From NCBI GenBank assembly GCA_036229005.1, contig JAZAMN010000071.1, forward strand, positions 64,001 through 128,000: a stretch of 64,000 nucleotides of DNA. Reading direction: 5' to 3'. Shown piece by piece: positions 1 to 64,000 of the stretch; the first letter of the stretch is position 1, and every line of letters starts with the position of its first letter. The notes below the pieces were generated by a model. The model did no database searches. It was given only the letters and a program-made list of their open reading frames with translations, and had not been told where the DNA came from. This DNA comes from Myxococcota bacterium (lineage in GTDB: Bacteria > Myxococcota_A > UBA796 > CAJQPC01). The position numbers and the translations under genes are program-made.

Positions 1-365
1 GCGGGCTGCACCACCGCGAACCAGTCGGCGTCCTGGGCGCGCAGCGAGGGCAGCAGCTTCTGCAGATCCGCGGGCGTCGCGCACACCACCTCCACCCCGC
101 CCAGAGCCTCGAGCTGCGCGTCCGTCGCGTGGTTCAGCCACTCGCCCAGGAGCTGCCCGCGGGCGTCGCGGGCCTCCGACTGGTCCTCGCCGGGCATGAG
201 CAGCACCAGCAGGCCCCGCTCCCCCTCCGCCGCCCGCCGCCAGGCCTCCGAGAGGGCCGCCCGCTGCTGGGTGGGGCTGCCCGAGGCCAAGCCCAGGCGC
301 GGAGCCAGGACACTCAAAGCACCCATTGAAAGCGCAGCTTGGAGGATCGCTCGCCGCTTGATCAT
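1..365 (-). CDS. Tat-signal exported protein, partial (3' end outside window); paralog of 365..1105
   Basis: Manual translation MIKRRAILQAALSMGALSVLAPRLGLASGSPTQQRAALSEAWRRAAE..LLVLLMP..RGQLLGEWLNHATDAQL..VEVVCAT aligns with the 365..1105 product. ATG overlaps the upstream TGA. Absent from the ORF track because it is truncated. Confidence 0.8.
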   Translation of the reverse strand, partial: MIKRRAILQAALSMGALSVLAPRLGLASGSPTQQRAALSEAWRRAAEGERGLLVLLMPGEDQSEARDARGQLLGEWLNHATDAQLEALGGVEVVCATPADLQKLLPSLRAQDADWFAVVQP

Positions 366-1105
366 CAGAAGCCCTGGAAGCTGGCGACGTCGTTCAGGTA
401 CAGGAAGCGGCGGCTGGCGGCGGGCACGTGGCCCATCCCGCAGCCGATGGCCACGCTGGTCTCCACGCCCTCCACGTGGGTCCCGCAGCCCCCGGCGATG
501 GCCCAGTGGGCGCCGGGGGGCGGCTCGTCGATCAGCTTCGCGCGGACGGCCTGCGCCGCGGTGACCTCGACGGGGCCCAGATCTGCCAGCAGGGGTCCGA
601 GCACCCCCTCGATCGCGATGGTGTTCCCCGCGATCTTCAGACGCACCCACTCCTCGTGCTTCTCCCCATAGAAGCCCTCATCGCCGTAGTCGGGCCGGTT
701 CGGGGGCGGCGCGGGCAGGGTGACGTTCAGGACCTTGGCGGCCTCGGGGGCCTGGGGGTCCACCCACACGAACCACGCGTCGTCGGCGGCCTTGATCCCG
801 GGCACCAGCTTCCGCAGGTCCGCGACCGTCGCGCACACGACCTCCACCTGGGACAGGGGCGCGAGCTGGGCGTCGCTGGCGTTGTTCAGCCACTCGCCCA
901 GCACCTGCCCGCGGGGCCACTTGTCGCCGTCGTCGGGGGGGATCACCAGCACCAGCAGGGGCACCTTGCGCTCGGCAGCGCTGCGCCAGGCGTTGGAGAG
1001 GGCGGCGCGCTGCTCTTTGGGGGAGCCGGAGGCCCAGGCCGTCGGGGCGAGCGCGGGCAGCGCGGCCAGGCCCAGAGCGCTGCGGAGGAGCTGTCGGCGG
1101 TTCAT
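365..1105 (-). CDS. Tat-signal exported hypothetical protein with C-terminal GGCGxH..GCGMGH motif
   Basis: MNRRQLL twin-arginine signal with AWA cleavage site; coupled to both neighbours by stop/start overlaps. Confidence 0.8.
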   Translation of the reverse strand: MNRRQLLRSALGLAALPALAPTAWASGSPKEQRAALSNAWRSAAERKVPLLVLVIPPDDGDKWPRGQVLGEWLNNASDAQLAPLSQVEVVCATVADLRKLVPGIKAADDAWFVWVDPQAPEAAKVLNVTLPAPPPNRPDYGDEGFYGEKHEEWVRLKIAGNTIAIEGVLGPLLADLGPVEVTAAQAVRAKLIDEPPPGAHWAIAGGCGTHVEGVETSVAIGCGMGHVPAASRRFLYLNDVASFQGF

Positions 1106-2034
1106 CGGATCTCCAGGTCCATCAGGTCTTCCAGGCGGCGCAGGGTGTGCTCCGGGGACTCCAGGCTACCCGCGACCGAGCGCCGCAGGCTCATCACCGG
1201 CCCCTCGGCCCCCGCGTAGAAGTGCACCTGCCCGGCCTCGTCTTCCACAAAGAAGCCGCGCAGGCTGGTGCCGTCGCTCCAGATCAGGCGCAGGCTCCCG
1301 TCGGCGGCCAGCTCGTAGCGGTGTCCCTCTCCGTCCTGGTAGAAGCCCACCAGCAACGGATCCACGCCCAGGCTGCCCGAGCGGATGCTCAGGGTGTCGC
1401 CGCTCAGGGTCAGCGAGTGGGAGGAGGAGGCAGTGCTGGCGGCCCCCGAACCCGTCGTCCTCAACGTCTCCAACTGGATCTGAGCCCCCACCTCCAGCGC
1501 CCGCGGCGACGGCGAGGACACACTGGCGCGCTCCGCGAGCAGCCCCTGGGGCGTCTGGGCGAGCTCCAGGGGGAACAGCGCCTCGACCTCGGGCAGGGCG
1601 GGGTCGGTGAGCAGCTCCCACAGGCCGGGGGTGCGCAGCCACAGGCCGTCGTCGTCGGGGCTGCCCTGGATGCCCAGCTCGGCGGCCAGCGCTTGGGCCT
1701 GATCCCCCTGGACCAGGGCGGCGTCGGGGTCCAGATCCAGCCCGAAGGTGCCGGTCTCGGCCAGCAGCTCCTCGCCGTCGAGGTAGATCTGCAGGAGCTC
1801 GTCGGGGTCGGGGGTGAAGCGGTGATCCTGGCCATCTGGGCCCACCACCCAGGCCTCCTCGTCCCCAAAGACCTGAACGGGCAGGCTGGAGTCCACGAGG
1901 ACATCGCCCAGCTCCAGGACCACCCCCCGCTCCACGGCCTCGGGGCCCAGGATCACCACGCCGGGGGCGTCCTCGGGGGGCGCGCAGGCGGCGAGCGCGA
2001 GGGTCAGGGGGGCGGCGATCCAGGCTCGGGACAT
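1102..2034 (-). CDS. Hypothetical lipoprotein
   Basis: Start re-placed at MSRAWIAAPLTLALAAC (lipobox LAAC) with upstream GGAG; acidic mature part. Confidence 0.7.
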   Translation of the reverse strand: MSRAWIAAPLTLALAACAPPEDAPGVVILGPEAVERGVVLELGDVLVDSSLPVQVFGDEEAWVVGPDGQDHRFTPDPDELLQIYLDGEELLAETGTFGLDLDPDAALVQGDQAQALAAELGIQGSPDDDGLWLRTPGLWELLTDPALPEVEALFPLELAQTPQGLLAERASVSSPSPRALEVGAQIQLETLRTTGSGAASTASSSHSLTLSGDTLSIRSGSLGVDPLLVGFYQDGEGHRYELAADGSLRLIWSDGTSLRGFFVEDEAGQVHFYAGAEGPVMSLRRSVAGSLESPEHTLRRLEDLMDLEIR

Positions 2035-2164
2035 GGGGGCTCCAGGCTGCCTTCGGGAAGACAACGGGGGCGCGCGGGTGTTCCTTACACAAGGTCCAAG
2101 GGGCGCTCCCGAATTCTGCGGGAGAGCCGCCCCACCCCGGCGCGATGCGCGATACTCCAGGCCC

Positions 2165-2836
2165 ATGCGACACGCCCTCATCACCGGCGCCTCTGGCGGC
2201 ATCGGATCGGCTCTGGCCCAGGCCCTCCTGGAGCAGGGCTGGTCGGTCACCGGAGTCAGCCGCGACAGCACCGCCCCCCACCTGGTCGACGCCGGGGCCC
2301 AGTGGGTCCACGCGGACGTCTCCAAGCCCGCCGCCTGCGCCGCGCTGGCCCTGCGAAAGCCCGTGGACGCCTTGATCGTGGCCTCGGGGGGCTTCCACCG
2401 GGTCAAGCTGATGGAGGAGACCCCCGCCGGGTGGCGGCGGGCCTTTGAGACCGGCCTGGATCCTCTGCTTTGGCTCGCCCAGGGCGTGATGCCCGGCATG
2501 ATGGAGCGGGGCTTTGGGCGCATCCTGGCCTTCTCCATGGCCGGGCCCAGCCAGGCCCCCATGGTCACCGCGGAGCGCATCGCGCGGCTGGGGGTCGAGG
2601 CGCTGGTCAAGGACCTCTGCGCGCTGGGTGCCCCCCACGGCGTGACCGCCAACGCGCTGGCCCTGGGCTACATCGACTCGGGCTCCAAGCACGCCCCCAA
2701 GCACCTGCCCGCGCTGCCCGCCGGGCGCCAGGGTCGCGTGGACGAGGTCGTGTCCGCGGCGATGCTGCTGCTCTCGGATCAGGGCGCCTACATCAACGGC
2801 AGCGTGGTGCCGGTCGCGGGTGGCTACGGTGCTTGA
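2165..2836 (+). CDS. SDR family oxidoreductase (atypical active site)
   Basis: ITGASGGIG Rossmann motif, GVTANALALGYID and C-terminal YINGSVVPVAGG; YxxxK replaced by ERIAR. Confidence 0.85.
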   Translation: MRHALITGASGGIGSALAQALLEQGWSVTGVSRDSTAPHLVDAGAQWVHADVSKPAACAALALRKPVDALIVASGGFHRVKLMEETPAGWRRAFETGLDPLLWLAQGVMPGMMERGFGRILAFSMAGPSQAPMVTAERIARLGVEALVKDLCALGAPHGVTANALALGYIDSGSKHAPKHLPALPAGRQGRVDEVVSAAMLLLSDQGAYINGSVVPVAGGYGA

Positions 2837-4745
2837 GCTGCTGCTCTGGCTGGTGCTGCTGCCCGGGGAGCTCCCCGCCGCGGACAGCCTGCCGCAGCCC
2901 ACGCTCCAGTGGTCGGTCTCGGGTCGACACGCCCGAGCGACCCACCCCATGGGCGTCGCGCTCACCCAGTCGGGCGCCGAGCCCCAGACGATGCGGGCCA
3001 TGGACCCCGAGACCGGGGCGCTGGGCTGGTCCCTGCGGGAGGAGGCCGCCGCCATCCGCGAGGTGCAGGTCACCCCGGCGGGCTGGCTGATCCTGTCCGA
3101 CAACGCCGTGCGCGAGGTGCGCGCCCGAGACGGGGCCGAGCTGTGGCGGCTGCTGGGCGGCGCGGACTCCGTGGGCATGGCCCTGCACAGCGTGGCCTTC
3201 TGCAAGCAGGGCGTGCTGCGGGCCTACGCGCCCCCCTCCCCCGAGCAGCTCTGGGAGGAGGCCTGCGTCAGCGTGGACGGCAACGGCTCGGAGCTGGTGG
3301 CCGACACCCTCCAGGGGCTCACCCGCCTGGACCCGGCCAGCGGGGCCATCCTCTGGCAGCTCCCCGGCCTGCGCGGCACCCCTCTGGTGCGCAGCGACCG
3401 CGTGCTGGTGTCCTCCGGCGACGAGCTGATCTCCCTGGACCTGGAGATGGGCGAGCTGCAGTGGTCGCGCATCTTCACGGGCACCCTGCAGGAGCTCCCC
3501 GGCGGCGAGCTGCTGGCGCTGAGCCCCGGCCAGCTCATGCGCCTGGACCCCAGCACCGGCGAGCCCCTCTGGACCGCTGAGCTCCCCGCCGGCACCGGCG
3601 CCGCAACCCTCAGCGACGGCGACGACCAGTACGCGCTGCTGCTGCTGGAGCCCGAACAGCTCGGGGCGCCCCCCCTGGCCGCGCGCGTGTCCCTGGACAG
3701 CGGCGAGGGCAGCCTCATCCCCCTGCTGACCCGCCCCCAGACCGCCACCCTGCTCTCCGACGGAGACCTTCTGGTCTCCAGCCCCCAGGGCGTGGGCCGC
3801 CTGGACCTGGATCAGCCCACCGGCGCCTGGGAGTCCCTGAGCGCCACCCAGCAGCTCGCCCTGGTCCGCGCCTGGCCCCTGGGGCACCCCGCGGAGCTCT
3901 CCGCCCGCCTGATCGGCCTCCTGGACGCCGACCCCAGCCCCTGGCCCGAGCTGCTGGCGGGCCTGCCCAAGGCCTCCGAGCGCGAGCTGCTCATGCTCCT
4001 GGACGCCATCGACGCCCTGCGCCCGGAAGGCGCCCTTCCCCCCTTGGTCGAGCGCGCCGCCGCCGAGCCCCCTGGCCCCCTGCGCCGCCGCCTGACGGAC
4101 ACCCTGTTCGCCTACGGAGATCAGGCCCTGCTGGAGGCCATGTCCGCGGCGCTCCAGGTCCCCAGCCAGCGCGTGCTCGCCCGCGAGGTCCTGCTCTCCC
4201 AGGCCACCCCCGGGTCCCGCGCCCTGCTGGCCGACGCCCTGGCCGCCCAGACCGCCGCCCCCTACGCCTGGGACTGCGCCGGCGAGTTCTTCTGCGAGAG
4301 CGGCCCCGACGCGGACAGTGACGGTTGGCCCGATGCTTTCGAGCAGACGATCGGCACCGATCCCGCCAGCGCGGACAGCGACGGCGACGGCCTGCCCGAC
4401 GCCCAGGACCCCTGCCCTTCCCTGGCGGAGCACGCCGCCCCGGACGCCCGCCACCAGGCCGCGCTGGAGGCCCTGCTCTTTGGCCAGCAGCCCGGCCCCC
4501 TGCTGATCACCGAGCCCGTGTGCTTCGCCGGCGTCCCCGGCCCCCAGGTGCGCAGCGGCCAGGGCCTGGTCGCGGTCGGCTTTGGCTTCCCCGGCCCCGC
4601 CGAGGACCCCCAGGAGGGCGCCACCACCACCGTCGAGGTCAACTTCGTCACCGGCCCGCGCGCAGCCTCCGGCTACGAGGTCGGCCTGCTCTTCGAAGGC
4701 GGCCGCTGGGTCCCCACCCGCGTCCGGCAGGCCTGGAAGAGCTGA
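2829..4745 (+). CDS. PQQ-like beta-propeller repeat protein with C-terminal DxDxDG Ca-binding repeats
   Basis: Repeated (L/M)DPxTGxxxW motifs; DSDGWPDAFE and DSDGDGLPDAQD; N-terminal signal peptide. Confidence 0.75.
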   Translation: MLELLLWLVLLPGELPAADSLPQPTLQWSVSGRHARATHPMGVALTQSGAEPQTMRAMDPETGALGWSLREEAAAIREVQVTPAGWLILSDNAVREVRARDGAELWRLLGGADSVGMALHSVAFCKQGVLRAYAPPSPEQLWEEACVSVDGNGSELVADTLQGLTRLDPASGAILWQLPGLRGTPLVRSDRVLVSSGDELISLDLEMGELQWSRIFTGTLQELPGGELLALSPGQLMRLDPSTGEPLWTAELPAGTGAATLSDGDDQYALLLLEPEQLGAPPLAARVSLDSGEGSLIPLLTRPQTATLLSDGDLLVSSPQGVGRLDLDQPTGAWESLSATQQLALVRAWPLGHPAELSARLIGLLDADPSPWPELLAGLPKASERELLMLLDAIDALRPEGALPPLVERAAAEPPGPLRRRLTDTLFAYGDQALLEAMSAALQVPSQRVLAREVLLSQATPGSRALLADALAAQTAAPYAWDCAGEFFCESGPDADSDGWPDAFEQTIGTDPASADSDGDGLPDAQDPCPSLAEHAAPDARHQAALEALLFGQQPGPLLITEPVCFAGVPGPQVRSGQGLVAVGFGFPGPAEDPQEGATTTVEVNFVTGPRAASGYEVGLLFEGGRWVPTRVRQAWKS

Positions 4746-4755
4746 GGAGCCCCCC

Positions 4756-5226
4756 ATGAACGCCTGGATCCTGACCGTGGGCCTCGCGCTGGCCCAGGAC
4801 CAAAGCGACCGCGCCGCTCAGACCGCCTCCTACGAGGACGGCTACCGCCTGGGCTGGAGCTACGCCGCCACGGTCCCCACCCTGGAGTGGGCCGCCTACG
4901 GCGCCGCCGGGAGCTGCCTCTTCGGCGGAGCGGGCTGCGTCGGGGTCACCGCCCTGGGCTACTACGTCGACCCCGAGGACCTCCCGCCCCTGCAGCTCGA
5001 CGCGGACTACAACATCCCCCAGGCCTACATGGGCAGCACCCACCCCGCCCCAGAGGGCACCCTCTACCCCGAGCACTTCGCCGAGGGCTACGAGGACGGC
5101 TGGGACGCCCGGGTGCGCCGCTCTCGGGCGCGCTGGGCCTTCGCGGGGGGCGCCGCGGTCCCCGTGGTGATCACCGGCGCCTACGTGGGCCTGTTCGCCG
5201 GCAGCCTGGTGTGGAGCACCCTGTGA
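4756..5226 (+). CDS. Hypothetical exported/membrane protein
   Basis: GAGGAG RBS, signal peptide, two hydrophobic segments, duplicated YEDG(Y/W) motif. Confidence 0.7.
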   Translation: MNAWILTVGLALAQDQSDRAAQTASYEDGYRLGWSYAATVPTLEWAAYGAAGSCLFGGAGCVGVTALGYYVDPEDLPPLQLDADYNIPQAYMGSTHPAPEGTLYPEHFAEGYEDGWDARVRRSRARWAFAGGAAVPVVITGAYVGLFAGSLVWSTL

Positions 5227-5816
5227 GCGTCACCCTGGTCTCCGCCGTCCAGGCCGAGCTCGGCGACCTGCCCGGTCACGCCGTCGGCATCGGCCCGCTG
5301 CGGGCGGCTCTGGGCGCCTGGTCTGTCCTCGCTGGGGGGACCGGTCCCGTCATCCTGCTGGGCAGCGCCGGGGTGTATCCGGGGTGTGCCCTGCCCATTG
5401 GACAGGCCGTGGTCTCCTCCTCCCTGGGCCTCTCCGGGGGCATCGCCGAGCTGGGCCTGGGCTACCAGCCCGTCCCCGATCCGGTCCTGGAGGGAGCGGT
5501 GGGTTGGTTCCCCGCGCTGCCCGCCTGCACCGTCCTGACCGTGCCGGCCATCACCAGCGACCCCGATCTCGCCCGCCAGCGAGGACAGGCGTGGCAGATC
5601 GAGCACATGGAGTCCTACGGCGTGGCCGCTGCCTGCGCGCGCCTGGGCCGCCCCTTCGTCGCCGTGCTCGGGATCAGCAACGAGGTGGGGCCCCTGGCAC
5701 ACGAACAATGGAAGGCCCACCGCCACCAGGCCGAGGCCGCCGCGCAGGCCGCAGTGAGATCCTTCCTGCAGGCGAGGACAGGCGGGCGGACAGATTCTGG
5801 CCCCCAGGACGGTTAG
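5223..5816 (+). CDS. Nucleoside phosphorylase/nucleosidase family protein (MTA/SAH nucleosidase or futalosine hydrolase-like)
   Basis: GTGA overlap start; GIGP, LGSAG, EHMESYGVAAAC and GISNEVG motifs of the PNP_UDP_1 fold. Confidence 0.75.
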   Translation: MSVTLVSAVQAELGDLPGHAVGIGPLRAALGAWSVLAGGTGPVILLGSAGVYPGCALPIGQAVVSSSLGLSGGIAELGLGYQPVPDPVLEGAVGWFPALPACTVLTVPAITSDPDLARQRGQAWQIEHMESYGVAAACARLGRPFVAVLGISNEVGPLAHEQWKAHRHQAEAAAQAAVRSFLQARTGGRTDSGPQDG

Positions 5817-5825
5817 ACGCTCCCC

Positions 5826-6719
5826 ATGCAGTGGAACTCCCTCCCCATCATCGCCTTCGACACCGAGACCACGGGCCTGAGCCCCTTCGCGGGGGACCGC
5901 GTCATCGAGTTCGGCGCCGTGGTCCTGCACGTGGGTCGGGACGGCCGGGTGGCCAAGGTCGAGAAGCACGACTTCCTGTTCAACCCGGGGATCCCCATCC
6001 CCCCCAAGGTCGTGCAGCTCACAGGCATCGACGACGCGATGGTCGCCAACAAGCCCCCCTTCGAGGACCTCGCCATGAAGGTGCGGCAGCTCCTCACCGG
6101 CGGGATCTGCGTGGCCCACAACTACGCCTTCGACCGCAACTTCATCTCCGAGGAGTTCCGCCGCGCCGGCCTGGCCTGGCCCGACCCCATCGGAGAGGTC
6201 GACACGGTGGACCTCTCCATGCGCATGTTCCCCGAGGCCCGCTCGCACAAGCTCTCCGAGCTGTGCAAGCGCCTGGACGTGGACCTGGACAACGCCCACC
6301 GCGCCACCGACGACGCCGAGGCCTGCGGCCGCTGCTTCGTCGAGCTCACCCGCCGCCGCGAGGCCCCCGGGGAGCTCCACGGCATGCTGGACTGGGCCGA
6401 CGCTCTGGGCCACCCCCCGGAGAACGAGTGGATGGGCCTGGGTCCCCGGGGTCAGGTGATCTTCCTCAAGGGCGACTACGAGGGCCAGCCGGTGGAGCAC
6501 CACCCCAAGCACCTGCACTGGATGACCATGGCGCGCGTCCGCGAGGGCGGCCGCTGGGCCTGGCGCTACCCGGAGTCCCTGCGGCGCTGGGCGGAGCGCT
6601 GCCTGCGGGTGCGCTCCTCTGGCCGGGCGCGGCAGAACCCCAAGAGCTTCGGACCGGGCGACTGGACCATCGACAGCAACGCCCTGCTGATCACCCAGGA
6701 CCGCGGGCGCGCCTCCTGA
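5826..6719 (+). CDS. DEDDh 3'-5' exonuclease (DnaQ/Pol III epsilon-like) with C-terminal extension
   Basis: ExoI FDTETTG, ExoII AHNYAFD, ExoIII HRATDDA. Confidence 0.9.
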   Translation: MQWNSLPIIAFDTETTGLSPFAGDRVIEFGAVVLHVGRDGRVAKVEKHDFLFNPGIPIPPKVVQLTGIDDAMVANKPPFEDLAMKVRQLLTGGICVAHNYAFDRNFISEEFRRAGLAWPDPIGEVDTVDLSMRMFPEARSHKLSELCKRLDVDLDNAHRATDDAEACGRCFVELTRRREAPGELHGMLDWADALGHPPENEWMGLGPRGQVIFLKGDYEGQPVEHHPKHLHWMTMARVREGGRWAWRYPESLRRWAERCLRVRSSGRARQNPKSFGPGDWTIDSNALLITQDRGRAS

Positions 6720-6759
6720 CCCCCGCCTGACACCTCGCCGGGTATCCTAGGCGGCCCGA

Positions 6760-7404
6760 ATGTCCGAGACTCCCCACCGCCGCGCGCTCTTGCTGGGCCT
6801 CCCCGCCCTGGCGGTGGGCTGCGCACCCCGGGCGGCCCGCCAGGACGCCCTGGTCTACAGCCTGGACAAAGAGGTCATCGCGCTGCGCTACCAGATCGAG
6901 CTGCTCCAGCAGCAGCTCGAGACCTGCAGCTCGGCGTCGGCGCCACCGCCCGCCATCTACACGGACCTCAACCAGATCCTGCCGGACCTGGGCGTCAAGG
7001 TCTGGCGGGAGCAGTCCCTGGTCAAACTGCGCGTCCCCGTGGACAAGCTCTTTGCCAGCGGCAGCATGCGGGTGCGCGCCGAGGCCGATCCGATCATGGA
7101 CCTGCTGGCCACCGCCTTGCGCCTGCACGAGAGCGTGATCGCGGCGGTCGTGGGCCACAGCGACGACGAGCCGGTGCGCGGTCGAATGGCCAAGCTCTAC
7201 CCCAGCAACTGGGAGCTCTCGACCGCCCGCGCTGTGGCGGTGGTGCGCTCCCTGGTGGAAGAGTGGGGGGTGGGCCCGCAGCGCCTGACGCCCAGCGGGC
7301 AGGCCGAGTGGCACCCCATCGCCGAGAACGACACGCCCGAGGGGCGCGCACAGAACCGCAGGGTGGAGATCATCCTGCGGGAATCCAAGGAGGAGTCCTC
7401 ATGA
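6760..7404 (+). CDS. OmpA/MotB family peptidoglycan-binding lipoprotein
   Basis: LAVGC lipobox; GHSDD, NWELSTARAVAV and NDTPEGRAQNRRVEI motifs. Confidence 0.9.
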   Translation: MSETPHRRALLLGLPALAVGCAPRAARQDALVYSLDKEVIALRYQIELLQQQLETCSSASAPPPAIYTDLNQILPDLGVKVWREQSLVKLRVPVDKLFASGSMRVRAEADPIMDLLATALRLHESVIAAVVGHSDDEPVRGRMAKLYPSNWELSTARAVAVVRSLVEEWGVGPQRLTPSGQAEWHPIAENDTPEGRAQNRRVEIILRESKEESS

Positions 7405-7940
7405 GAAGCACCCAGAGCCTGTGCATCCTGGGCCTGTTGGCCCTGGTGGCCTGCAAGCGGGGGGACGACACCGCAGACAGCAGCGGCGGCAGCGACGAGT
7501 GTGGGGACGTCGACGGCCCCGAGGGCCCCGTCCCCAACGTGCTGGGGGACTGGACCGCGGACTTCGGCAAGAACCAGTTCGACGAGAACTGCGGCTTCAA
7601 CGGCATGACCGCAGGCTCCCACTACCTGCTGGACGGCGCGATGGAGATCGACGGCCGCCTCCCGGACCAGCTTCGGGTGACCTTCAACGAGTCCCCCGAG
7701 AGCGAGTTCTGGGGGGTGATCTCACCCACCGGCGCGGTGTCCTTCGCGGGCACCCATGAGCACCGCGAGGGCACCATGGACATGGCCTTCGGCGGGAAGG
7801 CCTACTACGACCAGTACCGCACCCGCTACTACATCGAGGGCTGGGCCTGGGTGGGCGTGGACACCGACGGCGACCCCGACTCCTACGAGTGCACCGCGCG
7901 CGGTGAGTGGACGGCCAGCAAGTCTGGCCTGGCAAGGTGA
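7401..7940 (+). CDS. Hypothetical lipoprotein
   Basis: AGGAG RBS, ATGA overlap, LVAC lipobox. Confidence 0.75.
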   Translation: MRSTQSLCILGLLALVACKRGDDTADSSGGSDECGDVDGPEGPVPNVLGDWTADFGKNQFDENCGFNGMTAGSHYLLDGAMEIDGRLPDQLRVTFNESPESEFWGVISPTGAVSFAGTHEHREGTMDMAFGGKAYYDQYRTRYYIEGWAWVGVDTDGDPDSYECTARGEWTASKSGLAR

Positions 7941-9721
7941 GCTTCGACCCCGCCGCAATCCTGAGCTCCTACGGCGCCGCCTTCCAGGCGCGCATGCAGG
8001 TGGACCCCAAGCGACTGGCCAAGCGGGTCGAGGTCCTCCAGATCGCCCGCGAGCTGCCCGAGCCGCTGCGCGACACGCTGGACACCCTGCTGCTGGCCCA
8101 CCCCGAGGCCGGCCACATCGACCTGCGCTTCCGCGCCCTGCTCGAAGAGGGCCCCGGCGCCGAGCTCTGGCTCTACGGCCTGGTGCTCCCCCGCGGCCTG
8201 CCCAAGGGCGCGCGCGGCGTGGACCCCACCAACTTCGCGGGCGCAGCGCGCCTGCACCCCGCCCTCAAGCGGCGGCGTCCGCTCCGCGAGCGGCTGCGTG
8301 AGGATGTCCTCGCCGAGGACCTGTCCCCTACGCATCCTCCCAGCGACGCCCGATTTGACGCGGTGGTGGTCGCAGTGGCGATCGAGGCGAACCCTCCTCG
8401 CCTCAAGCAGGACCTGGGGCTGAGAAAGGACACCCTGCAGCGGCTCATGCGCAGCCTGGGCGACGACCCCGATCGCTGGTCGCTCGCGCTGTCCCTGGCC
8501 ATGGCCTCCGGCCTCTGTCGCCCCGCCGGTGGGCGCCTGCGCGGCTACCCCGAGTCCAAGGCGCGCTCCCTGGACGACCCCGCCGCCCTGCTGCCCGAAG
8601 ACCTCCAGACCGCCGGCCGCCTGCTGCTGCGCCTGGTGGGCCAGGACTGGATCTCCCTGGACACCCTGCTCTCGACCCTACGCACCCGCTGCCGGCAGGT
8701 GCTGCACTCCCCCAACGAGCAGGGCGCCTACGACACCCGGCCGGGCACCCACTTTGACGAGCAGGGCTTCGACCACATCGAGCTCCCGCTGTTCAAGGCG
8801 GCCGCCACCGCGCTCTACCGCGCCCGGCAGCTCGATGGACGCGCCGGGAGCGAGGGCGTCGAGGCGCTCCGGCAGCCCCAGCCCGGCCCCGAGTACCCCC
8901 CGGGCTTCCTGCTGACGCCGGATCTGGAGATCCTGGTCGCCCCCGAAGAGCTGCCCGCGCACATCTACGGCCGCCTGGCGCGCCTGGCCCCCTTCGTGGA
9001 GGGCACCCGCGTCCACCGCCACCGCATCACCAGCGACGGCGTGGCCCGGGACCTGACCGCCGGACACAGCGACCCCGCCGAGTTCCTGGCCAGGTACAGC
9101 CGCACCGGCGTCCCCCCCACCGTGGCCCAGTCCCTGGCCGCCTGGTCCCAGTCCGCCGAGCGCATCAGCCTGCTCTCCGGCGTGGACATCCTGGAGCAGG
9201 ACGGGCGCTTCACCGTGGTGGAGAGCCCCCCCGAGCACGCCCGGGAGCTGCAATACGGCCTGCGGGACGCCCCGGTCCCCGCCAGCTTCCAGGCCGAGGG
9301 GGCCGACCACCTGCTGGTCCCCACCGAGCACGAGGCCCTCACCGTGCGCGCCGCCCTGGAGCGCGTCGCCGTCCTGGAGCGCTGGGACGACGCCGGCCTG
9401 CACTACCGCCTGCGCCCCACCGCCGCCGAGGAGCCCGAGGCCCTGCTGGACAGCCTGCGCAGCTTCCACGACGGCCCCCTGCCGGGCCAGCTCGAGGTCA
9501 GCGTGCTCGCCGCCAGTCAGCCCCACCCCGCCCCCCGCCAGGAAGAAGCCGTGGTGCTCCACCTGCCCGAGAGCCTCTCGCCGGCGCTGGTGCGGGACCC
9601 CGTAGCGGGCCCACTGCTGGGTCGGGTCGTGGCCCCCGGGCAGCACCTGGTGGACCGGGAGCACCTGCCCGAGCTGCTGGCCCGCCTGGAGCGCCTGGGG
9701 CTGTCCACCAAGGCGCCCTGA
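7937..9721 (+). CDS. Helicase-associated domain protein (XPB/Ssl2 N-terminal-like, Helicase_C_3)
   Basis: LLTPDLEILVAP..RLARLA..HRHRIT..FLARYSRTGVPPTVAQSLAAW resembles the XPB-associated domain; no Walker motifs. Confidence 0.7.
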   Translation: MSFDPAAILSSYGAAFQARMQVDPKRLAKRVEVLQIARELPEPLRDTLDTLLLAHPEAGHIDLRFRALLEEGPGAELWLYGLVLPRGLPKGARGVDPTNFAGAARLHPALKRRRPLRERLREDVLAEDLSPTHPPSDARFDAVVVAVAIEANPPRLKQDLGLRKDTLQRLMRSLGDDPDRWSLALSLAMASGLCRPAGGRLRGYPESKARSLDDPAALLPEDLQTAGRLLLRLVGQDWISLDTLLSTLRTRCRQVLHSPNEQGAYDTRPGTHFDEQGFDHIELPLFKAAATALYRARQLDGRAGSEGVEALRQPQPGPEYPPGFLLTPDLEILVAPEELPAHIYGRLARLAPFVEGTRVHRHRITSDGVARDLTAGHSDPAEFLARYSRTGVPPTVAQSLAAWSQSAERISLLSGVDILEQDGRFTVVESPPEHARELQYGLRDAPVPASFQAEGADHLLVPTEHEALTVRAALERVAVLERWDDAGLHYRLRPTAAEEPEALLDSLRSFHDGPLPGQLEVSVLAASQPHPAPRQEEAVVLHLPESLSPALVRDPVAGPLLGRVVAPGQHLVDREHLPELLARLERLGLSTKAP

Positions 9722-9727
9722 GAGCGG

Positions 9728-10300
9728 CTACTCGCAGTCGTCGACCAGGCCCGTGTCGACATCGGCCTGGTCGGGCCAGACCTCCCAGGTCTCCTCGCCG
9801 CACAGGCTGCGCCCGGCGGAGTCCTCCGCGCAGATCTCCACCTTCAGGGATTCGCAGGAGAGCGCCTGCGCCACGTTCTGGTCCTCGTAGACCGGGTCGT
9901 CCGTGAACAGGAAGAGCGTGATGCCCGGGAAGCTGCCCTGGCAGGTGTCCTCGTCCACGAGCTGCACGTAGTGGGTCTGCTCAGGGCCCACCTCGACCCC
10001 CGTGACCGGGTGGACCACCCGCGAGACCAGATTCACCACGGAGCGCGTATTCCACAGGCGGACAGCGCCCTCGACGTGCCAGCCCCCCTGATCGCCGTGG
10101 ACCATGCGCAGCTTGTCGTCCACCGACGCAAAGACGGCGACCGCGCGGCCCTCTTGCTCGTCAATCACCGTGGTCCCCACCTCGATCTCGGGGGTCTCAC
10201 AGGCGCACTCGGGCTCGATTGTCCCGATCTGGTCCCCAGTCTCCACCAGACACTCCCCAGTGTCGGTTTCGCCGGTACAAGCAAGCAAGAGCAACAGCAC
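9728..10300 (-). CDS. Hypothetical Cys-containing lipoprotein
   Basis: GAGGTG RBS, VLLLLLAC lipobox; MVHGDQGGWHV motif typical of myxobacterial lipoproteins. Confidence 0.65.
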   Translation of the reverse strand: MLLLLLACTGETDTGECLVETGDQIGTIEPECACETPEIEVGTTVIDEQEGRAVAVFASVDDKLRMVHGDQGGWHVEGAVRLWNTRSVVNLVSRVVHPVTGVEVGPEQTHYVQLVDEDTCQGSFPGITLFLFTDDPVYEDQNVAQALSCESLKVEICAEDSAGRSLCGEETWEVWPDQADVDTGLVDDCE

Positions 10301-10328
10301 GTCCACCTCTGAAAGAAGTCTAGCACTC

Positions 10329-10344
10329 TGGCACGCCCTTTGCG
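10329..10344 (+). promoter_or_regulatory. Sigma54 (-24/-12) promoter for 10422..11987
   Basis: TGGCACG-CCCT-TTGCG matches TGGCACG-N4-TTGC; ~80 bp before the ATG. A TTGACA also lies at 10364. Confidence 0.6.
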
Positions 10345-10421
10345 CCGGGATCTCCATATCTGCTTGACAGGCGCCGGAAGATCGGGCATTTCGCCGCTTC
10401 GCACCCCCCCGGAGGTCTCCC

Positions 10422-11987
10422 ATGTCCCAGCCCATCCTGCTCCTGCTCTCCACCCTGGCCTGCTCCAGCGGTCTCTTCGGCGGCGGCAAGGACCCCGAGC
10501 TCGACACCGCCATCGAGGCGGACGCCGACGCGGACGCGGACACCGACTCCGACACCGACGCCGACTCGGACTCCGACACCGACGCCGACGCGGACACCGA
10601 CGTCGACCCCGACAAGATCGACGACGACGGCGACGGCTACACCGAAGATGACGGCGACTGCGACGACACCAGCGCCGACGTCAGCCCCGACGCGCTCGAG
10701 GTGCCCTACGACGGCATCGACAACGACTGCAACCCCGACACCGCCGACGACGACATCGACGGCGACGGCTACGACGCCGACGAGGACTGCGACGACACCG
10801 AGGCCGACATCTACCCCGGCGCCGAAGAGGACTACACCGACGGCGTGGACAACGACTGCGACGGCCAGACCGACGAGCGCTTCGACCTGGAGAGCGCCGA
10901 CTCCACCTGCGACTGCGGCTACACCAGCGCCGTGGGCGTCGACAGCCTGAACAACGTCCACGTGGCCTACACCGACGGCGACACCGGCTACCTGATGTAC
11001 AAGGAGCGCAGCGGCACCACCTGGAGCAGCAGCACCACCGTCGACGACTACGCCTACTTCGCGGGCCTGTACATCGACGCCAAGGTCGACAAGAAGGACC
11101 GCTTCCAGGTCGCCTACAGCTTCGACGACTGGAGCGGTGAGAACTCCGTGGCCTTCTCCTACATGGAGAGCAGCGGCACCTGGTACAGCAGCTACGTGGT
11201 CAACGACTACGCGCAGTCCGGCTCCACCGACCTGGGCAACTTCGTCGGCCTGGCGGTGGACAGCGGCAACCTGCCCAGCTTCATCTACCAGGACCAGGAC
11301 GGCGTCTACGACCCCGACCTCTTCGGCTCCGGCGGCTTCGCGGTGCCCGTCGTGGACAGCTACCTGGACCTGGCCCTGGCCAGCCTGAGCCTGCGCGGCG
11401 CCGTGGACTACACCACCTCCGCGTTCGGCTACGGCTACGACAACGGCTGGTTCGCCGACATCACGATCGACAGCAACGACAACCTGCACACCGCCTGGTT
11501 CGACCAGGGCACCGAGATCCTGTCCGGTGGTGGCGTGCGCTACTACAAGCCCTCCTCGATCCTGAGCGCCGAGCTTGCCGAGACCATCTACACCGGCACC
11601 GTCGGCGGCCTGAGCATCGCCCTCAAGTCCGACGACACCCCCTGCCTGGCCCTCTACACCACCGACTCCAACGACGTGGAGTACGGCTGCATGGGCAGCG
11701 ACGGCGGCTTCACCTGGAGCACCATCGACAGCGCCGGCTCCGTCGGCCAGGGCGTCCAGCTCGCCTTCAACTCCTCCGACGAGCCCTACATCGTCTACTA
11801 CAACGAGACCAGCGGCGCGCTGCGCATGTCCCACCACGACGGCAGCGCCTGGAGCTCCTTCCAGGTGGACGGCGCGGGCGACGACGTCGGCCAGTACCCC
11901 TCCATCGCCATCGACAGCAGCGACACCGTGCACGTCACCTACTACGACGTCACCAACGGCGCCCTGCTCTACGCCTACGGCCGCTAG
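10422..11987 (+). CDS. Lipoprotein with DADTD linker, MopE-like putative metal-binding repeats and beta-propeller-like C-terminus
   Basis: LAC lipobox; DGDGY..DCDD..PxAxExxxDGxDNDC repeats; repeated SIAIDSxDxxHxxY blades. Confidence 0.85.
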   Translation: MSQPILLLLSTLACSSGLFGGGKDPELDTAIEADADADADTDSDTDADSDSDTDADADTDVDPDKIDDDGDGYTEDDGDCDDTSADVSPDALEVPYDGIDNDCNPDTADDDIDGDGYDADEDCDDTEADIYPGAEEDYTDGVDNDCDGQTDERFDLESADSTCDCGYTSAVGVDSLNNVHVAYTDGDTGYLMYKERSGTTWSSSTTVDDYAYFAGLYIDAKVDKKDRFQVAYSFDDWSGENSVAFSYMESSGTWYSSYVVNDYAQSGSTDLGNFVGLAVDSGNLPSFIYQDQDGVYDPDLFGSGGFAVPVVDSYLDLALASLSLRGAVDYTTSAFGYGYDNGWFADITIDSNDNLHTAWFDQGTEILSGGGVRYYKPSSILSAELAETIYTGTVGGLSIALKSDDTPCLALYTTDSNDVEYGCMGSDGGFTWSTIDSAGSVGQGVQLAFNSSDEPYIVYYNETSGALRMSHHDGSAWSSFQVDGAGDDVGQYPSIAIDSSDTVHVTYYDVTNGALLYAYGR

Positions 11988-12049
11988 GCCCCCCCAAGGG
12001 ACCCAGCCCCCATGGGACCCAGCCCGCGCCCCTGAGCCACAGACCGCGC

Positions 12050-12361
12050 TCAGGGGCGCAGGGTCTGGCAGCTCCAGCAGGACCCGAAGCTCCCCTCGTT
12101 CTCCTCCCCGCAGCCGGGACAGGTCCAGGGAGAGGAGGGCAGGGACTCCGCGCGCCAGCCGGCCAAGGCCAGCCTGGCCAACCCCAGGTCCACCGCCTCC
12201 ACCCACAGGCTGGGCTGCGCCTCTGTGACCGGGATGGCGCCGGCGAGGCCAGTGAGGTGCACACCACGCAGCGACACCCGCAGCCCCCGCTGCGTCAGGT
12301 AGTCGCGGATCAAGTAGGCCTCGGTGGGATCCGTTGCCTGGTAGAGCAGGGTCTGAGCCAT
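12050..12361 (-). CDS. DUF2007-like putative signal-transducing protein with C-terminal zinc finger
   Basis: GAGGA RBS; EAYLIRDYL..G..L.G.IP pattern; WTCPGCGEENEGSFGSCWSC. Confidence 0.8.
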   Translation of the reverse strand: MAQTLLYQATDPTEAYLIRDYLTQRGLRVSLRGVHLTGLAGAIPVTEAQPSLWVEAVDLGLARLALAGWRAESLPSSPWTCPGCGEENEGSFGSCWSCQTLRP

Positions 12362-12422
12362 GTGGACATCCTCCCACGCCGGGCCCGCCACCGCAGCCCC
12401 CGAAAGTGATAGCGTGGCCTCC

Positions 12423-13439
12423 GTGAGCGAACTGGCAGCAATCCAAGCGCGCATCCAGGCGGCCCGGGCCGAGGGCCAGCCCGCGACCGAGGCGGAGCTC
12501 CGCGCCCACCTGGCCCGACACCACTCCTCCCAGGGGCAGTGGCGCGATGCGGCGCAAGAGCTGCACTGGGCGGCCGAGCTCGCCGCCCAGGCCGGAGACC
12601 CCGCCGCCCAGGCCGAGTACCTCTTTGGCAAGGGCAGCGCCCTGATCTCGGCCCCCGGCATGGAGCAGGCCGCGGCCCGCGCGCTCCGACGGGCCAGCGC
12701 CGCCGCCAAGGTCGGGGGCCGCCCCGCCATCGCCCTGGAGGCCGCCCGCCAGCTCCTCAAGCTGCACGCCGCCGCCCAGCGCTGGGACGAGGCCGCCGAG
12801 GCCGCCGCCCGCATCGTCGAGCAGCTCGACTGGAACGGCAGCCGCCCCGAGCTGCTCGCCGGCCTGGAGCAGCAGGCCTTCTACCTGCACCGCCTGGACC
12901 AGGCCTCCCCCCACGAGCGCCACAAGGCCGCCGCCCTCAAGGCCCTGGACACCGCCATCACCACGGCCGAGGCCATCGGGGATCTGCGCCGCGCCATCGA
13001 GCTCCGGGTCCTGCGCCGCGCCATGCGCGACTTCTCCTGGGAGGAGGGCGCCCCCCTCTCCGCCCTGAACGAGGAGCTGGACGCCGACCTCCAGGGCTCC
13101 CCCTTCGCCGAGGAGCTGCTGGGCCAGGCCATGGACGCCCTGCGCGCCGGCATGTCCGACACGGGCACCAAGCGCGCCCTGAACGCGCGGGACGCCGCGG
13201 AGCAGGCGGGTGACCCGCTGCGCTACCTGATCGCCGGCCTCCTGGTCGCCGAGGGCCGCGAGCTCGCCGCGGACCCCAACGCCGCCATCCACGCCCTGCT
13301 GGAGTGCCGCGCCACCCTGGAGCGCTTCCAGAACCCCGTCGCCCTGCGCGCCGTGCGCCTGGTGCTCGAGGCCCAGCGCAGCCGCTGGGGTGAGGCCGCG
13401 ATGGAAGAGGCCCTGGCCGCCTGGACCCAGCGCCGCTGA
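12423..13439 (+). CDS. All-helical (TPR-like) hypothetical protein
   Basis: Ala/Leu/Glu-rich helical repeats, strong GC3 bias; TAGCGT box 7 nt before the GTG. Confidence 0.65.
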   Translation: MSELAAIQARIQAARAEGQPATEAELRAHLARHHSSQGQWRDAAQELHWAAELAAQAGDPAAQAEYLFGKGSALISAPGMEQAAARALRRASAAAKVGGRPAIALEAARQLLKLHAAAQRWDEAAEAAARIVEQLDWNGSRPELLAGLEQQAFYLHRLDQASPHERHKAAALKALDTAITTAEAIGDLRRAIELRVLRRAMRDFSWEEGAPLSALNEELDADLQGSPFAEELLGQAMDALRAGMSDTGTKRALNARDAAEQAGDPLRYLIAGLLVAEGRELAADPNAAIHALLECRATLERFQNPVALRAVRLVLEAQRSRWGEAAMEEALAAWTQRR

Positions 13440-13449
13440 GGCGCCCCCT

Positions 13450-14136
13450 TCAGCGGCGGACCCAGCGCCAGTCCACGCTGGGGTTGTCCACCTCCAGCCC
13501 CTTGCGCTCGTAGCGGGACGGCACGCGCCACGCCGGCCGCTCCCCCACCGCCTCCAGCGCAAAGCGCGCGTCCCCGGCGAACACCGCCTCCGCGTGCGCC
13601 CCGTATTCGGGCGCGTCCGTGGCCAGGTGGAAGCTCCCGCCCGCCGGCAGGTGCAGCGCCAGCAGCTCCAGCAGCAGCGGGCGGACCAGGCGCTTGTCGG
13701 CCTCGGTGGGGCGGGGGAAGGGATCCGGGTGGAGCACACAGACCTGGTCCACCCCTCCGGGCTCCAGGTGCTCGTTCATCAGCCGCAGCCCATCGGCCCG
13801 AACGAGGAGGACGTTGGTCAACCCCCGCTCCGCGATCTCGGCGAGCACGTGCCCCACGGCCGGCTTGTGCACCTCGACACCCAGAAAGTCGCGCTCCGGC
13901 TCCGATGCGGCCCGCGCCAGCAGCACCTCGCCGAACCCGAATCCCAGCTCCAGGGTGCAGGGGGCCTGGCGGCCAAAGAGGTGGGCCACGGAGTGTCGCA
14001 CGCCAAAGGGCAGCTCGACCCCAAAGCGCTCCCAGTGCTCCGCCAGAGCCCGGCGCTGCCGGCGGGTGAGGTTGCCCTGACGGCGACGGTAGCTGCGCGG
14101 CCAGCGGTCGCGGCCTCCGGGTCCCGGTCGTTCCAT
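13450..14136 (-). CDS. trmB: tRNA (guanine-N7)-methyltransferase
   Basis: LELGFGFGE, FLGVEV, HPDPFP..KRLV, LATD and SRYERKG motifs. Confidence 0.92.
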   Translation of the reverse strand: MERPGPGGRDRWPRSYRRRQGNLTRRQRRALAEHWERFGVELPFGVRHSVAHLFGRQAPCTLELGFGFGEVLLARAASEPERDFLGVEVHKPAVGHVLAEIAERGLTNVLLVRADGLRLMNEHLEPGGVDQVCVLHPDPFPRPTEADKRLVRPLLLELLALHLPAGGSFHLATDAPEYGAHAEAVFAGDARFALEAVGERPAWRVPSRYERKGLEVDNPSVDWRWVRR

Positions 14137-14161
14137 GGCCCGGGGATATCCCCCCAAACGA

Positions 14162-14194
14162 CAAAGGGCCGCCCCCCCGAAGGAGGACGGCCCC
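14162..14194 (-). terminator. Probable intrinsic terminator after the TMEM43-family gene
   Basis: Minus strand GGGCCGTCCTCC-TTCG-GGGGGGCGGCCC followed by TTTGT. Confidence 0.6.
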
Positions 14195-14214
14195 TGGTGA
14201 CCCCGAGGGAGCGA

Positions 14215-15369
14215 CTACGCGGCTTCGGGAGCGGGCGTGGCGTCGCCCTTGGCCTTCTTGGCCTTCATCGCGAGCATGACGATGCCCACGATGCCGCCGA
14301 TGCCGACCAGCAGGAGCAGGACGCCCAGCAGGGGGCGGGCCACGATCCAGGCCAGCGCGATGACGAAGAAGGTCACGACCACCGCCAGCAGGAAGCTGAG
14401 CAGGCCGATGCCGCCCTCCAGGATGCCGCCCACCAGGGGGATGCGGTCGGCGATGACCTTGAGGGGGCCGAAGATGGCGCCGAAGCCGGCCGCGATCAGC
14501 ATGAAGCCGAAGAAGCGCAGGCCCCAGGTCATGGCGATGTTGGCGTTCTTCGCGTCCTCGAACATCTGCTCGGCGGACTTGAGGGTGGGGGTGACCATCA
14601 GCAGGGCGTCGCCGGCCTGGGTCTGGTAGGGCGCGAAGCCCGAGCCCACCTGCTTGCCGACGATGCTCATGGGGCCGACCGGGACCACCTCGAAGGTGAT
14701 GCGGACGTCGCCCACACTGGGGTTGCTGGGGTCCGCGCCGATGTAGATGCGGCCCTGGTGCTCCTTGGCGGCGCCCCCGGAGAGGGCGGCCTGCTCAGCG
14801 GACACGGGAAGCTGCTCGAAGTTGCTGAGCTTGGAGATCTCGTCGTCGTCCAGGGTGAAGGCGCCCAGGGAGCCCTGGGTGACCTGGTACTCCTTGCCCT
14901 CGTAGGGGATCGACGAGGGGTTGAGGTGCCCGCTGATCTCCTCGAAGTCGTCGGAGTCGTGCAGGCTGCTGTCCCAGCGCTTCTCGTAGGTGAAGGTGGT
15001 GATCTTCTTGTCGTTCTCAGTGCGCGTGGACTCGTTCTCCACCCACTGGTACATCTCCACCTCGCGGCGCATGCGGAAGCCCTGCGCCATGATCTGGAAC
15101 TCGCTGTCGCGCAAGGTCTCCGCGGTGGTGGCCTCGCCGCTGGTGTGGACCAGCTTGCCGTCGAGCTTGCCGTCCACGGACGCGGACTCCACGGAGACCA
15201 CCGTGCCGGCGCCCTCTTCCAGGCTCTTGGCGGTCTGGACCGAGCGGCACTCGTTCCAGAACAGCATCAGCGGTGCGAGCATCAGCAGGCCAAAGCCAGT
15301 GGCGACGCGCTTGATGGACTCCTTGAGGGTCCCGAAGAACCCCAGGTGCGTGACTTTTTCGACGGCCAT
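14215..15369 (-). CDS. TMEM43 (DUF1625) family membrane protein
   Basis: LFWNE, GKLVHTSG, RREVEMYQWVE, PSVGDVRITF and TWGLRF motifs; C-terminal TM helices. Confidence 0.88.
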   Translation of the reverse strand: MAVEKVTHLGFFGTLKESIKRVATGFGLLMLAPLMLFWNECRSVQTAKSLEEGAGTVVSVESASVDGKLDGKLVHTSGEATTAETLRDSEFQIMAQGFRMRREVEMYQWVENESTRTENDKKITTFTYEKRWDSSLHDSDDFEEISGHLNPSSIPYEGKEYQVTQGSLGAFTLDDDEISKLSNFEQLPVSAEQAALSGGAAKEHQGRIYIGADPSNPSVGDVRITFEVVPVGPMSIVGKQVGSGFAPYQTQAGDALLMVTPTLKSAEQMFEDAKNANIAMTWGLRFFGFMLIAAGFGAIFGPLKVIADRIPLVGGILEGGIGLLSFLLAVVVTFFVIALAWIVARPLLGVLLLLVGIGGIVGIVMLAMKAKKAKGDATPAPEAA

Positions 15370-15494
15370 GGACAGCCCTCCTGAAAGGCGCGACTGTCCG
15401 CAACTATCGCGGGCCGACGCCGGTGCACCCGCCTGATAGCGCAGCGGGGGCTGTCATGCACCTGTCTCGGCCCGTCTCGGGGTTTCGCCCCAGG

Positions 15495-15971
15495 CTATTC
15501 GGCGTCCGTCCCGTCCTGACGGAGCTTGATGTTGGGCACCGTCGCGGTCTGGTCCGCGGTCACGGTCACCATCACGGGGCTGCCCGCCTCCAGGGCCACG
15601 CCGCGGGGATCGCCGTCGCCGGGCGCCGCGTCGCTGTCGCTGCCCGCATCCACCCAGGCGCCCACGTAGTAGTCGCCGGGCTCCAGGCTCAGGGTGAAGG
15701 GCTGGTTGTCCGGGAAGCTGGGGACCGGGACGACCTCCTTGCTGACCACGTTCGCGAACACCTCGGGGGCGCTGGCGGCGACGATGATCAGGGGGCCGAC
15801 GGGGGGCTTGACCGGGAACTCGATCTCGCCGGTGATCTGCCCCTGTTGGGACTGGGTGTCGTCCGTCCCGCTGTCATCCGTCGTCTCGGTGTCGTCCGAG
15901 GTGGTGTCGCCGCCCTTCTTGCAGGCGGTCAGAGAGAGTGCGAGTCCGAGCAGCAGGGTCCAGCGGGACAT
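15495..15971 (-). CDS. Hypothetical lipoprotein
   Basis: GGAGG RBS, LTAC lipobox, acidic linker, beta-sandwich-like LEPGDYYVGAWVD. Confidence 0.75.
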   Translation of the reverse strand: MSRWTLLLGLALSLTACKKGGDTTSDDTETTDDSGTDDTQSQQGQITGEIEFPVKPPVGPLIIVAASAPEVFANVVSKEVVPVPSFPDNQPFTLSLEPGDYYVGAWVDAGSDSDAAPGDGDPRGVALEAGSPVMVTVTADQTATVPNIKLRQDGTDAE

Positions 15972-16031
15972 GATTCCTCCAGGTGGCCGGATCCTAGCCC
16001 CACTTCCAGGGCCCCCGCCACCGCCAGTTGC

Positions 16032-17378
16032 TCAATCCATGTAGCCGGCCGCCCGCAGCGCCTCCAAGAGGGCAGGATCGACCTCCCCTGTGGGCACGCC
16101 GCTGGCCTGCACGGCCTGCACGAAGGGCTCCAGGTGGGGATCGGGCGGGGAGGAGGAGAGCGGTCCCCCGCGCGCCCCCGTGGTCCACCCCTGCTCATCG
16201 GACCACAGCACCTTCTGGTCTGCACTCCAGCCCGCCGCCGAGGTGCGGGTGAACCAGCGCTCCTCAGCCCACTCGGCGCGCTGGGCGTGGGGATAGGCCG
16301 CCGCGCGGGTGGGCGGCAGGGGGTCCGGGAGCGCGCCATCCAGCACCAGCCCGTGGGCGGCCAGCGCGGAGACGGGCGTGGGGAAGGGGCCGCCCTGGTT
16401 GGCCATCAGGAAGACGCGGTTGTTGGGCTCGCCCAGGTAGTGGCCATGGTCGATCAGGTCGTCTTCGCCCAGGTATTCGCCGTGGTCGGAGGTGATGACC
16501 AGGCGGCTGCCCGGCCCCAGGCGGTTCCAGGCGCTCAGCTTCCCGATGACCTCGCCGAGGGCCTGATCCGCGCGGTGCACGCCGTAGTCGTATAGGTCCG
16601 AGAGGTGGGCCAGGAAGTCCTGGCGGGCCACAGAGCCCATCCTCCCCCCCAGGAAGTCGGCCCAGAGGGTGCCCTCGCTCCAGTCCAGGCCGGGCCGCGC
16701 GGGGACCCAGCCCACGCCTTCGGGGATGGCGGTCCAGGGGACGTGGGCGTCGGCGATGTTGACGAACACAAAGAGGGGGCGATCGGCGTGGGAGGCGCTC
16801 TCCAGGCCGTGCTGGAGCTGGCGCACGAGATCCTGGCCGTACCAGCTCCCGAAGCGCCCGGGGGCGCGCTGGTGGTCGAAGCCACGGGTGAGCCCGGAGG
16901 CCTCGGAGACCACGGGATTGCCGCTGACGGAGAGGGTGTCGTAGCCGCGGGCGGAGAAGGCCTCGGCCAGGGTCTGGGGCTCGGGGCCCAGGGGGCGCAC
17001 CTGCTCGGAGGTGTTGTGGCCCAGCACCTCGCCGCCCTGGGCCAGGCTGTGGGCGCCGTGCTCGGGGACCTCCAGGCCGGTGAAGTAGGAGGCGTGGGAG
17101 GGCAGGGTCCAGGAGCCGGGGGCGTAGGCATCGCAGGAGAGCGGGTGGTCGGCCGCCAGGGCCTCGAGCACGGGGGTGGTCGGGCGCTCGTAGCCGCAGG
17201 CGCTCATGCGGTCCGCGCGCACGGTGTCCAGGACGATGAACACGACGGTGTCATCGGCGGGGGTGGCGGGGGCCTTGAGCAGCCGCACCGGGTCGATCCA
17301 GGCCTTCTGCCACGCGATGGTGCACAGGCCGGTAGACAGCAGCGCGGCGAGCAGGCCGCTGCGGAGGCGGGGGCTCAC
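16032..17378 (-). CDS. Sulfatase-like/alkaline phosphatase superfamily membrane-anchored hydrolase
   Basis: VLDTVRAD, WTLPSHASYFTG and TSDHGE..H motifs; GTGA overlap start. Confidence 0.85.
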   Translation of the reverse strand: MSPRLRSGLLAALLSTGLCTIAWQKAWIDPVRLLKAPATPADDTVVFIVLDTVRADRMSACGYERPTTPVLEALAADHPLSCDAYAPGSWTLPSHASYFTGLEVPEHGAHSLAQGGEVLGHNTSEQVRPLGPEPQTLAEAFSARGYDTLSVSGNPVVSEASGLTRGFDHQRAPGRFGSWYGQDLVRQLQHGLESASHADRPLFVFVNIADAHVPWTAIPEGVGWVPARPGLDWSEGTLWADFLGGRMGSVARQDFLAHLSDLYDYGVHRADQALGEVIGKLSAWNRLGPGSRLVITSDHGEYLGEDDLIDHGHYLGEPNNRVFLMANQGGPFPTPVSALAAHGLVLDGALPDPLPPTRAAAYPHAQRAEWAEERWFTRTSAAGWSADQKVLWSDEQGWTTGARGGPLSSSPPDPHLEPFVQAVQASGVPTGEVDPALLEALRAAGYMD

Positions 17379-18466
17379 TCGGAGGGCACCACGGTCACGC
17401 GGATCACCTGGGCGGGGCTGGGGGCCTGGTCGTCCTCCACCTTGCGCACGGCGGACTCGTCGTCGGCGGCGCCGCTGTTGCCGGAGGCCTGTCGGGGGGC
17501 CTGGTCGGGGCCCTTGCCCAGGGGCTGGTCGACCTCTGTGCCCAGGTTCCACAGCAGGAGCTGGTCCTGGATCTCGCCGCTGATGGGGGTGCCGTCGTCC
17601 TCAAAGAGCGGGACGCCGCCGTCGCCATGGCCGATGAACAGGTCGTTGGACTGGGCCAGCATGGTGGCGAAGTGCAGGACCTCTCCGGTGCTGGCCTCCA
17701 GGGTGAAGGTGGTCTGGGAGCCCGGCAGCAGCGGCTCGTAGCCCCCACCCTCCTGGTCCGCGAACACGCTGCCGTCGTGCACGCGCTCGGCCGCGCTGGC
17801 CAGGATGGGGAGGGGATCGCCGTCCTCGGCCAGCGCCTCCATGCCCATGCCCTCGTCGGGCTCGCCATCGATCCAGAGCACCGAGGGCTCCAGCGACGAG
17901 GCCGCATAGCCAGCCCCCGCCACGTGGGTCACGCCGACCAGGGCCTCCAGGGCGCTCTCGGCGGCCGCCACATCTCCGGCCACCAGGCTCTGCAGCCACG
18001 CGGCCGGCTCGCTGCCGTCCAGCGCCGCGCCGTCCCCGATGTGGTGGGCGATCCCGTAGAGCTGCAGGGTCTCGCCCCCGCTGATCGAGAAGCCCACACC
18101 CTCGGCCTGGGAGTTGACCTGCGCCGAGGACTTGGCCGCCCGGAGCTGGATCAGCCCCTCGACCACCCGCAGCTCCTTGAGCTCCACGGCGCCCGGGGCG
18201 ATCGCGGCGCGGCTCTCGTCCCAGCAGGTGACGGGCGCGCTGGCCAGCACATCGCCCTCGTCGGTCACCGCGATCAGGGTGAGCTCCGAGTCCACGGGCA
18301 CGTCCACGGCGTCATCCCCAGGCAGCGCCGCGTCGATGTAGGGGTAGGCCACCCCCACGTTCTCCACCGTGATGGTGAAGGTGACGAGCTCACCGGCGAT
18401 GCCGGAGTCCAGGGGCTCACCGTCTTTGTTGCAGGCGAGCAGGGAGAGGAGCAGCAGGGAGTTCAT
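17375..18466 (-). CDS. Spondin_N domain lipoprotein
   Basis: LLAC lipobox; LAEDGD, FATMLAQSNDLF and LWNLGTEVDQ spondin motifs. Confidence 0.8.
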   Translation of the reverse strand: MNSLLLLSLLACNKDGEPLDSGIAGELVTFTITVENVGVAYPYIDAALPGDDAVDVPVDSELTLIAVTDEGDVLASAPVTCWDESRAAIAPGAVELKELRVVEGLIQLRAAKSSAQVNSQAEGVGFSISGGETLQLYGIAHHIGDGAALDGSEPAAWLQSLVAGDVAAAESALEALVGVTHVAGAGYAASSLEPSVLWIDGEPDEGMGMEALAEDGDPLPILASAAERVHDGSVFADQEGGGYEPLLPGSQTTFTLEASTGEVLHFATMLAQSNDLFIGHGDGGVPLFEDDGTPISGEIQDQLLLWNLGTEVDQPLGKGPDQAPRQASGNSGAADDESAVRKVEDDQAPSPAQVIRVTVVPSE

Positions 18467-18548
18467 GGGCGGAGTCTACCTGAGTGGGAGGGTGGCCTTG
18501 CCTGGATGCTGACGGGCCTCCGCGGTCGCTCACACGGCGCAAAGGCGG

Positions 18549-18827
18549 GCTCTGGCCGAGCTACGGGCGCTCAATGCACGCTCTGGCCGAGCTACGGGTG
18601 CTCAATGCACGCTCTCGCCGAGCTACGGGCGCTCAATGCGCGCTCTGGCCGAGCTACGGCCGCTCAATGCACGCAGATGGCCCCAATCTGGCCCGATTCA
18701 GGCCCCAAAAGGCGCACTGACAGCCCCAAGCTCCAGGATCCCGCGCACTGACACCCCGTAGCTCCGCAAAGCCGCGCACTCACAGCCCCTAGCTCCGCAA
18801 AGCCGCGCACTCACACCCCGTAGCTCC
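18549..18827. repeat. Element E1: 4x31-bp tandem array + spacer + 4x31-bp inverted array
   Basis: GAGCTAC at 18558/18589/18620/18651; GCGCACT at 18712/18743/18774/18805; arms are reverse-complement related (GAGCTACGGG vs CCCGTAGCTC). Confidence 0.92.
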
Positions 18828-18829
18828 TC

Positions 18830-20023
18830 TCAGCGCGCCACCGCCTCCACCGCCGCCAGCACGTCCTTGGCCGGCACGACCTCCTTGAAGGCCACGACCT
18901 GCCCGGAGAAGGCGCCCAGCCCCTCCTTGGCGCCCTCCATCTTGGTGGACACCGCCAGCACCAGGTTGCCCGGCCCGTGCTTGGCCACCGCCTGCAGGTG
19001 CTTCTTCAACCACGCCTTGCGCCAGAAGCCCAGGATCTCCAGGTGCGCCACGCGCCCATCCTTGGAGAGCCGGTAGCTCGGCGCCAGCACGGCCTGCCCG
19101 CCCAAATGCACCAGCTCCACGCTGCGCTCCAGGGTCCAGTCGCTGCCCAGCCGCTCCCAGCGCTCCTCGAACCACTGCTCGGTGCGCGTCCGGTAGCCGC
19201 CCTGATCGCGGTAGTGGGACACCAGCCCAAGCTCGCTGGACAGGGTCATGGTCTTGCGCAGCCGCCGCGTGCCCCAGCGCAGCATGGCCGTGGCCTCCCA
19301 GTCGCCGGGCTGAAGCAGCAGCGCCGGGAAGAAGTTCGCCAGCGCCATCCCATAGCGCGTGGACTGCCGCAGCAGGCTGGTCGGGCCGTCCAGGGTGAGC
19401 CTCAGATCCCCCTTGTCCATCTTGGCGCGGTGCATGAGCTGGTGGAACCGCACCGCCCGCAGAAGCTGCCGGACCCGCTCGGGCGCCGGCTTGCTCAGGA
19501 TCAGCTCCATCGACTCGCAGCGCAGCAGGCAGGCCTGGACCAGCGCCACGTTGTAGCGGTGCAGCAGCCAGTCCGCGTCCGGGACCTTGAGCGACAGGAT
19601 CTGCTGCTCCTCCTTGCGGTCGGCAAAGAGGGAGGAGCGGATCTCAGCCACCGAGCACCCCAGCTCACCGGCCAACTCCTCGTATGCCCGCGCAGCCTCA
19701 GCACGTCCTGGCGCCTGCGAGGTGCGGCTGAACAGCTTGCTCCGCAGCTCCTTGGGATCCAGCGGCGCCTGGGTCGCGAACTCAGCGCGGTCCTCCAGGA
19801 TGCGCGCCAGCCCGCGGGTCAGCTTGTGGTCCGTCCCATCGCCGATGACCTCGCCCACCGCATCGTCCAGCTCACCGCGCGAGAGGCTCTGGGCCACCCC
19901 GCGCTCGTAGAGCTCCAAGAGCTCCTGGGCGCGCTCCTGCAGCGAGGGCTTGTCCGCCTTGATCAAGCTGGGGGACAGGTCCTTCTGTTGGACGCGGACA
20001 CGGAGGAGGTCGCCGGTGAGCAT
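18830..20023 (-). CDS. DUF790 family restriction-endonuclease-like nuclease (Bax1-like)
   Basis: MLTGDLLR start, LLHRYNVALVQACL, LDGPTSL..STRYG..LA.F.PAL and LEILGFW motifs. Confidence 0.85.
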   Translation of the reverse strand: MLTGDLLRVRVQQKDLSPSLIKADKPSLQERAQELLELYERGVAQSLSRGELDDAVGEVIGDGTDHKLTRGLARILEDRAEFATQAPLDPKELRSKLFSRTSQAPGRAEAARAYEELAGELGCSVAEIRSSLFADRKEEQQILSLKVPDADWLLHRYNVALVQACLLRCESMELILSKPAPERVRQLLRAVRFHQLMHRAKMDKGDLRLTLDGPTSLLRQSTRYGMALANFFPALLLQPGDWEATAMLRWGTRRLRKTMTLSSELGLVSHYRDQGGYRTRTEQWFEERWERLGSDWTLERSVELVHLGGQAVLAPSYRLSKDGRVAHLEILGFWRKAWLKKHLQAVAKHGPGNLVLAVSTKMEGAKEGLGAFSGQVVAFKEVVPAKDVLAAVEAVAR

Positions 20024-20041
20024 GGGGTGGGGCTATCCGAT

Positions 20042-20650
20042 TCAGGAGCGGCCAACCCGGTCCATGCCCAGCCGCCGCTGCAGCCCGTCGGGCACTGTGT
20101 ACGCCCGCTCCGGCGGCAGCAGCCGCTTGGCCTCCTTGTGCTTGCCCGCATCGCGCAGCGCCCGGATCTTGCGCACCGTCGGCGTCAGATCCCGCAGGTC
20201 CACGATCCAGTCCTCCACCAGGTCGTGGATGCGGTGCCGGCTGATCCCCACCTGGATGCTGCGGTGGGACAGCTTGGCCCCCGCCAGGCTGCGCTCGGGG
20301 TCCCACTGCACGTGCACCGTCGCCTGCGAGAAGGCCTGCTCCCAGGCCGTCCGCGTGCCGTGCACCTGGGGCTCGAAGGCCGTCAGCACCGCCTCGGACA
20401 GCGCCTGCTCCCACCCACTGCGCCGCAGCCGCAGCGCCAGGATGCGCTCCTGCCCCCGCTTGGTCCCCCAGTTGGAGCGGGCCATCAGCCACAGGAAGCT
20501 CGGCTTGATCCAGGTCATCCGCGTCATCGAGAAGGGCGGCACAAAGCGCCCCGCCGCCAGCGCCGGATCCGCGATGGCGTCGGAGTAGGCCTGGTAGACG
20601 ACCAGGGTGTCGCGGGTGTGGTCGGCGCGGATGGCGCGGTGGGCGGGCAT
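20042..20650 (-). CDS. DUF4291 family protein
   Basis: [32 protein letters not shown] and RSIQVG motifs. Confidence 0.9.
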
Positions 20651-20702
20651 GCGGGGTGTGTAGGCACGGGGGACGGGGCGGCTACCGCTCTTCCCGCATC
20701 GA

Positions 20703-22328
20703 TCACTCCGGGACGCAGCCAGGGTAGATCACAGCTTGGTCGGCGGGTTGGTCCAGGCAGGCGTTCCGCTCTACGAGCAGATCGGTCGGCGGCCCCCCAA
20801 CAGCATCCGACCAGTGCCCATAGACGAACCCGCTCGCCCCTCCCTCACACTCCCTGGCCGTGTTGAAGGTCGCGACGGAATCCCAGCCATCCTCAGACAC
20901 CCCAAGCTCGGGGTAGCTCCAGGCCTCAGCAGCCCCGAAGCCGCCGGAAGACCCCCGAAAGAGAGTGAGCTCCCCCAGCGGGGACGCGACGCACTGATTC
21001 ACCGTCACCATGATGTCGGTCGCGCCGTCCCCGGTGAAGTCCCTCAGGGTGTAGCTGAACCGGCCCGTGCTGCCGTCCAGGCAGGAATGCGCCGTCCCCC
21101 GGTTCGGGTAGATCCAGGGCGTGGCGCTCGGGCTGGCGCCCACATCGGGCATCGTCCAGTCCACCGCGCTTCCGTAGCCGCTGCCGGTCCCGGGGTAGAC
21201 GCGGACCTCGGCGGAGTCCAAACCGGAGCAGGTGTTCTTGGCCACCACCAGATCGACGATCCCGTCTGCGGTCACATCCTCACTCAGGATGCACCGGGCG
21301 GATCCCTCTACACCTGACTCACAGGTCCCCGAGGATGGACAGCTCCAGTAGCCGCGCTGGTGCTGAAAGGACAGCGACGGCATCGCCCAGTCCTGCCCCG
21401 TCGAGAAGCCGCTGCCGCTCCCGACGAAGACCCGGATCGAGTCCTCGCCCAGAGTCCCGCAGTCGTTCCGACTGACCCGGATGTCCGGGATCCCGTCCCC
21501 CGTGAGGTCCAGCACCTCGTAATCGACCGTCCCCTGCTCGCCGGAGTCGCACACGAAGCCGAGTGCGGAGAGCTGCTCACCCAGGCTGTTCCAGGGCGTT
21601 CCATCCACACCGAGGTCCGGCATCGCCCAGGTCTCCGCCGAGCCGAAGCCGGAGCCGTCCCCCGGATACACACGGATGGCGTCCTCACCGACCGGGTCAC
21701 AGCCGTTCTCGGTGACCACAAAGTCCAGCACGCCGTCCCCGGTCAGGTCGACGAAGCCATAGCTCAGCACACCGCTCCCGCCGGACAAGCAGCTCCACTC
21801 GATGGTCTCCTGGCCGACGGACCACTTCCACTCGACCCTTTGATGCGGGATGGCCCAGGTCTCCCGGGCCCCAAACGCCCCATCCGACTGTCGGTAGACG
21901 AACAGTCCATCCTCCGGCACCGGGTCGCAACTGTTCTCCTCCACAACCAGCTCCACAGCCCCGTCTGCGTCCAGGTCCAGCCAGTCCAACCGAACGTACC
22001 CGGAGCTTCCCGAGGCACACTCCACGAACCCACCCTCCGAGCTCCAGGCCACGGCCCCGGAAGCCAACCCGAGCTCCGGCAGATCGAGCTCGATCCGCTC
22101 CCCGGTGAACCCCAACTCCGTGCACTCGACATCGGTGTCCGCGTCGGTATCGGTGTCGCTGTCACTGTCGCCGTCTGCGTCTCCATCCCCATCGGAGTCG
22201 GCGTCACTGTCTGTGTCCGCGTCCCCCTCCTCAACCCGGCCATCTGCCGAGTCCTCCTCGCCGGCACCAAGCGAGCCGCCCGACCAGATCCGGCAAGCAG
22301 CGAGCAGAAGAAGCAGATGAAGCGACAC
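20703..22328 (-). CDS. Lipoprotein with DADTD linker and FG-GAP/VCBS-like Ca-binding repeats
   Basis: LAAC lipobox; ~5-6 repeats of D(L/V/F)TGDGxxDxxV..N.C..RV(Y/F)xGxGSG(F/Y)...W; more A/T-ending codons than neighbours. Confidence 0.75.
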
Positions 22329-22357
22329 TGGACCCCCAGTCTTCGAAGTGCCTCAGT

Positions 22358-23722
22358 CTACCCCTCGCTCATCGCCTCATGCTCATTCCGCCGCTCACTG
22401 GCGCGCTCCTCGCTGGTGCCGAGCGACACCACCTCGTAGAGCACGGCCTGCTTGCCCTCCTTGGGGCGCAGGATTCGGCCCAGGCGCTGGACGTGCTCGC
22501 GGACCGTGCTGGTGCCCGACAACACCACCCCGACCTCGGCTGCGGGAATATCCACGCCCTCATTGAGCACACGGGAGGTGACCACGGCGGTGTACCTGCC
22601 CTCTCCGAAGCCCTCCAGAACCTCCCTCCTCTCCGCGGCCCCGGTCTGGTGGGTGATGCAGGGGATGCCGAAGTCGCGGCTGATGGTGTAGACGGTGGCG
22701 TTGTCGTTGGTGAACACGATGCAGCGCTGGCCCCGGTGCTCGGCCAGGATCTCGTCCAGCGCGTCGAGCTTGGCGCCGGTGGCGTGCATGAGGCGGCGGG
22801 ACTCCAGGTGGGCCTTGAAGGCGGCCCGGCCGGCCTTGGAGCGGGCGGCCTCGCGCAGGAAGTGCCCCCAGCCCGACTGGCCCCCGAGTCGGATGCCCCG
22901 CGAGGCGATGAAGCCCCGGAAGGTGGCCCGGCACTCCAGGTAGCGCTGGTGCTCCTGGTCGGTGAGGCAGACGCCGATGCGCTCGATGCGGTAGTCGGCG
23001 AGCACGCGGCCGCTCAGCTCGGAGATCGACTTCTCGTAGACGCGGGGCCCGACCAGGCGGTCCAGGCGCTCGTGCAGGCCGTCGGGGCGCTCGATGGTGG
23101 CGCTCAGCCCCAGGCGGAAGGGGGCCAGCATGAGCTCGGCGATCTGGGCATAGGCGTCGGCGGGGAGGTGGTGGACCTCGTCAAAGACGACCAGCCCGAA
23201 GCGGTCCCCGTAGCGCTCCATGTGCAGGTACGCGGAGTCGTAGGTGGAGACCGTGATGGGCCCCAGCTCGTGCTGCCCGCCACCCAGCACGCCGATGGGC
23301 CCGCCGAACGCCGCCTGCAGGTTCATCGCCCACTGGTTGACCAGGTCGATGGTCGGCGCGACCACCAGGGTCGGCCGCTGACAGGCCGCGATGCACAGCT
23401 CCGCGACGAAGGACTTGCCCGAGCCCGTAGGCAGCGAGACCACCCCGCGTCGACCCGCCTGCTGCCAGGCCTGGAGCGCCCCCGCCTGGTAGTCCCGGGG
23501 GGTCTTGGGGGTGTCGTGTGTCAGGGGCAGCGTGTCCCACCCCTTGGCCTGATCGGCGTAGCGCACCTTTGAGCGATGCAGCCCCAAGACGAGGTCATGG
23601 TAGGCCTGCGCAGGCCCTCGCAGCCGCTGCACCCGCCCGTCCCAGACGAACTCCGGCGGCGCGTCGTCGCGGGGGACGCCGTCGAGAAGGAGGGTGCCGC
23701 GGTCGAAGCGGAGGGTGATCAT
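22358..23722 (-). CDS. XPB/Rad25-like superfamily 2 DEAH-type helicase
   Basis: PRDYQ, LPTGSGKS, DEVHH, LSAT, VLNEGVDIP and QRLGRILR motifs; start re-placed at MITLRFDRGTL. Confidence 0.9.
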   Translation of the reverse strand: MITLRFDRGTLLLDGVPRDDAPPEFVWDGRVQRLRGPAQAYHDLVLGLHRSKVRYADQAKGWDTLPLTHDTPKTPRDYQAGALQAWQQAGRRGVVSLPTGSGKSFVAELCIAACQRPTLVVAPTIDLVNQWAMNLQAAFGGPIGVLGGGQHELGPITVSTYDSAYLHMERYGDRFGLVVFDEVHHLPADAYAQIAELMLAPFRLGLSATIERPDGLHERLDRLVGPRVYEKSISELSGRVLADYRIERIGVCLTDQEHQRYLECRATFRGFIASRGIRLGGQSGWGHFLREAARSKAGRAAFKAHLESRRLMHATGAKLDALDEILAEHRGQRCIVFTNDNATVYTISRDFGIPCITHQTGAAERREVLEGFGEGRYTAVVTSRVLNEGVDIPAAEVGVVLSGTSTVREHVQRLGRILRPKEGKQAVLYEVVSLGTSEERASERRNEHEAMSEG

Positions 23723-23762
23723 GGACAGGAGGTAGCCGATCGACGGGGGGAGGGCAGGTCCG

Positions 23763-24049
23763 GAGCGGGCATCCGCAGGTGAACGCCCGCCATCCAGGGG
23801 CATCCCCCCCTGAACGCCCGGCTCTCGGGGGCATCCCGCCCTGAACGCCCGGCTCTCGGGGGCATCCCACCCTGAACGCCCGGAATCGGGGCCCAGAGCG
23901 CGCGCTCACCCCCAAATCCCCATCAAAACCGGGCATTCGGCCCCGAATTCCCCGAATCAGCGGGCGTTCGACCCTGGATGCCCCGAATCCGCGGGCGTTC
24001 GACCCCGGATGCCCTGAATCAGCGGGCGTTCGACCCCGGATGTCCGCCC
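23763..24049. repeat. Element E2: 4x31-bp array + spacer + 3-4x31-bp inverted array, overlapping the LysR 3' end
   Basis: TGAACGCCC at 23780/23811/23842/23873; CGGGCGTTC at 23961/23992/24023 (degenerate copy at 23930); outer inverted ends GAGCGGGCATCCG / CGGATGTCCGCCC. Confidence 0.92.
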
Positions 24050-24918
24050 AGCCGCTCCACCAACGCCCCCCGCAGCCGCTCCCCCACCGGGCCCAGCGGC
24101 CGATCTTCGCGCCAGCACAGGCTCAGGGGGAAGCGCTTGGGGCCCACCCCCGCCAGCTCCACCAGGCGCCTGGCCTCCAGCTCGCTCCGCACCAGATGCT
24201 GCGGCATCCAGCCCAGCCCCAGCCCGCGCACCAGGCCCTCGCGCTTGGCGGCGAAGTCCCCCACATAGAAGACCCGAGCGCCGGGGTTCAGGTTGGTGTC
24301 GCGGCTCCAGGTCTCCGGGTCGGAGTCGTGGACGGAGAGCTCCAGGTGGTGGGCGAGCTCGCTGGGAGACAGCGGAGCCTGGGCCACGGCGGGGTGCTCG
24401 GGGCAGGCCATCAGGCGGAAGTCCAGCTCCTGCAGAGGAACGACCTGCCAGCCCGGCCCGCTCACGGGGACCAGGGAGAGCATGAGGTCAGCGCCCAGCT
24501 CGTCAAAGCGGACGGGCACACCGCCCAGGTACTCGGTGCGGAGCTGGATGTGGGTGGGCAGGTCCTCGGCGCCCAGGGCATCGAGGGCCTCCAGCAGCGG
24601 GGCCATGGGGACCGCGCCGTCCACGACGACCTGCAGACGGGGCTCGAAGCCCTGGCCCAGGCGCGCGCCCAGAGCCTCCATGCGCCGGGCTCTGGACAGC
24701 AGCAGACGTGCCTCACCCAAGATCACCCGTCCTGCCGATGTGAGCTGTGCCCGGTGGCCCGAGCGGTCGAACAACGCGACCCCGAGCGCACCCTCGAGCT
24801 GCTTGACGTTGTAGCTGACGGCCGACTGGACCTTGCCCAGACGCCGCGCCGCCGCCGAGAAGCTGCCCGCCTCCGCAATGGCCACCAGGGCCTGCGCGCC
24901 CTCCAGGGTCACATCCAT
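24019..24918 (-). CDS. LysR family transcriptional regulator, divergent from hmgA-hppD
   Basis: GSFSAAARRLGKVQSAVSYNVKQLEGALGVALFDR HTH; C-terminal substrate-binding domain. Confidence 0.93.
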   Translation of the reverse strand: MDVTLEGAQALVAIAEAGSFSAAARRLGKVQSAVSYNVKQLEGALGVALFDRSGHRAQLTSAGRVILGEARLLLSRARRMEALGARLGQGFEPRLQVVVDGAVPMAPLLEALDALGAEDLPTHIQLRTEYLGGVPVRFDELGADLMLSLVPVSGPGWQVVPLQELDFRLMACPEHPAVAQAPLSPSELAHHLELSVHDSDPETWSRDTNLNPGARVFYVGDFAAKREGLVRGLGLGWMPQHLVRSELEARRLVELAGVGPKRFPLSLCWREDRPLGPVGERLRGALVERLGGHPGSNAR

Positions 24919-24920
24919 CT

Positions 24921-24946
24921 ATTTTCCTGATTGAGTCCAGCAGAAT
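24921..24946. promoter_or_regulatory. Candidate LysR operator (imperfect AT-rich palindrome)
   Basis: ATTTTCCTGA-TTGAG-TCCAGCAGAAT immediately upstream of the LysR start, in the divergent intergenic gap. Confidence 0.35.
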
Positions 24947-25000
24947 GTATCGCTTTTCATCAGGAGGCGGGGGGCGTATTGCAGGGGTCCTGGAGGCCCC

Positions 25001-26101
25001 ATGTACTTCTCCCAAGGGCGCGTCACGCGGCAGGCCCACGTGGACATCCCCGATGGCACGGTCGAAGAGGAATACGCCCGCAAGGGCTTCTTTGGCCGCA
25101 CCAGCCACATCTACCGCTCCAAGCCCCCCGTGGACTGGGTCAAGATCGACGGCCCCCTGCGCCCCCACGCGCTGATGACCGACAAGCTCCCCGGCGTCGG
25201 CGGCGACTGGCTCAGCGGCCGCGTCCCCTTCCTCTACAACGACGAGGTCGTGCTGGCCTGGGCGGAGCTCTCCGAGCCCATGCCCTACTACTTCCGGAAC
25301 GCCGACGGCGACGAGGTCCTGTTCATCCACCGCGGCGCCGGCCGCCTGGAGACCGACTTCGGCAACCTGGAGTACGAGAAGGGCGACTACCTGGTGATCC
25401 CGCGGGGGACGGTCTACCGCCTGGACCCCTCGGCCCTCACCAAGGTCCTGGTCATCGTGTCCCGAGACGAGGTGCGGATCCCCGACCGCGGCATCGCTGG
25501 CGCCCACGCGCTCTTCGACCCCAATGTCCTCGACGTGCCCAAGCTGGGTCCGGTGCCTGAGCCGGATCGGTCCTGGGAGTTGAAGATCCAGCGTCTGGGG
25601 CAGATCACCACCCTCACCTACCCCCACAACCCCATCACGACCGTGGGCTGGCGGGGGGACCTGACGGTGTGGCGCTTGAACGTTCGCGACATCCGCCCGA
25701 TGATGAGCGAGCGCTACCACCTGCCGCCGACCGCGCACATCACCTGGATCATGGACAGCGTCGTGATCTGCAGCTTCCTGCCGCGCGGCCTGGAGACTGG
25801 GGACCCGGGCGCCCTCAAGGTGCCCTTCTTCCACTCGAACATCGACTTTGACGAGGTGCTCTTCTACCACGACGGCAGCTTCTTCTCGCGCGAGGGGATC
25901 GACGCCGGGATGGTGACCTTCCACCCCCAGGGCATCCACCACGGCCCCCAGCCGGGTGCGGTCAAGGCTGCAGTGGATAAGGAGCGCACCGACGAGCAGG
26001 CCGTGATGGTCGACACCCGACACCCCTTGCACCTGACCGAGGCCGGAGAGCTCGCTGAGCGCCCGGACTACTGGCAATCCTGGATGGAGAACAGAAAGTG
26101 A
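25001..26101 (+). CDS. hmgA: Homogentisate 1,2-dioxygenase
   Basis: FRNADGDEVLFIH, PFFHSNIDFDEVLFYH and HPQGIHHGPQP motifs; adjacent to hppD. Confidence 0.93.
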   Translation: MYFSQGRVTRQAHVDIPDGTVEEEYARKGFFGRTSHIYRSKPPVDWVKIDGPLRPHALMTDKLPGVGGDWLSGRVPFLYNDEVVLAWAELSEPMPYYFRNADGDEVLFIHRGAGRLETDFGNLEYEKGDYLVIPRGTVYRLDPSALTKVLVIVSRDEVRIPDRGIAGAHALFDPNVLDVPKLGPVPEPDRSWELKIQRLGQITTLTYPHNPITTVGWRGDLTVWRLNVRDIRPMMSERYHLPPTAHITWIMDSVVICSFLPRGLETGDPGALKVPFFHSNIDFDEVLFYHDGSFFSREGIDAGMVTFHPQGIHHGPQPGAVKAAVDKERTDEQAVMVDTRHPLHLTEAGELAERPDYWQSWMENRK

Positions 26102-27147
26102 GCGAGCTGTACACCGAGAGCAACCCCCTGGGCATGCTGGGCATCGACTTCATCGAGTTCACCAGCCCCGACCCCAAGTGGCTGGACGAGCTGTGGACCG
26201 CCTTCGGCTTCTCCCGCATTCTGCAGTCCGAGGACGGCAAGCTGGAGGCCTACGCCCAGAACGACATCCAGATCCTGGTCAACCAGCGCGACGGCGAGTT
26301 CACCGCCGAGTTCCGCAAGGCACACGGCCCCAGCTGCTCGGCCATGGGCTGGCGCGTCCAGGACCCCCAGCGCTCCTTTGACGAGGCCCTCAAGCGCGGC
26401 GCCAAGAGCGCCATGGACGTCAAGCGCGCCTTCGGCGATGTCCCCGCCATCTACGGCATCGGCGAGAGCCTGATCTACTTCATCGGCCCCGACGACGCGG
26501 CCGGCGGGCTGTTCAAGCGCACCCTCAAGCCCCACGACGACCCCCGCCTGGTGCCGGAGAAGGGCTTTTTGGCCGTCGACCACCTGACCAACAACGTCTA
26601 CAAGGGGACCATGGCCAAGTGGTCGGACTTCTACAAGGACGTGTTCGGCTTCACCGAGGTCCGCTACTTCGACATCCGCGGCGCCAAGACCGGCCTGACC
26701 AGCTACGCGCTGCGCAGCCCCGACGGCAGCTTCTGCATCCCCATCAACGAGGGCACCGAGGCCGCCTCCCAGATCGACGAGTACCTGCGCGAGTACAAGG
26801 GCCCGGGCGTGCAGCACATCGCCTTCCTGACCCGCGACCTGCTGGCCAGCCTGGACACGATGGAGGGCGGCCCCATCCAGACCCTGGACATCGACGACGA
26901 GTACTACGCCGAGGTCTTCGACCGGGTGCCCGGAGTCCGCGAGAACCCCGCCCGCATCAAGCACCACAACGTGCTCGTGGACGGGGACGAGGAGGGCTAC
27001 CTGCTGCAGATCTTCACGAAGAACCTCATCGGGCCCATCTTCATCGAGATGATCCAGCGCGAGAACCACCTGGCCTTCGGCGAGGGCAACTTCGGCGCGC
27101 TGTTCCGCAGCATCGAGCGCGACCAGGAGCGCCGCGGCGTCCTCTGA
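26098..27147 (+). CDS. hppD: 4-hydroxyphenylpyruvate dioxygenase
   Basis: DHLTNNV, IPINE, GVQHIAF, LLQIFT, FIEMIQR and FGEGNFGALF motifs. Confidence 0.96.
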   Translation: MSELYTESNPLGMLGIDFIEFTSPDPKWLDELWTAFGFSRILQSEDGKLEAYAQNDIQILVNQRDGEFTAEFRKAHGPSCSAMGWRVQDPQRSFDEALKRGAKSAMDVKRAFGDVPAIYGIGESLIYFIGPDDAAGGLFKRTLKPHDDPRLVPEKGFLAVDHLTNNVYKGTMAKWSDFYKDVFGFTEVRYFDIRGAKTGLTSYALRSPDGSFCIPINEGTEAASQIDEYLREYKGPGVQHIAFLTRDLLASLDTMEGGPIQTLDIDDEYYAEVFDRVPGVRENPARIKHHNVLVDGDEEGYLLQIFTKNLIGPIFIEMIQRENHLAFGEGNFGALFRSIERDQERRGVL

Positions 27148-27164
27148 GCCTGAACGCGTGACCG

Positions 27165-27203
27165 AACGGCCCGCTCCAGGGAGACCTGGGGTGGGCCGTT
27201 TTC
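27165..27203 (+). terminator. Intrinsic terminator of hmgA-hppD
   Basis: AACGGCCCGCTCCAGG-GAGA-CCTGGGGTGGGCCGTT followed by TT. Confidence 0.8.
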
Positions 27204-27231
27204 GCTCTGCCCCCTTGCCGCGAGCGAGCGT

Positions 27232-27488
27232 GGCTACGGGACCTGAATGAGCGACCCGCCGAGGCTACGGGACCTGAATGAGCGGCCTGTGGAGGCTACG
27301 CCCCACCGGTGAGCGATCGGCTCACCGATCCCGCCCGAAAAGGGCCAGAATCGCCCGATTCGGGCCCAAAACCCCCGGAAACCCCTCCGAACGGTCTCCG
27401 ATTCGCTCACTGAGTCCCCGTAGCCTCGAGGAACCGCTCACTCACCCCTCGTAGCCTCACCCCATCGCTCATTCACAGCCGGTAGCCC
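27232..27488. repeat. Element E3: 3x31-bp array + A-tract-phased spacer + 3x31-bp inverted array, last unit inside the downstream CDS
   Basis: GGCTACG at 27232/27263/27294; CGCTCA at 27404/27435/27466 and GTAGCC at 27420/27451/27482. Confidence 0.9.
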
Positions 27489-28410
27489 CCCAGCAGCCCT
27501 CCCCGTCCTCCACCAGCTCCGGCACGCTCGTCCACACCACGTTGCCCTGCTCCACGTGGTGGTCGATCTCCCCCAGCCACTGGGAGAGCAGCCCTCGGTG
27601 GGGCGTCTGCCCGTAGGACCACACGATGCCCAAGTGGTTGGGCTGTCCGGGCTGCGCGTGCTCCATCGCGGCGGCCAGGGTGTAGCGGAAGGCCTCCAGA
27701 TCGGCCTCGTTGAAGTCGCAGGCGCCGGCGGTTTCGTCCTCGCGGAGCTGCTCGTCCAGGCAGCTCAGGTTGCCGGCGGCGGGCAGGATCCACAACCCTT
27801 CGTCCGCCGGTTCCAGCCAGGTGCCACCATCCGCCGCCCGCCAGGGGTCGAGCTGCTCGGCGATGTGCCCCGGGAAGGGCCGATGGCACTCCGAAGGGGT
27901 GGTGCACGCGTCGATGTACGGCGGCGGCGACTCCAGCGACTTGAGGCAGTACTCGACGGTGTCCGTGGCCGCCAAAAAGCCCGCCTCCTGCACCCCGGAG
28001 ACCCAGTCCAGCTCCGAGCACACCCCGGAGACATGCACCGCATCGACCCCCTGAGCGGCCAGGGCCTCCCGCAGGCGCACCAGGTCGCCCACGAACTCCT
28101 CCTCCGTCAGGTCGGGCTGCCCGCCCCGGTCCGCGTGGATCCCGATGGCGTGCCCCTGCTCCTGCAGCTCCAGCAGCACCGGGTCCTCCCAGCGCGTCAT
28201 CGCCCCGATCAGGTCCTTCGCGTCCAGGGTCAGCACCGCGCCGTGCGCCGCGAACTGCTCGCCCGTCAGCCGCAGGTTGTGGGCCTGCGTCTCGAAGGCC
28301 TCCTGGTCCGTCAGGACCGGGATCCCCTCCAGGTGCATCGCCAGCGTGAGCTTCACCACCGGCTCCGTCCCTCGCCTCGCGGGCGCGCAAGCCAACAGCA
28401 GCCAGATCAA
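27469..28410 (-). CDS. Lipoprotein, polysaccharide deacetylase-like (beta/alpha barrel)
   Basis: LLAC lipobox, GGAGG RBS; MHLEG and GHAIGIHAD metal-site-like motifs. Confidence 0.6.
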   Translation of the reverse strand: MIWLLLACAPARRGTEPVVKLTLAMHLEGIPVLTDQEAFETQAHNLRLTGEQFAAHGAVLTLDAKDLIGAMTRWEDPVLLELQEQGHAIGIHADRGGQPDLTEEEFVGDLVRLREALAAQGVDAVHVSGVCSELDWVSGVQEAGFLAATDTVEYCLKSLESPPPYIDACTTPSECHRPFPGHIAEQLDPWRAADGGTWLEPADEGLWILPAAGNLSCLDEQLREDETAGACDFNEADLEAFRYTLAAAMEHAQPGQPNHLGIVWSYGQTPHRGLLSQWLGEIDHHVEQGNVVWTSVPELVEDGEGCWGATGCE

Positions 28411-28506
28411 GGGACCCTCCAGGTCAGCCCCGCCAGTCTCTCACGCCGGCCCAACAAGCCTGTCGGATAATGAAGGGGACGTTTTGGCCCTTGGGGGGAC
28501 AGCACC

Positions 28507-28956
28507 ATGACCAACCCACTCCACACTCGCGCACCCGCCGCTGGCGTACTCGCCGCCCTCGCCCTCGCCTGTGGCGCACCGGAGCTCAAGCGCGCCGGGC
28601 CCTTCCCCCCCGACGACGCCCACGCCTTCGAGATCGCCCACACCACGCTCCCAGTCGACGCAACCGGGATCCGCTACGAGGGCTCGCAAGGCATCGACTG
28701 GGTGCTGGAGCTGGAGTTCCGACTGCCAAGCCCGGAGCGCGCGCGAGCCTGGGTGGGGCAGGACCTGTGCACGCCAAACCCTGTGGCCACAGACTTCGCA
28801 CACACGAGCGTCTCGACCTCCCCCGACTGGTTCGGCGAACCCCTCCCCGACGGCTGGGGCTGCACCTTCGGAGAGCGCCCAGGGTTCTGGGGAACCGCCC
28901 GGATCGACACCCTGGACAGCGGAGAGGCGCGCATCCAGCTCTCCCTGGTCGACTGA
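28507..28956 (+). CDS. Small lipoprotein, paralog family A copy 1 (candidate immunity protein)
   Basis: LALAC lipobox; GPFP.DDAHAFEIAH..YEGSQGIDW..C.P..W..C..RID.L..G..R.Q. Confidence 0.75.
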   Translation: MTNPLHTRAPAAGVLAALALACGAPELKRAGPFPPDDAHAFEIAHTTLPVDATGIRYEGSQGIDWVLELEFRLPSPERARAWVGQDLCTPNPVATDFAHTSVSTSPDWFGEPLPDGWGCTFGERPGFWGTARIDTLDSGEARIQLSLVD

Positions 28957-29017
28957 GGCGGCCCCGGCGCCTGTCTCTGCTACTGTCGAGGGGACTCTTT
29001 GGCCCTTGGGGGGGCAC

Positions 29018-30001
29018 ATGGCACAACAACAGGACCGCAAGGGCACCCACACACCCGCGACACCGTCGCCCGCCAGCGAGGACACGCTGGTGCAGGCCGG
29101 GCTGGATCCCGCCCTGGCGGCGGCCTTGTTGCAGCAGAACCCGCTGGCCGTCCAAGCGGTCGCAGGGCTGGTGGACAACAGCCTCATCGCGGAATCGCTC
29201 GGCCTGAATCGGGATCAAGCTCCCGATGCGGCCACCAATCAATCGACCCCCTCGCCGTCCAGTGACGGCGAGATCGCAGGCGAGCAAGAAACCGAGGAAA
29301 AAGACCCGGCCCAGGAGCGCCCAGGTCAGGGCTCCGGAGAGCATGGGCGCCTGGACCCGACGGCGGCGGACTACGCCAACAAGCAATTCTGGCGCTACGT
29401 GGCCAACCACGCGTTCGCGATGGGACTGCCAAACGCCTCCGCGCACATGCATCACTACCTGGACAATACGGGCGCAGAGAAGGAGGTGGATCTGGATGCG
29501 ATCGAGCGGTGGGTGCCCCTCTTTCGCGAGAACCTGGCCAAGATTGAAAGCGAGGTGCTCATCAACGCGTTCTGGAACATCGCTGACTACGATGGATCAA
29601 GGCAGGTTCATTGGAGCATTTCGAGCTGGAAATCCGGCAAGGACTCCTACATCGACTTGGCTGACTCACCGGATTGGTTCTTCGCGATGGGTGGGAACAG
29701 TCATGGTCTTGAAGCCACAGCCTTCTTCACTCCCTACGTCGGAGCTTCTCCTGCGGGCCTACTCGAAATCGAGGGCCGATGGCACTTGGAGGATGTCTAC
29801 GACTGGGACGCTGGGAAGAGCACCGAGATCCTTGGGGTCGAGGTCAATGACGAGACTCTTGGCAGGTTGCATGAGGTGGGCTTGGCCAAGGAGTTCGCGA
29901 TCTGGGGAAGCCGCCCTTTCTCCGTCGCTATGGAGACCTCCGACAATCAACGCCAGTCCATGCTGCAGCTCCGAACCAGACTGGACAGTGAGGAGGGTTG
30001 A
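29018..30001 (+). CDS. Putative polymorphic toxin/effector
   Basis: Disordered N-terminus; lower-GC C-terminal domain with HMHHYLDNTG, DWFFAMGG, EDVYDWD and LHEVGLAKEF; flanked by paralog family A genes. Confidence 0.6.
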   Translation: MAQQQDRKGTHTPATPSPASEDTLVQAGLDPALAAALLQQNPLAVQAVAGLVDNSLIAESLGLNRDQAPDAATNQSTPSPSSDGEIAGEQETEEKDPAQERPGQGSGEHGRLDPTAADYANKQFWRYVANHAFAMGLPNASAHMHHYLDNTGAEKEVDLDAIERWVPLFRENLAKIESEVLINAFWNIADYDGSRQVHWSISSWKSGKDSYIDLADSPDWFFAMGGNSHGLEATAFFTPYVGASPAGLLEIEGRWHLEDVYDWDAGKSTEILGVEVNDETLGRLHEVGLAKEFAIWGSRPFSVAMETSDNQRQSMLQLRTRLDSEEG

Positions 30002-30063
30002 ATGACTTCCAACATCGTGCCCATTTCTGCCATCCGCTGCATCCAAGAGCCAGCGAGGACTCC

Positions 30064-30492
30064 ATGATCTCCCTCCTCGGTCTCCTGGGTCTCCTCCTGG
30101 TTGGAGGCTTCATCGCAAGCCAGGTCCGCTGCGCCGGGCCCTTCCCCCGCGACGACGCCCACGCCTTCGAGATCGCCCACACCACGCTCCCAGCCGACGC
30201 GACGCAGATCCAGTACGAAGGCTCCCAGGGGATCGACTGGCTGCTCCTGTTGGAGTTCCAGCAGCCCAGCATGGAGCGAAGCCGGGCGTGGGTTGAGGCT
30301 GAACTGGGCTGCTCCCCCGACGCGGTGGATCTCCGCTTTGGAGACGGCGGGGGCTCTCCGGAGTGGTGGGGAGACCCGCGGCCAGGAGGGATTGGCTGCA
30401 CGGTCCGCGAGCCGCCTGGCTTCGATCTCAAAGTCCGTATCGACGCCCTGGAGAGTGGACGGTCCCGCGTTCAGATCTCCGTGGTCGACTGA
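30064..30492 (+). CDS. Paralog family A copy 2 (candidate cognate immunity protein)
   Basis: GAGGA RBS; N-terminal hydrophobic helix; ~70 bp nearly identical to copy 1 (30131 vs 28592). Confidence 0.75.
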   Translation: MISLLGLLGLLLVGGFIASQVRCAGPFPRDDAHAFEIAHTTLPADATQIQYEGSQGIDWLLLLEFQQPSMERSRAWVEAELGCSPDAVDLRFGDGGGSPEWWGDPRPGGIGCTVREPPGFDLKVRIDALESGRSRVQISVVD

Positions 30493-30565
30493 CTGCGAGC
30501 CTGTCCTCGCTGGCGGGCTCAGGTGCAAGGATGGCCGAGGGCCAAGGGGTGGCAAGGTGAACCGC

Positions 30566-31009
30566 ATGATCCGCTGCGTACTGGCCACCGGCGCGCTCCT
30601 GGCGCTGGCCTGCGGCCCCTACCCCTCCTACGTCTCCTGTGGAGACCCCTACGACACCCAACAGGAGGCCTTCGCGTTTCTTGGCGTCCAGCAACCGCCC
30701 AGCATCCGCGAAGCCCAGTGGGAGGTGGACAGCCGCTCTCAGGACCCCACCCTGGCGATGGGGTTCCTGCTGGACAGCCCAGAGCAGGCCCAAGAATGGG
30801 TCCGCGCCGAGCTGGGCTGCGAGCCGCTCGCGGAGCTGGCGCACAGCGCCTCACCGACCGTCCGCGGGGTGGACTGGTGGGTCCCGGCTGCCCCCGAAGG
30901 GTCCACAGGCTGCAGCTTCGGCGACCCCCAAGCCCTGGGCGGCAGCGTCCGCGTAGACCCGCTCCCCAGCGGCGAGGCCCGGGTCCAGATCCGCGCGATG
31001 TGGCGATAG
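30566..31009 (+). CDS. Paralog family A copy 3 lipoprotein
   Basis: LALAC lipobox; WVRAELGCEP, WWVPAAP and VRVDPLPSGEARVQI. Confidence 0.7.
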   Translation: MIRCVLATGALLALACGPYPSYVSCGDPYDTQQEAFAFLGVQQPPSIREAQWEVDSRSQDPTLAMGFLLDSPEQAQEWVRAELGCEPLAELAHSASPTVRGVDWWVPAAPEGSTGCSFGDPQALGGSVRVDPLPSGEARVQIRAMWR

Positions 31010-31025
31010 CGGCCCCTCGCCGGCG

Positions 31026-31424
31026 CTAGGACGCCCTCGCAAAGGGGGCCCGATCCGGCGGCAGGATCGCCTCCCGCGCCTGTCGGGTGTCCAGCAGCTC
31101 CGGGCTGTAGTGACGATGGACCTGCCCCAGGAAGTCCTGCACGAGCTCGGGGTTGTCCGCCAGGAAGGCGTCGAAGTCCTGGCCCGGCTCCATCCCCGCG
31201 TACACCCGGTCCACGCCAGCGGCCGTGAGGCTGTGGTGGAACATCTCCGGCAGCCCCGCCGCGCAGGTGTAGCCGCGCAGCAGAGAACAGCACTCGGCGA
31301 GCGCGCCATCGTAGCCATGCCGCCGAAGCAGCAGCCAGGTCAGGCGCAGGTGGCTGCGGTGGCTGAAGTCCACCAGGGGGAGGGTGGCGTCGCGCAGGCT
31401 CTGGAGGAAGGTGTCGTCGTCCAT
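31026..31424 (-). CDS. Conserved hypothetical protein
   Basis: F.HRSHLRLTW, FHHSLT and HYSPELL..AR....PD pattern; TAGGAT box 7 nt before the ATG. Confidence 0.7.
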   Translation of the reverse strand: MDDDTFLQSLRDATLPLVDFSHRSHLRLTWLLLRRHGYDGALAECCSLLRGYTCAAGLPEMFHHSLTAAGVDRVYAGMEPGQDFDAFLADNPELVQDFLGQVHRHYSPELLDTRQAREAILPPDRAPFARAS

Positions 31425-31574
31425 CCCCGCCATCCTATCCAAGCGCAGCGCCACCCGAAGGGTGGTCCAGGTCAGGTTCAGGTGTCGGTCGCGCTGCTGG
31501 TGTCCTCGCTGGCGGGCGCAGGTGCAAGGATGGAGGAGGGCCCCGCGTTCAGAAGGTGGACCCAAGGAGCTCTC

Positions 31575-32009
31575 GTGAAGTCCAGCCTCCTCTCCTCAAC
31601 CCTCCTGGCTCTGGCTTGCGGCGGGCCTCTGGTGACCTTCCCCGCAGACGAGGACAGCGCGTTCAAGGACGCGCGGGTGCCCAAGCCGGCGCAGGCGCAG
31701 GAGATCCACTACGCGGGGGAGGCGGGCCTTGACCACGCCATCGACCTGCAGTTCCTGATGCCCGACCGGGCGGGTCTGGAGGGCTGGCTGGCCGAGATCG
31801 ACTGCGTCCCCACCGCCCTGGAGTCCGGGGACAACGCGCCATTCTCGGATCGCACCTTCCCCGAGGCGAAGGACTGGTGGGTGCCTGCAGCGCCGGCCGA
31901 CGCGCAGGTCTGCCCGCACCTGGAGGCCCCCGGCTACGTGCGCGATGTGCGCCTGGATCCGCTGCCCGGCGGGGTGTGGCGGGTGCAGGTCTCGATGTTC
32001 ACCCTCTGA
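31575..32009 (+). CDS. Paralog family A copy 4 lipoprotein
   Basis: AAGGAG RBS, LALAC lipobox; YAGEAGLD, WLAEIDCVP, WWVPAAP and VRLDPLPGG..RVQVS. Confidence 0.72.
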   Translation: MKSSLLSSTLLALACGGPLVTFPADEDSAFKDARVPKPAQAQEIHYAGEAGLDHAIDLQFLMPDRAGLEGWLAEIDCVPTALESGDNAPFSDRTFPEAKDWWVPAAPADAQVCPHLEAPGYVRDVRLDPLPGGVWRVQVSMFTL

Positions 32010-32084
32010 ACAGGGGCTGACCGGGCCACGGCGCGGGCGCGGGGATGCAGGGCTGGTGGGCCGGACGGGGTTACCCTGCCCCGG

Positions 32085-33539
32085 ATGATTGCCACCCTCC
32101 GCGAGCGCCCCTGGGCCCTGGCCGCCGTGCTGCTGGCCGAGGCAGGCCTGCTGGTGGGCATGCTGGTGGACCCGCGGCTGCCCGCGGCGCTGGTGTTCGC
32201 CGTGCTGGCCGTGCTCGTGGTGCTCTCCCGGCCCATCTGGGGCGTGGGCGTGCTGATCGCCAGCCGCATCATCTCCACCAACGCCCTGACCATCGTGCGC
32301 GCGGGCTCCTTTGGCCTGGGGCTCTTCGAGGTCGTCGCGCTGCTCTGCCTGATCGCCCTGGCCTGGCAGGCCATGCGCAAGAAGGTGGAGATCTTCCAGG
32401 ACTGGCCCTGGCGCATCCCGCTTCTGGCCTTCTTGGGCTTTGGGCTGATCTCCCTGAGCTGGTCGGTCAAGCCCGGCGAGGGCATGGGCGATCTGGTCCC
32501 CATCCTGCCCATCCTGCTGAACACGACGCTGGTGCTGGCCTTCACCAAGAGCTGGCAGGACTTCCGCACCCTGGCGTGGTTCTGGCTGGGGGCCACCGTC
32601 ACGGTGTGCCTGATGACCGTGGCCGCGGGCGCCCTGGGCATCGAGGTCGGCTCGGTCAGCTTCCAGGCGGCGGCGGGCGGAAACCGCGAGACCGGCCTGG
32701 GGCAGCAGCCCAACTGGTTCGCGATGACCCTGTTCTTCTGCGTGCCGCTCTCCGGCGCGATGGCCATGGCCGAGCCCACCCGCAAGCTGCGCCTGCTGGC
32801 CCTGGCGCTGGGGATCTTCGTGGCGGGGATCATGCTGTCTTCGGGCTCGCGCGGCGGCGCCTTCGCGACCCTGATCGGCGCGGGCCTGATGTCGCTGGCC
32901 AACCCCCGCATCCGCCGCATCGTGGTGCGCGTGGCCTTCCCCCTGGCCCTGCTGCTGGGCATCGCGGTGCTGCTGGACATCGGCGGACTGCAGCGGCCCC
33001 TGGAGCGCATCGGCGGCGGCGGCCTGGTGATCCAGCAGGACTACCGGCCCTGGAACTGGTCGGCGTGCTGGGGCATGTTCCGGGACACCTGGGGCCGGGG
33101 CATCGGCGCGGGCGGCTACAGCACCCTGCTGCCCGACTACAACTACCGGGTCTCGACCACCCAGTACGACTACCCCCACGGCGTGTTCTGGCAGATCCTG
33201 GCGCACTTTGGCGTGGTGGGCCTGGGGCTGTTCGGCTGGATGGTGCAGCGGGTGTTCACGACCGCCCGCGCGGCCTTCCAGCAGGCCAAGGGCACCGCCG
33301 CCGAGCCCTACGTCTGGGCCATGCCCACGGCGATGGTGGGCTACGCGGCCTGGACCTTCGTGGAGTTCGAGTACGCCGAGAAGCCCTTCTGGGAGTTCCT
33401 GGCGCTGTTCACCGCCCTGGCGCTGCTGCTTCAGCGCGGGGTGTCGGTGCCATCCTGGTCGCTGGGGGACTCCACCGCCGGCGAGGGCGGCTCCAAGGCC
33501 TCCAAGACCGCCGGGAGCAGCGCGTCCGCCAAGAGCTGA
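32085..33539 (+). CDS. O-antigen ligase/Wzy-like membrane protein
   Basis: ~12 TM segments; QPNWFA, SGSRGG, GIGAGGY and PHGVFWQILAHFGVVG motifs. Confidence 0.85.
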   Translation: MIATLRERPWALAAVLLAEAGLLVGMLVDPRLPAALVFAVLAVLVVLSRPIWGVGVLIASRIISTNALTIVRAGSFGLGLFEVVALLCLIALAWQAMRKKVEIFQDWPWRIPLLAFLGFGLISLSWSVKPGEGMGDLVPILPILLNTTLVLAFTKSWQDFRTLAWFWLGATVTVCLMTVAAGALGIEVGSVSFQAAAGGNRETGLGQQPNWFAMTLFFCVPLSGAMAMAEPTRKLRLLALALGIFVAGIMLSSGSRGGAFATLIGAGLMSLANPRIRRIVVRVAFPLALLLGIAVLLDIGGLQRPLERIGGGGLVIQQDYRPWNWSACWGMFRDTWGRGIGAGGYSTLLPDYNYRVSTTQYDYPHGVFWQILAHFGVVGLGLFGWMVQRVFTTARAAFQQAKGTAAEPYVWAMPTAMVGYAAWTFVEFEYAEKPFWEFLALFTALALLLQRGVSVPSWSLGDSTAGEGGSKASKTAGSSASAKS

Positions 33540-34444
33540 TGGCCCTCCGCCGTGGGGTGCACGTTGTCCATGAAGCGCCCTTCGGTCCCGGCCCAGAGGG
33601 AGACGATGTCGACCACCGGCACACCGTGGTCCACCGCATAGGACTGGAACTGCTCCTGATAGGGAGACAGCTCGGTCTGCCCCGTCGAGGACAACAGCAG
33701 GAAGACCACCGGGCGCTCGCCGGCGGCGCTCAGGAAGTCCTCCATGGCCTGCCGCTGGTGGGCCAGGTTGGTGTCGTGGAACTCGCCGCGGGTGCCCCAG
33801 TCGCCGCCCACCATGCGGTCCTTGGAGCGGTAGTAGACGGCCTCGCGCAGCACGGTCTCGATGACGAAGTTGTAGAGCGCAAATCGGCGCAGAAGGTTCT
33901 TTCTACGAACGTTCTTGCGCAGGCCGTCGCGCTCGGCCTCCGTGCCGTTGACCAGGCGCTCCATGCGGTTGTTGAAGCTGTAGGCGAGCACCCAGAGCGC
34001 GCTGCTGTTGACCTCGCTCTCGGACTCAGCCAGCAAGGCTGCCCGGCGGGCGCAGAGGGTCAGGGGGTAGGCGTTCACGCCCGCGGAATCCACGGCCCAC
34101 TCCTCCCCCGTCTGCTCCCGGAGGCCGGCCTCCAAGCGGGCGCTGTAGGTCTCCGCGTCGCCGACCCCCCAGCCCATGGTGACGCTGTCACCAAAGGTCA
34201 CAACCCGCTTTTCGGCCATGGGGTGGGCGCTGGGGCGCAGGCCGCGGTCGTCGATGGTGATGGGGTGCAGGCCGGCGACGGTGCGGCCCTGCTGGTCGGG
34301 CGTGGGCTGCCAGATCAGCTCCGGGTGGGGCTCGAAGAGGACGAACTGGCCAAAGCCGACCAGGCGCAGGCCCAGCTCCATCAGCAGGCCGAAGAAGGCC
34401 AGGACGACGCCGGTGAACGCGAGCTTCTTGAGGGTGGGGTGCAC
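33431..34444 (-). CDS. SGNH/GDSL hydrolase family membrane-anchored protein
   Basis: N-terminal TM (MELGLRL); FGDSVTMG, SAGVNAY and DNVHPTAEGH blocks. Confidence 0.85.
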   Translation of the reverse strand: MHPTLKKLAFTGVVLAFFGLLMELGLRLVGFGQFVLFEPHPELIWQPTPDQQGRTVAGLHPITIDDRGLRPSAHPMAEKRVVTFGDSVTMGWGVGDAETYSARLEAGLREQTGEEWAVDSAGVNAYPLTLCARRAALLAESESEVNSSALWVLAYSFNNRMERLVNGTEAERDGLRKNVRRKNLLRRFALYNFVIETVLREAVYYRSKDRMVGGDWGTRGEFHDTNLAHQRQAMEDFLSAAGERPVVFLLLSSTGQTELSPYQEQFQSYAVDHGVPVVDIVSLWAGTEGRFMDNVHPTAEGHQLLADALLPAVLEALEPPSPAVESPSDQDGTDTPR

Positions 34445-34513
34445 AAGCCTTGCTAACCCGGGGTGGATGGGGCGCGTCGATTGTGGTGTCGTGCCCACCT
34501 GCGAGGAGCTGCT

Positions 34514-35386
34514 GTGCTGTCCCTGTTGCTGGCCTGTGTGCCCAAGACCCCCGAGATCCCCGCCCCCACCCCCGAGCAGGCCGCCTCGGCGCCCGAGGTC
34601 GTGGAGCCGGCCCTGCCGCCGGGCTGTGAGCGCATCCCCTCGGAGTACCTGGGGCAGGGCGACACCACCTGGGAGAGCCCCAGCCTGGGCACCGGGACGC
34701 TGAGCGAGCACCAGCTGGACGCCGACCCTGAGCCGGAGGCCGTCTTCTTCCAGCGGGGCACCTGCGGGACCTCGGGCATGTGCGAGTTCGCGGTGCTGGA
34801 CGGCTGCGGCGACGACGCCTGGCGGCAGGTCGGGAGCTTCGGCGCGATGGAGTGGTCGGTGCTCGACGAGCGCAGCGCGGGGTGGAAGGAGCTGGAGACC
34901 GAGCACCACTGGCTCAACCAGGAGACCGGAGAGGTGCAGCAGTCCTTTAGGCGGCTGGTCTTTGACGGCGAGGGCTACCGGAACATCGCGCCCCCCGACC
35001 TGACGGCCAGCGACGCGGAGGGTCAGGTCGTGGCGCGCTCCATGCCGCTGCGCGGTGACGAGGAGGCGGCCTGCCCCAAGCGGCGCGTCGACGTCCGTGG
35101 CCAGGATGGCGACTGGACGAAGGTGGTCGAGGACTACGTGCACCCCCACTTTGCGGTCAGCCCCAGCGGTCAGGTCGGCGCGATGCTGACCTGCGCCGAG
35201 CACCTGGAGGGCGTGCTGGTGGGCGGCCAGGTGCTCAAGGCCAGCGACCCCGAGTACGCCGAGACGGTGGCCTGGGTGGAGGCCGACGGCCAGTGGGTGC
35301 TGGAGGTCAGCGGGCAGGGTGGCGACGGCAAGACCCACACCCTGCGGGCAGAGCCCCAGGGCGAGGGTTGGGGCCTGGCGGAGTAA
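34514..35386 (+). CDS. Hypothetical lipoprotein
   Basis: GAGGAG RBS, LLLAC lipobox, Cys-containing CGTSGMC motif. Confidence 0.7.
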   Translation: MLSLLLACVPKTPEIPAPTPEQAASAPEVVEPALPPGCERIPSEYLGQGDTTWESPSLGTGTLSEHQLDADPEPEAVFFQRGTCGTSGMCEFAVLDGCGDDAWRQVGSFGAMEWSVLDERSAGWKELETEHHWLNQETGEVQQSFRRLVFDGEGYRNIAPPDLTASDAEGQVVARSMPLRGDEEAACPKRRVDVRGQDGDWTKVVEDYVHPHFAVSPSGQVGAMLTCAEHLEGVLVGGQVLKASDPEYAETVAWVEADGQWVLEVSGQGGDGKTHTLRAEPQGEGWGLAE

Positions 35387-35430
35387 CGCCAGAGACAGGA
35401 CTCGCGGGTCAGTGGCCCCTGCTCAGTTGG

Positions 35431-36897
35431 CTACTCGGTGACCTCGGTGTCCGCCGTGCAGGCCGGGTTGGGGGTCCCCAGGGGCTTGGGGTTGCCCGTG
35501 TCCGTCCAGCCAAAGGTCTGGCAGATGATGAAGTCGGTGCCCGCCGGGTTGATGGCCCAGACCTCGATGTTGGAGTCGGCCTCTTCCGTGTCGGGGTCGA
35601 AGTCCAGGGCGCCAGAGGCCCCCACCACGTCGAAGCTCTGGCCCGTGCTCAGGTTGACCTTGGCGGTCTCCCAGGTGCTGGGGCGGATCTCCACCGCGTC
35701 GCCCGAGCTGAGCTGCCTCAGGCCCGCTGCGGCCGCCGCCCCGGTGCTCTCGTCCCCGTTGGCCAGAGCCCAGGTGGTCCCGTAGATGCCCAGCCAGGCG
35801 GCGTCGTAGGCGTAGGCGGTGAACACCGAGTCGTCGACGTTGGACTCGAAGGTCGAGTTGTAGGCCGACTTGAAGGACTCGAACACCGCCCCCGAGGGCA
35901 CCTGCGGCCGGGTCCCGCGCACGCGGTCCAGGATGGCCTTGACCTCGGGCTTGGCCTGGGAGAAGAGCTGCTGGTCGGAGGCCCCGTCGGCCAGGAAGAT
36001 CTCCCGGTCGCCCAGGTTGTCCGCGAAGGCCATGGCCTCCAAAAAGACGATGATCTCCGAGATGTCCGAGCTCAAGAAGAGCAGCTCTTCGATCTCGGGG
36101 TCGGCCAGGGCGTCCACGACGGCCTCGGTCAGGCCGGTGGTCGTGGTGAAGGGCAGCTCCACCGCGGCGCCGGTGTAGGTCGCCAGGGTGACCTCCTTGA
36201 GGGAGGCGCCGTAGCTGTCGTCCGCGTAGATCACGCCCACCTTGCTCAGGCCGCGGCCGTTCAGGTCCAGGCCGATGATGCGGCCCTGGAACACGTCGCT
36301 GGGGGCGGTGCGCCAGACGGTGCCGGGGCTCTCATCGCTCTTGTCGGTGCCGTCCAGGTCCGTCAAGGCGGGGCTGGTGGCGTTGGAGCTGATGATCAGC
36401 GGCTTGTCGTCCTGGGTGGCCTTGTAGACGGCCTCGACCTTGGAGGAGCTTGCCGGGCCCAGGATCACGCGGACCCCCAGCTCGGAGATCATCCACTCGG
36501 CCATCGCCACGGCGGCCTCGTCGCTGGTCATGCCGTCGCCGTAGTCATCGCTCTCCTGGTAGTCGCAGGAGATGAGCCCAAAGGGTCGGTCCGCGTCCAG
36601 GCCCCCCGACTCGTTGACCTGCATGAAGGGGAGCTGCACGGCGGCGAGCTCGGCCTGGTCGCTCTCGTGGTCGTACAGAGAGCCCAGCAGCACGACCTCC
36701 GAGTAGTCCCCGGGTCGGGCGAACAGGTCCGAGGGCACGGTGGTCTTGCAGCGCTCGGGGGGCTCGACCACCGCGCAGTAGCCCTCCTCCCCGCAGGTGT
36801 GCCCAAAGCCAAAGGCCGCGCGGCACTCCACCGGCTCGGTGCACTCCTGGAAGTCGTAGCGGGTCAGCGAGCAGCCCATGGTCAGCAGCAGCAGCAT
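35431..36897 (-). CDS. Periplasmic-binding-protein type 1 (branched-chain amino acid-like) lipoprotein with Cys-rich N-terminus
   Basis: ILGPASS, WRTAPSDVFQG, DDSYG, AYAYDAA and GASGALDFD motifs. Confidence 0.85.
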   Translation of the reverse strand: MLLLLTMGCSLTRYDFQECTEPVECRAAFGFGHTCGEEGYCAVVEPPERCKTTVPSDLFARPGDYSEVVLLGSLYDHESDQAELAAVQLPFMQVNESGGLDADRPFGLISCDYQESDDYGDGMTSDEAAVAMAEWMISELGVRVILGPASSSKVEAVYKATQDDKPLIISSNATSPALTDLDGTDKSDESPGTVWRTAPSDVFQGRIIGLDLNGRGLSKVGVIYADDSYGASLKEVTLATYTGAAVELPFTTTTGLTEAVVDALADPEIEELLFLSSDISEIIVFLEAMAFADNLGDREIFLADGASDQQLFSQAKPEVKAILDRVRGTRPQVPSGAVFESFKSAYNSTFESNVDDSVFTAYAYDAAWLGIYGTTWALANGDESTGAAAAAGLRQLSSGDAVEIRPSTWETAKVNLSTGQSFDVVGASGALDFDPDTEEADSNIEVWAINPAGTDFIICQTFGWTDTGNPKPLGTPNPACTADTEVTE

Positions 36898-37562
36898 CAG
36901 AAGCTCCCCTCCAGCAGCAGGCCACCGGCCGTGGGGCTGAGCACCACGCTGCCGTCATCCACCAGCACCAGCGCGACGCCGCTGCCGGCCAGGACGATGC
37001 CACCGGCCATCGCGATATCGGCGATCATCGCCTGCTTTCGGTTGCTCTCCACGTCCACCTGGTTGCGCTCCAGGCACAGGCCGTCCACACAGGACTCGGA
37101 CAGGGTCGCCCCCGCCTGTCGGGACATGACGCCAAAGGTCGCCCCCGTCGCGATGGCCGCCGTGCCCGCGCCCACCAGCAGCCAGCCCGGGTCGAAGGAC
37201 AGACCGCCCCCGCCCCCGCCGCCGTGGTCGGAGGGCGACTCCGTGCCCTCGGGCAGCTTGGCCTCGAGCTGGGAGATGCGCCGCTCGATGATGCCGCGCT
37301 CGGACTCCGGGGCGTAGCGCCAGTATTCGTCCAGCGCCGCGATCGCCTCGGGGTAGCGCCCCAGCTTCTCGTAGGCCGCCGCCATGTTGTAGAGGATCAG
37401 CGGCCGCTCGCTCAGGTCGTAGGCAGCCTGCCAGTAGGTCAAGGCCTGCTCGTACTCCTGGTCGGCGTAGGCGGCCTCACCCTTGGCGTAGAGCTCCTTG
37501 GCCTCTTCGTCGCTGCTCTCCTGGGCCACCGCGGGGGCGACCAGAGCCAGGGACCAGATCAT
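36897..37562 (-). CDS. TPR-containing exported protein
   Basis: TPR helices (AYDLSERPLILYNMAAAYEKLG); C-terminal hydrophobic tail ending in GSF. Confidence 0.85.
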   Translation of the reverse strand: MIWSLALVAPAVAQESSDEEAKELYAKGEAAYADQEYEQALTYWQAAYDLSERPLILYNMAAAYEKLGRYPEAIAALDEYWRYAPESERGIIERRISQLEAKLPEGTESPSDHGGGGGGGLSFDPGWLLVGAGTAAIATGATFGVMSRQAGATLSESCVDGLCLERNQVDVESNRKQAMIADIAMAGGIVLAGSGVALVLVDDGSVVLSPTAGGLLLEGSF

Positions 37563-39178
37563 GGACTTCCCCAGGGATCCCGCAGCTCGTTGGGCTTGTC
37601 CTGCTTGGGCTCGGCCGCCGGCTGCGTGGTTGGTGTCGGGTCCTCCTGCGTGCCCGCGCTGGGCTCGGAGGAGGGGGAGGAGGGCGTCTGGGTGCCCGCG
37701 GCTTCGGGGCTCACCGTCTCGGCCTCTGGATTCGTCACGGCCGGGGCCGCGGCCCCGCCCTGCTTCTCTGCACGGGTCCCCACAGGCGAGGTGCGGCTGG
37801 GCGTCTCCGAGCCAGCGCCAGCCTGCGCGTCGGGCGCCGCCGGAGCGGGCTCCGCAGCGGGCTCGATGACTGGCTCAGTGGCCGGCTCCGCTGCGGGCTG
37901 CGCGGCGACCACGGGGGCGGTCTGCGGACGGGTGACCTCGCTGGCGGGCGAGCGCAGCGCGGGCTGAGGTTGGGCCACGGGGGCCGGATCGGTGGGCCGC
38001 TGGGTGCTCCACCACCACACCCCCGCTCCCACCGCGACCAGGGCGAGAAGCCCCACCACCGCGCCCGCGGCTCCGAGTCCGATGGCGAACTCACCGACCG
38101 CGCTGCGCTCCTGGGAGCTCTCGGCGCCGGTGTCCCCCAGCGCCAGGGTGGGCTGGGCGGCCAGCTCGGCGCGCTTGATGGGTTGGGGGGCGTTGGAGGC
38201 CATCGAGTCCTGGTCCAGGCCCTCGGCGACCAGTCGGCCGGCGTCCAGCTCCATGGGGAGGGCGTCACCGTGGCCCTGCAGCTCGCGCTCCACCCGCTTG
38301 AGGGCCCGCTCGAGCTCGCGCATGGAGGCGAAGCGGTTCTCCGGCAGCTTCTCCAGGGAGCGGGCGATCACCCACTCCAGGCTCTCGGGCCAGTCGCGGT
38401 CGGGGAGGGCGTCGGCCAGGGTGGGCCGGGGCGCGTTGACCTGGGCGTTGAGCACGGCCATGGGGTGGTCGCGGCGGAAGGGCAGCTCGCGGGTGAGCAT
38501 CACGTAGAGGCAGCAGCCCAGGCTGTAGACGTCGGTCGCGGGGCTGACGGTCTCGCCCATGACCTGCTCGGGGGCCATGTAGGCGGGGCTGCCCAGGATG
38601 TTCCCGGCGCGGGTGACCTGGGTGCCGGCGTCCATGGGCTTGACCAGGCCGAAGTCCAGGACCTTGACGAAGTCCTCGTCGTGGTCGGGGTCGTGGTCGA
38701 GCACGAAGATGTTGGCCGGCTTGAGGTCCCGGTGGATCACGCCCAGCTCGTGGGCCTGGGCCAGGCTGCGGCAGATCTGGCGGGCCATGCGCACGGCGCG
38801 CACGGGCTGGAGGGGGCCGCCCTGCTTGACCAGGCGGTGCAGGGTCTGGCCCCGCAGCATCTCCATGACCAGAAAGTAGGTGTCGCCGTCCTGCCCGTAG
38901 TCGAACACCCGCACGGTGTTGGGGTGGGAGAGCTGGGCGCAGATCTTGGCCTCGCGGAAGAAGCGCGAGCGGAACTGGCCGTCGTCCTCGACCGAGTCGG
39001 AGAGCTCCAGGACCTTGACGGCGACCTCGCGGTCCAGAGGGGCCTGCTGCGCCCGGTAGACCTGCCCCATGCCGCCCTTGGCGATCATCTCGACCAGTCG
39101 GAAGCGCCCGTCGAGGACGCGTCCCGCCAGGGGGTCGTGGGGTTGGGGGCTCGGCGTGCTGCCGATCTGCTTGTCCAT
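37559..39178 (-). CDS. Membrane Ser/Thr protein kinase
   Basis: GGMGQVY, VAVK, HRDLKPAN, DFG and YMAPE motifs; TM helix; Pro/Ala-rich tail ending NELRDPW. Confidence 0.95.
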   Translation of the reverse strand: MDKQIGSTPSPQPHDPLAGRVLDGRFRLVEMIAKGGMGQVYRAQQAPLDREVAVKVLELSDSVEDDGQFRSRFFREAKICAQLSHPNTVRVFDYGQDGDTYFLVMEMLRGQTLHRLVKQGGPLQPVRAVRMARQICRSLAQAHELGVIHRDLKPANIFVLDHDPDHDEDFVKVLDFGLVKPMDAGTQVTRAGNILGSPAYMAPEQVMGETVSPATDVYSLGCCLYVMLTRELPFRRDHPMAVLNAQVNAPRPTLADALPDRDWPESLEWVIARSLEKLPENRFASMRELERALKRVERELQGHGDALPMELDAGRLVAEGLDQDSMASNAPQPIKRAELAAQPTLALGDTGAESSQERSAVGEFAIGLGAAGAVVGLLALVAVGAGVWWWSTQRPTDPAPVAQPQPALRSPASEVTRPQTAPVVAAQPAAEPATEPVIEPAAEPAPAAPDAQAGAGSETPSRTSPVGTRAEKQGGAAAPAVTNPEAETVSPEAAGTQTPSSPSSEPSAGTQEDPTPTTQPAAEPKQDKPNELRDPWGSP

Positions 39179-39233
39179 GCTTGGTCCTACCCGCCATGGT
39201 ACCGGAATCGGGGCCGCGTGGAGGACCCCCCGC

Positions 39234-40256
39234 ATGTGGATGTGTACGCTCTCACTGGCCCTGGCGGCCCCGGAGCCCAGCGAAGAGGAGCTCCGCTTTG
39301 CTCGCTTTGCCAGTCGTTTCGAGGCCTTGGGGCCGCTCCCCGAGCGGGGCGCCGGCTACCACGCCACCGGCGAGCTCTGGGGCGAGATTGCCAGGGTGGT
39401 GCAAGGTCATCCCGGGATCTTCGAGCCCGAGCACATCGGCAACAGCGTCGATGGGCAGCCGATCTGGGCGGTGCGCGCGGAGCCCGTGGACGGCCCGGCC
39501 CGCATCGAGGTTGTGGTGGTCGCCCAGCTCCACGCCCTGGAGTTCGTCAGCGCCGAGGTCGCCCTCTCCCTGCTCCAGACCTGGGCCGAGCACCCACCCC
39601 GCGGCGTGGCGATGACGGTGGTGCCCGTGGCCAACCCGGACGGCCGCTGGCGCGTGGAGCAGGACCTACGCAGCGGCGCCCCCAAGGACACCTACCGCCG
39701 CGCGAACTCCGAGCTGGTGGATCTGAACCGCGACTACGCCGTGCACCGCGAGCCGGACACCTGGCTGTGGCCGCGCCTGCCCATCACCCGGGGCTTCTAC
39801 GAGGTCTCTCCGGCGCCGCTGTCCCAGCCCGAGACCCAGGCCATCGCGGCGCTGCTGGACCGCATCCAGCCCGACGACGTGGTCGATCTGCACGCCCCCG
39901 GCGGGTACATCCTGGTGCCCTGGGCCGGCCGCTATGAACGCAGCCCCGAGTACGCACAGCTCATGGAGAAGGCCACCGCCATGCAGGAGGCCATGCCCGG
40001 CCGCCCCTACCGCGCCATGCAGCTCTGCCACTGGACGCGCACCTTCCGGGCTCTGGGCGCGCTGATCGACCACGCGCACGCGAGCGGGAGCGACGCCTTC
40101 CTGGTGGAGCTGGGCACCCTGGGCGCCCGGCAGCTTGGCCAGGACAAGTTCCGCTACTACAACCCCAAGGATGTGGAGCGCGTCGTGGCGGACGGGACCG
40201 CCGCCGTGATGGGCCTGGTCCGCTTCGAGGAAGGGCGCGCAAGGGGGCTGGAGTGA
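39234..40256 (+). CDS. M14 family zinc carboxypeptidase
   Basis: HALE zinc motif, NPDG, RRAN..VDLNRDY, SQPETQA and DLH. Confidence 0.9.
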   Translation: MWMCTLSLALAAPEPSEEELRFARFASRFEALGPLPERGAGYHATGELWGEIARVVQGHPGIFEPEHIGNSVDGQPIWAVRAEPVDGPARIEVVVVAQLHALEFVSAEVALSLLQTWAEHPPRGVAMTVVPVANPDGRWRVEQDLRSGAPKDTYRRANSELVDLNRDYAVHREPDTWLWPRLPITRGFYEVSPAPLSQPETQAIAALLDRIQPDDVVDLHAPGGYILVPWAGRYERSPEYAQLMEKATAMQEAMPGRPYRAMQLCHWTRTFRALGALIDHAHASGSDAFLVELGTLGARQLGQDKFRYYNPKDVERVVADGTAAVMGLVRFEEGRARGLE

Positions 40257-40693
40257 CCCTGCTGGCTGCTGTTGTCCTCGCCTGCGCCGGGTGGTTTGAG
40301 CCCGCTCCCAGCACGCACCCGCTGCCCGTGGTGAGCCACGATGTCCAGGCGCTGCGATCCCTCGCTCCCCTCCCGGAGAGGGTGGAGGAGGTGAGCTGGG
40401 TGTACGCACCCATCGGCACACCGGGCCTGCTCGGTCCCACCGACTACAAGCTCAGCGCCTGGGTCACCGGCGAGGTCACCCTGGCCGAGACCGAGGCGCT
40501 CTACGGCAGCGATGGCGAGCTCGGGCTCTGGCGGGTTGACACCCAGGGAGTGCTGCCGCCGGTCGGGAGCTTCCAGGTGGACAAGGACGGCAACGTCAGC
40601 ATCCGCGGGACCGCCTACGCGCAGGACGGGCCGATGCTGACGCGGGTGATCGTGGGGTCGGAGGGGATCTGGATCGAGGGGATGACGCGCTGA
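40253..40693 (+). CDS. Hypothetical lipoprotein
   Basis: GTGA overlap, VLAC lipobox, GPTDY motif. Confidence 0.65.
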   Translation: MTLLAAVVLACAGWFEPAPSTHPLPVVSHDVQALRSLAPLPERVEEVSWVYAPIGTPGLLGPTDYKLSAWVTGEVTLAETEALYGSDGELGLWRVDTQGVLPPVGSFQVDKDGNVSIRGTAYAQDGPMLTRVIVGSEGIWIEGMTR

Positions 40694-40696
40694 TCA

Positions 40697-40989
40697 GCGC
40701 AAGTGCGGGTGAACGCAACAGCCGCCCGCTCAAGTAGGGCTGAACGCAACAACCGCCTGCGCAAGTCCGGGTGAACGCAACAAATCGGGCGCGGAGGGCG
40801 GGCCGCCGCGCGGGGCCCAACCTGATTCCAAGCACTTGGAAGAACCGCCTCCGCCAAGCCAGCCGCGAATGTTGCGTTCAGCGGCACTTGCGCGCCGCCT
40901 CGTTGCGTTCAGCGGCACTTGCGCGCCGCCCCGTTGCATTCAGCGGCACTTGCGCGCCGCCTCGTTGCGTTCAGCGGCACTTGCGCGCC
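40697..40989. repeat. Element E4: 3x31-bp array + spacer + 4x31-bp inverted array between convergent genes
   Basis: TGAACGCAAC at 40710/40741/40772; GTTGC(G/A)TTCA at 40871/40902/40933/40964; CAAGT vs CACTTG. Confidence 0.92.
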
Positions 40990-42468
40990 TCAGCGCCGGC
41001 GCCGCAGCCCCAAACCCACCATCCCGACCACCAGCAGCCAGCCCCAGGCCGCGCCAGCCGGTGCGGTGCTGCAGCCCAGGCCGCCGCCGCCCTTGTACTG
41101 GCCGTCCAGGTCCTGGCTGGGGAAGTCGTCGCTGGGATCCAGCAGGTCGGTGCCGCGGTCGGCCTCGACGCCGTCGCGCACGCCGCCGTTGTCGGTGTCC
41201 GGGTTCAGGGGGTCGGAGCCGTACTCGTTGACCTCCTCGCCGTCGGTGAGGGTGTCGCGGTCGCTGTCCGGGTCCCAGGGGTCGGTGCCGTGCTCGTCCA
41301 CCTCCTCGCCGTCGCTGAGCCCGTCGTCATCGGAGTCGGCGTCGGTGGGGTTGGTGGCGGTCTCGTTGACCTCGCGGCCGTCGTCCAGGCCGTCGTCGTC
41401 GGTGTCGGCGTCGGTGGGATCGGTGCCGTGGTTGTTGACCTCGGCCCCGTCCAGCAGGCTGTCGCCATCGGTGTCCGGGTCGTTGGGGTCGCTGCCCCAC
41501 TCCAGGACCTCCTCGCCGTCGCTCAGGCCGTCGTCGTCGGAGTCGTAGTCGTTGGGGTCGGTGTCGTGGGTGTTGACCTCGGCGCCGTCACCCAGGCCGT
41601 CGCCGTCGGTGTCGAAGAGGTTGGGGTCGGTGCCCCACTCGTAGACCTCCTCCCAGTCGCTGAGGCCGTCGCCGTCGCTGTCGCCGTACTCCGGGGAGCA
41701 GACGCTCTCGCCGCGGGGATCAAGCAGGGTGTAGGTCACCGTGTCCTGGCTCAGGATGTAGAAGCCGAACTCGCCGCCCGTGGGGAAGCTGCCGGACTCG
41801 TCGAACTCCAGGGAGCCGTCGATCCACACGCGGATGCGGCTGGCGGTGTACTCCAGGTCCACGGTGTAGGTGCGGTCGAAGGTCCAGCCGACCTCGCCGA
41901 AGTTGTTGCCGGTGGCGACCACGCTGGCGCTGCCGGTCTGCTGCCACAGGTCCGTGTCCACGGTGGGGCCCTGCACCCGCATCATGGTCAGGCCCTTGGG
42001 GCAGTAGCCCAGCCCGGTGGTGTCCTGGTCGCCCTTCTTCCAGCTCCACACCATCCAGTCGGCGCTGGTGTTGGTGCTGTCGCCGGGGTGGTAGCCCACC
42101 AGGAAGCCGATGATGTCGTCGTCCCAGCTCGTGCCGGCGGTCATCTCGAAGCGGATGTTGCCGCTCTCGGCCGGCAGGTTGGTCAGGTAGACGCCGGGCG
42201 CGGCGTTCTGGGACTGGGTGACGGTGCGCTGGTCGCTGGACAGGGTCCAGTCGGGGTCGCCGTCGTGGCTGTAGCTGGTGGGCAGGACCTCATCGAACTG
42301 CAGCTCGAAGGTGCCGTCCACGCAGGACCAGCCGGCCTCCACCTGGCAGGTGGACGAGCAGCCGTCGGCCGAGGCCTTGTTGCGGTCGTCGCAGGTCTCG
42401 CCGCTGTCGACCACGCCGTCGCCGCAAGCGGCCTGGGCCATGGACAAGGAGAGCAGGGTGAGGAGCAT
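40990..42468 (-). CDS. Secreted Ca-binding surface protein: Myxococcus Cys-rich repeat, lectin/TSP-C-like domain, bacterial TSP3 repeats, MYXO-CTERM-like tail
   Basis: [21 protein letters not shown]; ~8 DxDxDGLxDGxEV repeats; GGGLGCS..WLL..GLRRRR. Confidence 0.88.
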
Positions 42469-42576
42469 GGGAACCGTCCTGTTTTGCGCCCGGTGCCGGC
42501 GCGGTCCCGCCCTATAGCCGACAATTCCCTGACACCACCATTTCTTTGACAGCAGGCCCCTCATTGGCGGTTCTGC

Positions 42577-42604
42577 TTGACGCCCCGGGACAAAGGGCTA
42601 CCTC
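42577..42604 (+). promoter_or_regulatory. Candidate sigma70 promoter of the ABC operon
   Basis: TTGACG-N16-TACCTC; additional TGAC repeats at 42530 and 42547. Confidence 0.4.
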
Positions 42605-42640
42605 CCCACACGACAAATCGGGCAATGGGAGGCCCGCCCC

Positions 42641-43570
42641 ATGATCGAGGTATCCGAACTCACCCGCTACTACGGCCGCCACGCCGCGGTGCGGGACCTG
42701 AGCTTCTCCATCCAGGATCGCGAGATCGTTGGCTTTCTGGGCCTCAACGGCGCCGGCAAGTCCACCACCCTCAAGGTCCTCGCCGGCCTGCTCCTGCCCA
42801 GCTCCGGCACTGTGACGGTCGACGGTGTGGACGTGGTGAGCGCGCCCGACTCCCTGCGCGCCCAGATCGGCTTCCTCCCGGAGGACGCCCCCCTCTACAA
42901 GGACATGCGCGTCCGCGACTTTGTGCTCCACGTCGGCCAGCTCAAGGGCATGAGCGCCGCCCAGGCCGAGGCCCGCGTCGACGAGGTCCTGGACCGCTGC
43001 GGCCTCGCCCCGCGCGCCCGCCAGGTCATCTCCGAGCTCTCCCACGGCTACCGCAAGCGCGTCGGCATCGCCCAGGCCATCATCCACCAGCCCAAGCTGG
43101 TCATCCTGGACGAGCCCATCTCCGGCCTGGACCCCCTCCAGATCCGCGAGATCCGCCAGGTCATCCGCGGCCTCAAGCAGGACTGCACCGTCCTGATCTC
43201 CAGCCACATCCTCTCCGAGATCTCCCAGACCTGCGACCGCATCCTGGTCCTCAAGGACGGCCAACTGGTCGCCGAGGGCACCGAGGATGAGCTCGCCGCT
43301 CGCCAGTCCGGTGGTGGCAGCCTGAGCCTGGAGATCCGCGGTGACCAGGCCCGGGTCCAGCAGGTGCTCGAGGGGCTGGAGTCCGTCTCTTCGGTCTCCG
43401 TCCACACCGTCCAGGACGGGGTGGTGCACTGCAGCGTGCAGCTCAGCTCCGACACCCGCGAGGACATCGTGGCCGCGATCGTGGCCGCCGGCCTGGGCCT
43501 GCGTCGCCTGGACGACGGGGACGCCGAGCTGGAAGAGATCTTCGTGAACCTCACCCAGGGGAAGAACTGA
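42641..43570 (+). CDS. ABC transporter ATP-binding protein (GldA-like)
   Basis: GLNGAGKST, LSHGYRKRVG, LDEP and SSH motifs. Confidence 0.95.
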   Translation: MIEVSELTRYYGRHAAVRDLSFSIQDREIVGFLGLNGAGKSTTLKVLAGLLLPSSGTVTVDGVDVVSAPDSLRAQIGFLPEDAPLYKDMRVRDFVLHVGQLKGMSAAQAEARVDEVLDRCGLAPRARQVISELSHGYRKRVGIAQAIIHQPKLVILDEPISGLDPLQIREIRQVIRGLKQDCTVLISSHILSEISQTCDRILVLKDGQLVAEGTEDELAARQSGGGSLSLEIRGDQARVQQVLEGLESVSSVSVHTVQDGVVHCSVQLSSDTREDIVAAIVAAGLGLRRLDDGDAELEEIFVNLTQGKN

Positions 43571-44295
43571 TGCGCGGCTTGATCCTGGTCGCCAAGCGCG
43601 AGCTGGGGGCGTACCTCAACACCTCCATGGGCTACGTCATCGTGGCCATCTTCCTGATGCTGGAGGGCCTCTTCTTCAACGCCTTCGCCGTCGGGAGCAG
43701 CCCCAAGGCCAGCGCGGATGTGCTGTCCGACTTCTTCTACTTCTCCTTTGGCTGCACGGTGGCCGCGGCGGTGTTCCTGAGCATGCGCCTGATCGCCGAA
43801 GAGCGGCAGACCGGCACCATTGTGCTGGTGCAGGCCAGCCCCCTGGCCAACTGGCAGCTCGTGGGCGGCAAGTTCCTGAGCGTGCTGGTGCTGCTGGCCG
43901 TGATGATGCTCATCTCCACCTACATGCCGGCCCTGATCTTCGTGAACGGCAAGGTCTCCCTGGGCCAGATTGGCGTGGGCTACCTGGGCGTCTTCCTGGC
44001 CTCCGCCAGCGCCGCCGCCATCGGCACCTTCGGCAGCACTCTCGCCCGCAGCCAGCTCGTGGCCGTCATCATCTCCGGCGTCATCGTGGTCGCCCTGCTG
44101 CTGGCCTGGCTGCTCGGCCGGGTCACCGACCCGCCCCTGGACGAGGTCTGGTCCTACCTGAGCCTCTACGACCGCCACTTCCAGCCCTTCCAGAAGGGCC
44201 GCCTGAACACGGAAGACGTGGTGTTCTACCTCTCCATGTGCTTCGGCTTCCTGATGCTCTCCACCCGGACCCTCAGCGCGCGGAGGTGGAAGTGA
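43570..44295 (+). CDS. ABC-2 type permease (GldF-like)
   Basis: 6 TM segments; MRLIAEERQTGT..GKF motif. Confidence 0.9.
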   Translation: MRGLILVAKRELGAYLNTSMGYVIVAIFLMLEGLFFNAFAVGSSPKASADVLSDFFYFSFGCTVAAAVFLSMRLIAEERQTGTIVLVQASPLANWQLVGGKFLSVLVLLAVMMLISTYMPALIFVNGKVSLGQIGVGYLGVFLASASAAAIGTFGSTLARSQLVAVIISGVIVVALLLAWLLGRVTDPPLDEVWSYLSLYDRHFQPFQKGRLNTEDVVFYLSMCFGFLMLSTRTLSARRWK

Positions 44296-46157
44296 GCCCC
44301 GCAGCCATCCTGACCCTGGGCTCTCTGGCCCTGATCTTCGTCGGCCAGCGCCTGCTCACCGACACCACCGGCCTGGTGGTCTCCCTGGTGGGCGCCGCCG
44401 GCCTGGTCGCCGCCCTGGTCCTGCGCGTGCAGGCCCGCGGAAAGGCCGCCCACCCCAGCACCGCGGACGCCCACAAGCGCGCCTTGTTCCTGGGCATCGG
44501 CGTGCTGGCCTCCATGGCGCTCTACACCCTGAGCACCGACTGGTTCATCGACCTGGCCGGCCTGCAGGATGAGGCGGCGAGCCGCTGGCAGGTGGTGTTC
44601 TACGCCCTGTGGCCCATCGTCCTGCTCTGCTCCGCGGCCCCCCTGATGCTGCTGGACAGCGCCATCGAGGACAGCCCGCTGGCGGTGCAGCCCCTGCGGG
44701 TCAAGCACGCCGTGGACAACGGCCTGATCGCCGCCCTGGGCGTGAGCCTGCTCTTCCCGGTGAACTACCTGGCCAGCGAGCACAACGAGCGCTTTGACCT
44801 CGCCTACTTCAAGACCACCGAGGTTGGAGGGGCCTCCGCGGCGATCGTTGAGAGCCTCAGTGAGCCCGTGCTGGTCCGCATCTTCCTCCCCACCTCCTCG
44901 GACGTGGAGCCCGAGCTGCTGCCCTACTTCGAGCAGCTCGCCGCCCTCAACCCCGAGCACTTCTCGGTGCAGGTCATCGACCACGCCGCCGAGCCCGCGC
45001 TGGCCGAGAGCCTCAAGGTGCGCGACAACGGCTACGTCGCCCTGACCATGAACCCGGACACCGAGTCCGAGGTCACCAAGTCCTGGAAGATCGGGACCGA
45101 CCTGGACAAGGCCGAGCGCAACCTCAAGAAGCTGGACGAGGAGTTCCAAAAGCGCATGCTGGACCTGGCCAAGGGTGAGCGCATCGCGTACTTCACCGTC
45201 GGCCACGACGAGCTGAACTGGAAGGGCGGCGAGCTCCCCGAAGACAAGCTCAGCCAGCTCAAGACCGGCCTGCGGAACCTGAACTTCAAGGTCAAGGAGC
45301 TGGGCCTGACCCAGGGTCTGGGCAACAGCATCCCCGACGACGCCAGCGTGGTCGTGGTCATGGGCCCCAAGACCGCGTTCCTGCCCGCGGAGCTCCAGGC
45401 CCTCCAGGACTACCTGGCCCGCGGCGGCTCGGTGCTCATCGCGGTGGAGCCCGGCTCGGACGAGATCGCCGGCCCCCTGCTGGCCCCCCTGGGCGCCAAG
45501 CTCGGCCAGGGCACGCTGACCAGCGACAAGCCCGCCTCCTACATGACCCGCAACCGCAGCCTCTCGGACCGCCAGAACACGGTCACCAACCGCTACTCCA
45601 GCCACGAGAGCACCACCACGCTCTCCAAGTACAGCCGCCAGCTCCAGCTCATCACGCCGCGCGCCGGCTTCCTGGAGGAGGCCACCCCCGGCATCGCGGG
45701 CGCCAAGACCACCGTCACCGTGCGCAGCCTGCAGGACAACTGGGCCGACCTGGACGGCGACTTCGAGCTGAACCCCGCCACCGAGAAGCGCGAGGTCCGG
45801 CCCATCGCCATGGTCGCCACTGGCCCCGCCACCGCCGCCTCCCCGGAGGACCCCGAGGCCCCCGCCGAGTTCCGCGCCGTGCTGGTCGCCGACGCCACCC
45901 TCTTCTCCGATCTGGCCCTGGCCAACCAGGCCAACTCCGTGTTCGTGGGCGACGCCCTGAACTGGCTGCTCGGCGACGAGGAGCTCTCCGGCACCACCGA
46001 GTCCGAAGAGGACGTCAAGATCGAGCACACCAAGGATGACGAGGTCCTGTGGTTCTACGGCAGCTCCCTGGGCGTGCCCCTGATCCTGATGCTCCTGGGT
46101 CTGCTCCGCGTGTCCCGCCGCCGCAAGGACAGCACCGTCCTTCGGGAGGAGGTCTGA
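44292..46157 (+). CDS. GldG family ABC transport auxiliary component
   Basis: N-terminal TMs; YFTVGHDE, IPDDASVVVVMGPK and DALNWL motifs; C-terminal TM. Confidence 0.85.
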   Translation: MSPAAILTLGSLALIFVGQRLLTDTTGLVVSLVGAAGLVAALVLRVQARGKAAHPSTADAHKRALFLGIGVLASMALYTLSTDWFIDLAGLQDEAASRWQVVFYALWPIVLLCSAAPLMLLDSAIEDSPLAVQPLRVKHAVDNGLIAALGVSLLFPVNYLASEHNERFDLAYFKTTEVGGASAAIVESLSEPVLVRIFLPTSSDVEPELLPYFEQLAALNPEHFSVQVIDHAAEPALAESLKVRDNGYVALTMNPDTESEVTKSWKIGTDLDKAERNLKKLDEEFQKRMLDLAKGERIAYFTVGHDELNWKGGELPEDKLSQLKTGLRNLNFKVKELGLTQGLGNSIPDDASVVVVMGPKTAFLPAELQALQDYLARGGSVLIAVEPGSDEIAGPLLAPLGAKLGQGTLTSDKPASYMTRNRSLSDRQNTVTNRYSSHESTTTLSKYSRQLQLITPRAGFLEEATPGIAGAKTTVTVRSLQDNWADLDGDFELNPATEKREVRPIAMVATGPATAASPEDPEAPAEFRAVLVADATLFSDLALANQANSVFVGDALNWLLGDEELSGTTESEEDVKIEHTKDDEVLWFYGSSLGVPLILMLLGLLRVSRRRKDSTVLREEV

Positions 46158-47248
46158 TGAACAAGCAAGTGCTCCTGCTCGGCGGACTGCTGGGCCTGGC
46201 CCTGGTCGGCTCCTACATGAGCTGGACCTCCGAGGACGCCGCCGCCGACCGCGAGGGTGTGGTCCTGCTGGACGCCGCCCCCGAGCAGCTCGCCGGGGTG
46301 CTGTGGACCAGCGAGAACCTGGACGTCGAGATCAGCCGCCGCTCCGACGCCCTGGGCGACTACCTGTGGGTCAAGACCACGGAGAGGAAGGAGGTGGAGG
46401 TCCCCGTCGAGCCTGTGGAGTCCACCGCTACAGTGGCCCCTCCCCCCGAGCCGGGTGTGGATCCTGCCGCAGGCGAGGACACCGAGTCCGGATCCGAGCC
46501 CTCCGAGCCCGAGGTCGAGGTCGAGATCCGCACCACCATCACCGAGTTCAAGGCCGGCCCCACCGGCGACGAGCTCTTCGCGTCCCTGGCCCCGATGGTG
46601 GCCCAGCGCCGCCTGGATGTAGGCGCCGACCGCTACGCCGACTTTGGCCTGGAGAGCCCGGAGGCCACCCTCCAGGTCCAGCGGGCCGGCAAGGAGCCCA
46701 AGGCCATCCAGATCGGCGGCAGCGCCTACGGCACCCGCGACCGCTACGCCCTGGACGGCGAGACCGTCGTGCTCCTGGACCAGGAGATGCTCCGCCCCCT
46801 CAAGTTCGCGACCACCCGCCTGCCGGACCGCGAGCTCTACGGCGTGGAGACCCCCGACATCGCCGGCGTGCGCATCGAGGGCGAGGGCGTGCAGCTCCAG
46901 CTCCAGCAGCTCAACGCGGACGACGCGCGGAACGCCGGCTGGGCCTACGCGGGCCAGGAGGCCGCCGAGACCGACGAGTCCGCGGGCGCCTGGATGGCCA
47001 AGGCCCTGGGCCTCAAGGCCAAGAACTACGTGCAGGCCGACAACGCGCCCGTGAGCACCACCCCGGTGCTCACCCTGGAGCTGGCCGTGGAGGGCGGGGC
47101 CCCCCACAAGGTGGAGATCCTGCAGGGCACGGACCTCGCTGGCGCCGAGCAGTGGTACGCCCGCTCCAGCCACACGCGGGAGCTGGTGGTGCTCCACGAA
47201 GCCCAGGCCAGCGAGCTCGTCGCGGACCTCCCTGCGCTGGTCCCCTGA
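46157..47248 (+). CDS. DUF4340 domain protein
   Basis: N-terminal TM, YADFGLESPE motif; usual fourth gene of GldA/F/G operons. Confidence 0.75.
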   Translation: MNKQVLLLGGLLGLALVGSYMSWTSEDAAADREGVVLLDAAPEQLAGVLWTSENLDVEISRRSDALGDYLWVKTTERKEVEVPVEPVESTATVAPPPEPGVDPAAGEDTESGSEPSEPEVEVEIRTTITEFKAGPTGDELFASLAPMVAQRRLDVGADRYADFGLESPEATLQVQRAGKEPKAIQIGGSAYGTRDRYALDGETVVLLDQEMLRPLKFATTRLPDRELYGVETPDIAGVRIEGEGVQLQLQQLNADDARNAGWAYAGQEAAETDESAGAWMAKALGLKAKNYVQADNAPVSTTPVLTLELAVEGGAPHKVEILQGTDLAGAEQWYARSSHTRELVVLHEAQASELVADLPALVP

Positions 47249-47326
47249 GCGCACATCAGGGAGAACCCTGACACATACCTGCAAGGCAACTGAGGAGAAA
47301 GCCGGTAGGGGCTACCCTATCGACGA

Positions 47327-49846
47327 ATGTCCACCGACAGCCGCCACGACTCGAAGACCCTGCCTCTGCCGGCAGGCTCCTCCCTCCCGCAGGGGGGCCC
47401 GGTCGCCCTGGACGCCATCGCTGGCATCTCCCCGGACCTCCCCCGCCTGGGGCCCTTCCCCGTCCTGGGAGAGCTCGGGGCGGGCGGCATGGGCCAGGTC
47501 TTCCGGGTGCTGGACCCCTACCTGAACCGGCCCATGGCCATGAAGGTCCTGCTGGAGCAGTGGACAGGCGACCCGCTGGTGTCCTCCCGCTTCATCGAGG
47601 AGGCCCAGGCCACCGCCCAGCTCCAGCACCCCGGCATCGTCCCCGTCCACCAGCTCGGCCAGCTCCCGGACGGCCGCTGGTACTTCACCATGCAGGAGGT
47701 CCAGGGCCGCACCCTCAAGGAGGTCATCACCCATGTGCACGCGGCCTCCTTCGAGCGCTGGACCCCCACGGAAGACGGCTGGACCTTCAGGCGCCTGGTG
47801 GACGCCTTCCACAAGGTCTGCGAGGCCGTCGCCTACGCCCACGCCCGCGGCGTGGTGCACCGGGACCTCAAGCCCAGCAACGTGCTGCTGGGCGAGCTCG
47901 GTCAGGTGCTGGTGGTGGACTGGGGCATCGCCAAGGTCATGGGCCGCCCCGATCTGGCCACGGTCACCGGCGCGCTGCGGGAGCCGGTGCGCACCTCACG
48001 GGCCGGCGACACCCTGCCCGGACTGGTGGCCGGCACCCCCGCCTTCATGCCCCCCGAGCAGGCCCGCGGCGAGCTGGACCGCGTAGACCAGCGCTCGGAC
48101 GTCTACAGCCTGGGGGCCATCCTCTTCCAGCTCTTGTGGGGGCACCGTCCCTACAAGGAGGTCACCCCCGACAAGGTGCTCTCCGCTGTGCTCCGGGGGC
48201 CGCCCCGCACCCCCGTCGACAGCGTCCCCACCCGCCCGCAGGAGCTGCGCCGCATCTGCGCCCGGGCCATGAGCCGCGATCGGGAGGACCGCTACGCCAA
48301 CGGCCAGAAGCTCGCCGACGCCGTGCAGTCCTGGCTGGACGGCTCCCGCCTGCGCGAGCAGGCCCGCGAGGAGGTCGACGGCGCCCGCACCCTGAACCGG
48401 GAGGCCGCCGAGCTCCAGCACCAGGCCGCCACCATCCGGCGCCGGGCCGACCGGGCGCTGACCCGCCTGGCGCCCTGGGCCAGCGAGCAGGAGAAGGCCC
48501 CCGCGTGGGCCCAGAGGGAGCTCGCCCAGGTCCTGGAGCAGACCGCCCGCGCCCGCCTGGTCGAGGCCCAGTCCAGGCTTCAGGGCGCGCTGGCCTACGC
48601 CCCCGACCTGCCCGAGGCCCACGCCGCGCTGGCCTCCCTGCACCGCCGCCGCCACGAGGAGGCCGAGGCCAGCCGGGACGACACCGAGGCCCTGCGCGCC
48701 GAGGCCCTGCTGCGCGCCCACGCGCTCGCTCTGCCGATGTCCTCGCCGGTGCGGGCCGGTCACGAGGCGTACTTGAGGGGCGACGGGCGGCTGACGTTGC
48801 ACACAGATCCCGCGGGGGCCCAGGTCCGCCTCTACCGCTATGAGATGCACCGACAGCGCCTGGTCCCGGTGTTCGCACGCGAGCTGGGACGCACCCCTCT
48901 GGATGGCGTCACCTTGCCCCAGGGGAGCTGGCTGCTGGAGCTGCAACACCCCGAGCGCGCGACCGTGCGCTACCCCGTGAACATCGCCCGCCAGGAGCAC
49001 TGGGACGGCGTGCCACCCGGTTGGGAGCAGCCGATGCCCGTGCACCTGCCCCACCCCGACGCCCTGGGCGCCGACGAGTGCTACGTGCCCGCCGGCTGGA
49101 CCTGGGTGGGCGGGGATCCGGACGCGCGCGCCAGCGGTCCCCGGCAGCGGGTCTGGCAGGACGGCTTCGCGATCTCCCGCCACCCTGTCACCAACGCCCA
49201 GTACATCGCCTTCCTGGAGGATCTGGTCGCCCAGGGGCGCGAGCAGGAGGCGCTCCGGTACGTGCCCCGAGAGCGCGCCGGCGCCCACGGCTCCATGGGC
49301 AGCCAGATCTACGCCCGCACCCCCACCGGCGGCTTCACCCTGCGGGCCGACGCGGACGGAGACCTCTGGCGCCCCCAGTGGCCCGTGCTGATGATCGACT
49401 GGTACGGCGCCCGCGCCTACGCCCGCTGGCGCGCTGTGCGGGAGTCCAGGAGCTGGCGCCTGCCCATGACCGACGAATGGAGCAAGGCCGCCCGGGGCGT
49501 GGACGGGCGCTTCTTCCCCTGGGGCGACCACTTCGACCCCTCCTGGTGCGCCATGCGCGACTCCCAGCCCAAGGGCCAGCTCCGCCCCGTCCCCGTGGGC
49601 ACCTTCAGCGTGGACGAGAGCGTCTACGGCGTCCGCGACCTGGCCGGCAACGCCAAGGACTGGTGCCTGGAAGCCCGCCGCGAGCGCCGCGTGGTGCGGG
49701 GCGGACACTGGCAGGCGGACGGCCAATACGCGCGCTGCGCCACCACCGGCGAGGAGGACCCCCACTACCGGGCGGGGCACATCGGCTTCCGGCTGGCGCG
49801 TCCCTTCCCCGCACTGCTGCCGTCTGGGGGCCCCGAAAGGCGCTAA
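47327..49846 (+). CDS. Ser/Thr kinase fused to a PEGA-like and formylglycine-generating enzyme (SUMF1) domain
   Basis: GAGGMG, HRDLKPSN, DWG and FMPPEQ; PVTNAQY, RLP..EW.KAARG, DLAGNAKDW and GFRLAR. Confidence 0.92.
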   Translation: MSTDSRHDSKTLPLPAGSSLPQGGPVALDAIAGISPDLPRLGPFPVLGELGAGGMGQVFRVLDPYLNRPMAMKVLLEQWTGDPLVSSRFIEEAQATAQLQHPGIVPVHQLGQLPDGRWYFTMQEVQGRTLKEVITHVHAASFERWTPTEDGWTFRRLVDAFHKVCEAVAYAHARGVVHRDLKPSNVLLGELGQVLVVDWGIAKVMGRPDLATVTGALREPVRTSRAGDTLPGLVAGTPAFMPPEQARGELDRVDQRSDVYSLGAILFQLLWGHRPYKEVTPDKVLSAVLRGPPRTPVDSVPTRPQELRRICARAMSRDREDRYANGQKLADAVQSWLDGSRLREQAREEVDGARTLNREAAELQHQAATIRRRADRALTRLAPWASEQEKAPAWAQRELAQVLEQTARARLVEAQSRLQGALAYAPDLPEAHAALASLHRRRHEEAEASRDDTEALRAEALLRAHALALPMSSPVRAGHEAYLRGDGRLTLHTDPAGAQVRLYRYEMHRQRLVPVFARELGRTPLDGVTLPQGSWLLELQHPERATVRYPVNIARQEHWDGVPPGWEQPMPVHLPHPDALGADECYVPAGWTWVGGDPDARASGPRQRVWQDGFAISRHPVTNAQYIAFLEDLVAQGREQEALRYVPRERAGAHGSMGSQIYARTPTGGFTLRADADGDLWRPQWPVLMIDWYGARAYARWRAVRESRSWRLPMTDEWSKAARGVDGRFFPWGDHFDPSWCAMRDSQPKGQLRPVPVGTFSVDESVYGVRDLAGNAKDWCLEARRERRVVRGGHWQADGQYARCATTGEEDPHYRAGHIGFRLARPFPALLPSGGPERR

Positions 49847-49868
49847 GCTGAGGTGGCTGGGAGGCACA

Positions 49869-50528
49869 ATGAGCACCTTCATCCTCACCCTCACCGCCCT
49901 GTTGGCCTGCTTCGGCGCCAGGCAGCGCGTGGATGACACCGAGGACACCCGCGTGGAGGCCGACGCGGACACCGACGCCGACTCCGACAGCGACTCGGAC
50001 GCCGACAGCGACTCCGACGCCGACAGCGACGCCGACGCGGACACCGACCCCATCTCGGACCCCTGGGAGGGCCTCAGCGCGGACTCCGGGTGCGACGAGG
50101 TCAGCGGCCAGGAGGTCCCCGGGGCCACCTCCTACTTCTGGGGGGACTTCGAGCTCGGCGGCGACCAGAGCGTCAGCGGGACCGAGGGCTGGCTGCTGCT
50201 GGCCAACACCGGCTGGATCGCCAACGGCGGCAGCGACTGCCAGGTGGTCTGGAACGCCACCGGCACCCAGGGCGACGCCACCGCCATGTGCGCGAGCTGC
50301 GACTACAGCCTGAGCCTGTCCATGCAGGTGGACGCCGCCGCCACGACCTGCCCCGAGGGCATCTACGAAGGCGACGAGAGCTTCTCCGTCACCTACAACG
50401 TGGACGCAGACGGTGACCAGACCACCTACTACTTCGCCAGCTCGGGCGGCACCCTGGGCGCGGGCCAGACCGACGAGGTCCGGACCACCTACACCAGCGC
50501 CTCCAAGTGCGTCTACTGGGGTCGCTGA
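49869..50528 (+). CDS. Lipoprotein with DADTDSD linker and Cys-containing domain
   Basis: GGAGG RBS, LLAC lipobox, acidic repeat. Confidence 0.8.
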   Translation: MSTFILTLTALLACFGARQRVDDTEDTRVEADADTDADSDSDSDADSDSDADSDADADTDPISDPWEGLSADSGCDEVSGQEVPGATSYFWGDFELGGDQSVSGTEGWLLLANTGWIANGGSDCQVVWNATGTQGDATAMCASCDYSLSLSMQVDAAATTCPEGIYEGDESFSVTYNVDADGDQTTYYFASSGGTLGAGQTDEVRTTYTSASKCVYWGR

Positions 50529-50696
50529 GCGCCCAGCCCGCCCGGAGGCTCCAGGGCCCCGCCCCCGAGGCCACGCCGAAGATCCAGGTCTGCTCGACGA
50601 TCTCAGGGTCGTGACCACGGGGAGGGCCCTGCCCCCTGCAAGTGTTTCGCCCCAACCCAAGTGTTAAGCCTCCCCCGCACCGAACGGCCCCCCGAC

Positions 50697-51461
50697 ATGC
50701 TCGAAATCGTCCAGATCCCGGTTTGGCAGGACAACTACGCCTACCTGATCCGCTGCCCCAGCTCCGGCGTGGTGGCGCTGGTGGACAGCCCGGAGGCGGC
50801 GCCGATCCTCCAGGCGCTCAAGGCCCGCGGCTGGACCCTGGACCTGATCCTGAACACCCACCACCACCCCGACCACATCGGGGCGAACCTGGCCCTCAAG
50901 GAGGCCACCGGGTGCAGCATCCTGGGCCCTGAGCTCGACCGCAAGCGCATCCCCGGCATCGACCGCGGCCTCCAGGACGGCGACGCCCTGGCGGTGGGCG
51001 AGGCCAAGGGCCAGGTGCTCTTCGTGCCCGGCCACACCCGCGGCCACATCGCCTTCCACTTCCCCGACAGCAAGGCCCTGTTCATCGGCGACACCCTGTT
51101 CGTCGCGGGCTGCGGCCGCCTCTTCGAGGGCACCCCCGAGCAGCTCTGGGCCAGCTTCGAGCGCGTCAAGGCCCTGCCGCCCAAGACCCAGCTCTTCTGC
51201 GCGCACGAATACACCCTCTCCAACCTGCGCTTCGCCCTGCACGTGGACCCCGAGAACCTGGAGCTCGCGGCGCTGCAGACCCAGGCCAAAGCCCTGCGTG
51301 AGCAAGGCCAGCCCACCGTCCCCAGCACCCTGGCCCAGGAGCTCGCCACCAACCCCTTCCTGCGCGCGGACCAGCCCCAGCTCGCCGCCGCCGTGGGCCT
51401 GGAGGGCCAGCCCGCCCACCGCGTGTTGGGGGCCCTCCGCGCCCTCAAGGACCGCTTCTGA
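50697..51461 (+). CDS. gloB: Hydroxyacylglutathione hydrolase (glyoxalase II)
   Basis: DNYAY, THHHPDHIG, PGHTRGH, GDTLF..GCGRLFEG, CAHEYT and NPFLR motifs. Confidence 0.93.
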   Translation: MLEIVQIPVWQDNYAYLIRCPSSGVVALVDSPEAAPILQALKARGWTLDLILNTHHHPDHIGANLALKEATGCSILGPELDRKRIPGIDRGLQDGDALAVGEAKGQVLFVPGHTRGHIAFHFPDSKALFIGDTLFVAGCGRLFEGTPEQLWASFERVKALPPKTQLFCAHEYTLSNLRFALHVDPENLELAALQTQAKALREQGQPTVPSTLAQELATNPFLRADQPQLAAAVGLEGQPAHRVLGALRALKDRF

Positions 51462-52282
51462 AGGTCCACCGGCTGAGCGTCCGGGGCCGCCAGGTCCTCC
51501 TCCGCGAGCAAGGCCAGGGCGCCCCGCTGCTGCTCCTGCACGGCGTGCCCACCTCGTCTCTGCTCTACCGCAACTGCATGGGCCCCCTCGCGGACGCCGG
51601 GGTGCGTGCGCTGGCCCCCGACCTGCCCGGCTACGGCGCCTCCGAGCACATCGACCATGATCTGAGCGTCGACGCCCACCTGGACTGGCTGGAGGCGCTA
51701 CTCGATGACCTCGCCTGCGGGCCGGTGCATGTGGCGGGTGTGGATCTGGGCGGGTTGCTGGCGGTGGGCCTGACTTTGCGCGGCCGGACGCGATCCCTCT
51801 CCCTCACCAGCACCGCCATCGGACCGGGCTGGATGCCGGCACAGCTCACCGCGATGCCCGGCCTGGAGCTCTTCTTCTACCGGCTCTACGGCGGGCGCCT
51901 CTGGCTGCGTCAAGGCGTCGCCCCGGAACGCGTCCCCGCCCTGTTGGCCCTCCACAGCCCCCGCCTGGAGTCCGACCCCCAGTTCACCGAGCGCATGCGC
52001 CGCACCGCCCTGGCCTTCTCCTGGCGCCACTGGGCCCGCTGGCCCCAAGCACTGGCCGCCAGCCCCGTCCCAAAGCAGCTCATCTGGGGCAGCGAGGACC
52101 GCTTCTTCAGACCCTGGGTCGCCCAGCGCATCGCGGCGTCTCTGGGCTGTCCGCTCCACTGGGTCCAAGGGGGCCGGCACCACCTGCCATTCGGTCGGCC
52201 CACCGCCTGGACCCAGCAGGTGCTCGCGCTCATCCGCGATCTCCCCGCCAGCGAGGTCACCAGGGCCCAGACCACCCCCTGA
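51458..52282 (+). CDS. Alpha/beta hydrolase (haloalkane dehalogenase/epoxide hydrolase-like); probable CTG start
   Basis: GQGAPLLLLHGVPTSS, PDLPGYGAS and GVDLGG motifs; homology-like sequence extends upstream of the ORF-track GTG to a CTGA overlap with the gloB stop. Confidence 0.8.
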   Translation: MKVHRLSVRGRQVLLREQGQGAPLLLLHGVPTSSLLYRNCMGPLADAGVRALAPDLPGYGASEHIDHDLSVDAHLDWLEALLDDLACGPVHVAGVDLGGLLAVGLTLRGRTRSLSLTSTAIGPGWMPAQLTAMPGLELFFYRLYGGRLWLRQGVAPERVPALLALHSPRLESDPQFTERMRRTALAFSWRHWARWPQALAASPVPKQLIWGSEDRFFRPWVAQRIAASLGCPLHWVQGGRHHLPFGRPTAWTQQVLALIRDLPASEVTRAQTTP

Positions 52283-52286
52283 AGGA

Positions 52287-52320
52287 GAAAACCTCCGCCT
52301 GGAAAATCCCAAGCGGAGGT
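52287..52320 (-). terminator. Intrinsic terminator on the minus strand
   Basis: Minus strand ACCTCCGCTTGG-GATTTT-CCAGGCGGAGGT followed by TTTCT; both flanking CDS are on the plus strand. Confidence 0.75.
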
Positions 52321-52454
52321 GCGGTCGTCTGGGAGTCTTTGGGGACCCGTCTCCAGGTCCAGCGGGCACCGAATCGCTGCCGACACCGGGGAATTCCGAT
52401 GCCGGATCCCCAGGGCCTCTCTTCCCTGGGACCCAAGTCATCCCTGACTTGCGA
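52287..52454 (-). ncRNA. Candidate sigma54-dependent multi-hairpin small RNA
   Basis: Bounded by a perfect -24/-12 promoter and a minus-strand terminator; five local hairpins, several with G-U pairs favouring the minus strand; no ORF closes before the terminator. Confidence 0.65.
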
Positions 52455-52464
52455 AATCCATAAG

Positions 52465-52480
52465 AGCAAGGCCCGTGCCA
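52465..52480 (-). promoter_or_regulatory. Sigma54 (-24/-12) promoter
   Basis: Minus strand TGGCACG-GGCC-TTGCT, an exact consensus match. Confidence 0.75.
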
Positions 52481-52520
52481 ACTCGGTGACGCCCAGAACA
52501 GGGGCTCTGCGGGCAGCGCG

Positions 52521-52540
52521 CTGAGACAAGTTTGTCCCAG
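52521..52540. promoter_or_regulatory. Candidate enhancer-binding-protein site
   Basis: CTGAGACAAGTTTGTCCCAG, 16/20 palindromic, centred ~76 bp upstream of the predicted sigma54 TSS. Confidence 0.45.
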
Positions 52541-52605
52541 TGGGGGATTCAGATCCCGGCCTTCAAGCCCCCCCGAGATGATCCGTTGTGGCGGGTGGAG
52601 GTTGC

Positions 52606-53595
52606 ATGGAAGCCCTGGCTCAAGACCTGCGCGCCGAGATCTGCGCCCTGCTGGCGCAAGGACCGGCCGATCTGCGCGGGCTGGACCTGGTGCGCGCGGA
52701 CCTCTCGGGGCTGGACCTGTCTGGCTGCGACCTCCGGGGCCAGGACCTGTCGCAGGCCACCCTGCGCGGCGCGCGGCTGATCAAGGCCCAGCTCCAGGAC
52801 GCCGTGTTCTTTGAGGCCGACCTGCAAGAGGCGGAGCTGCTGGGGGCCGACCTGAGCGGCGCGGATCTGCACCAGTGCAGCGCGGCCCGGGCGGGCTTCG
52901 GCCAGGCGAACCTGCGTGAGGCGGACCTGTCGGGGGGCGACTTCTCGAACGCCAGCTTCTCGGGGGCGGACCTGGAGCAAGCGACGATGAGCGGGGCCGA
53001 GCTCAAGGGTGCCCGGATGGTCGAGACCCGGCTGGCCCACGCCGACTGCAGCCGGGTGGACTTCGAGGGGGCCGACCTGAGCCGCAGCGAGGTCAGGGAC
53101 GCCCGCTTCCGCGAGGCCGACATGCGCCGCGTCCGCTTCACGGGCGTGCGCGGCTACGAGGAGGCCGACTGGATCCTGGTGGACATCCGCCAGGCCGACT
53201 GGCGCGGCGCGGCGCTGATGTGGCGGCACATCCTGGACGAGAACTACCTGTGGGAGTTCAAGCACCGCTCCGACAGCCACCACGCCACCTACATGATCTG
53301 GAAGCTGACCTCGGACTGCGGACGACGGCCGCTGCTGTGGGGGCTGTGGACGGCGTTCATCGCGGTGGTGTTCGCGGGGATCTACGAGGGGCTGGCCATC
53401 GACTACGGCGCCCACGAAGCGCCCCTGTCCAGCCTCTACTTCTCGATCGTGACCCTCACGACCCTGGGCTTTGGGGACGTACTCCCCGCCGACGGCTGGG
53501 CCCAGGCCGCCGTCCTGGCCGAGGTCGTGCTGGGCTACGTGATGCTGGGCGGCCTGCTGAGCATCTTCGCCAACAAGATGGCCAGGAGGGCCTGA
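52606..53595 (+). CDS. Pentapeptide-repeat protein with C-terminal two-TM K+ channel domain
   Basis: A(D/N)LxG repeats; SLYFSIVTLTTLGFGD selectivity filter. Confidence 0.9.
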   Translation: MEALAQDLRAEICALLAQGPADLRGLDLVRADLSGLDLSGCDLRGQDLSQATLRGARLIKAQLQDAVFFEADLQEAELLGADLSGADLHQCSAARAGFGQANLREADLSGGDFSNASFSGADLEQATMSGAELKGARMVETRLAHADCSRVDFEGADLSRSEVRDARFREADMRRVRFTGVRGYEEADWILVDIRQADWRGAALMWRHILDENYLWEFKHRSDSHHATYMIWKLTSDCGRRPLLWGLWTAFIAVVFAGIYEGLAIDYGAHEAPLSSLYFSIVTLTTLGFGDVLPADGWAQAAVLAEVVLGYVMLGGLLSIFANKMARRA

Positions 53596-54422
53596 TGTTC
53601 GCCGCGCTGCGCAAGACCCTGTTCGGGGACCCCCGCGAGAAGCTGCTGGATGCCCTGGGTGAGGCCCCCATGCCCACCTTTCCCCAGGTCGCCAACGCGG
53701 CCCTGGACAAGCTGCGGGACCCGACCAGCAGCCTGCGGGACGTGGGCCTGATCCTGGAGCAGGACCCGGGCCTGAGCATCCGCCTGCTCAAGACGGTGAA
53801 CTCCCCGGCCTTCGGCCTGCGGCGGCCCTGCACCTCGGTGGCCCATGCGGCCTCGTTGATGGGGCGGGCCCAGCTCGAGTCCATGGTGCTGGCCGTCGCG
53901 GTCAACGCCGCGACCCCCAAGAAGGCCCCGGGCTTCAACCGTCAGCAGTTCTGGCAGGCGGCCGCCCAGCGCGCGGCGGTGGCCCGCTCGATCGCCGCCG
54001 CGATCTCCCCGCGCTTTGCCAGTGAGGCCTTCACGGCGGGCCTGCTGCAGGACATGGCCGTCCCCCTGCTGGCGGCGCGGCGCAGCGACTACGCCCCGGT
54101 GCTGGAGGCCTGGCGCGGCGGCGAGGGCAGCCTGGACGCGCTGGAGCAACAGGCCTTTGGCTGGGACCACGCCGAGATCGGCGGCCTGCTCGGCGAGCGC
54201 TGGGAGTTCCCGGCCGGGCTCAAGGCGGCGGTGTCCGACCACCACGGCGTGGACGCAGATCCCGCGGTCGGCGTGGTGGCGCTGATCGGCGAAGACGGGG
54301 TGGACTCGGAGAAGGTGATCGAGCAGGCCCACGCGCGCTTCGGGCTGGCCCACGACGTGGTGGACAAGGCCATCCAGGAGGGCTCCGAGCAGGCCCAGAC
54401 CCTGTCGGCCCTGTGGACCTGA
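53595..54422 (+). CDS. HDOD domain protein
   Basis: PTFPQV, DPGLSIRLLKTVNSPAFG, AGLLQDMA and DHAEIG..RWEFP motifs. Confidence 0.9.
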   Translation: MFAALRKTLFGDPREKLLDALGEAPMPTFPQVANAALDKLRDPTSSLRDVGLILEQDPGLSIRLLKTVNSPAFGLRRPCTSVAHAASLMGRAQLESMVLAVAVNAATPKKAPGFNRQQFWQAAAQRAAVARSIAAAISPRFASEAFTAGLLQDMAVPLLAARRSDYAPVLEAWRGGEGSLDALEQQAFGWDHAEIGGLLGERWEFPAGLKAAVSDHHGVDADPAVGVVALIGEDGVDSEKVIEQAHARFGLAHDVVDKAIQEGSEQAQTLSALWT

Positions 54423-54450
54423 GCCCCCGCTGAGGGCATAGACTGGGGGC

Positions 54451-55644
54451 ATGAGCGCGCCCCGTCCCTGCCCCCAGTGCCAGCGGCCAAACGCCCCCCA
54501 CCGGGTGAGCTGCCTGTACTGCGGGCAGGTCATGCCCAACCCCACCGCCGCCCCCCCAGCCCGCCGGGAGGGGATCTCCAAGGAGCTGGACCGCGCCCTG
54601 GAGAAGGCCCTGCGCGGCGGCAACCTGGCCCAGGTGGAGCAGGTGCTGGGCCAGGTGGGCCGCGCCCGCCAGAGCCCGGAGAGCGAGGCCCCGGTCCCCC
54701 GCCCGGTGCTGGCCTACGAGCGCCCTGAGCCCCAGCCCAGCCTGGACCCGGAGGCCGCATTCGCCGAGCTGCTGCAGGCCCTCACCCAGGCCCAGGGCCA
54801 GTGGCAGGAGGACCCCCAAGCCGCCCTGGAGCAGCTCTCCGCGGCCGGCGCGACCCTGTCCGGGCTCCAGACCGCGCTCCAGGCCCTGCCCGCCCCCCGC
54901 CCCATCGCGCTGCCCCCCTTCCGCCTGCCCTGGGCGCTGGTGATCGACCCGCCGGCAGACCCGGAGACCGCACACCGCCTGGCCACCTGCCTGCGCCTGG
55001 ACCTGGCCACCGCCCGGATGCTCGCCCGCGCACCCCACACCCGCGTGGCCATGCGCTCGCGGGACCGCGCCGACCTGGAGCAGCGCGCCGCGGCCTACAC
55101 CCAGGACACCGGCCGCCCCGCCAATGTGGTGGACGCCGACACCCTGCGCGCCTGCGGCCGCCCCCTCACCGCCCTGGAGATCCGCCAGGACGCCTGGGTG
55201 CTGGCCAAGGGGGAGCAGTGGGCGCAGGAGCCCGAGCAGGTCAGCGTGTCCTCGGGCCGGCCCCAGATTCCCCCGATGATCCGGCTGGTCGTGCCTGGAG
55301 AGGTGCGGGTCCAAGCGTTCAGGGCCCGAGGTCCCGACCTCCCCCCCTCCCCCCTGGGAGAGCGCGCGCTGCAGGTGGTGGATCTGCACGGCCCCGACGC
55401 CTTCGTGCGGGTGGTGGCCGGCATCTCGCAGCTCCCCGCCCCCGGCGACTCCGCGATCCGCGCCCTGCGGGCCTGGCTGGACCAGTGGGCCGAAGACCCC
55501 CAGGTGCGCGTGCTGGGCGCCCGCAGCTTCACCCCCGGCGAGCCCCCCGCACCCCAGAGCGACGACGGCCAGACCCTGGAGGCCAGCGGCTGGCCCCAGT
55601 TCGAAGAGCACAGCCGCGCCGCCCGCCTGCTGCTGCTCGGTTAG
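54451..55644 (+). CDS. Hypothetical protein with N-terminal zinc ribbon
   Basis: CPQCQRPN..CLYCG; TAGACT box 6 nt before the ATG. Confidence 0.7.
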   Translation: MSAPRPCPQCQRPNAPHRVSCLYCGQVMPNPTAAPPARREGISKELDRALEKALRGGNLAQVEQVLGQVGRARQSPESEAPVPRPVLAYERPEPQPSLDPEAAFAELLQALTQAQGQWQEDPQAALEQLSAAGATLSGLQTALQALPAPRPIALPPFRLPWALVIDPPADPETAHRLATCLRLDLATARMLARAPHTRVAMRSRDRADLEQRAAAYTQDTGRPANVVDADTLRACGRPLTALEIRQDAWVLAKGEQWAQEPEQVSVSSGRPQIPPMIRLVVPGEVRVQAFRARGPDLPPSPLGERALQVVDLHGPDAFVRVVAGISQLPAPGDSAIRALRAWLDQWAEDPQVRVLGARSFTPGEPPAPQSDDGQTLEASGWPQFEEHSRAARLLLLG

Positions 55645-55669
55645 GGCCCTCTCCCGCCTGGGAGCGTGA

Positions 55670-57028
55670 ATGAAGCTCACCCGCCGCAACTTCGTGATCG
55701 CCAGCGGCGCCGCCGCCGTGATCGGCTGCAAGGACCGCGACCCCGCCGACACCGGCGCGCTGGAGGGCTCCCCCGCCCGCGACCCGGAGCCCGGCCCCTG
55801 GGAGGACGCCCCCGGCACCCTGGACCCCGAGGCCTTTGCCTGGTCCCTGCAGAGCGGCGACGTGACCGCGTCCAGCGTGCTCCTGAGCTGCCGCTGCCTG
55901 GAGGAGAGCGTCAGCATCCAGATCGTTCGTCAAGACGGCGAGAGCTGGGTCCTCCACGGCGAGTTCAGCGAGCTGATCTCCCAAAATGGCGTGATCCACC
56001 TCCAAGTGGACGACCTGAGCGCCGACACCGCCTACCGCTGGGTCGTGCTCTCCGCCGACGGCACCCGGCGCTCCGCCATCGGCCGCTTCCGCAGCGCCCT
56101 GGACGCCGACCAGGACCGCGTGGTGATCTTTGGCGCCAGCTCCTGCCTGGGCCGCACCGGCGCGCCCTGGCTCAACCTCAGCAACGCCGCCGCCCAGGAC
56201 CTGGACTTCTTCGCCCTGCTCGGGGACACCGTCTACGCCGACGGCTCCGAGACCCGCGAAGACTACGAGGCCGTCTGGGACCAGGCCATGTCCACCGCCG
56301 GGCTGCACGACCTGAGCGCCAGCACCTCGCTGGTGGTCACCTGGGACGACCACGAGGTCGACAACGACTGGAAGGCCCAGAACTACGCCCCCGAGCTCAT
56401 CGAGGCCGCGACCGCCGTCTGGCGCGAGCGCATGCCCCTGCGGGAGGGCCCCGGCGGCACCCTCTACCGGCACCTGCGCTGGGGCGCCGTGCTCGACCTC
56501 TTTGTGCTGGACTGCCGGGGGGAGCGGGGCGACGACTGGTCCCAGATGATGTCCGCCGAGCAGCTCCAGTGGCTGGCCGAAGCCCTGGCCGCGTCCACCG
56601 CGCGCTTCAAGGTCGTGCTCACCAGCATCCAGGTCACCGACTGGTCGCCCGTGTTCGGGGACTTCTCCGTCGAGGACCGCTGGTCCGGCTACCCCACCCA
56701 GCGCGCCGAGCTGCTGGCCGCCTGCGCCGACATCCCCGGCCTGCTCTTCATCACCGGCGACATGCACTTCGGCGCCCTGTCCTACGTGGAGCCCGCCGGC
56801 CAGCCCAACAGCCACCAGCTCGAGGTCATGGCCGGCCCCTCCGGCTCCCGCGTCAACCCCCTGCCCGGCCTCTACACCGGTGACACCGAGCAGTACCCCG
56901 TGCTGATCACCGACACCGACCAGTGGACCTGGTGCCGCTTTGAGTGCGACGCCACCCTGGGCACCATCACCCTGCAGTTCCGCGACGACGCCGACCAGAT
57001 CGTCGCCGAAGAGGTCCTGGCCCTGTGA
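55670..57028 (+). CDS. phoD: Alkaline phosphatase D family Tat lipoprotein
   Basis: TRRNF Tat signal; SGD, LGDTVYAD, WDDHEV.ND, LDCR, WSGYP..R and TGDMH motifs. Confidence 0.88.
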   Translation: MKLTRRNFVIASGAAAVIGCKDRDPADTGALEGSPARDPEPGPWEDAPGTLDPEAFAWSLQSGDVTASSVLLSCRCLEESVSIQIVRQDGESWVLHGEFSELISQNGVIHLQVDDLSADTAYRWVVLSADGTRRSAIGRFRSALDADQDRVVIFGASSCLGRTGAPWLNLSNAAAQDLDFFALLGDTVYADGSETREDYEAVWDQAMSTAGLHDLSASTSLVVTWDDHEVDNDWKAQNYAPELIEAATAVWRERMPLREGPGGTLYRHLRWGAVLDLFVLDCRGERGDDWSQMMSAEQLQWLAEALAASTARFKVVLTSIQVTDWSPVFGDFSVEDRWSGYPTQRAELLAACADIPGLLFITGDMHFGALSYVEPAGQPNSHQLEVMAGPSGSRVNPLPGLYTGDTEQYPVLITDTDQWTWCRFECDATLGTITLQFRDDADQIVAEEVLAL

Positions 57029-57834
57029 GCCTGCACACCCAATCCATCGGCAGCGGCGACAAGCTCGCCCTCATCCTCCACGGCATCCTGGGCTCCGGCC
57101 GCAACTGGAGCAGCTTCGCCCGCGCCCTCTCCAAGCGCTGCCCCGACTGGCAGTTCCTGCTGGTGGATCTGAGGGCTCACGGCCGCAGCCCCACTCTGTC
57201 CCCACCGCATACGGTCACTGCCTGCGCCGGAGATCTGCGCACTCTGACCCGCCAGCGAGGACAGGCTCCCGCAGCCGTCATCGGGCACTCCTTTGGCGGA
57301 AAGGTCGCCCTGGCCTACGGCCGGGACTTCCCCGAGGGCCTGGAGCAGGTCTGGGCCCTGGACTCCCAGCCCGGCGCGCAGCCCCAGGGCATGAGCGACT
57401 CCGACGTGGTCCAGGTCATGACCGCTCTGCGCCAGGTGCCCCTGCCCCTGGAGCGCCGCGAGGACCTGATGCCCCAGCTCAGCGCCCACGGGCTCTCCCG
57501 CGAGCTCGCGCTGTGGATGACCACCAACCTGACCCGCAACCCCGACGGGCCCGGGCTGGTCTGGCGCTTCGATCTGGAGGCCGCCACCGCGCTGATCGCC
57601 GACTACTTCCGGCTGGACCTGTGGCCGGTGCTGGAGCGCCCGCCCCACGGCCCTCACTGGCACCTGCTGCAGGCCGAGCGCTCCGAGCGCTGGACCCAGG
57701 ACGACGCCGACCGGATCGCCGGGCTGCCCGCCTGGAGCCCGGTGCACCACCACCTGCTGCCCGACGCGGGCCACTGGGTGCACGTGGACAACCCCCAGGG
57801 TCTGCTGGAGCTGCTGGCCCGAGAGCTGGGCTGA
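57025..57834 (+). CDS. Alpha/beta hydrolase (YbfF/ABHD11-like esterase)
   Basis: LHGILGSGRNW, DLRAHGRS, GHSFGGK and AGHWVHVDNP motifs. Confidence 0.9.
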   Translation: MSLHTQSIGSGDKLALILHGILGSGRNWSSFARALSKRCPDWQFLLVDLRAHGRSPTLSPPHTVTACAGDLRTLTRQRGQAPAAVIGHSFGGKVALAYGRDFPEGLEQVWALDSQPGAQPQGMSDSDVVQVMTALRQVPLPLERREDLMPQLSAHGLSRELALWMTTNLTRNPDGPGLVWRFDLEAATALIADYFRLDLWPVLERPPHGPHWHLLQAERSERWTQDDADRIAGLPAWSPVHHHLLPDAGHWVHVDNPQGLLELLARELG

Positions 57835-57843
57835 GCGCCCGCG

Positions 57844-59568
57844 CTAGGCCGCGGCCTTGGGCTCCAGCATGGACTGCAGGGTGCGGAGCAGGTCCTGGGC
57901 ACGCACCGGCTTGGCGATGAAGGCGTCCATGCCGGCGTCGAAGCAGGCCTGCCGGTCCTCGGCCATGGTGCCCGCGGTCATGGCCACGATGCGCAGGGTG
58001 AAGCCCCGGGCGCGGATGCGGCGGGTGGCCTCGAGGCCGTCCATGACCGGCATGTGGGCGTCCATGAGCACCATGTCCCAGGGGTGCTCCTCGACCATCT
58101 TGAGGGCCTGCTCGCCGTTGGGGACGACCACCGGCTCCACGCCCATGCGGGTCAGCATGCGGCGAGCCACCATCTGGTTCACCGGGTTGTCCTCGGCGAC
58201 CAACACACGCACACCGGGAGGGAGGGTCCCGAGCTCAGACGTTGAGGACGGCGACTTTGGGGGCTGCCCAGCCGCCACCTCCAGCTCGAAGAAGAAGCTG
58301 CTGCCCACGTCGGGAGTCGACCGCACCCCGATGTTGCCCCCCATCAGGCTCACCAGGCGCCGGGAGATGGCCAGCCCCAGGCCGGTCCCGCCGAAGCGCC
58401 GCGCGGTGCTGCTGTCCGCCTGGGTGAAGGGCTGGAAGAGCTGCTCCTGGGCCGCGGGGGTGATGCCGATGCCGGTGTCCTGCACCTCGACCCGGAGCAG
58501 GTCACCAGAGCGCTCGACCCGCAGCGCGACCCAGCCCTTGGGGGTGAACTTGACGGCGTTCCCGACCAGGTTCAGGAGCACCTGGCGGAAGCGGGTGGGG
58601 TCGCCCACGACCCAGCCGGTGTCCTTGGCCTCCAGGCGCAGCTCCAGCCCCTTGGACTCCGCGGCGCCCCGCAGCAGCTCGCAGACCTCCTGGGCCACAG
58701 CCTGGGGTGCGTAGTCGATGTCCTCGAACTCCAGGCGCCCGGCCTCGATCTTGGACAGGTCCAGGAGGTCGTTGAGCAGCCCCACCAGGCTCTGGCCGGA
58801 GCTCAGGATGGACTCCAGGGTGTGGCGCTGCTGCGCGCTCAGGTCCCCCTCCTCCAGCATCACCTGGGTCAGCCCCAGCACGCCATTCATGGGGGTGCGC
58901 AGCTCGTGGCTCATGTTGGCCAGGAACGCGGACTTGGCCTCGCTGGACTCCTGGGCGGCCAGCCTGGAGCGCTCCAGATCTTCGCGCTGGCGCACGTTGA
59001 TCCGGTGCTGCATCCAACTCAGCCCCAGCACAAAGCCCTGCAGGATGATCATGGCGACGCCGGCCCGCACCGGGCTGCCCATGGCCAGGCTGGGCTCGGG
59101 CATCCCCGGCAGCACGGCGCGCAGGACCAGGGCCACCACTGCCACACAGACGACCCCGGTCCACAGCGCCATCCCCCGGGGGCCCAGCAGACCCAGGGCC
59201 ATGATGGGGGCGACGATGAGGTAGGTCCCGGCCACCCCCGACTGGATGCCGCCGCCCTCCCAGGCGACCCAGAACACCATCGCCAGGATGAGCCCCAGCA
59301 CCCCGTGGGAGAGGGGGGCCAGGGGGAGCTTGCCCCGAATGAACGCCGCCGTGAGGCCCGCGATGACCGTCAGCAGCGCTCCCATTCCGGCCACCTGGGC
59401 GTAGGAGCCCGCGACCGCCATGTTGACCATGGTCAGCGCACCCACGGGCAGACAGAGCCCGGCGATGCTCAAGAACAGCCGCGAGCGCTGGGCTTGCACC
59501 GCTTCGAGCCCGTCGAAGCGCCCCAAGAGAGCGCTCAGGCGCCCGCGTAGCTTGAGAGGGAGGTCCAC
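57844..59568 (-). CDS. Hybrid sensor histidine kinase/response regulator (membrane sensor)
   Basis: ~6 [19 protein letters not shown] boxes and receiver domain; start position uncertain. Confidence 0.92.
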
Positions 59569-59611
59569 CCATGCCTTATCGACAGGACCGCCCCGGTCGT
59601 TGACCCCTTCC

Positions 59612-61357
59612 TCAGGCGGAGATCCGTCCAGAGGGCCCGTAGCCCCGCAGGGCGGCTCCCAGCGCCTCAAGCTGCACGGGCTTGGCCAGGAAGCCGTCCA
59701 TCCCGGCGTCCTCGCATGCGCTGCGGTCCTCTGCCATCGTGCCGGCAGTCATCGCGATGACCGGGAGGGTGTGCCCCAGCTCCCGGAGCTGCCGCGTGGC
59801 CTCCAGCCCATCCAACACCGGCATGTGCACGTCCATCAGCACCACGTCGAAGCGGGCGGAGAGCAGCGCCTCGACCGCCGCCTGACCATCCTCGACGATC
59901 ACGGGCTGCACCCCCAGCTTGCGCAGCAGCCGGTCGGCGACCATGCGGTTGACCGGGTTGTCTTCGGCCACCAGCACGCGGAGTCCGGTCGCGAGCTGTC
60001 CGACGCTGGACTCCGCCTGGGCGACAGGCTGCGGCCGCCCCGGAGGCGCGCTCACCGTGAACGAGAAGGTGCTCCCCTGCCCGGGCTCGGAGACCAGCTC
60101 GATCTCCCCGCCCATCAGCGACACGAGCTGCCGGGAGATGGCCAGCCCCAGCCCGGTCCCGCCGTAGCGGCGCGTGGTGCTCGCGTCGGCTTGGGAGAAG
60201 GGCTGGAAGAGCTGCTGCTGGGTCGCGAGCGGGATCCCGATGCCCGAGTCCTGGATCTGCACCTCCAGCAGATCTCCCCGCGGCTTCATCCTCAACACGA
60301 CGCCCCCAGTCGAGGTGAACTTGATGGCGTTGCCCAAGAGGTTCAGCAGCACCTGGCGCAGCCGCGTCGGGTCGCCCTTCACCCAGCCGGCGTCCTCCAC
60401 TTCGCTGCGGAAGTCCAACCCCTTGGCCGCCGCGGAGGGGCCCAACAGGCGCGCGACGCTGCGGGCGACCTCGGCCGGCTGGTAGTCCAGGGTCTCCAGC
60501 TCCAGGCGCCCGGCCTCGATCTTGGACAGATCCAGGATGTCATTGAGCAGGGCCACCAGGCTCTCGCCCGACGTGAGCACCGAGCCCAGGGTGTCCTGCT
60601 GCCTGGGGGAGAGTTCGCCTTCGTTCAGCAGCGCCTGGGTCAGGCCCAGCACGCCGTTCATGGGGGTGCGCAGCTCATGGCTCATGTTGGCCAGGAACGC
60701 GGACTTGGCTCGGTTGGCCTGATCCGCCTGTCGGCGGGCCTCGTCCAGATCCAGGCGCTGCCGCTCGTTGAGGGCGCTCTGAAAGCCCGCCAGGCCCATC
60801 AGGTAGAACAACAGCAGGCTGGAGGTGACCAGCAGTCGGCTGATCTCCGGCGCTCCATGGGGCGCGGGCTTGGGGAGCCAGCTCACGATGTGGCACAGCC
60901 AGGTGAGCAGGAAGGCACCGAGCAGCATCAGGGAGAGCTTGTAGGCCTGCCGGCGGCCCAGCAGGGCCATGGCTGTCAGCGGGATGCAGATGGCGTAGGT
61001 CACGGTGATGGTCGCGCGCAGGCCCCCGGTCGCCCACATCGAATAGAGCAGCGCGGGGCTGCACAGCCAGACCAGCACGCGCGCGGCGGTCTCGCGGTCC
61101 AGGCCCAGGCGCATGCCCAGGATCAGGCCGCCTGCGAGCAGCGCCATGCCACCGACGGCCACCGCCACCAGGGTGCCGCCGGCCCGCAGGATGGCCCAGC
61201 CGTTGAAGCTGCCGCCCACCACGACCAGGCTCAGGAGCAGCAGGGTCAGCCGGGCCCGGTAGAGGGAGTCGAGCTCCTGGCGGTCGCGCTCTGCGACGAA
61301 TCGATCCAGGACCCTCAGCACGCCGTCGATGTTGGGCACAAGCGGGAACACGGACAC
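59612..61357 (-). CDS. Hybrid sensor histidine kinase/response regulator, tandem paralog
   Basis: Same architecture; kinase and receiver parts are highly similar to 57844..59568, sensor parts are divergent. Confidence 0.92.
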   Translation of the reverse strand: MSVFPLVPNIDGVLRVLDRFVAERDRQELDSLYRARLTLLLLSLVVVGGSFNGWAILRAGGTLVAVAVGGMALLAGGLILGMRLGLDRETAARVLVWLCSPALLYSMWATGGLRATITVTYAICIPLTAMALLGRRQAYKLSLMLLGAFLLTWLCHIVSWLPKPAPHGAPEISRLLVTSSLLLFYLMGLAGFQSALNERQRLDLDEARRQADQANRAKSAFLANMSHELRTPMNGVLGLTQALLNEGELSPRQQDTLGSVLTSGESLVALLNDILDLSKIEAGRLELETLDYQPAEVARSVARLLGPSAAAKGLDFRSEVEDAGWVKGDPTRLRQVLLNLLGNAIKFTSTGGVVLRMKPRGDLLEVQIQDSGIGIPLATQQQLFQPFSQADASTTRRYGGTGLGLAISRQLVSLMGGEIELVSEPGQGSTFSFTVSAPPGRPQPVAQAESSVGQLATGLRVLVAEDNPVNRMVADRLLRKLGVQPVIVEDGQAAVEALLSARFDVVLMDVHMPVLDGLEATRQLRELGHTLPVIAMTAGTMAEDRSACEDAGMDGFLAKPVQLEALGAALRGYGPSGRISA

Positions 61358-61445
61358 ATCATCGGCTGAAGCGAGCCCAAAGTGGACGCATTCGTGACTG
61401 GACGTACACCACCCTGGCCCCTAAATTCAGGGCCCCGGAGGCCCC

Positions 61446-62390
61446 ATGCTGCTCGCCCTGACCCACCTCGCGCTCGCCCAGACTGTGCCTCCGCCCATGG
61501 TCAACGGGTCGACGACCTCGGACCACCCGCAGGTCGGATCGCTGGTCATGTACTGGTCCGGCCAAGGCGGTGGGTCCTTCTGCTCTGGCACCCTGATCCA
61601 CCCCGGCTGGGTCCTGACCGCGGCGCATTGCGTGGACGCGGCGGAGAGCTACGACCGTCAGGGCGCCGACATCTACTTCTGGATGGCGCCCAGCGTGTAC
61701 GACCAGAGCGGGCTCGTGGACTACGCCACGGTCGGGGACTACCACACCCACCCCACCTGGACCGGCGAGCTCAGCGGCGGGGACTGGGACCTGGGCCTGC
61801 TGGAGCTGGAGACCGAGATCACCAGCGTGGACCCCATGGCCGTCAACCAGGAGTCCCTGAGCGGCTGGGAGGGCACCGAGCTGACCTTCCTGGGCTACGG
61901 CGTGACCTCGGACAACGGCAACGGCGGCGGCATCAAGCGCTACACCGAGATCCCCATCTACGAGGTCGCCAACGAGGTCGTGTACGCCTACGACAACGTG
62001 CAGAACCTCTGCTCGGGCGACAGCGGCGGTGCGGGCCTGTACCAGGACGCCGCCGGGGACTGGAGCATCGTCTCGGTCAACAGCTTTGTGTACTCGGTCC
62101 AGAGCGGCAGCACCTCCTGCGTGGGGGGTGGCTCGGGCTCCGCCCGCATCGACACCGCCTACGACTGGATCGAGGAGCTGGTCCCCCTGGACGAGGTCGG
62201 GTACGCACCCGAGGCCCTCGCAGTGGATGACCCCAACCGCGTGGACACCGGGGACCCCTCGGACCCCTATGACAACGGACTCGACGTCGAGGCCACCGGT
62301 CTGCTGGGCTGCGCGCAGGTCCCCACCCAGGGCGTCGCCTGGCTGGGGCTGCTGGCGGGATTTGGGCTGCTGTTCCGTCGCCGGGACTGA
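61446..62390 (+). CDS. S1 trypsin-like serine protease with MYXO-CTERM-like tail
   Basis: VLTAAHC, DLGL and GDSGG catalytic motifs; GCAQ..WLGLLAGFGLLFRRRD tail. Confidence 0.92.
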   Translation: MLLALTHLALAQTVPPPMVNGSTTSDHPQVGSLVMYWSGQGGGSFCSGTLIHPGWVLTAAHCVDAAESYDRQGADIYFWMAPSVYDQSGLVDYATVGDYHTHPTWTGELSGGDWDLGLLELETEITSVDPMAVNQESLSGWEGTELTFLGYGVTSDNGNGGGIKRYTEIPIYEVANEVVYAYDNVQNLCSGDSGGAGLYQDAAGDWSIVSVNSFVYSVQSGSTSCVGGGSGSARIDTAYDWIEELVPLDEVGYAPEALAVDDPNRVDTGDPSDPYDNGLDVEATGLLGCAQVPTQGVAWLGLLAGFGLLFRRRD

Positions 62391-62406
62391 GTGCTAAGCT
62401 GGGCGC

Positions 62407-63294
62407 ATGCTCAGCCTGCTCTCCTCTCTCACCATTGCCCAGGTACCTCCTCCCATTGTCAACGGCGAGGCCACCACCGAGCACCCCCAGGTGGGCGTGC
62501 TCTACCTGGACCAGCCCGGCAGCGACTGGGGCTTCTGCTCGGCCAGCCTGATCGCGCCGCAGTGGATCCTGACCGCCGCCCACTGCATCGAGGCCGCCGC
62601 CAGCTTCGACCAGGAGGACCTGGGCTTCGCCCTGACCAGCGACCTGCGCTGGGACGAAGCCCCTCTGGCACGCGTCCAGATCGAGTCCTGGCAGACCCAC
62701 CCCGACTGGGACGGCACCTGGGACGAGGGCGGAGACCTGGGCGTGATGAAGCTCGCCGAGCCCATCACCGACGTGGAGCCCCTGGCCCTCAACACGCTGC
62801 CCATGGAGGGCTGGGAGGGCACCGAGCTGGTGCACGTGGGCTTCGGCGTGACCTCCGACGGCGGCAAGGACTCGGGCACCAAGCGCATGGCGACGCTGCC
62901 GGTCCAGTACGTGCTGGACGCCGCGTTCATCTCCTACAAGGAGGGCCAGAACGTCTGCAACGGGGACAGCGGCGGGCCCTCGCTGCTCCAGGACCCCCAG
63001 ACCGGCGACTGGAGCATCGTGGGGGTGGCCGTGGCCGCGACCGCGTACTCCGGGCCCGACCCCTGCGCGGACGGCCAGGCCGGCTCTACGCGGGTGGACC
63101 TGACCGGGGACTGGATCGCCGAGGCCACCTACGAGCCCGAGCCCCAGGACACCGGGAGCGTCGACACGGGAGACCCCACGCCGCCGACCGAGGAGAGCTC
63201 CCGCCTGAGCTGCGCCCAGGTCCCCGCCCAGGGCGTCGCCTGGCTGGGCCTGCTGGCGGGCCTGGGGCTGCTGTTCCGTCGCCGGGACCCTTGA
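62407..63294 (+). CDS. S1 trypsin-like serine protease with MYXO-CTERM-like tail, tandem paralog
   Basis: ILTAAHC, DLGV and GDSGGP; same tail; TGcTAAGCT box 6 nt before the ATG. Confidence 0.92.
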   Translation: MLSLLSSLTIAQVPPPIVNGEATTEHPQVGVLYLDQPGSDWGFCSASLIAPQWILTAAHCIEAAASFDQEDLGFALTSDLRWDEAPLARVQIESWQTHPDWDGTWDEGGDLGVMKLAEPITDVEPLALNTLPMEGWEGTELVHVGFGVTSDGGKDSGTKRMATLPVQYVLDAAFISYKEGQNVCNGDSGGPSLLQDPQTGDWSIVGVAVAATAYSGPDPCADGQAGSTRVDLTGDWIAEATYEPEPQDTGSVDTGDPTPPTEESSRLSCAQVPAQGVAWLGLLAGLGLLFRRRDP

Positions 63295-63315
63295 GCCCAC
63301 CGCAACAGCTCTGCC

Positions 63316-64000
63316 CTAAGGCTTGGACTCCAGGGCCACCCGGTCCCGCTCGCTGAGGCCCTCGGCCAGGGAGCGCGGCTTGGGCGGGTGGGTGCCCAGA
63401 GCGCGGGCCAGCGCCCGGCGGCCAAGCCACGCCAGCAGCTTCCAGCCGTTGGTGCCGGCCTCCACCACCACCGCGCTGGCCAGCTCCTGGGCGCGCTCGG
63501 TGTCCCGGGCGACCTGGGCGGCGCGGCTGAGCTGCAGGTTGATGCGCAGGCGCAGGATGGGGCTGGCCAGATCGACCACCGCCTGGGCCCGCTGGAGGGC
63601 CTTGGTGTAGCCGCGGCGGTCCCCGACGCGGGCGGAGCAGCGCGCCTGGATCGCGGCCGCCAACGCCGACTCTTCTGGGGCGACGCCGGCCTCGACCCGG
63701 TTCAGGGCGCGCCCGACGCGGTCCAGCGCGGAGCTCGCGGCGGCGCGGCTGTCGGGGCGCTTGTCCAGGGTGGCGACGGCGCGCCACAGGTGCGCGTTCC
63801 GGCGGGCGTGGGGCCGCCCCTGGGCGCGGGCCAGGGCCACCGCGTCGGCCAGGCGGGCCTCGGCCAGGCGGAGCTGCCCCTGCTCCAGCAGGATCAAGCC
63901 CAGCTCGGCCTGGATGGCCAGCTCCAGGCCCCGGTCCTTGCCGGCGCGGGCGCCCTCCAGCAGCTCCTGAGCCGCCTCCCGGGCGCGGGCCAGCACGCCG
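63316..64000 (-). CDS. C-terminal TPR-like part of a larger protein (5' end outside window)
   Basis: Helical Ala/Leu/Arg repeats (AELGLILLEQGQL..A); frame open to the window edge. Confidence 0.65.
   Translation of the reverse strand, partial: GVLARAREAAQELLEGARAGKDRGLELAIQAELGLILLEQGQLRLAEARLADAVALARAQGRPHARRNAHLWRAVATLDKRPDSRAAASSALDRVGRALNRVEAGVAPEESALAAAIQARCSARVGDRRGYTKALQRAQAVVDLASPILRLRINLQLSRAAQVARDTERAQELASAVVVEAGTNGWKLLAWLGRRALARALGTHPPKPRSLAEGLSERDRVALESKP

Follow-up and report, generated by a model that had tools for sequence, protein, structure and literature searches.

A previously unannotated non-coding RNA gene lies on the minus strand of the window, the 64,000-nucleotide stretch of DNA from a Myxococcota bacterium analysed here, and, judged from its sequence, it is very probably a genuine gene transcribed from a sigma54 promoter. 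It represents a real RNA family that is restricted to its lineage and folds unusually: a long closing helix is predicted to gather four hairpins into a five-way junction. The explanation favoured for its function, with a probability of roughly 0.45, is that of a trans-acting, enhancer-induced regulatory RNA that would pair with target mRNAs, independently of Hfq, through the invariant loop of its P4 hairpin. Few regulatory RNAs are known for the myxobacteria and their relatives, with the literature consulted centred on Pxr and the candidate MXnc1 in an Hfq-less lineage, and the RNA described here constitutes a second sigma54-driven family there, unrelated to Pxr. As a resource, it offers a junction supported by covariation, an enhancer motif that has been defined, some 40 naturally occurring variants, and natural gains or losses within a single genus. 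Together these allow RNA regulation without a chaperone to be tested in a lineage about which little is known.

The components of the locus are listed in Table 1. The transcription signals noted in the initial annotation were all recovered: an exact TGGCACG-N4-TTGCT promoter at 52480-52465 of the minus strand, a U-tailed terminator with a 13-bp stem at 52320-52291, and an upstream palindrome at 52521-52540, which is present with one mismatch. Of the five body hairpins it had drawn, four recur in the predicted fold as P2-P5, whereas the first is absent, and instead of five separate hairpins the fold has P1 closing P2-P5 into a junction. The predicted folding energy of the RNA body is -88.9 kcal/mol (z -4.13), with none of 200 shuffles equally good. 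Minus-strand open reading frames of 90 and 247 amino acids span the unit, with stops only past the terminator, and no small open reading frame is conserved among the homologues of the RNA. The central proposal of a new enhancer-controlled sigma54 small RNA is strongly supported, since the promoter, the dyad upstream of it, the fold and the terminator are all conserved. No metatranscriptome contig from three sets covered positions 51500-53500, a result that is uninformative either way regarding expression.

Table 1. Features of the RNA locus and its surroundings, in window positions, with the two 1.6-kb RNAs found elsewhere in the genome
Feature	Position	Strand	Remarks
Non-coding RNA gene, ~165-170 nt, five-way junction plus terminator	52287..52454	-	single copy in genome
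Sigma54 -24/-12 promoter	52465..52480	-	exact TGGCACG-N4-TTGCT; conserved in all homologues examined
Predicted +1	near 52454-52452	-	placed by standard sigma54 spacing
Proximal enhancer-like dyad, TG(G/C)GRC-N6-GYC(C/G)CA	52522..52539	.	11/12 positions match
Weaker distal dyad	52541..52557	.	9/12 positions match
P1 5' arm	52432..52448	-	contains the 'CsrA hairpin' of the initial annotation
P2 hairpin, length and loop variable	52408..52431	-	two-sided changes in 4/4 core pairs
P3 hairpin, ~10 bp, loop starts AAU	52380..52405	-	loop U invariant in 39/39
P4 hairpin	52360..52379	-	stem 100% paired; two-sided changes in 3/4 pairs
P4 loop	52374-52365		invariant GUGCC, usually UCGGUGCC; candidate seed or recognition loop
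P5 hairpin, 6 bp, GAGA tetraloop	52344..52359	-	tetraloop invariant in 39/39
P1 3' arm, junction-closing	52327..52343	-	own-versus-swapped-arm energies
Intrinsic terminator, U tail	52287..52320	-	13-bp stem at 52320-52291
Alpha/beta-hydrolase gene, convergent, just downstream of RNA	51545..52282	+	context only
Pentapeptide-repeat/ion-channel-domain gene, divergent, upstream of promoter	52606..53595	+	context only
GldA/GldF/GldG-like ABC operon with DUF4340 gene	42641..47248	+	context; RNA 5 kb beyond operon end here
1.6-kb non-coding RNA copy	C8:~97313-98925 = L305:~414-2025	+	
1.6-kb non-coding RNA copy	C24:~183778-185345 = L306	+	

The same unit recurs in related bacteria. BLAST searches of 61 genomes identified 13 relatives with the same layout, and an exact pattern for the core matched 15 of 185,579 species genomes, all of them metagenome-assembled; the RNA-bearing lineage, with a GC content of 70%, is probably myxobacteria-like. 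When 151 genomes of the order were searched with a covariance model built from 17 bodies, from which the promoter had been excluded, 22 copies scoring at least 68 bits were found in 21 genomes, and the next match scored 28 bits. These carriers comprise this genome, 13 of the 21 others of its family, and 7 of the 22 genomes of family f5, with the RNA found in none of the 107 genomes of the order's five other families. A sigma54 box was situated 24-29 nt upstream of all five held-out genome copies, which had played no part in training, and of none of 11 weak matches (nine of the 14 found across the order, and two in this genome). Likewise, a pattern scan of metagenomes returned 33 matches, and a sigma54 box preceded the core by 105-120 nt in all 23 of those scoring at least 67 bits, four of which repeat genome copies, and in none of the other ten. 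A second model, applied to 151 genomes of the class and 151 of the phylum, detected nothing new: the best other match scored 34 bits, and none of ten weak loci from the phylum had the promoter. As scoring in these class and phylum searches was confined to 18 candidates per genome, very divergent copies may have been missed. The viral contigs searched contained no match.

No known family accounts for the RNA. Rfam had no match to the window at the gathering threshold, only five chance matches to the RNA stretch (E 2.6-9), and none to ten homologue loci at E up to 1, consistent with the claim that the RNA is new. No description of it was found among the papers listed by literature searches. Conservation in relatives and covariation also speak for the proposed gene, its fold, promoter and terminator being kept across two families. 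In one genome, G105, the RNA occurs as tandem copies (L062:537-708 and 872-1047), each with its own dyads, promoter and terminator. In another, G002 (L002/L049), a tandem repeat of approximately 45 nt is found just 3' of the RNA's terminator.

Comparison of the homologues supports a predicted five-way junction in which every helix covaries. Across 39 distinct sequences, in an alignment fitted to the structure by the covariance model, 93.2% of cells were paired and 33 of the 41 pairs exhibited two-sided changes; none of 500 shuffles reached this level, and slid controls achieved 38-47%. An unfitted MAFFT alignment still gave 84.2% of cells paired, with two-sided changes in 28 of the 41 pairs. 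The arms of P1 paired at -22.9 kcal/mol with their own partners, versus -13.7 +/- 4.1 kcal/mol when swapped, the own partner being the best in 19 of 40 cases, and the median z over 41 homologues, excluding the terminator, was -2.9. All 39 sequences have the same U in the P3 loop, the same basal C-G pair in P4 and GUGCC in its loop, as well as the GAGA loop and a C-G pair of P5, and the lengths of P3, P4 and P5 were nearly fixed. The top covarying columns were the predicted pairs, with no loop-loop covariation or pseudoknot among them, and GUGCC had no covarying partner inside the RNA. An alternative fold, pairing the P1/P2 junction with the P4 loop, was rejected for want of covariation. Opening the terminator would cost 23.7-36.9 kcal/mol in all 37 copies mapped (of 39), and some terminator tails are weak, as only 23 of the 37 have at least four U in the first eight tail nucleotides.

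The promoter belongs to a set that is distinctive in this genome, in which the exact sigma54 motif occurs 25 times, versus zero or one occurrence for each of five controls, these being wrong-spacing or reversed versions of the motif. The gene rpoN, which the initial annotation had named with csrA and hfq as one to look for, is present alongside 23 sigma54 activators. Upstream of the promoter, the dyad matches at least 10 of 12 positions in 39/39 homologues; it matches at least 11 in 32/39, versus 3/65 sigma54 sites of this genome, a contrast inflated by the derivation of the motif from those same homologues. Tandem dyads approximately 20 nt apart are frequent, and the proximal dyad is likely the binding site of a sigma54 activator. 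Two other promoters of this genome share the dyad, one driving a peptidoglycan-binding/CHAP protein and the other a lipoprotein with a carboxypeptidase-regulatory domain, while relatives contribute seven further examples, mostly before exported or lipoprotein-like genes, one of them an amidase. From these genes we infer that the dyad-bearing promoters have a common activator, controlling an envelope or export regulon. A sigma54 activator was encoded in the fetched neighbourhood of the RNA in only two of the 21 carriers, and these neighbouring activators, in G051 and G091, were rejected as the cognate regulator, the two not being orthologues.

The surroundings of the gene bear on whether it acts in cis or in trans. 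In 10 of the 21 carriers the gene immediately downstream of the RNA, in the same orientation, is gldA; an M14 peptidase gene often precedes the RNA, and this site, upstream of the Gld-like ABC operon, is likely its ancestral location. Such a position, and the attenuator-like order of promoter, folded domain and terminator, would suit a cis-acting leader of the operon, either a riboswitch or an attenuator. Against this highly improbable reading, the RNA is kept intact before convergent genes, both here and in G011, G019, G066, G079 and G091; no antiterminator exists within 23.7 kcal/mol; a TTGAC-type -35 box, seen by eye, separates the terminator from gldA in seven of the ten; and the operon is present in 141/151 genomes, mostly without the RNA. 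As the RNA is not always 5' of a same-strand gene, and has no alternative antiterminator, it is unlikely to be a riboswitch. In 39 operon-flanking regions from RNA-less genomes there was neither a match to the model nor a promoter followed by the core, and the RNA behaves as an independent gene, gained or lost together with its promoter. Action in trans is indicated by the convergent neighbours, the tandem copies with their own promoters, and the terminator that is hard to open. The RNA has the gene features expected of a trans-acting small RNA driven by sigma54 and a bEBP: a conserved -24/-12 promoter, a likely activator site, its own terminator, no conserved open reading frame, and independence of flanking genes, in a host that possesses rpoN and sigma54 activators. 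At this locus, the divergent gene (52606-53595, +) encodes pentapeptide repeats and an Ion_trans_2 channel domain in one protein, and is followed by a stand-alone HDOD gene (53595-54422, +).

The initial annotation had suggested that the RNA may be a sponge for a CsrA/RsmE-type protein, an idea that is hardly tenable, as it fails on structure, conservation and gene content. The resemblance to CsrB, RsmY and RsmZ consists in a small intergenic RNA with a terminator and, in this copy, several GGA triplets. The hairpin claimed to present a CsrA-binding loop has a pair probability of at most 0.003, and forcing it costs 4.3 kcal/mol; its sequence instead supplies the 5' arm of P1, the long closing helix. 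The counts of eight GGA and two CANGGANG are correct; however, none of the eight GGA is fully unpaired. Eight GGA is unremarkable against dinucleotide shuffles (mean 6.9, p 0.35), versus p 0.006 against mononucleotide shuffles. In favour of a sponge, two CANGGANG are unusual for this copy (p 0.004), but they are not conserved: CANGGANG is present in 5/41 homologues, and ANGGA is absent in 21/41. Similarly, csrA was found in 11/21 carriers, but also in 34/130 RNA-less genomes, and it was not found in the other 10/21 carriers, among them this 94%-complete genome, where the annotation would have it sought; for partner genes in draft genomes, 'not found' is no proof of absence. The RNA therefore differs from the CsrB/RsmZ type in its paired and unconserved GGA, in having no loop-exposed, conserved ANGGA, in its host, in which CsrA/RsmA was not found, and in a csrA distribution that does not track its own. 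Within the family, csrA was not found in genus g1 (G000-G003), G007 or g5, and was found in 17/21 other members.

Parallels are also provided by other sigma54-dependent RNAs. CrcZ is a decoy RNA transcribed by sigma54, and Qrr is an enhancer-dependent sigma54 small RNA. GlmY is a sigma54 decoy RNA for RapZ (PMC7073468, PMC4152352). The RNA described here resembles these three in being an enhancer-dependent sigma54 small RNA, and the genes sharing its dyad are also envelope-related; it differs in that rapZ was found in only 1/151 genomes, that hfq, sought at the suggestion of the initial annotation, was not found in this genome, and that Rfam was unmatched. Identity with GlmY/GlmZ was rejected on the scarcity of rapZ and the missing Rfam match. 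The nearest comparison by lineage is Pxr of Myxococcus xanthus, a 108-nt RNA of three stem-loops adjoining the gene for its activator, pxrR (PMC5684412, PMC5568312, PMC11928866), and dependent on the loop of its first stem-loop, SL1, for function (PMC5684412). Both are small RNAs with a sigma54 promoter and an enhancer upstream of it, and both occur in Hfq-less hosts from a myxobacterial lineage, occasionally as tandem paralogues (PMC5684412; PMC5568312; bioRxiv 10.1101/2025.09.11.675593), whereas the present RNA is approximately 165 nt long, forms a predicted closed five-way junction, and mostly has no adjacent activator. The Pxr model RF01812 did not match the RNA stretch at E up to 10, or ten homologue loci at E up to 1; a search for the Pxr family over the phylum returned no matches, controls included, and is uninformative. 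Identity with Pxr was rejected, since RF01812 was unmatched and the RNA is not a molecule of approximately 108 nt with three stem-loops directly downstream of pxrR. The RNA belongs to none of Pxr, GlmY, CrcZ and Qrr, though it shares with them the enhancer-controlled sigma54 mode.

Structural RNAs with paired ends were also compared. YrlA and 6S RNA both have their 5' and 3' termini joined in an extended, bulged helix. In addition, YrlA possesses a domain of several arms and is driven in Salmonella by a sigma54 promoter; 6S RNA is a rod with a central bubble. The ends of the present RNA are likewise predicted to pair as a long stem. No tRNA-like T-loop consensus was visible in its alignment and Ro60/TROVE was found in 0/5 carriers, and on these two grounds identity with a Y RNA was rejected. 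A separate 6S RNA was found in 13/21 carriers, which, with the fold and the RF00013 result, led to rejection of 6S RNA or a replacement for it; 6S RNA was not detected in G000, G001 or G003. RNase P RNA was present in all five genomes searched for it. A mimic or binder of tRNA 3' ends was discarded, as only one tRNA of the genome ends in the loop complement.

According to the favoured explanation, in which the RNA pairs with mRNAs, one of the 23 sigma54 activators would bind the tandem dyad, and would turn on the RNA together with the exported and envelope genes that share the dyad, including the peptidoglycan-binding/CHAP protein, the amidase and lipoproteins. The rigid junction and GAGA hairpin would hold the (U)CGGUGCC loop open, leaving it free to initiate pairing with GGCACCG close to ribosome-binding sites, a role resembling that of the first loop on which Pxr depends. 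That a loop of 5-8 nt is invariant with no internal partner suggests a contact in trans, and in the Hfq-less M. xanthus both Pxr and MXnc1 contact mRNAs near the Shine-Dalgarno sequence (bioRxiv 10.1101/2025.09.11.675593). Within the family, GCACCG occurs in the short leaders of four of the seven other same-dyad promoters, three times beside a Shine-Dalgarno-like stretch, an observation made post hoc and among genes some of which are perhaps related to each other.

Genome-wide counts gave little sign of such targets. The leaders of this genome's two same-dyad genes contain no GCACCG site, the 8-mer complementary to the loop was found 20 times in 5' regions of this genome against 21 expected, and GCACCG before a Shine-Dalgarno and ATG ranked 13 of 60 permutations. 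Following sigma54 promoters, GCACCG was counted 17 times in seven carriers of f5 versus 35 in 15 non-carriers, and 18 times in 14 carriers of f1 versus 3 in eight non-carriers, a modest excess; these tallies include at least one self-match. The best target site in the genome, of 13 nt before the gene at C24:230362, was rejected, since it is kept in none of the ten other carriers checked, among 30 of 81 orthologue loci read. That gene (C24:230362-230646, +, equal to L156:5363-5644) encodes a 94-amino-acid protein with no Pfam match that is conserved in 81/151 genomes. An 8-nt site in glmM was uninformative as a target, being dictated by the FGTDG motif of the protein. Moreover, a simple seed explains the distribution of invariant bases over three arms less well than would a tertiary fold or a protein site.

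It is this distribution that lends substance to a different model, close behind the favoured one in probability, in which the sigma54-induced RNA would bind a protein, as a decoy or as the core of a ribonucleoprotein, its compact junction bringing the G[GAGA]C hairpin, the P4 loop and the invariant U in the loop of P3 together as a binding surface. Invariant residues on three arms and the nearly fixed lengths of P3, P4 and P5 are consistent with such a surface, as is the failure to find a conserved mRNA target, and sigma54 decoy RNAs are known in GlmY/RapZ (PMC7073468, PMC4152352). In addition, nowhere in the genome is the G[GAGA/GUGA]C hairpin as dense as in two other sigma54 non-coding RNAs, each of 1.6 kb. 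However, large folded RNAs often contain GNRA loops with a G-C closing pair, and therefore the hairpin shared with these 1.6-kb RNAs may reflect folding only. Nor does any known partner track the RNA (csrA, hfq, rapZ at 1/151, or Ro60/TROVE at 0/5 carriers), and each molecule offers a single site, unlike multi-site sponges. A more ambitious version, which is improbable, would make this RNA the first known representative of a group of sigma54-induced RNAs with tertiary folds that, in a myxobacterial lineage, operate independently of Hfq, CsrA, RapZ and Ro60, and would have it bind a protein via the G[GAGA]C hairpin that the 1.6-kb RNA also has. If true, the small RNA would belong to an undescribed RNA-protein regulatory system.

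The 1.6-kb RNAs are two paralogous non-coding transcription units outside the window, each with a sigma54 promoter at its start and an intrinsic terminator at its end, and possibly represent a new class of large non-coding RNA. The two copies are 73% identical, 57 of the 59 gaps between them are not multiples of three, and neither had an Rfam match. They contain five and four G[GAGA/GUGA]C hairpins respectively, compared with 0.1 expected per 1.6 kb, making them the two densest clusters in the genome. BLAST found homologues in 5/10 relatives, and they occur in families f4 and f5 (L266, L267, L285-L290). A 40-nt core of the RNA matches contigs of other organisms, approximately 87% alike, in 3/3 marine metatranscriptomes, at depths of up to 4,747. 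A partnership in which the small RNA would bind or regulate the 1.6-kb RNA through its P4 loop and GGCACCG(A) sites seems a remote prospect. Two 9-nt stretches in one of this genome's copies match the loop (two GGCACCGA against 0.1 expected), and the homologues of the large RNA in f4 and f5 begin with GCGGCACCG, but these 5' sites came from searching for that very motif, and the second copy here is without any loop-match site. Furthermore, the best duplex energies are no better than those of random 1.6-kb windows (p 0.5 and 0.86), and the large RNA is also present in G001, G003, G024 and G030, all of which are without the small RNA.

Further features of sigma54 transcription were observed in these genomes. 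An exact sigma54 box at C19:33997 (-) (L154:~5983-5998), on the opposite strand approximately 35 nt upstream of the start of rpoN, suggests autoregulation of rpoN or an antisense transcript. A second dyad, CRCGAC-N6-(T)GTCGYR, precedes four sigma54 promoters (C50:61796 (-), C66:7947 (+), C11:249830 (-) and C42:903 (-)), one of which drives a group-2-like sigma70 factor. In family f7, genes that on a reading of their sequence resemble those for single-stranded-DNA-binding proteins lie behind sigma54 promoters (L296 and L297, from G077 and G129). Finally, the sigma54 promoters at C74:46224 (+) (L307) and C11:249830 (-) (L308), neither with an open reading frame call or an Rfam match for the stretch that follows, are succeeded by short stretches that fold strongly and close with a terminator-like hairpin, these stretches being candidates for further sigma54 small RNAs.
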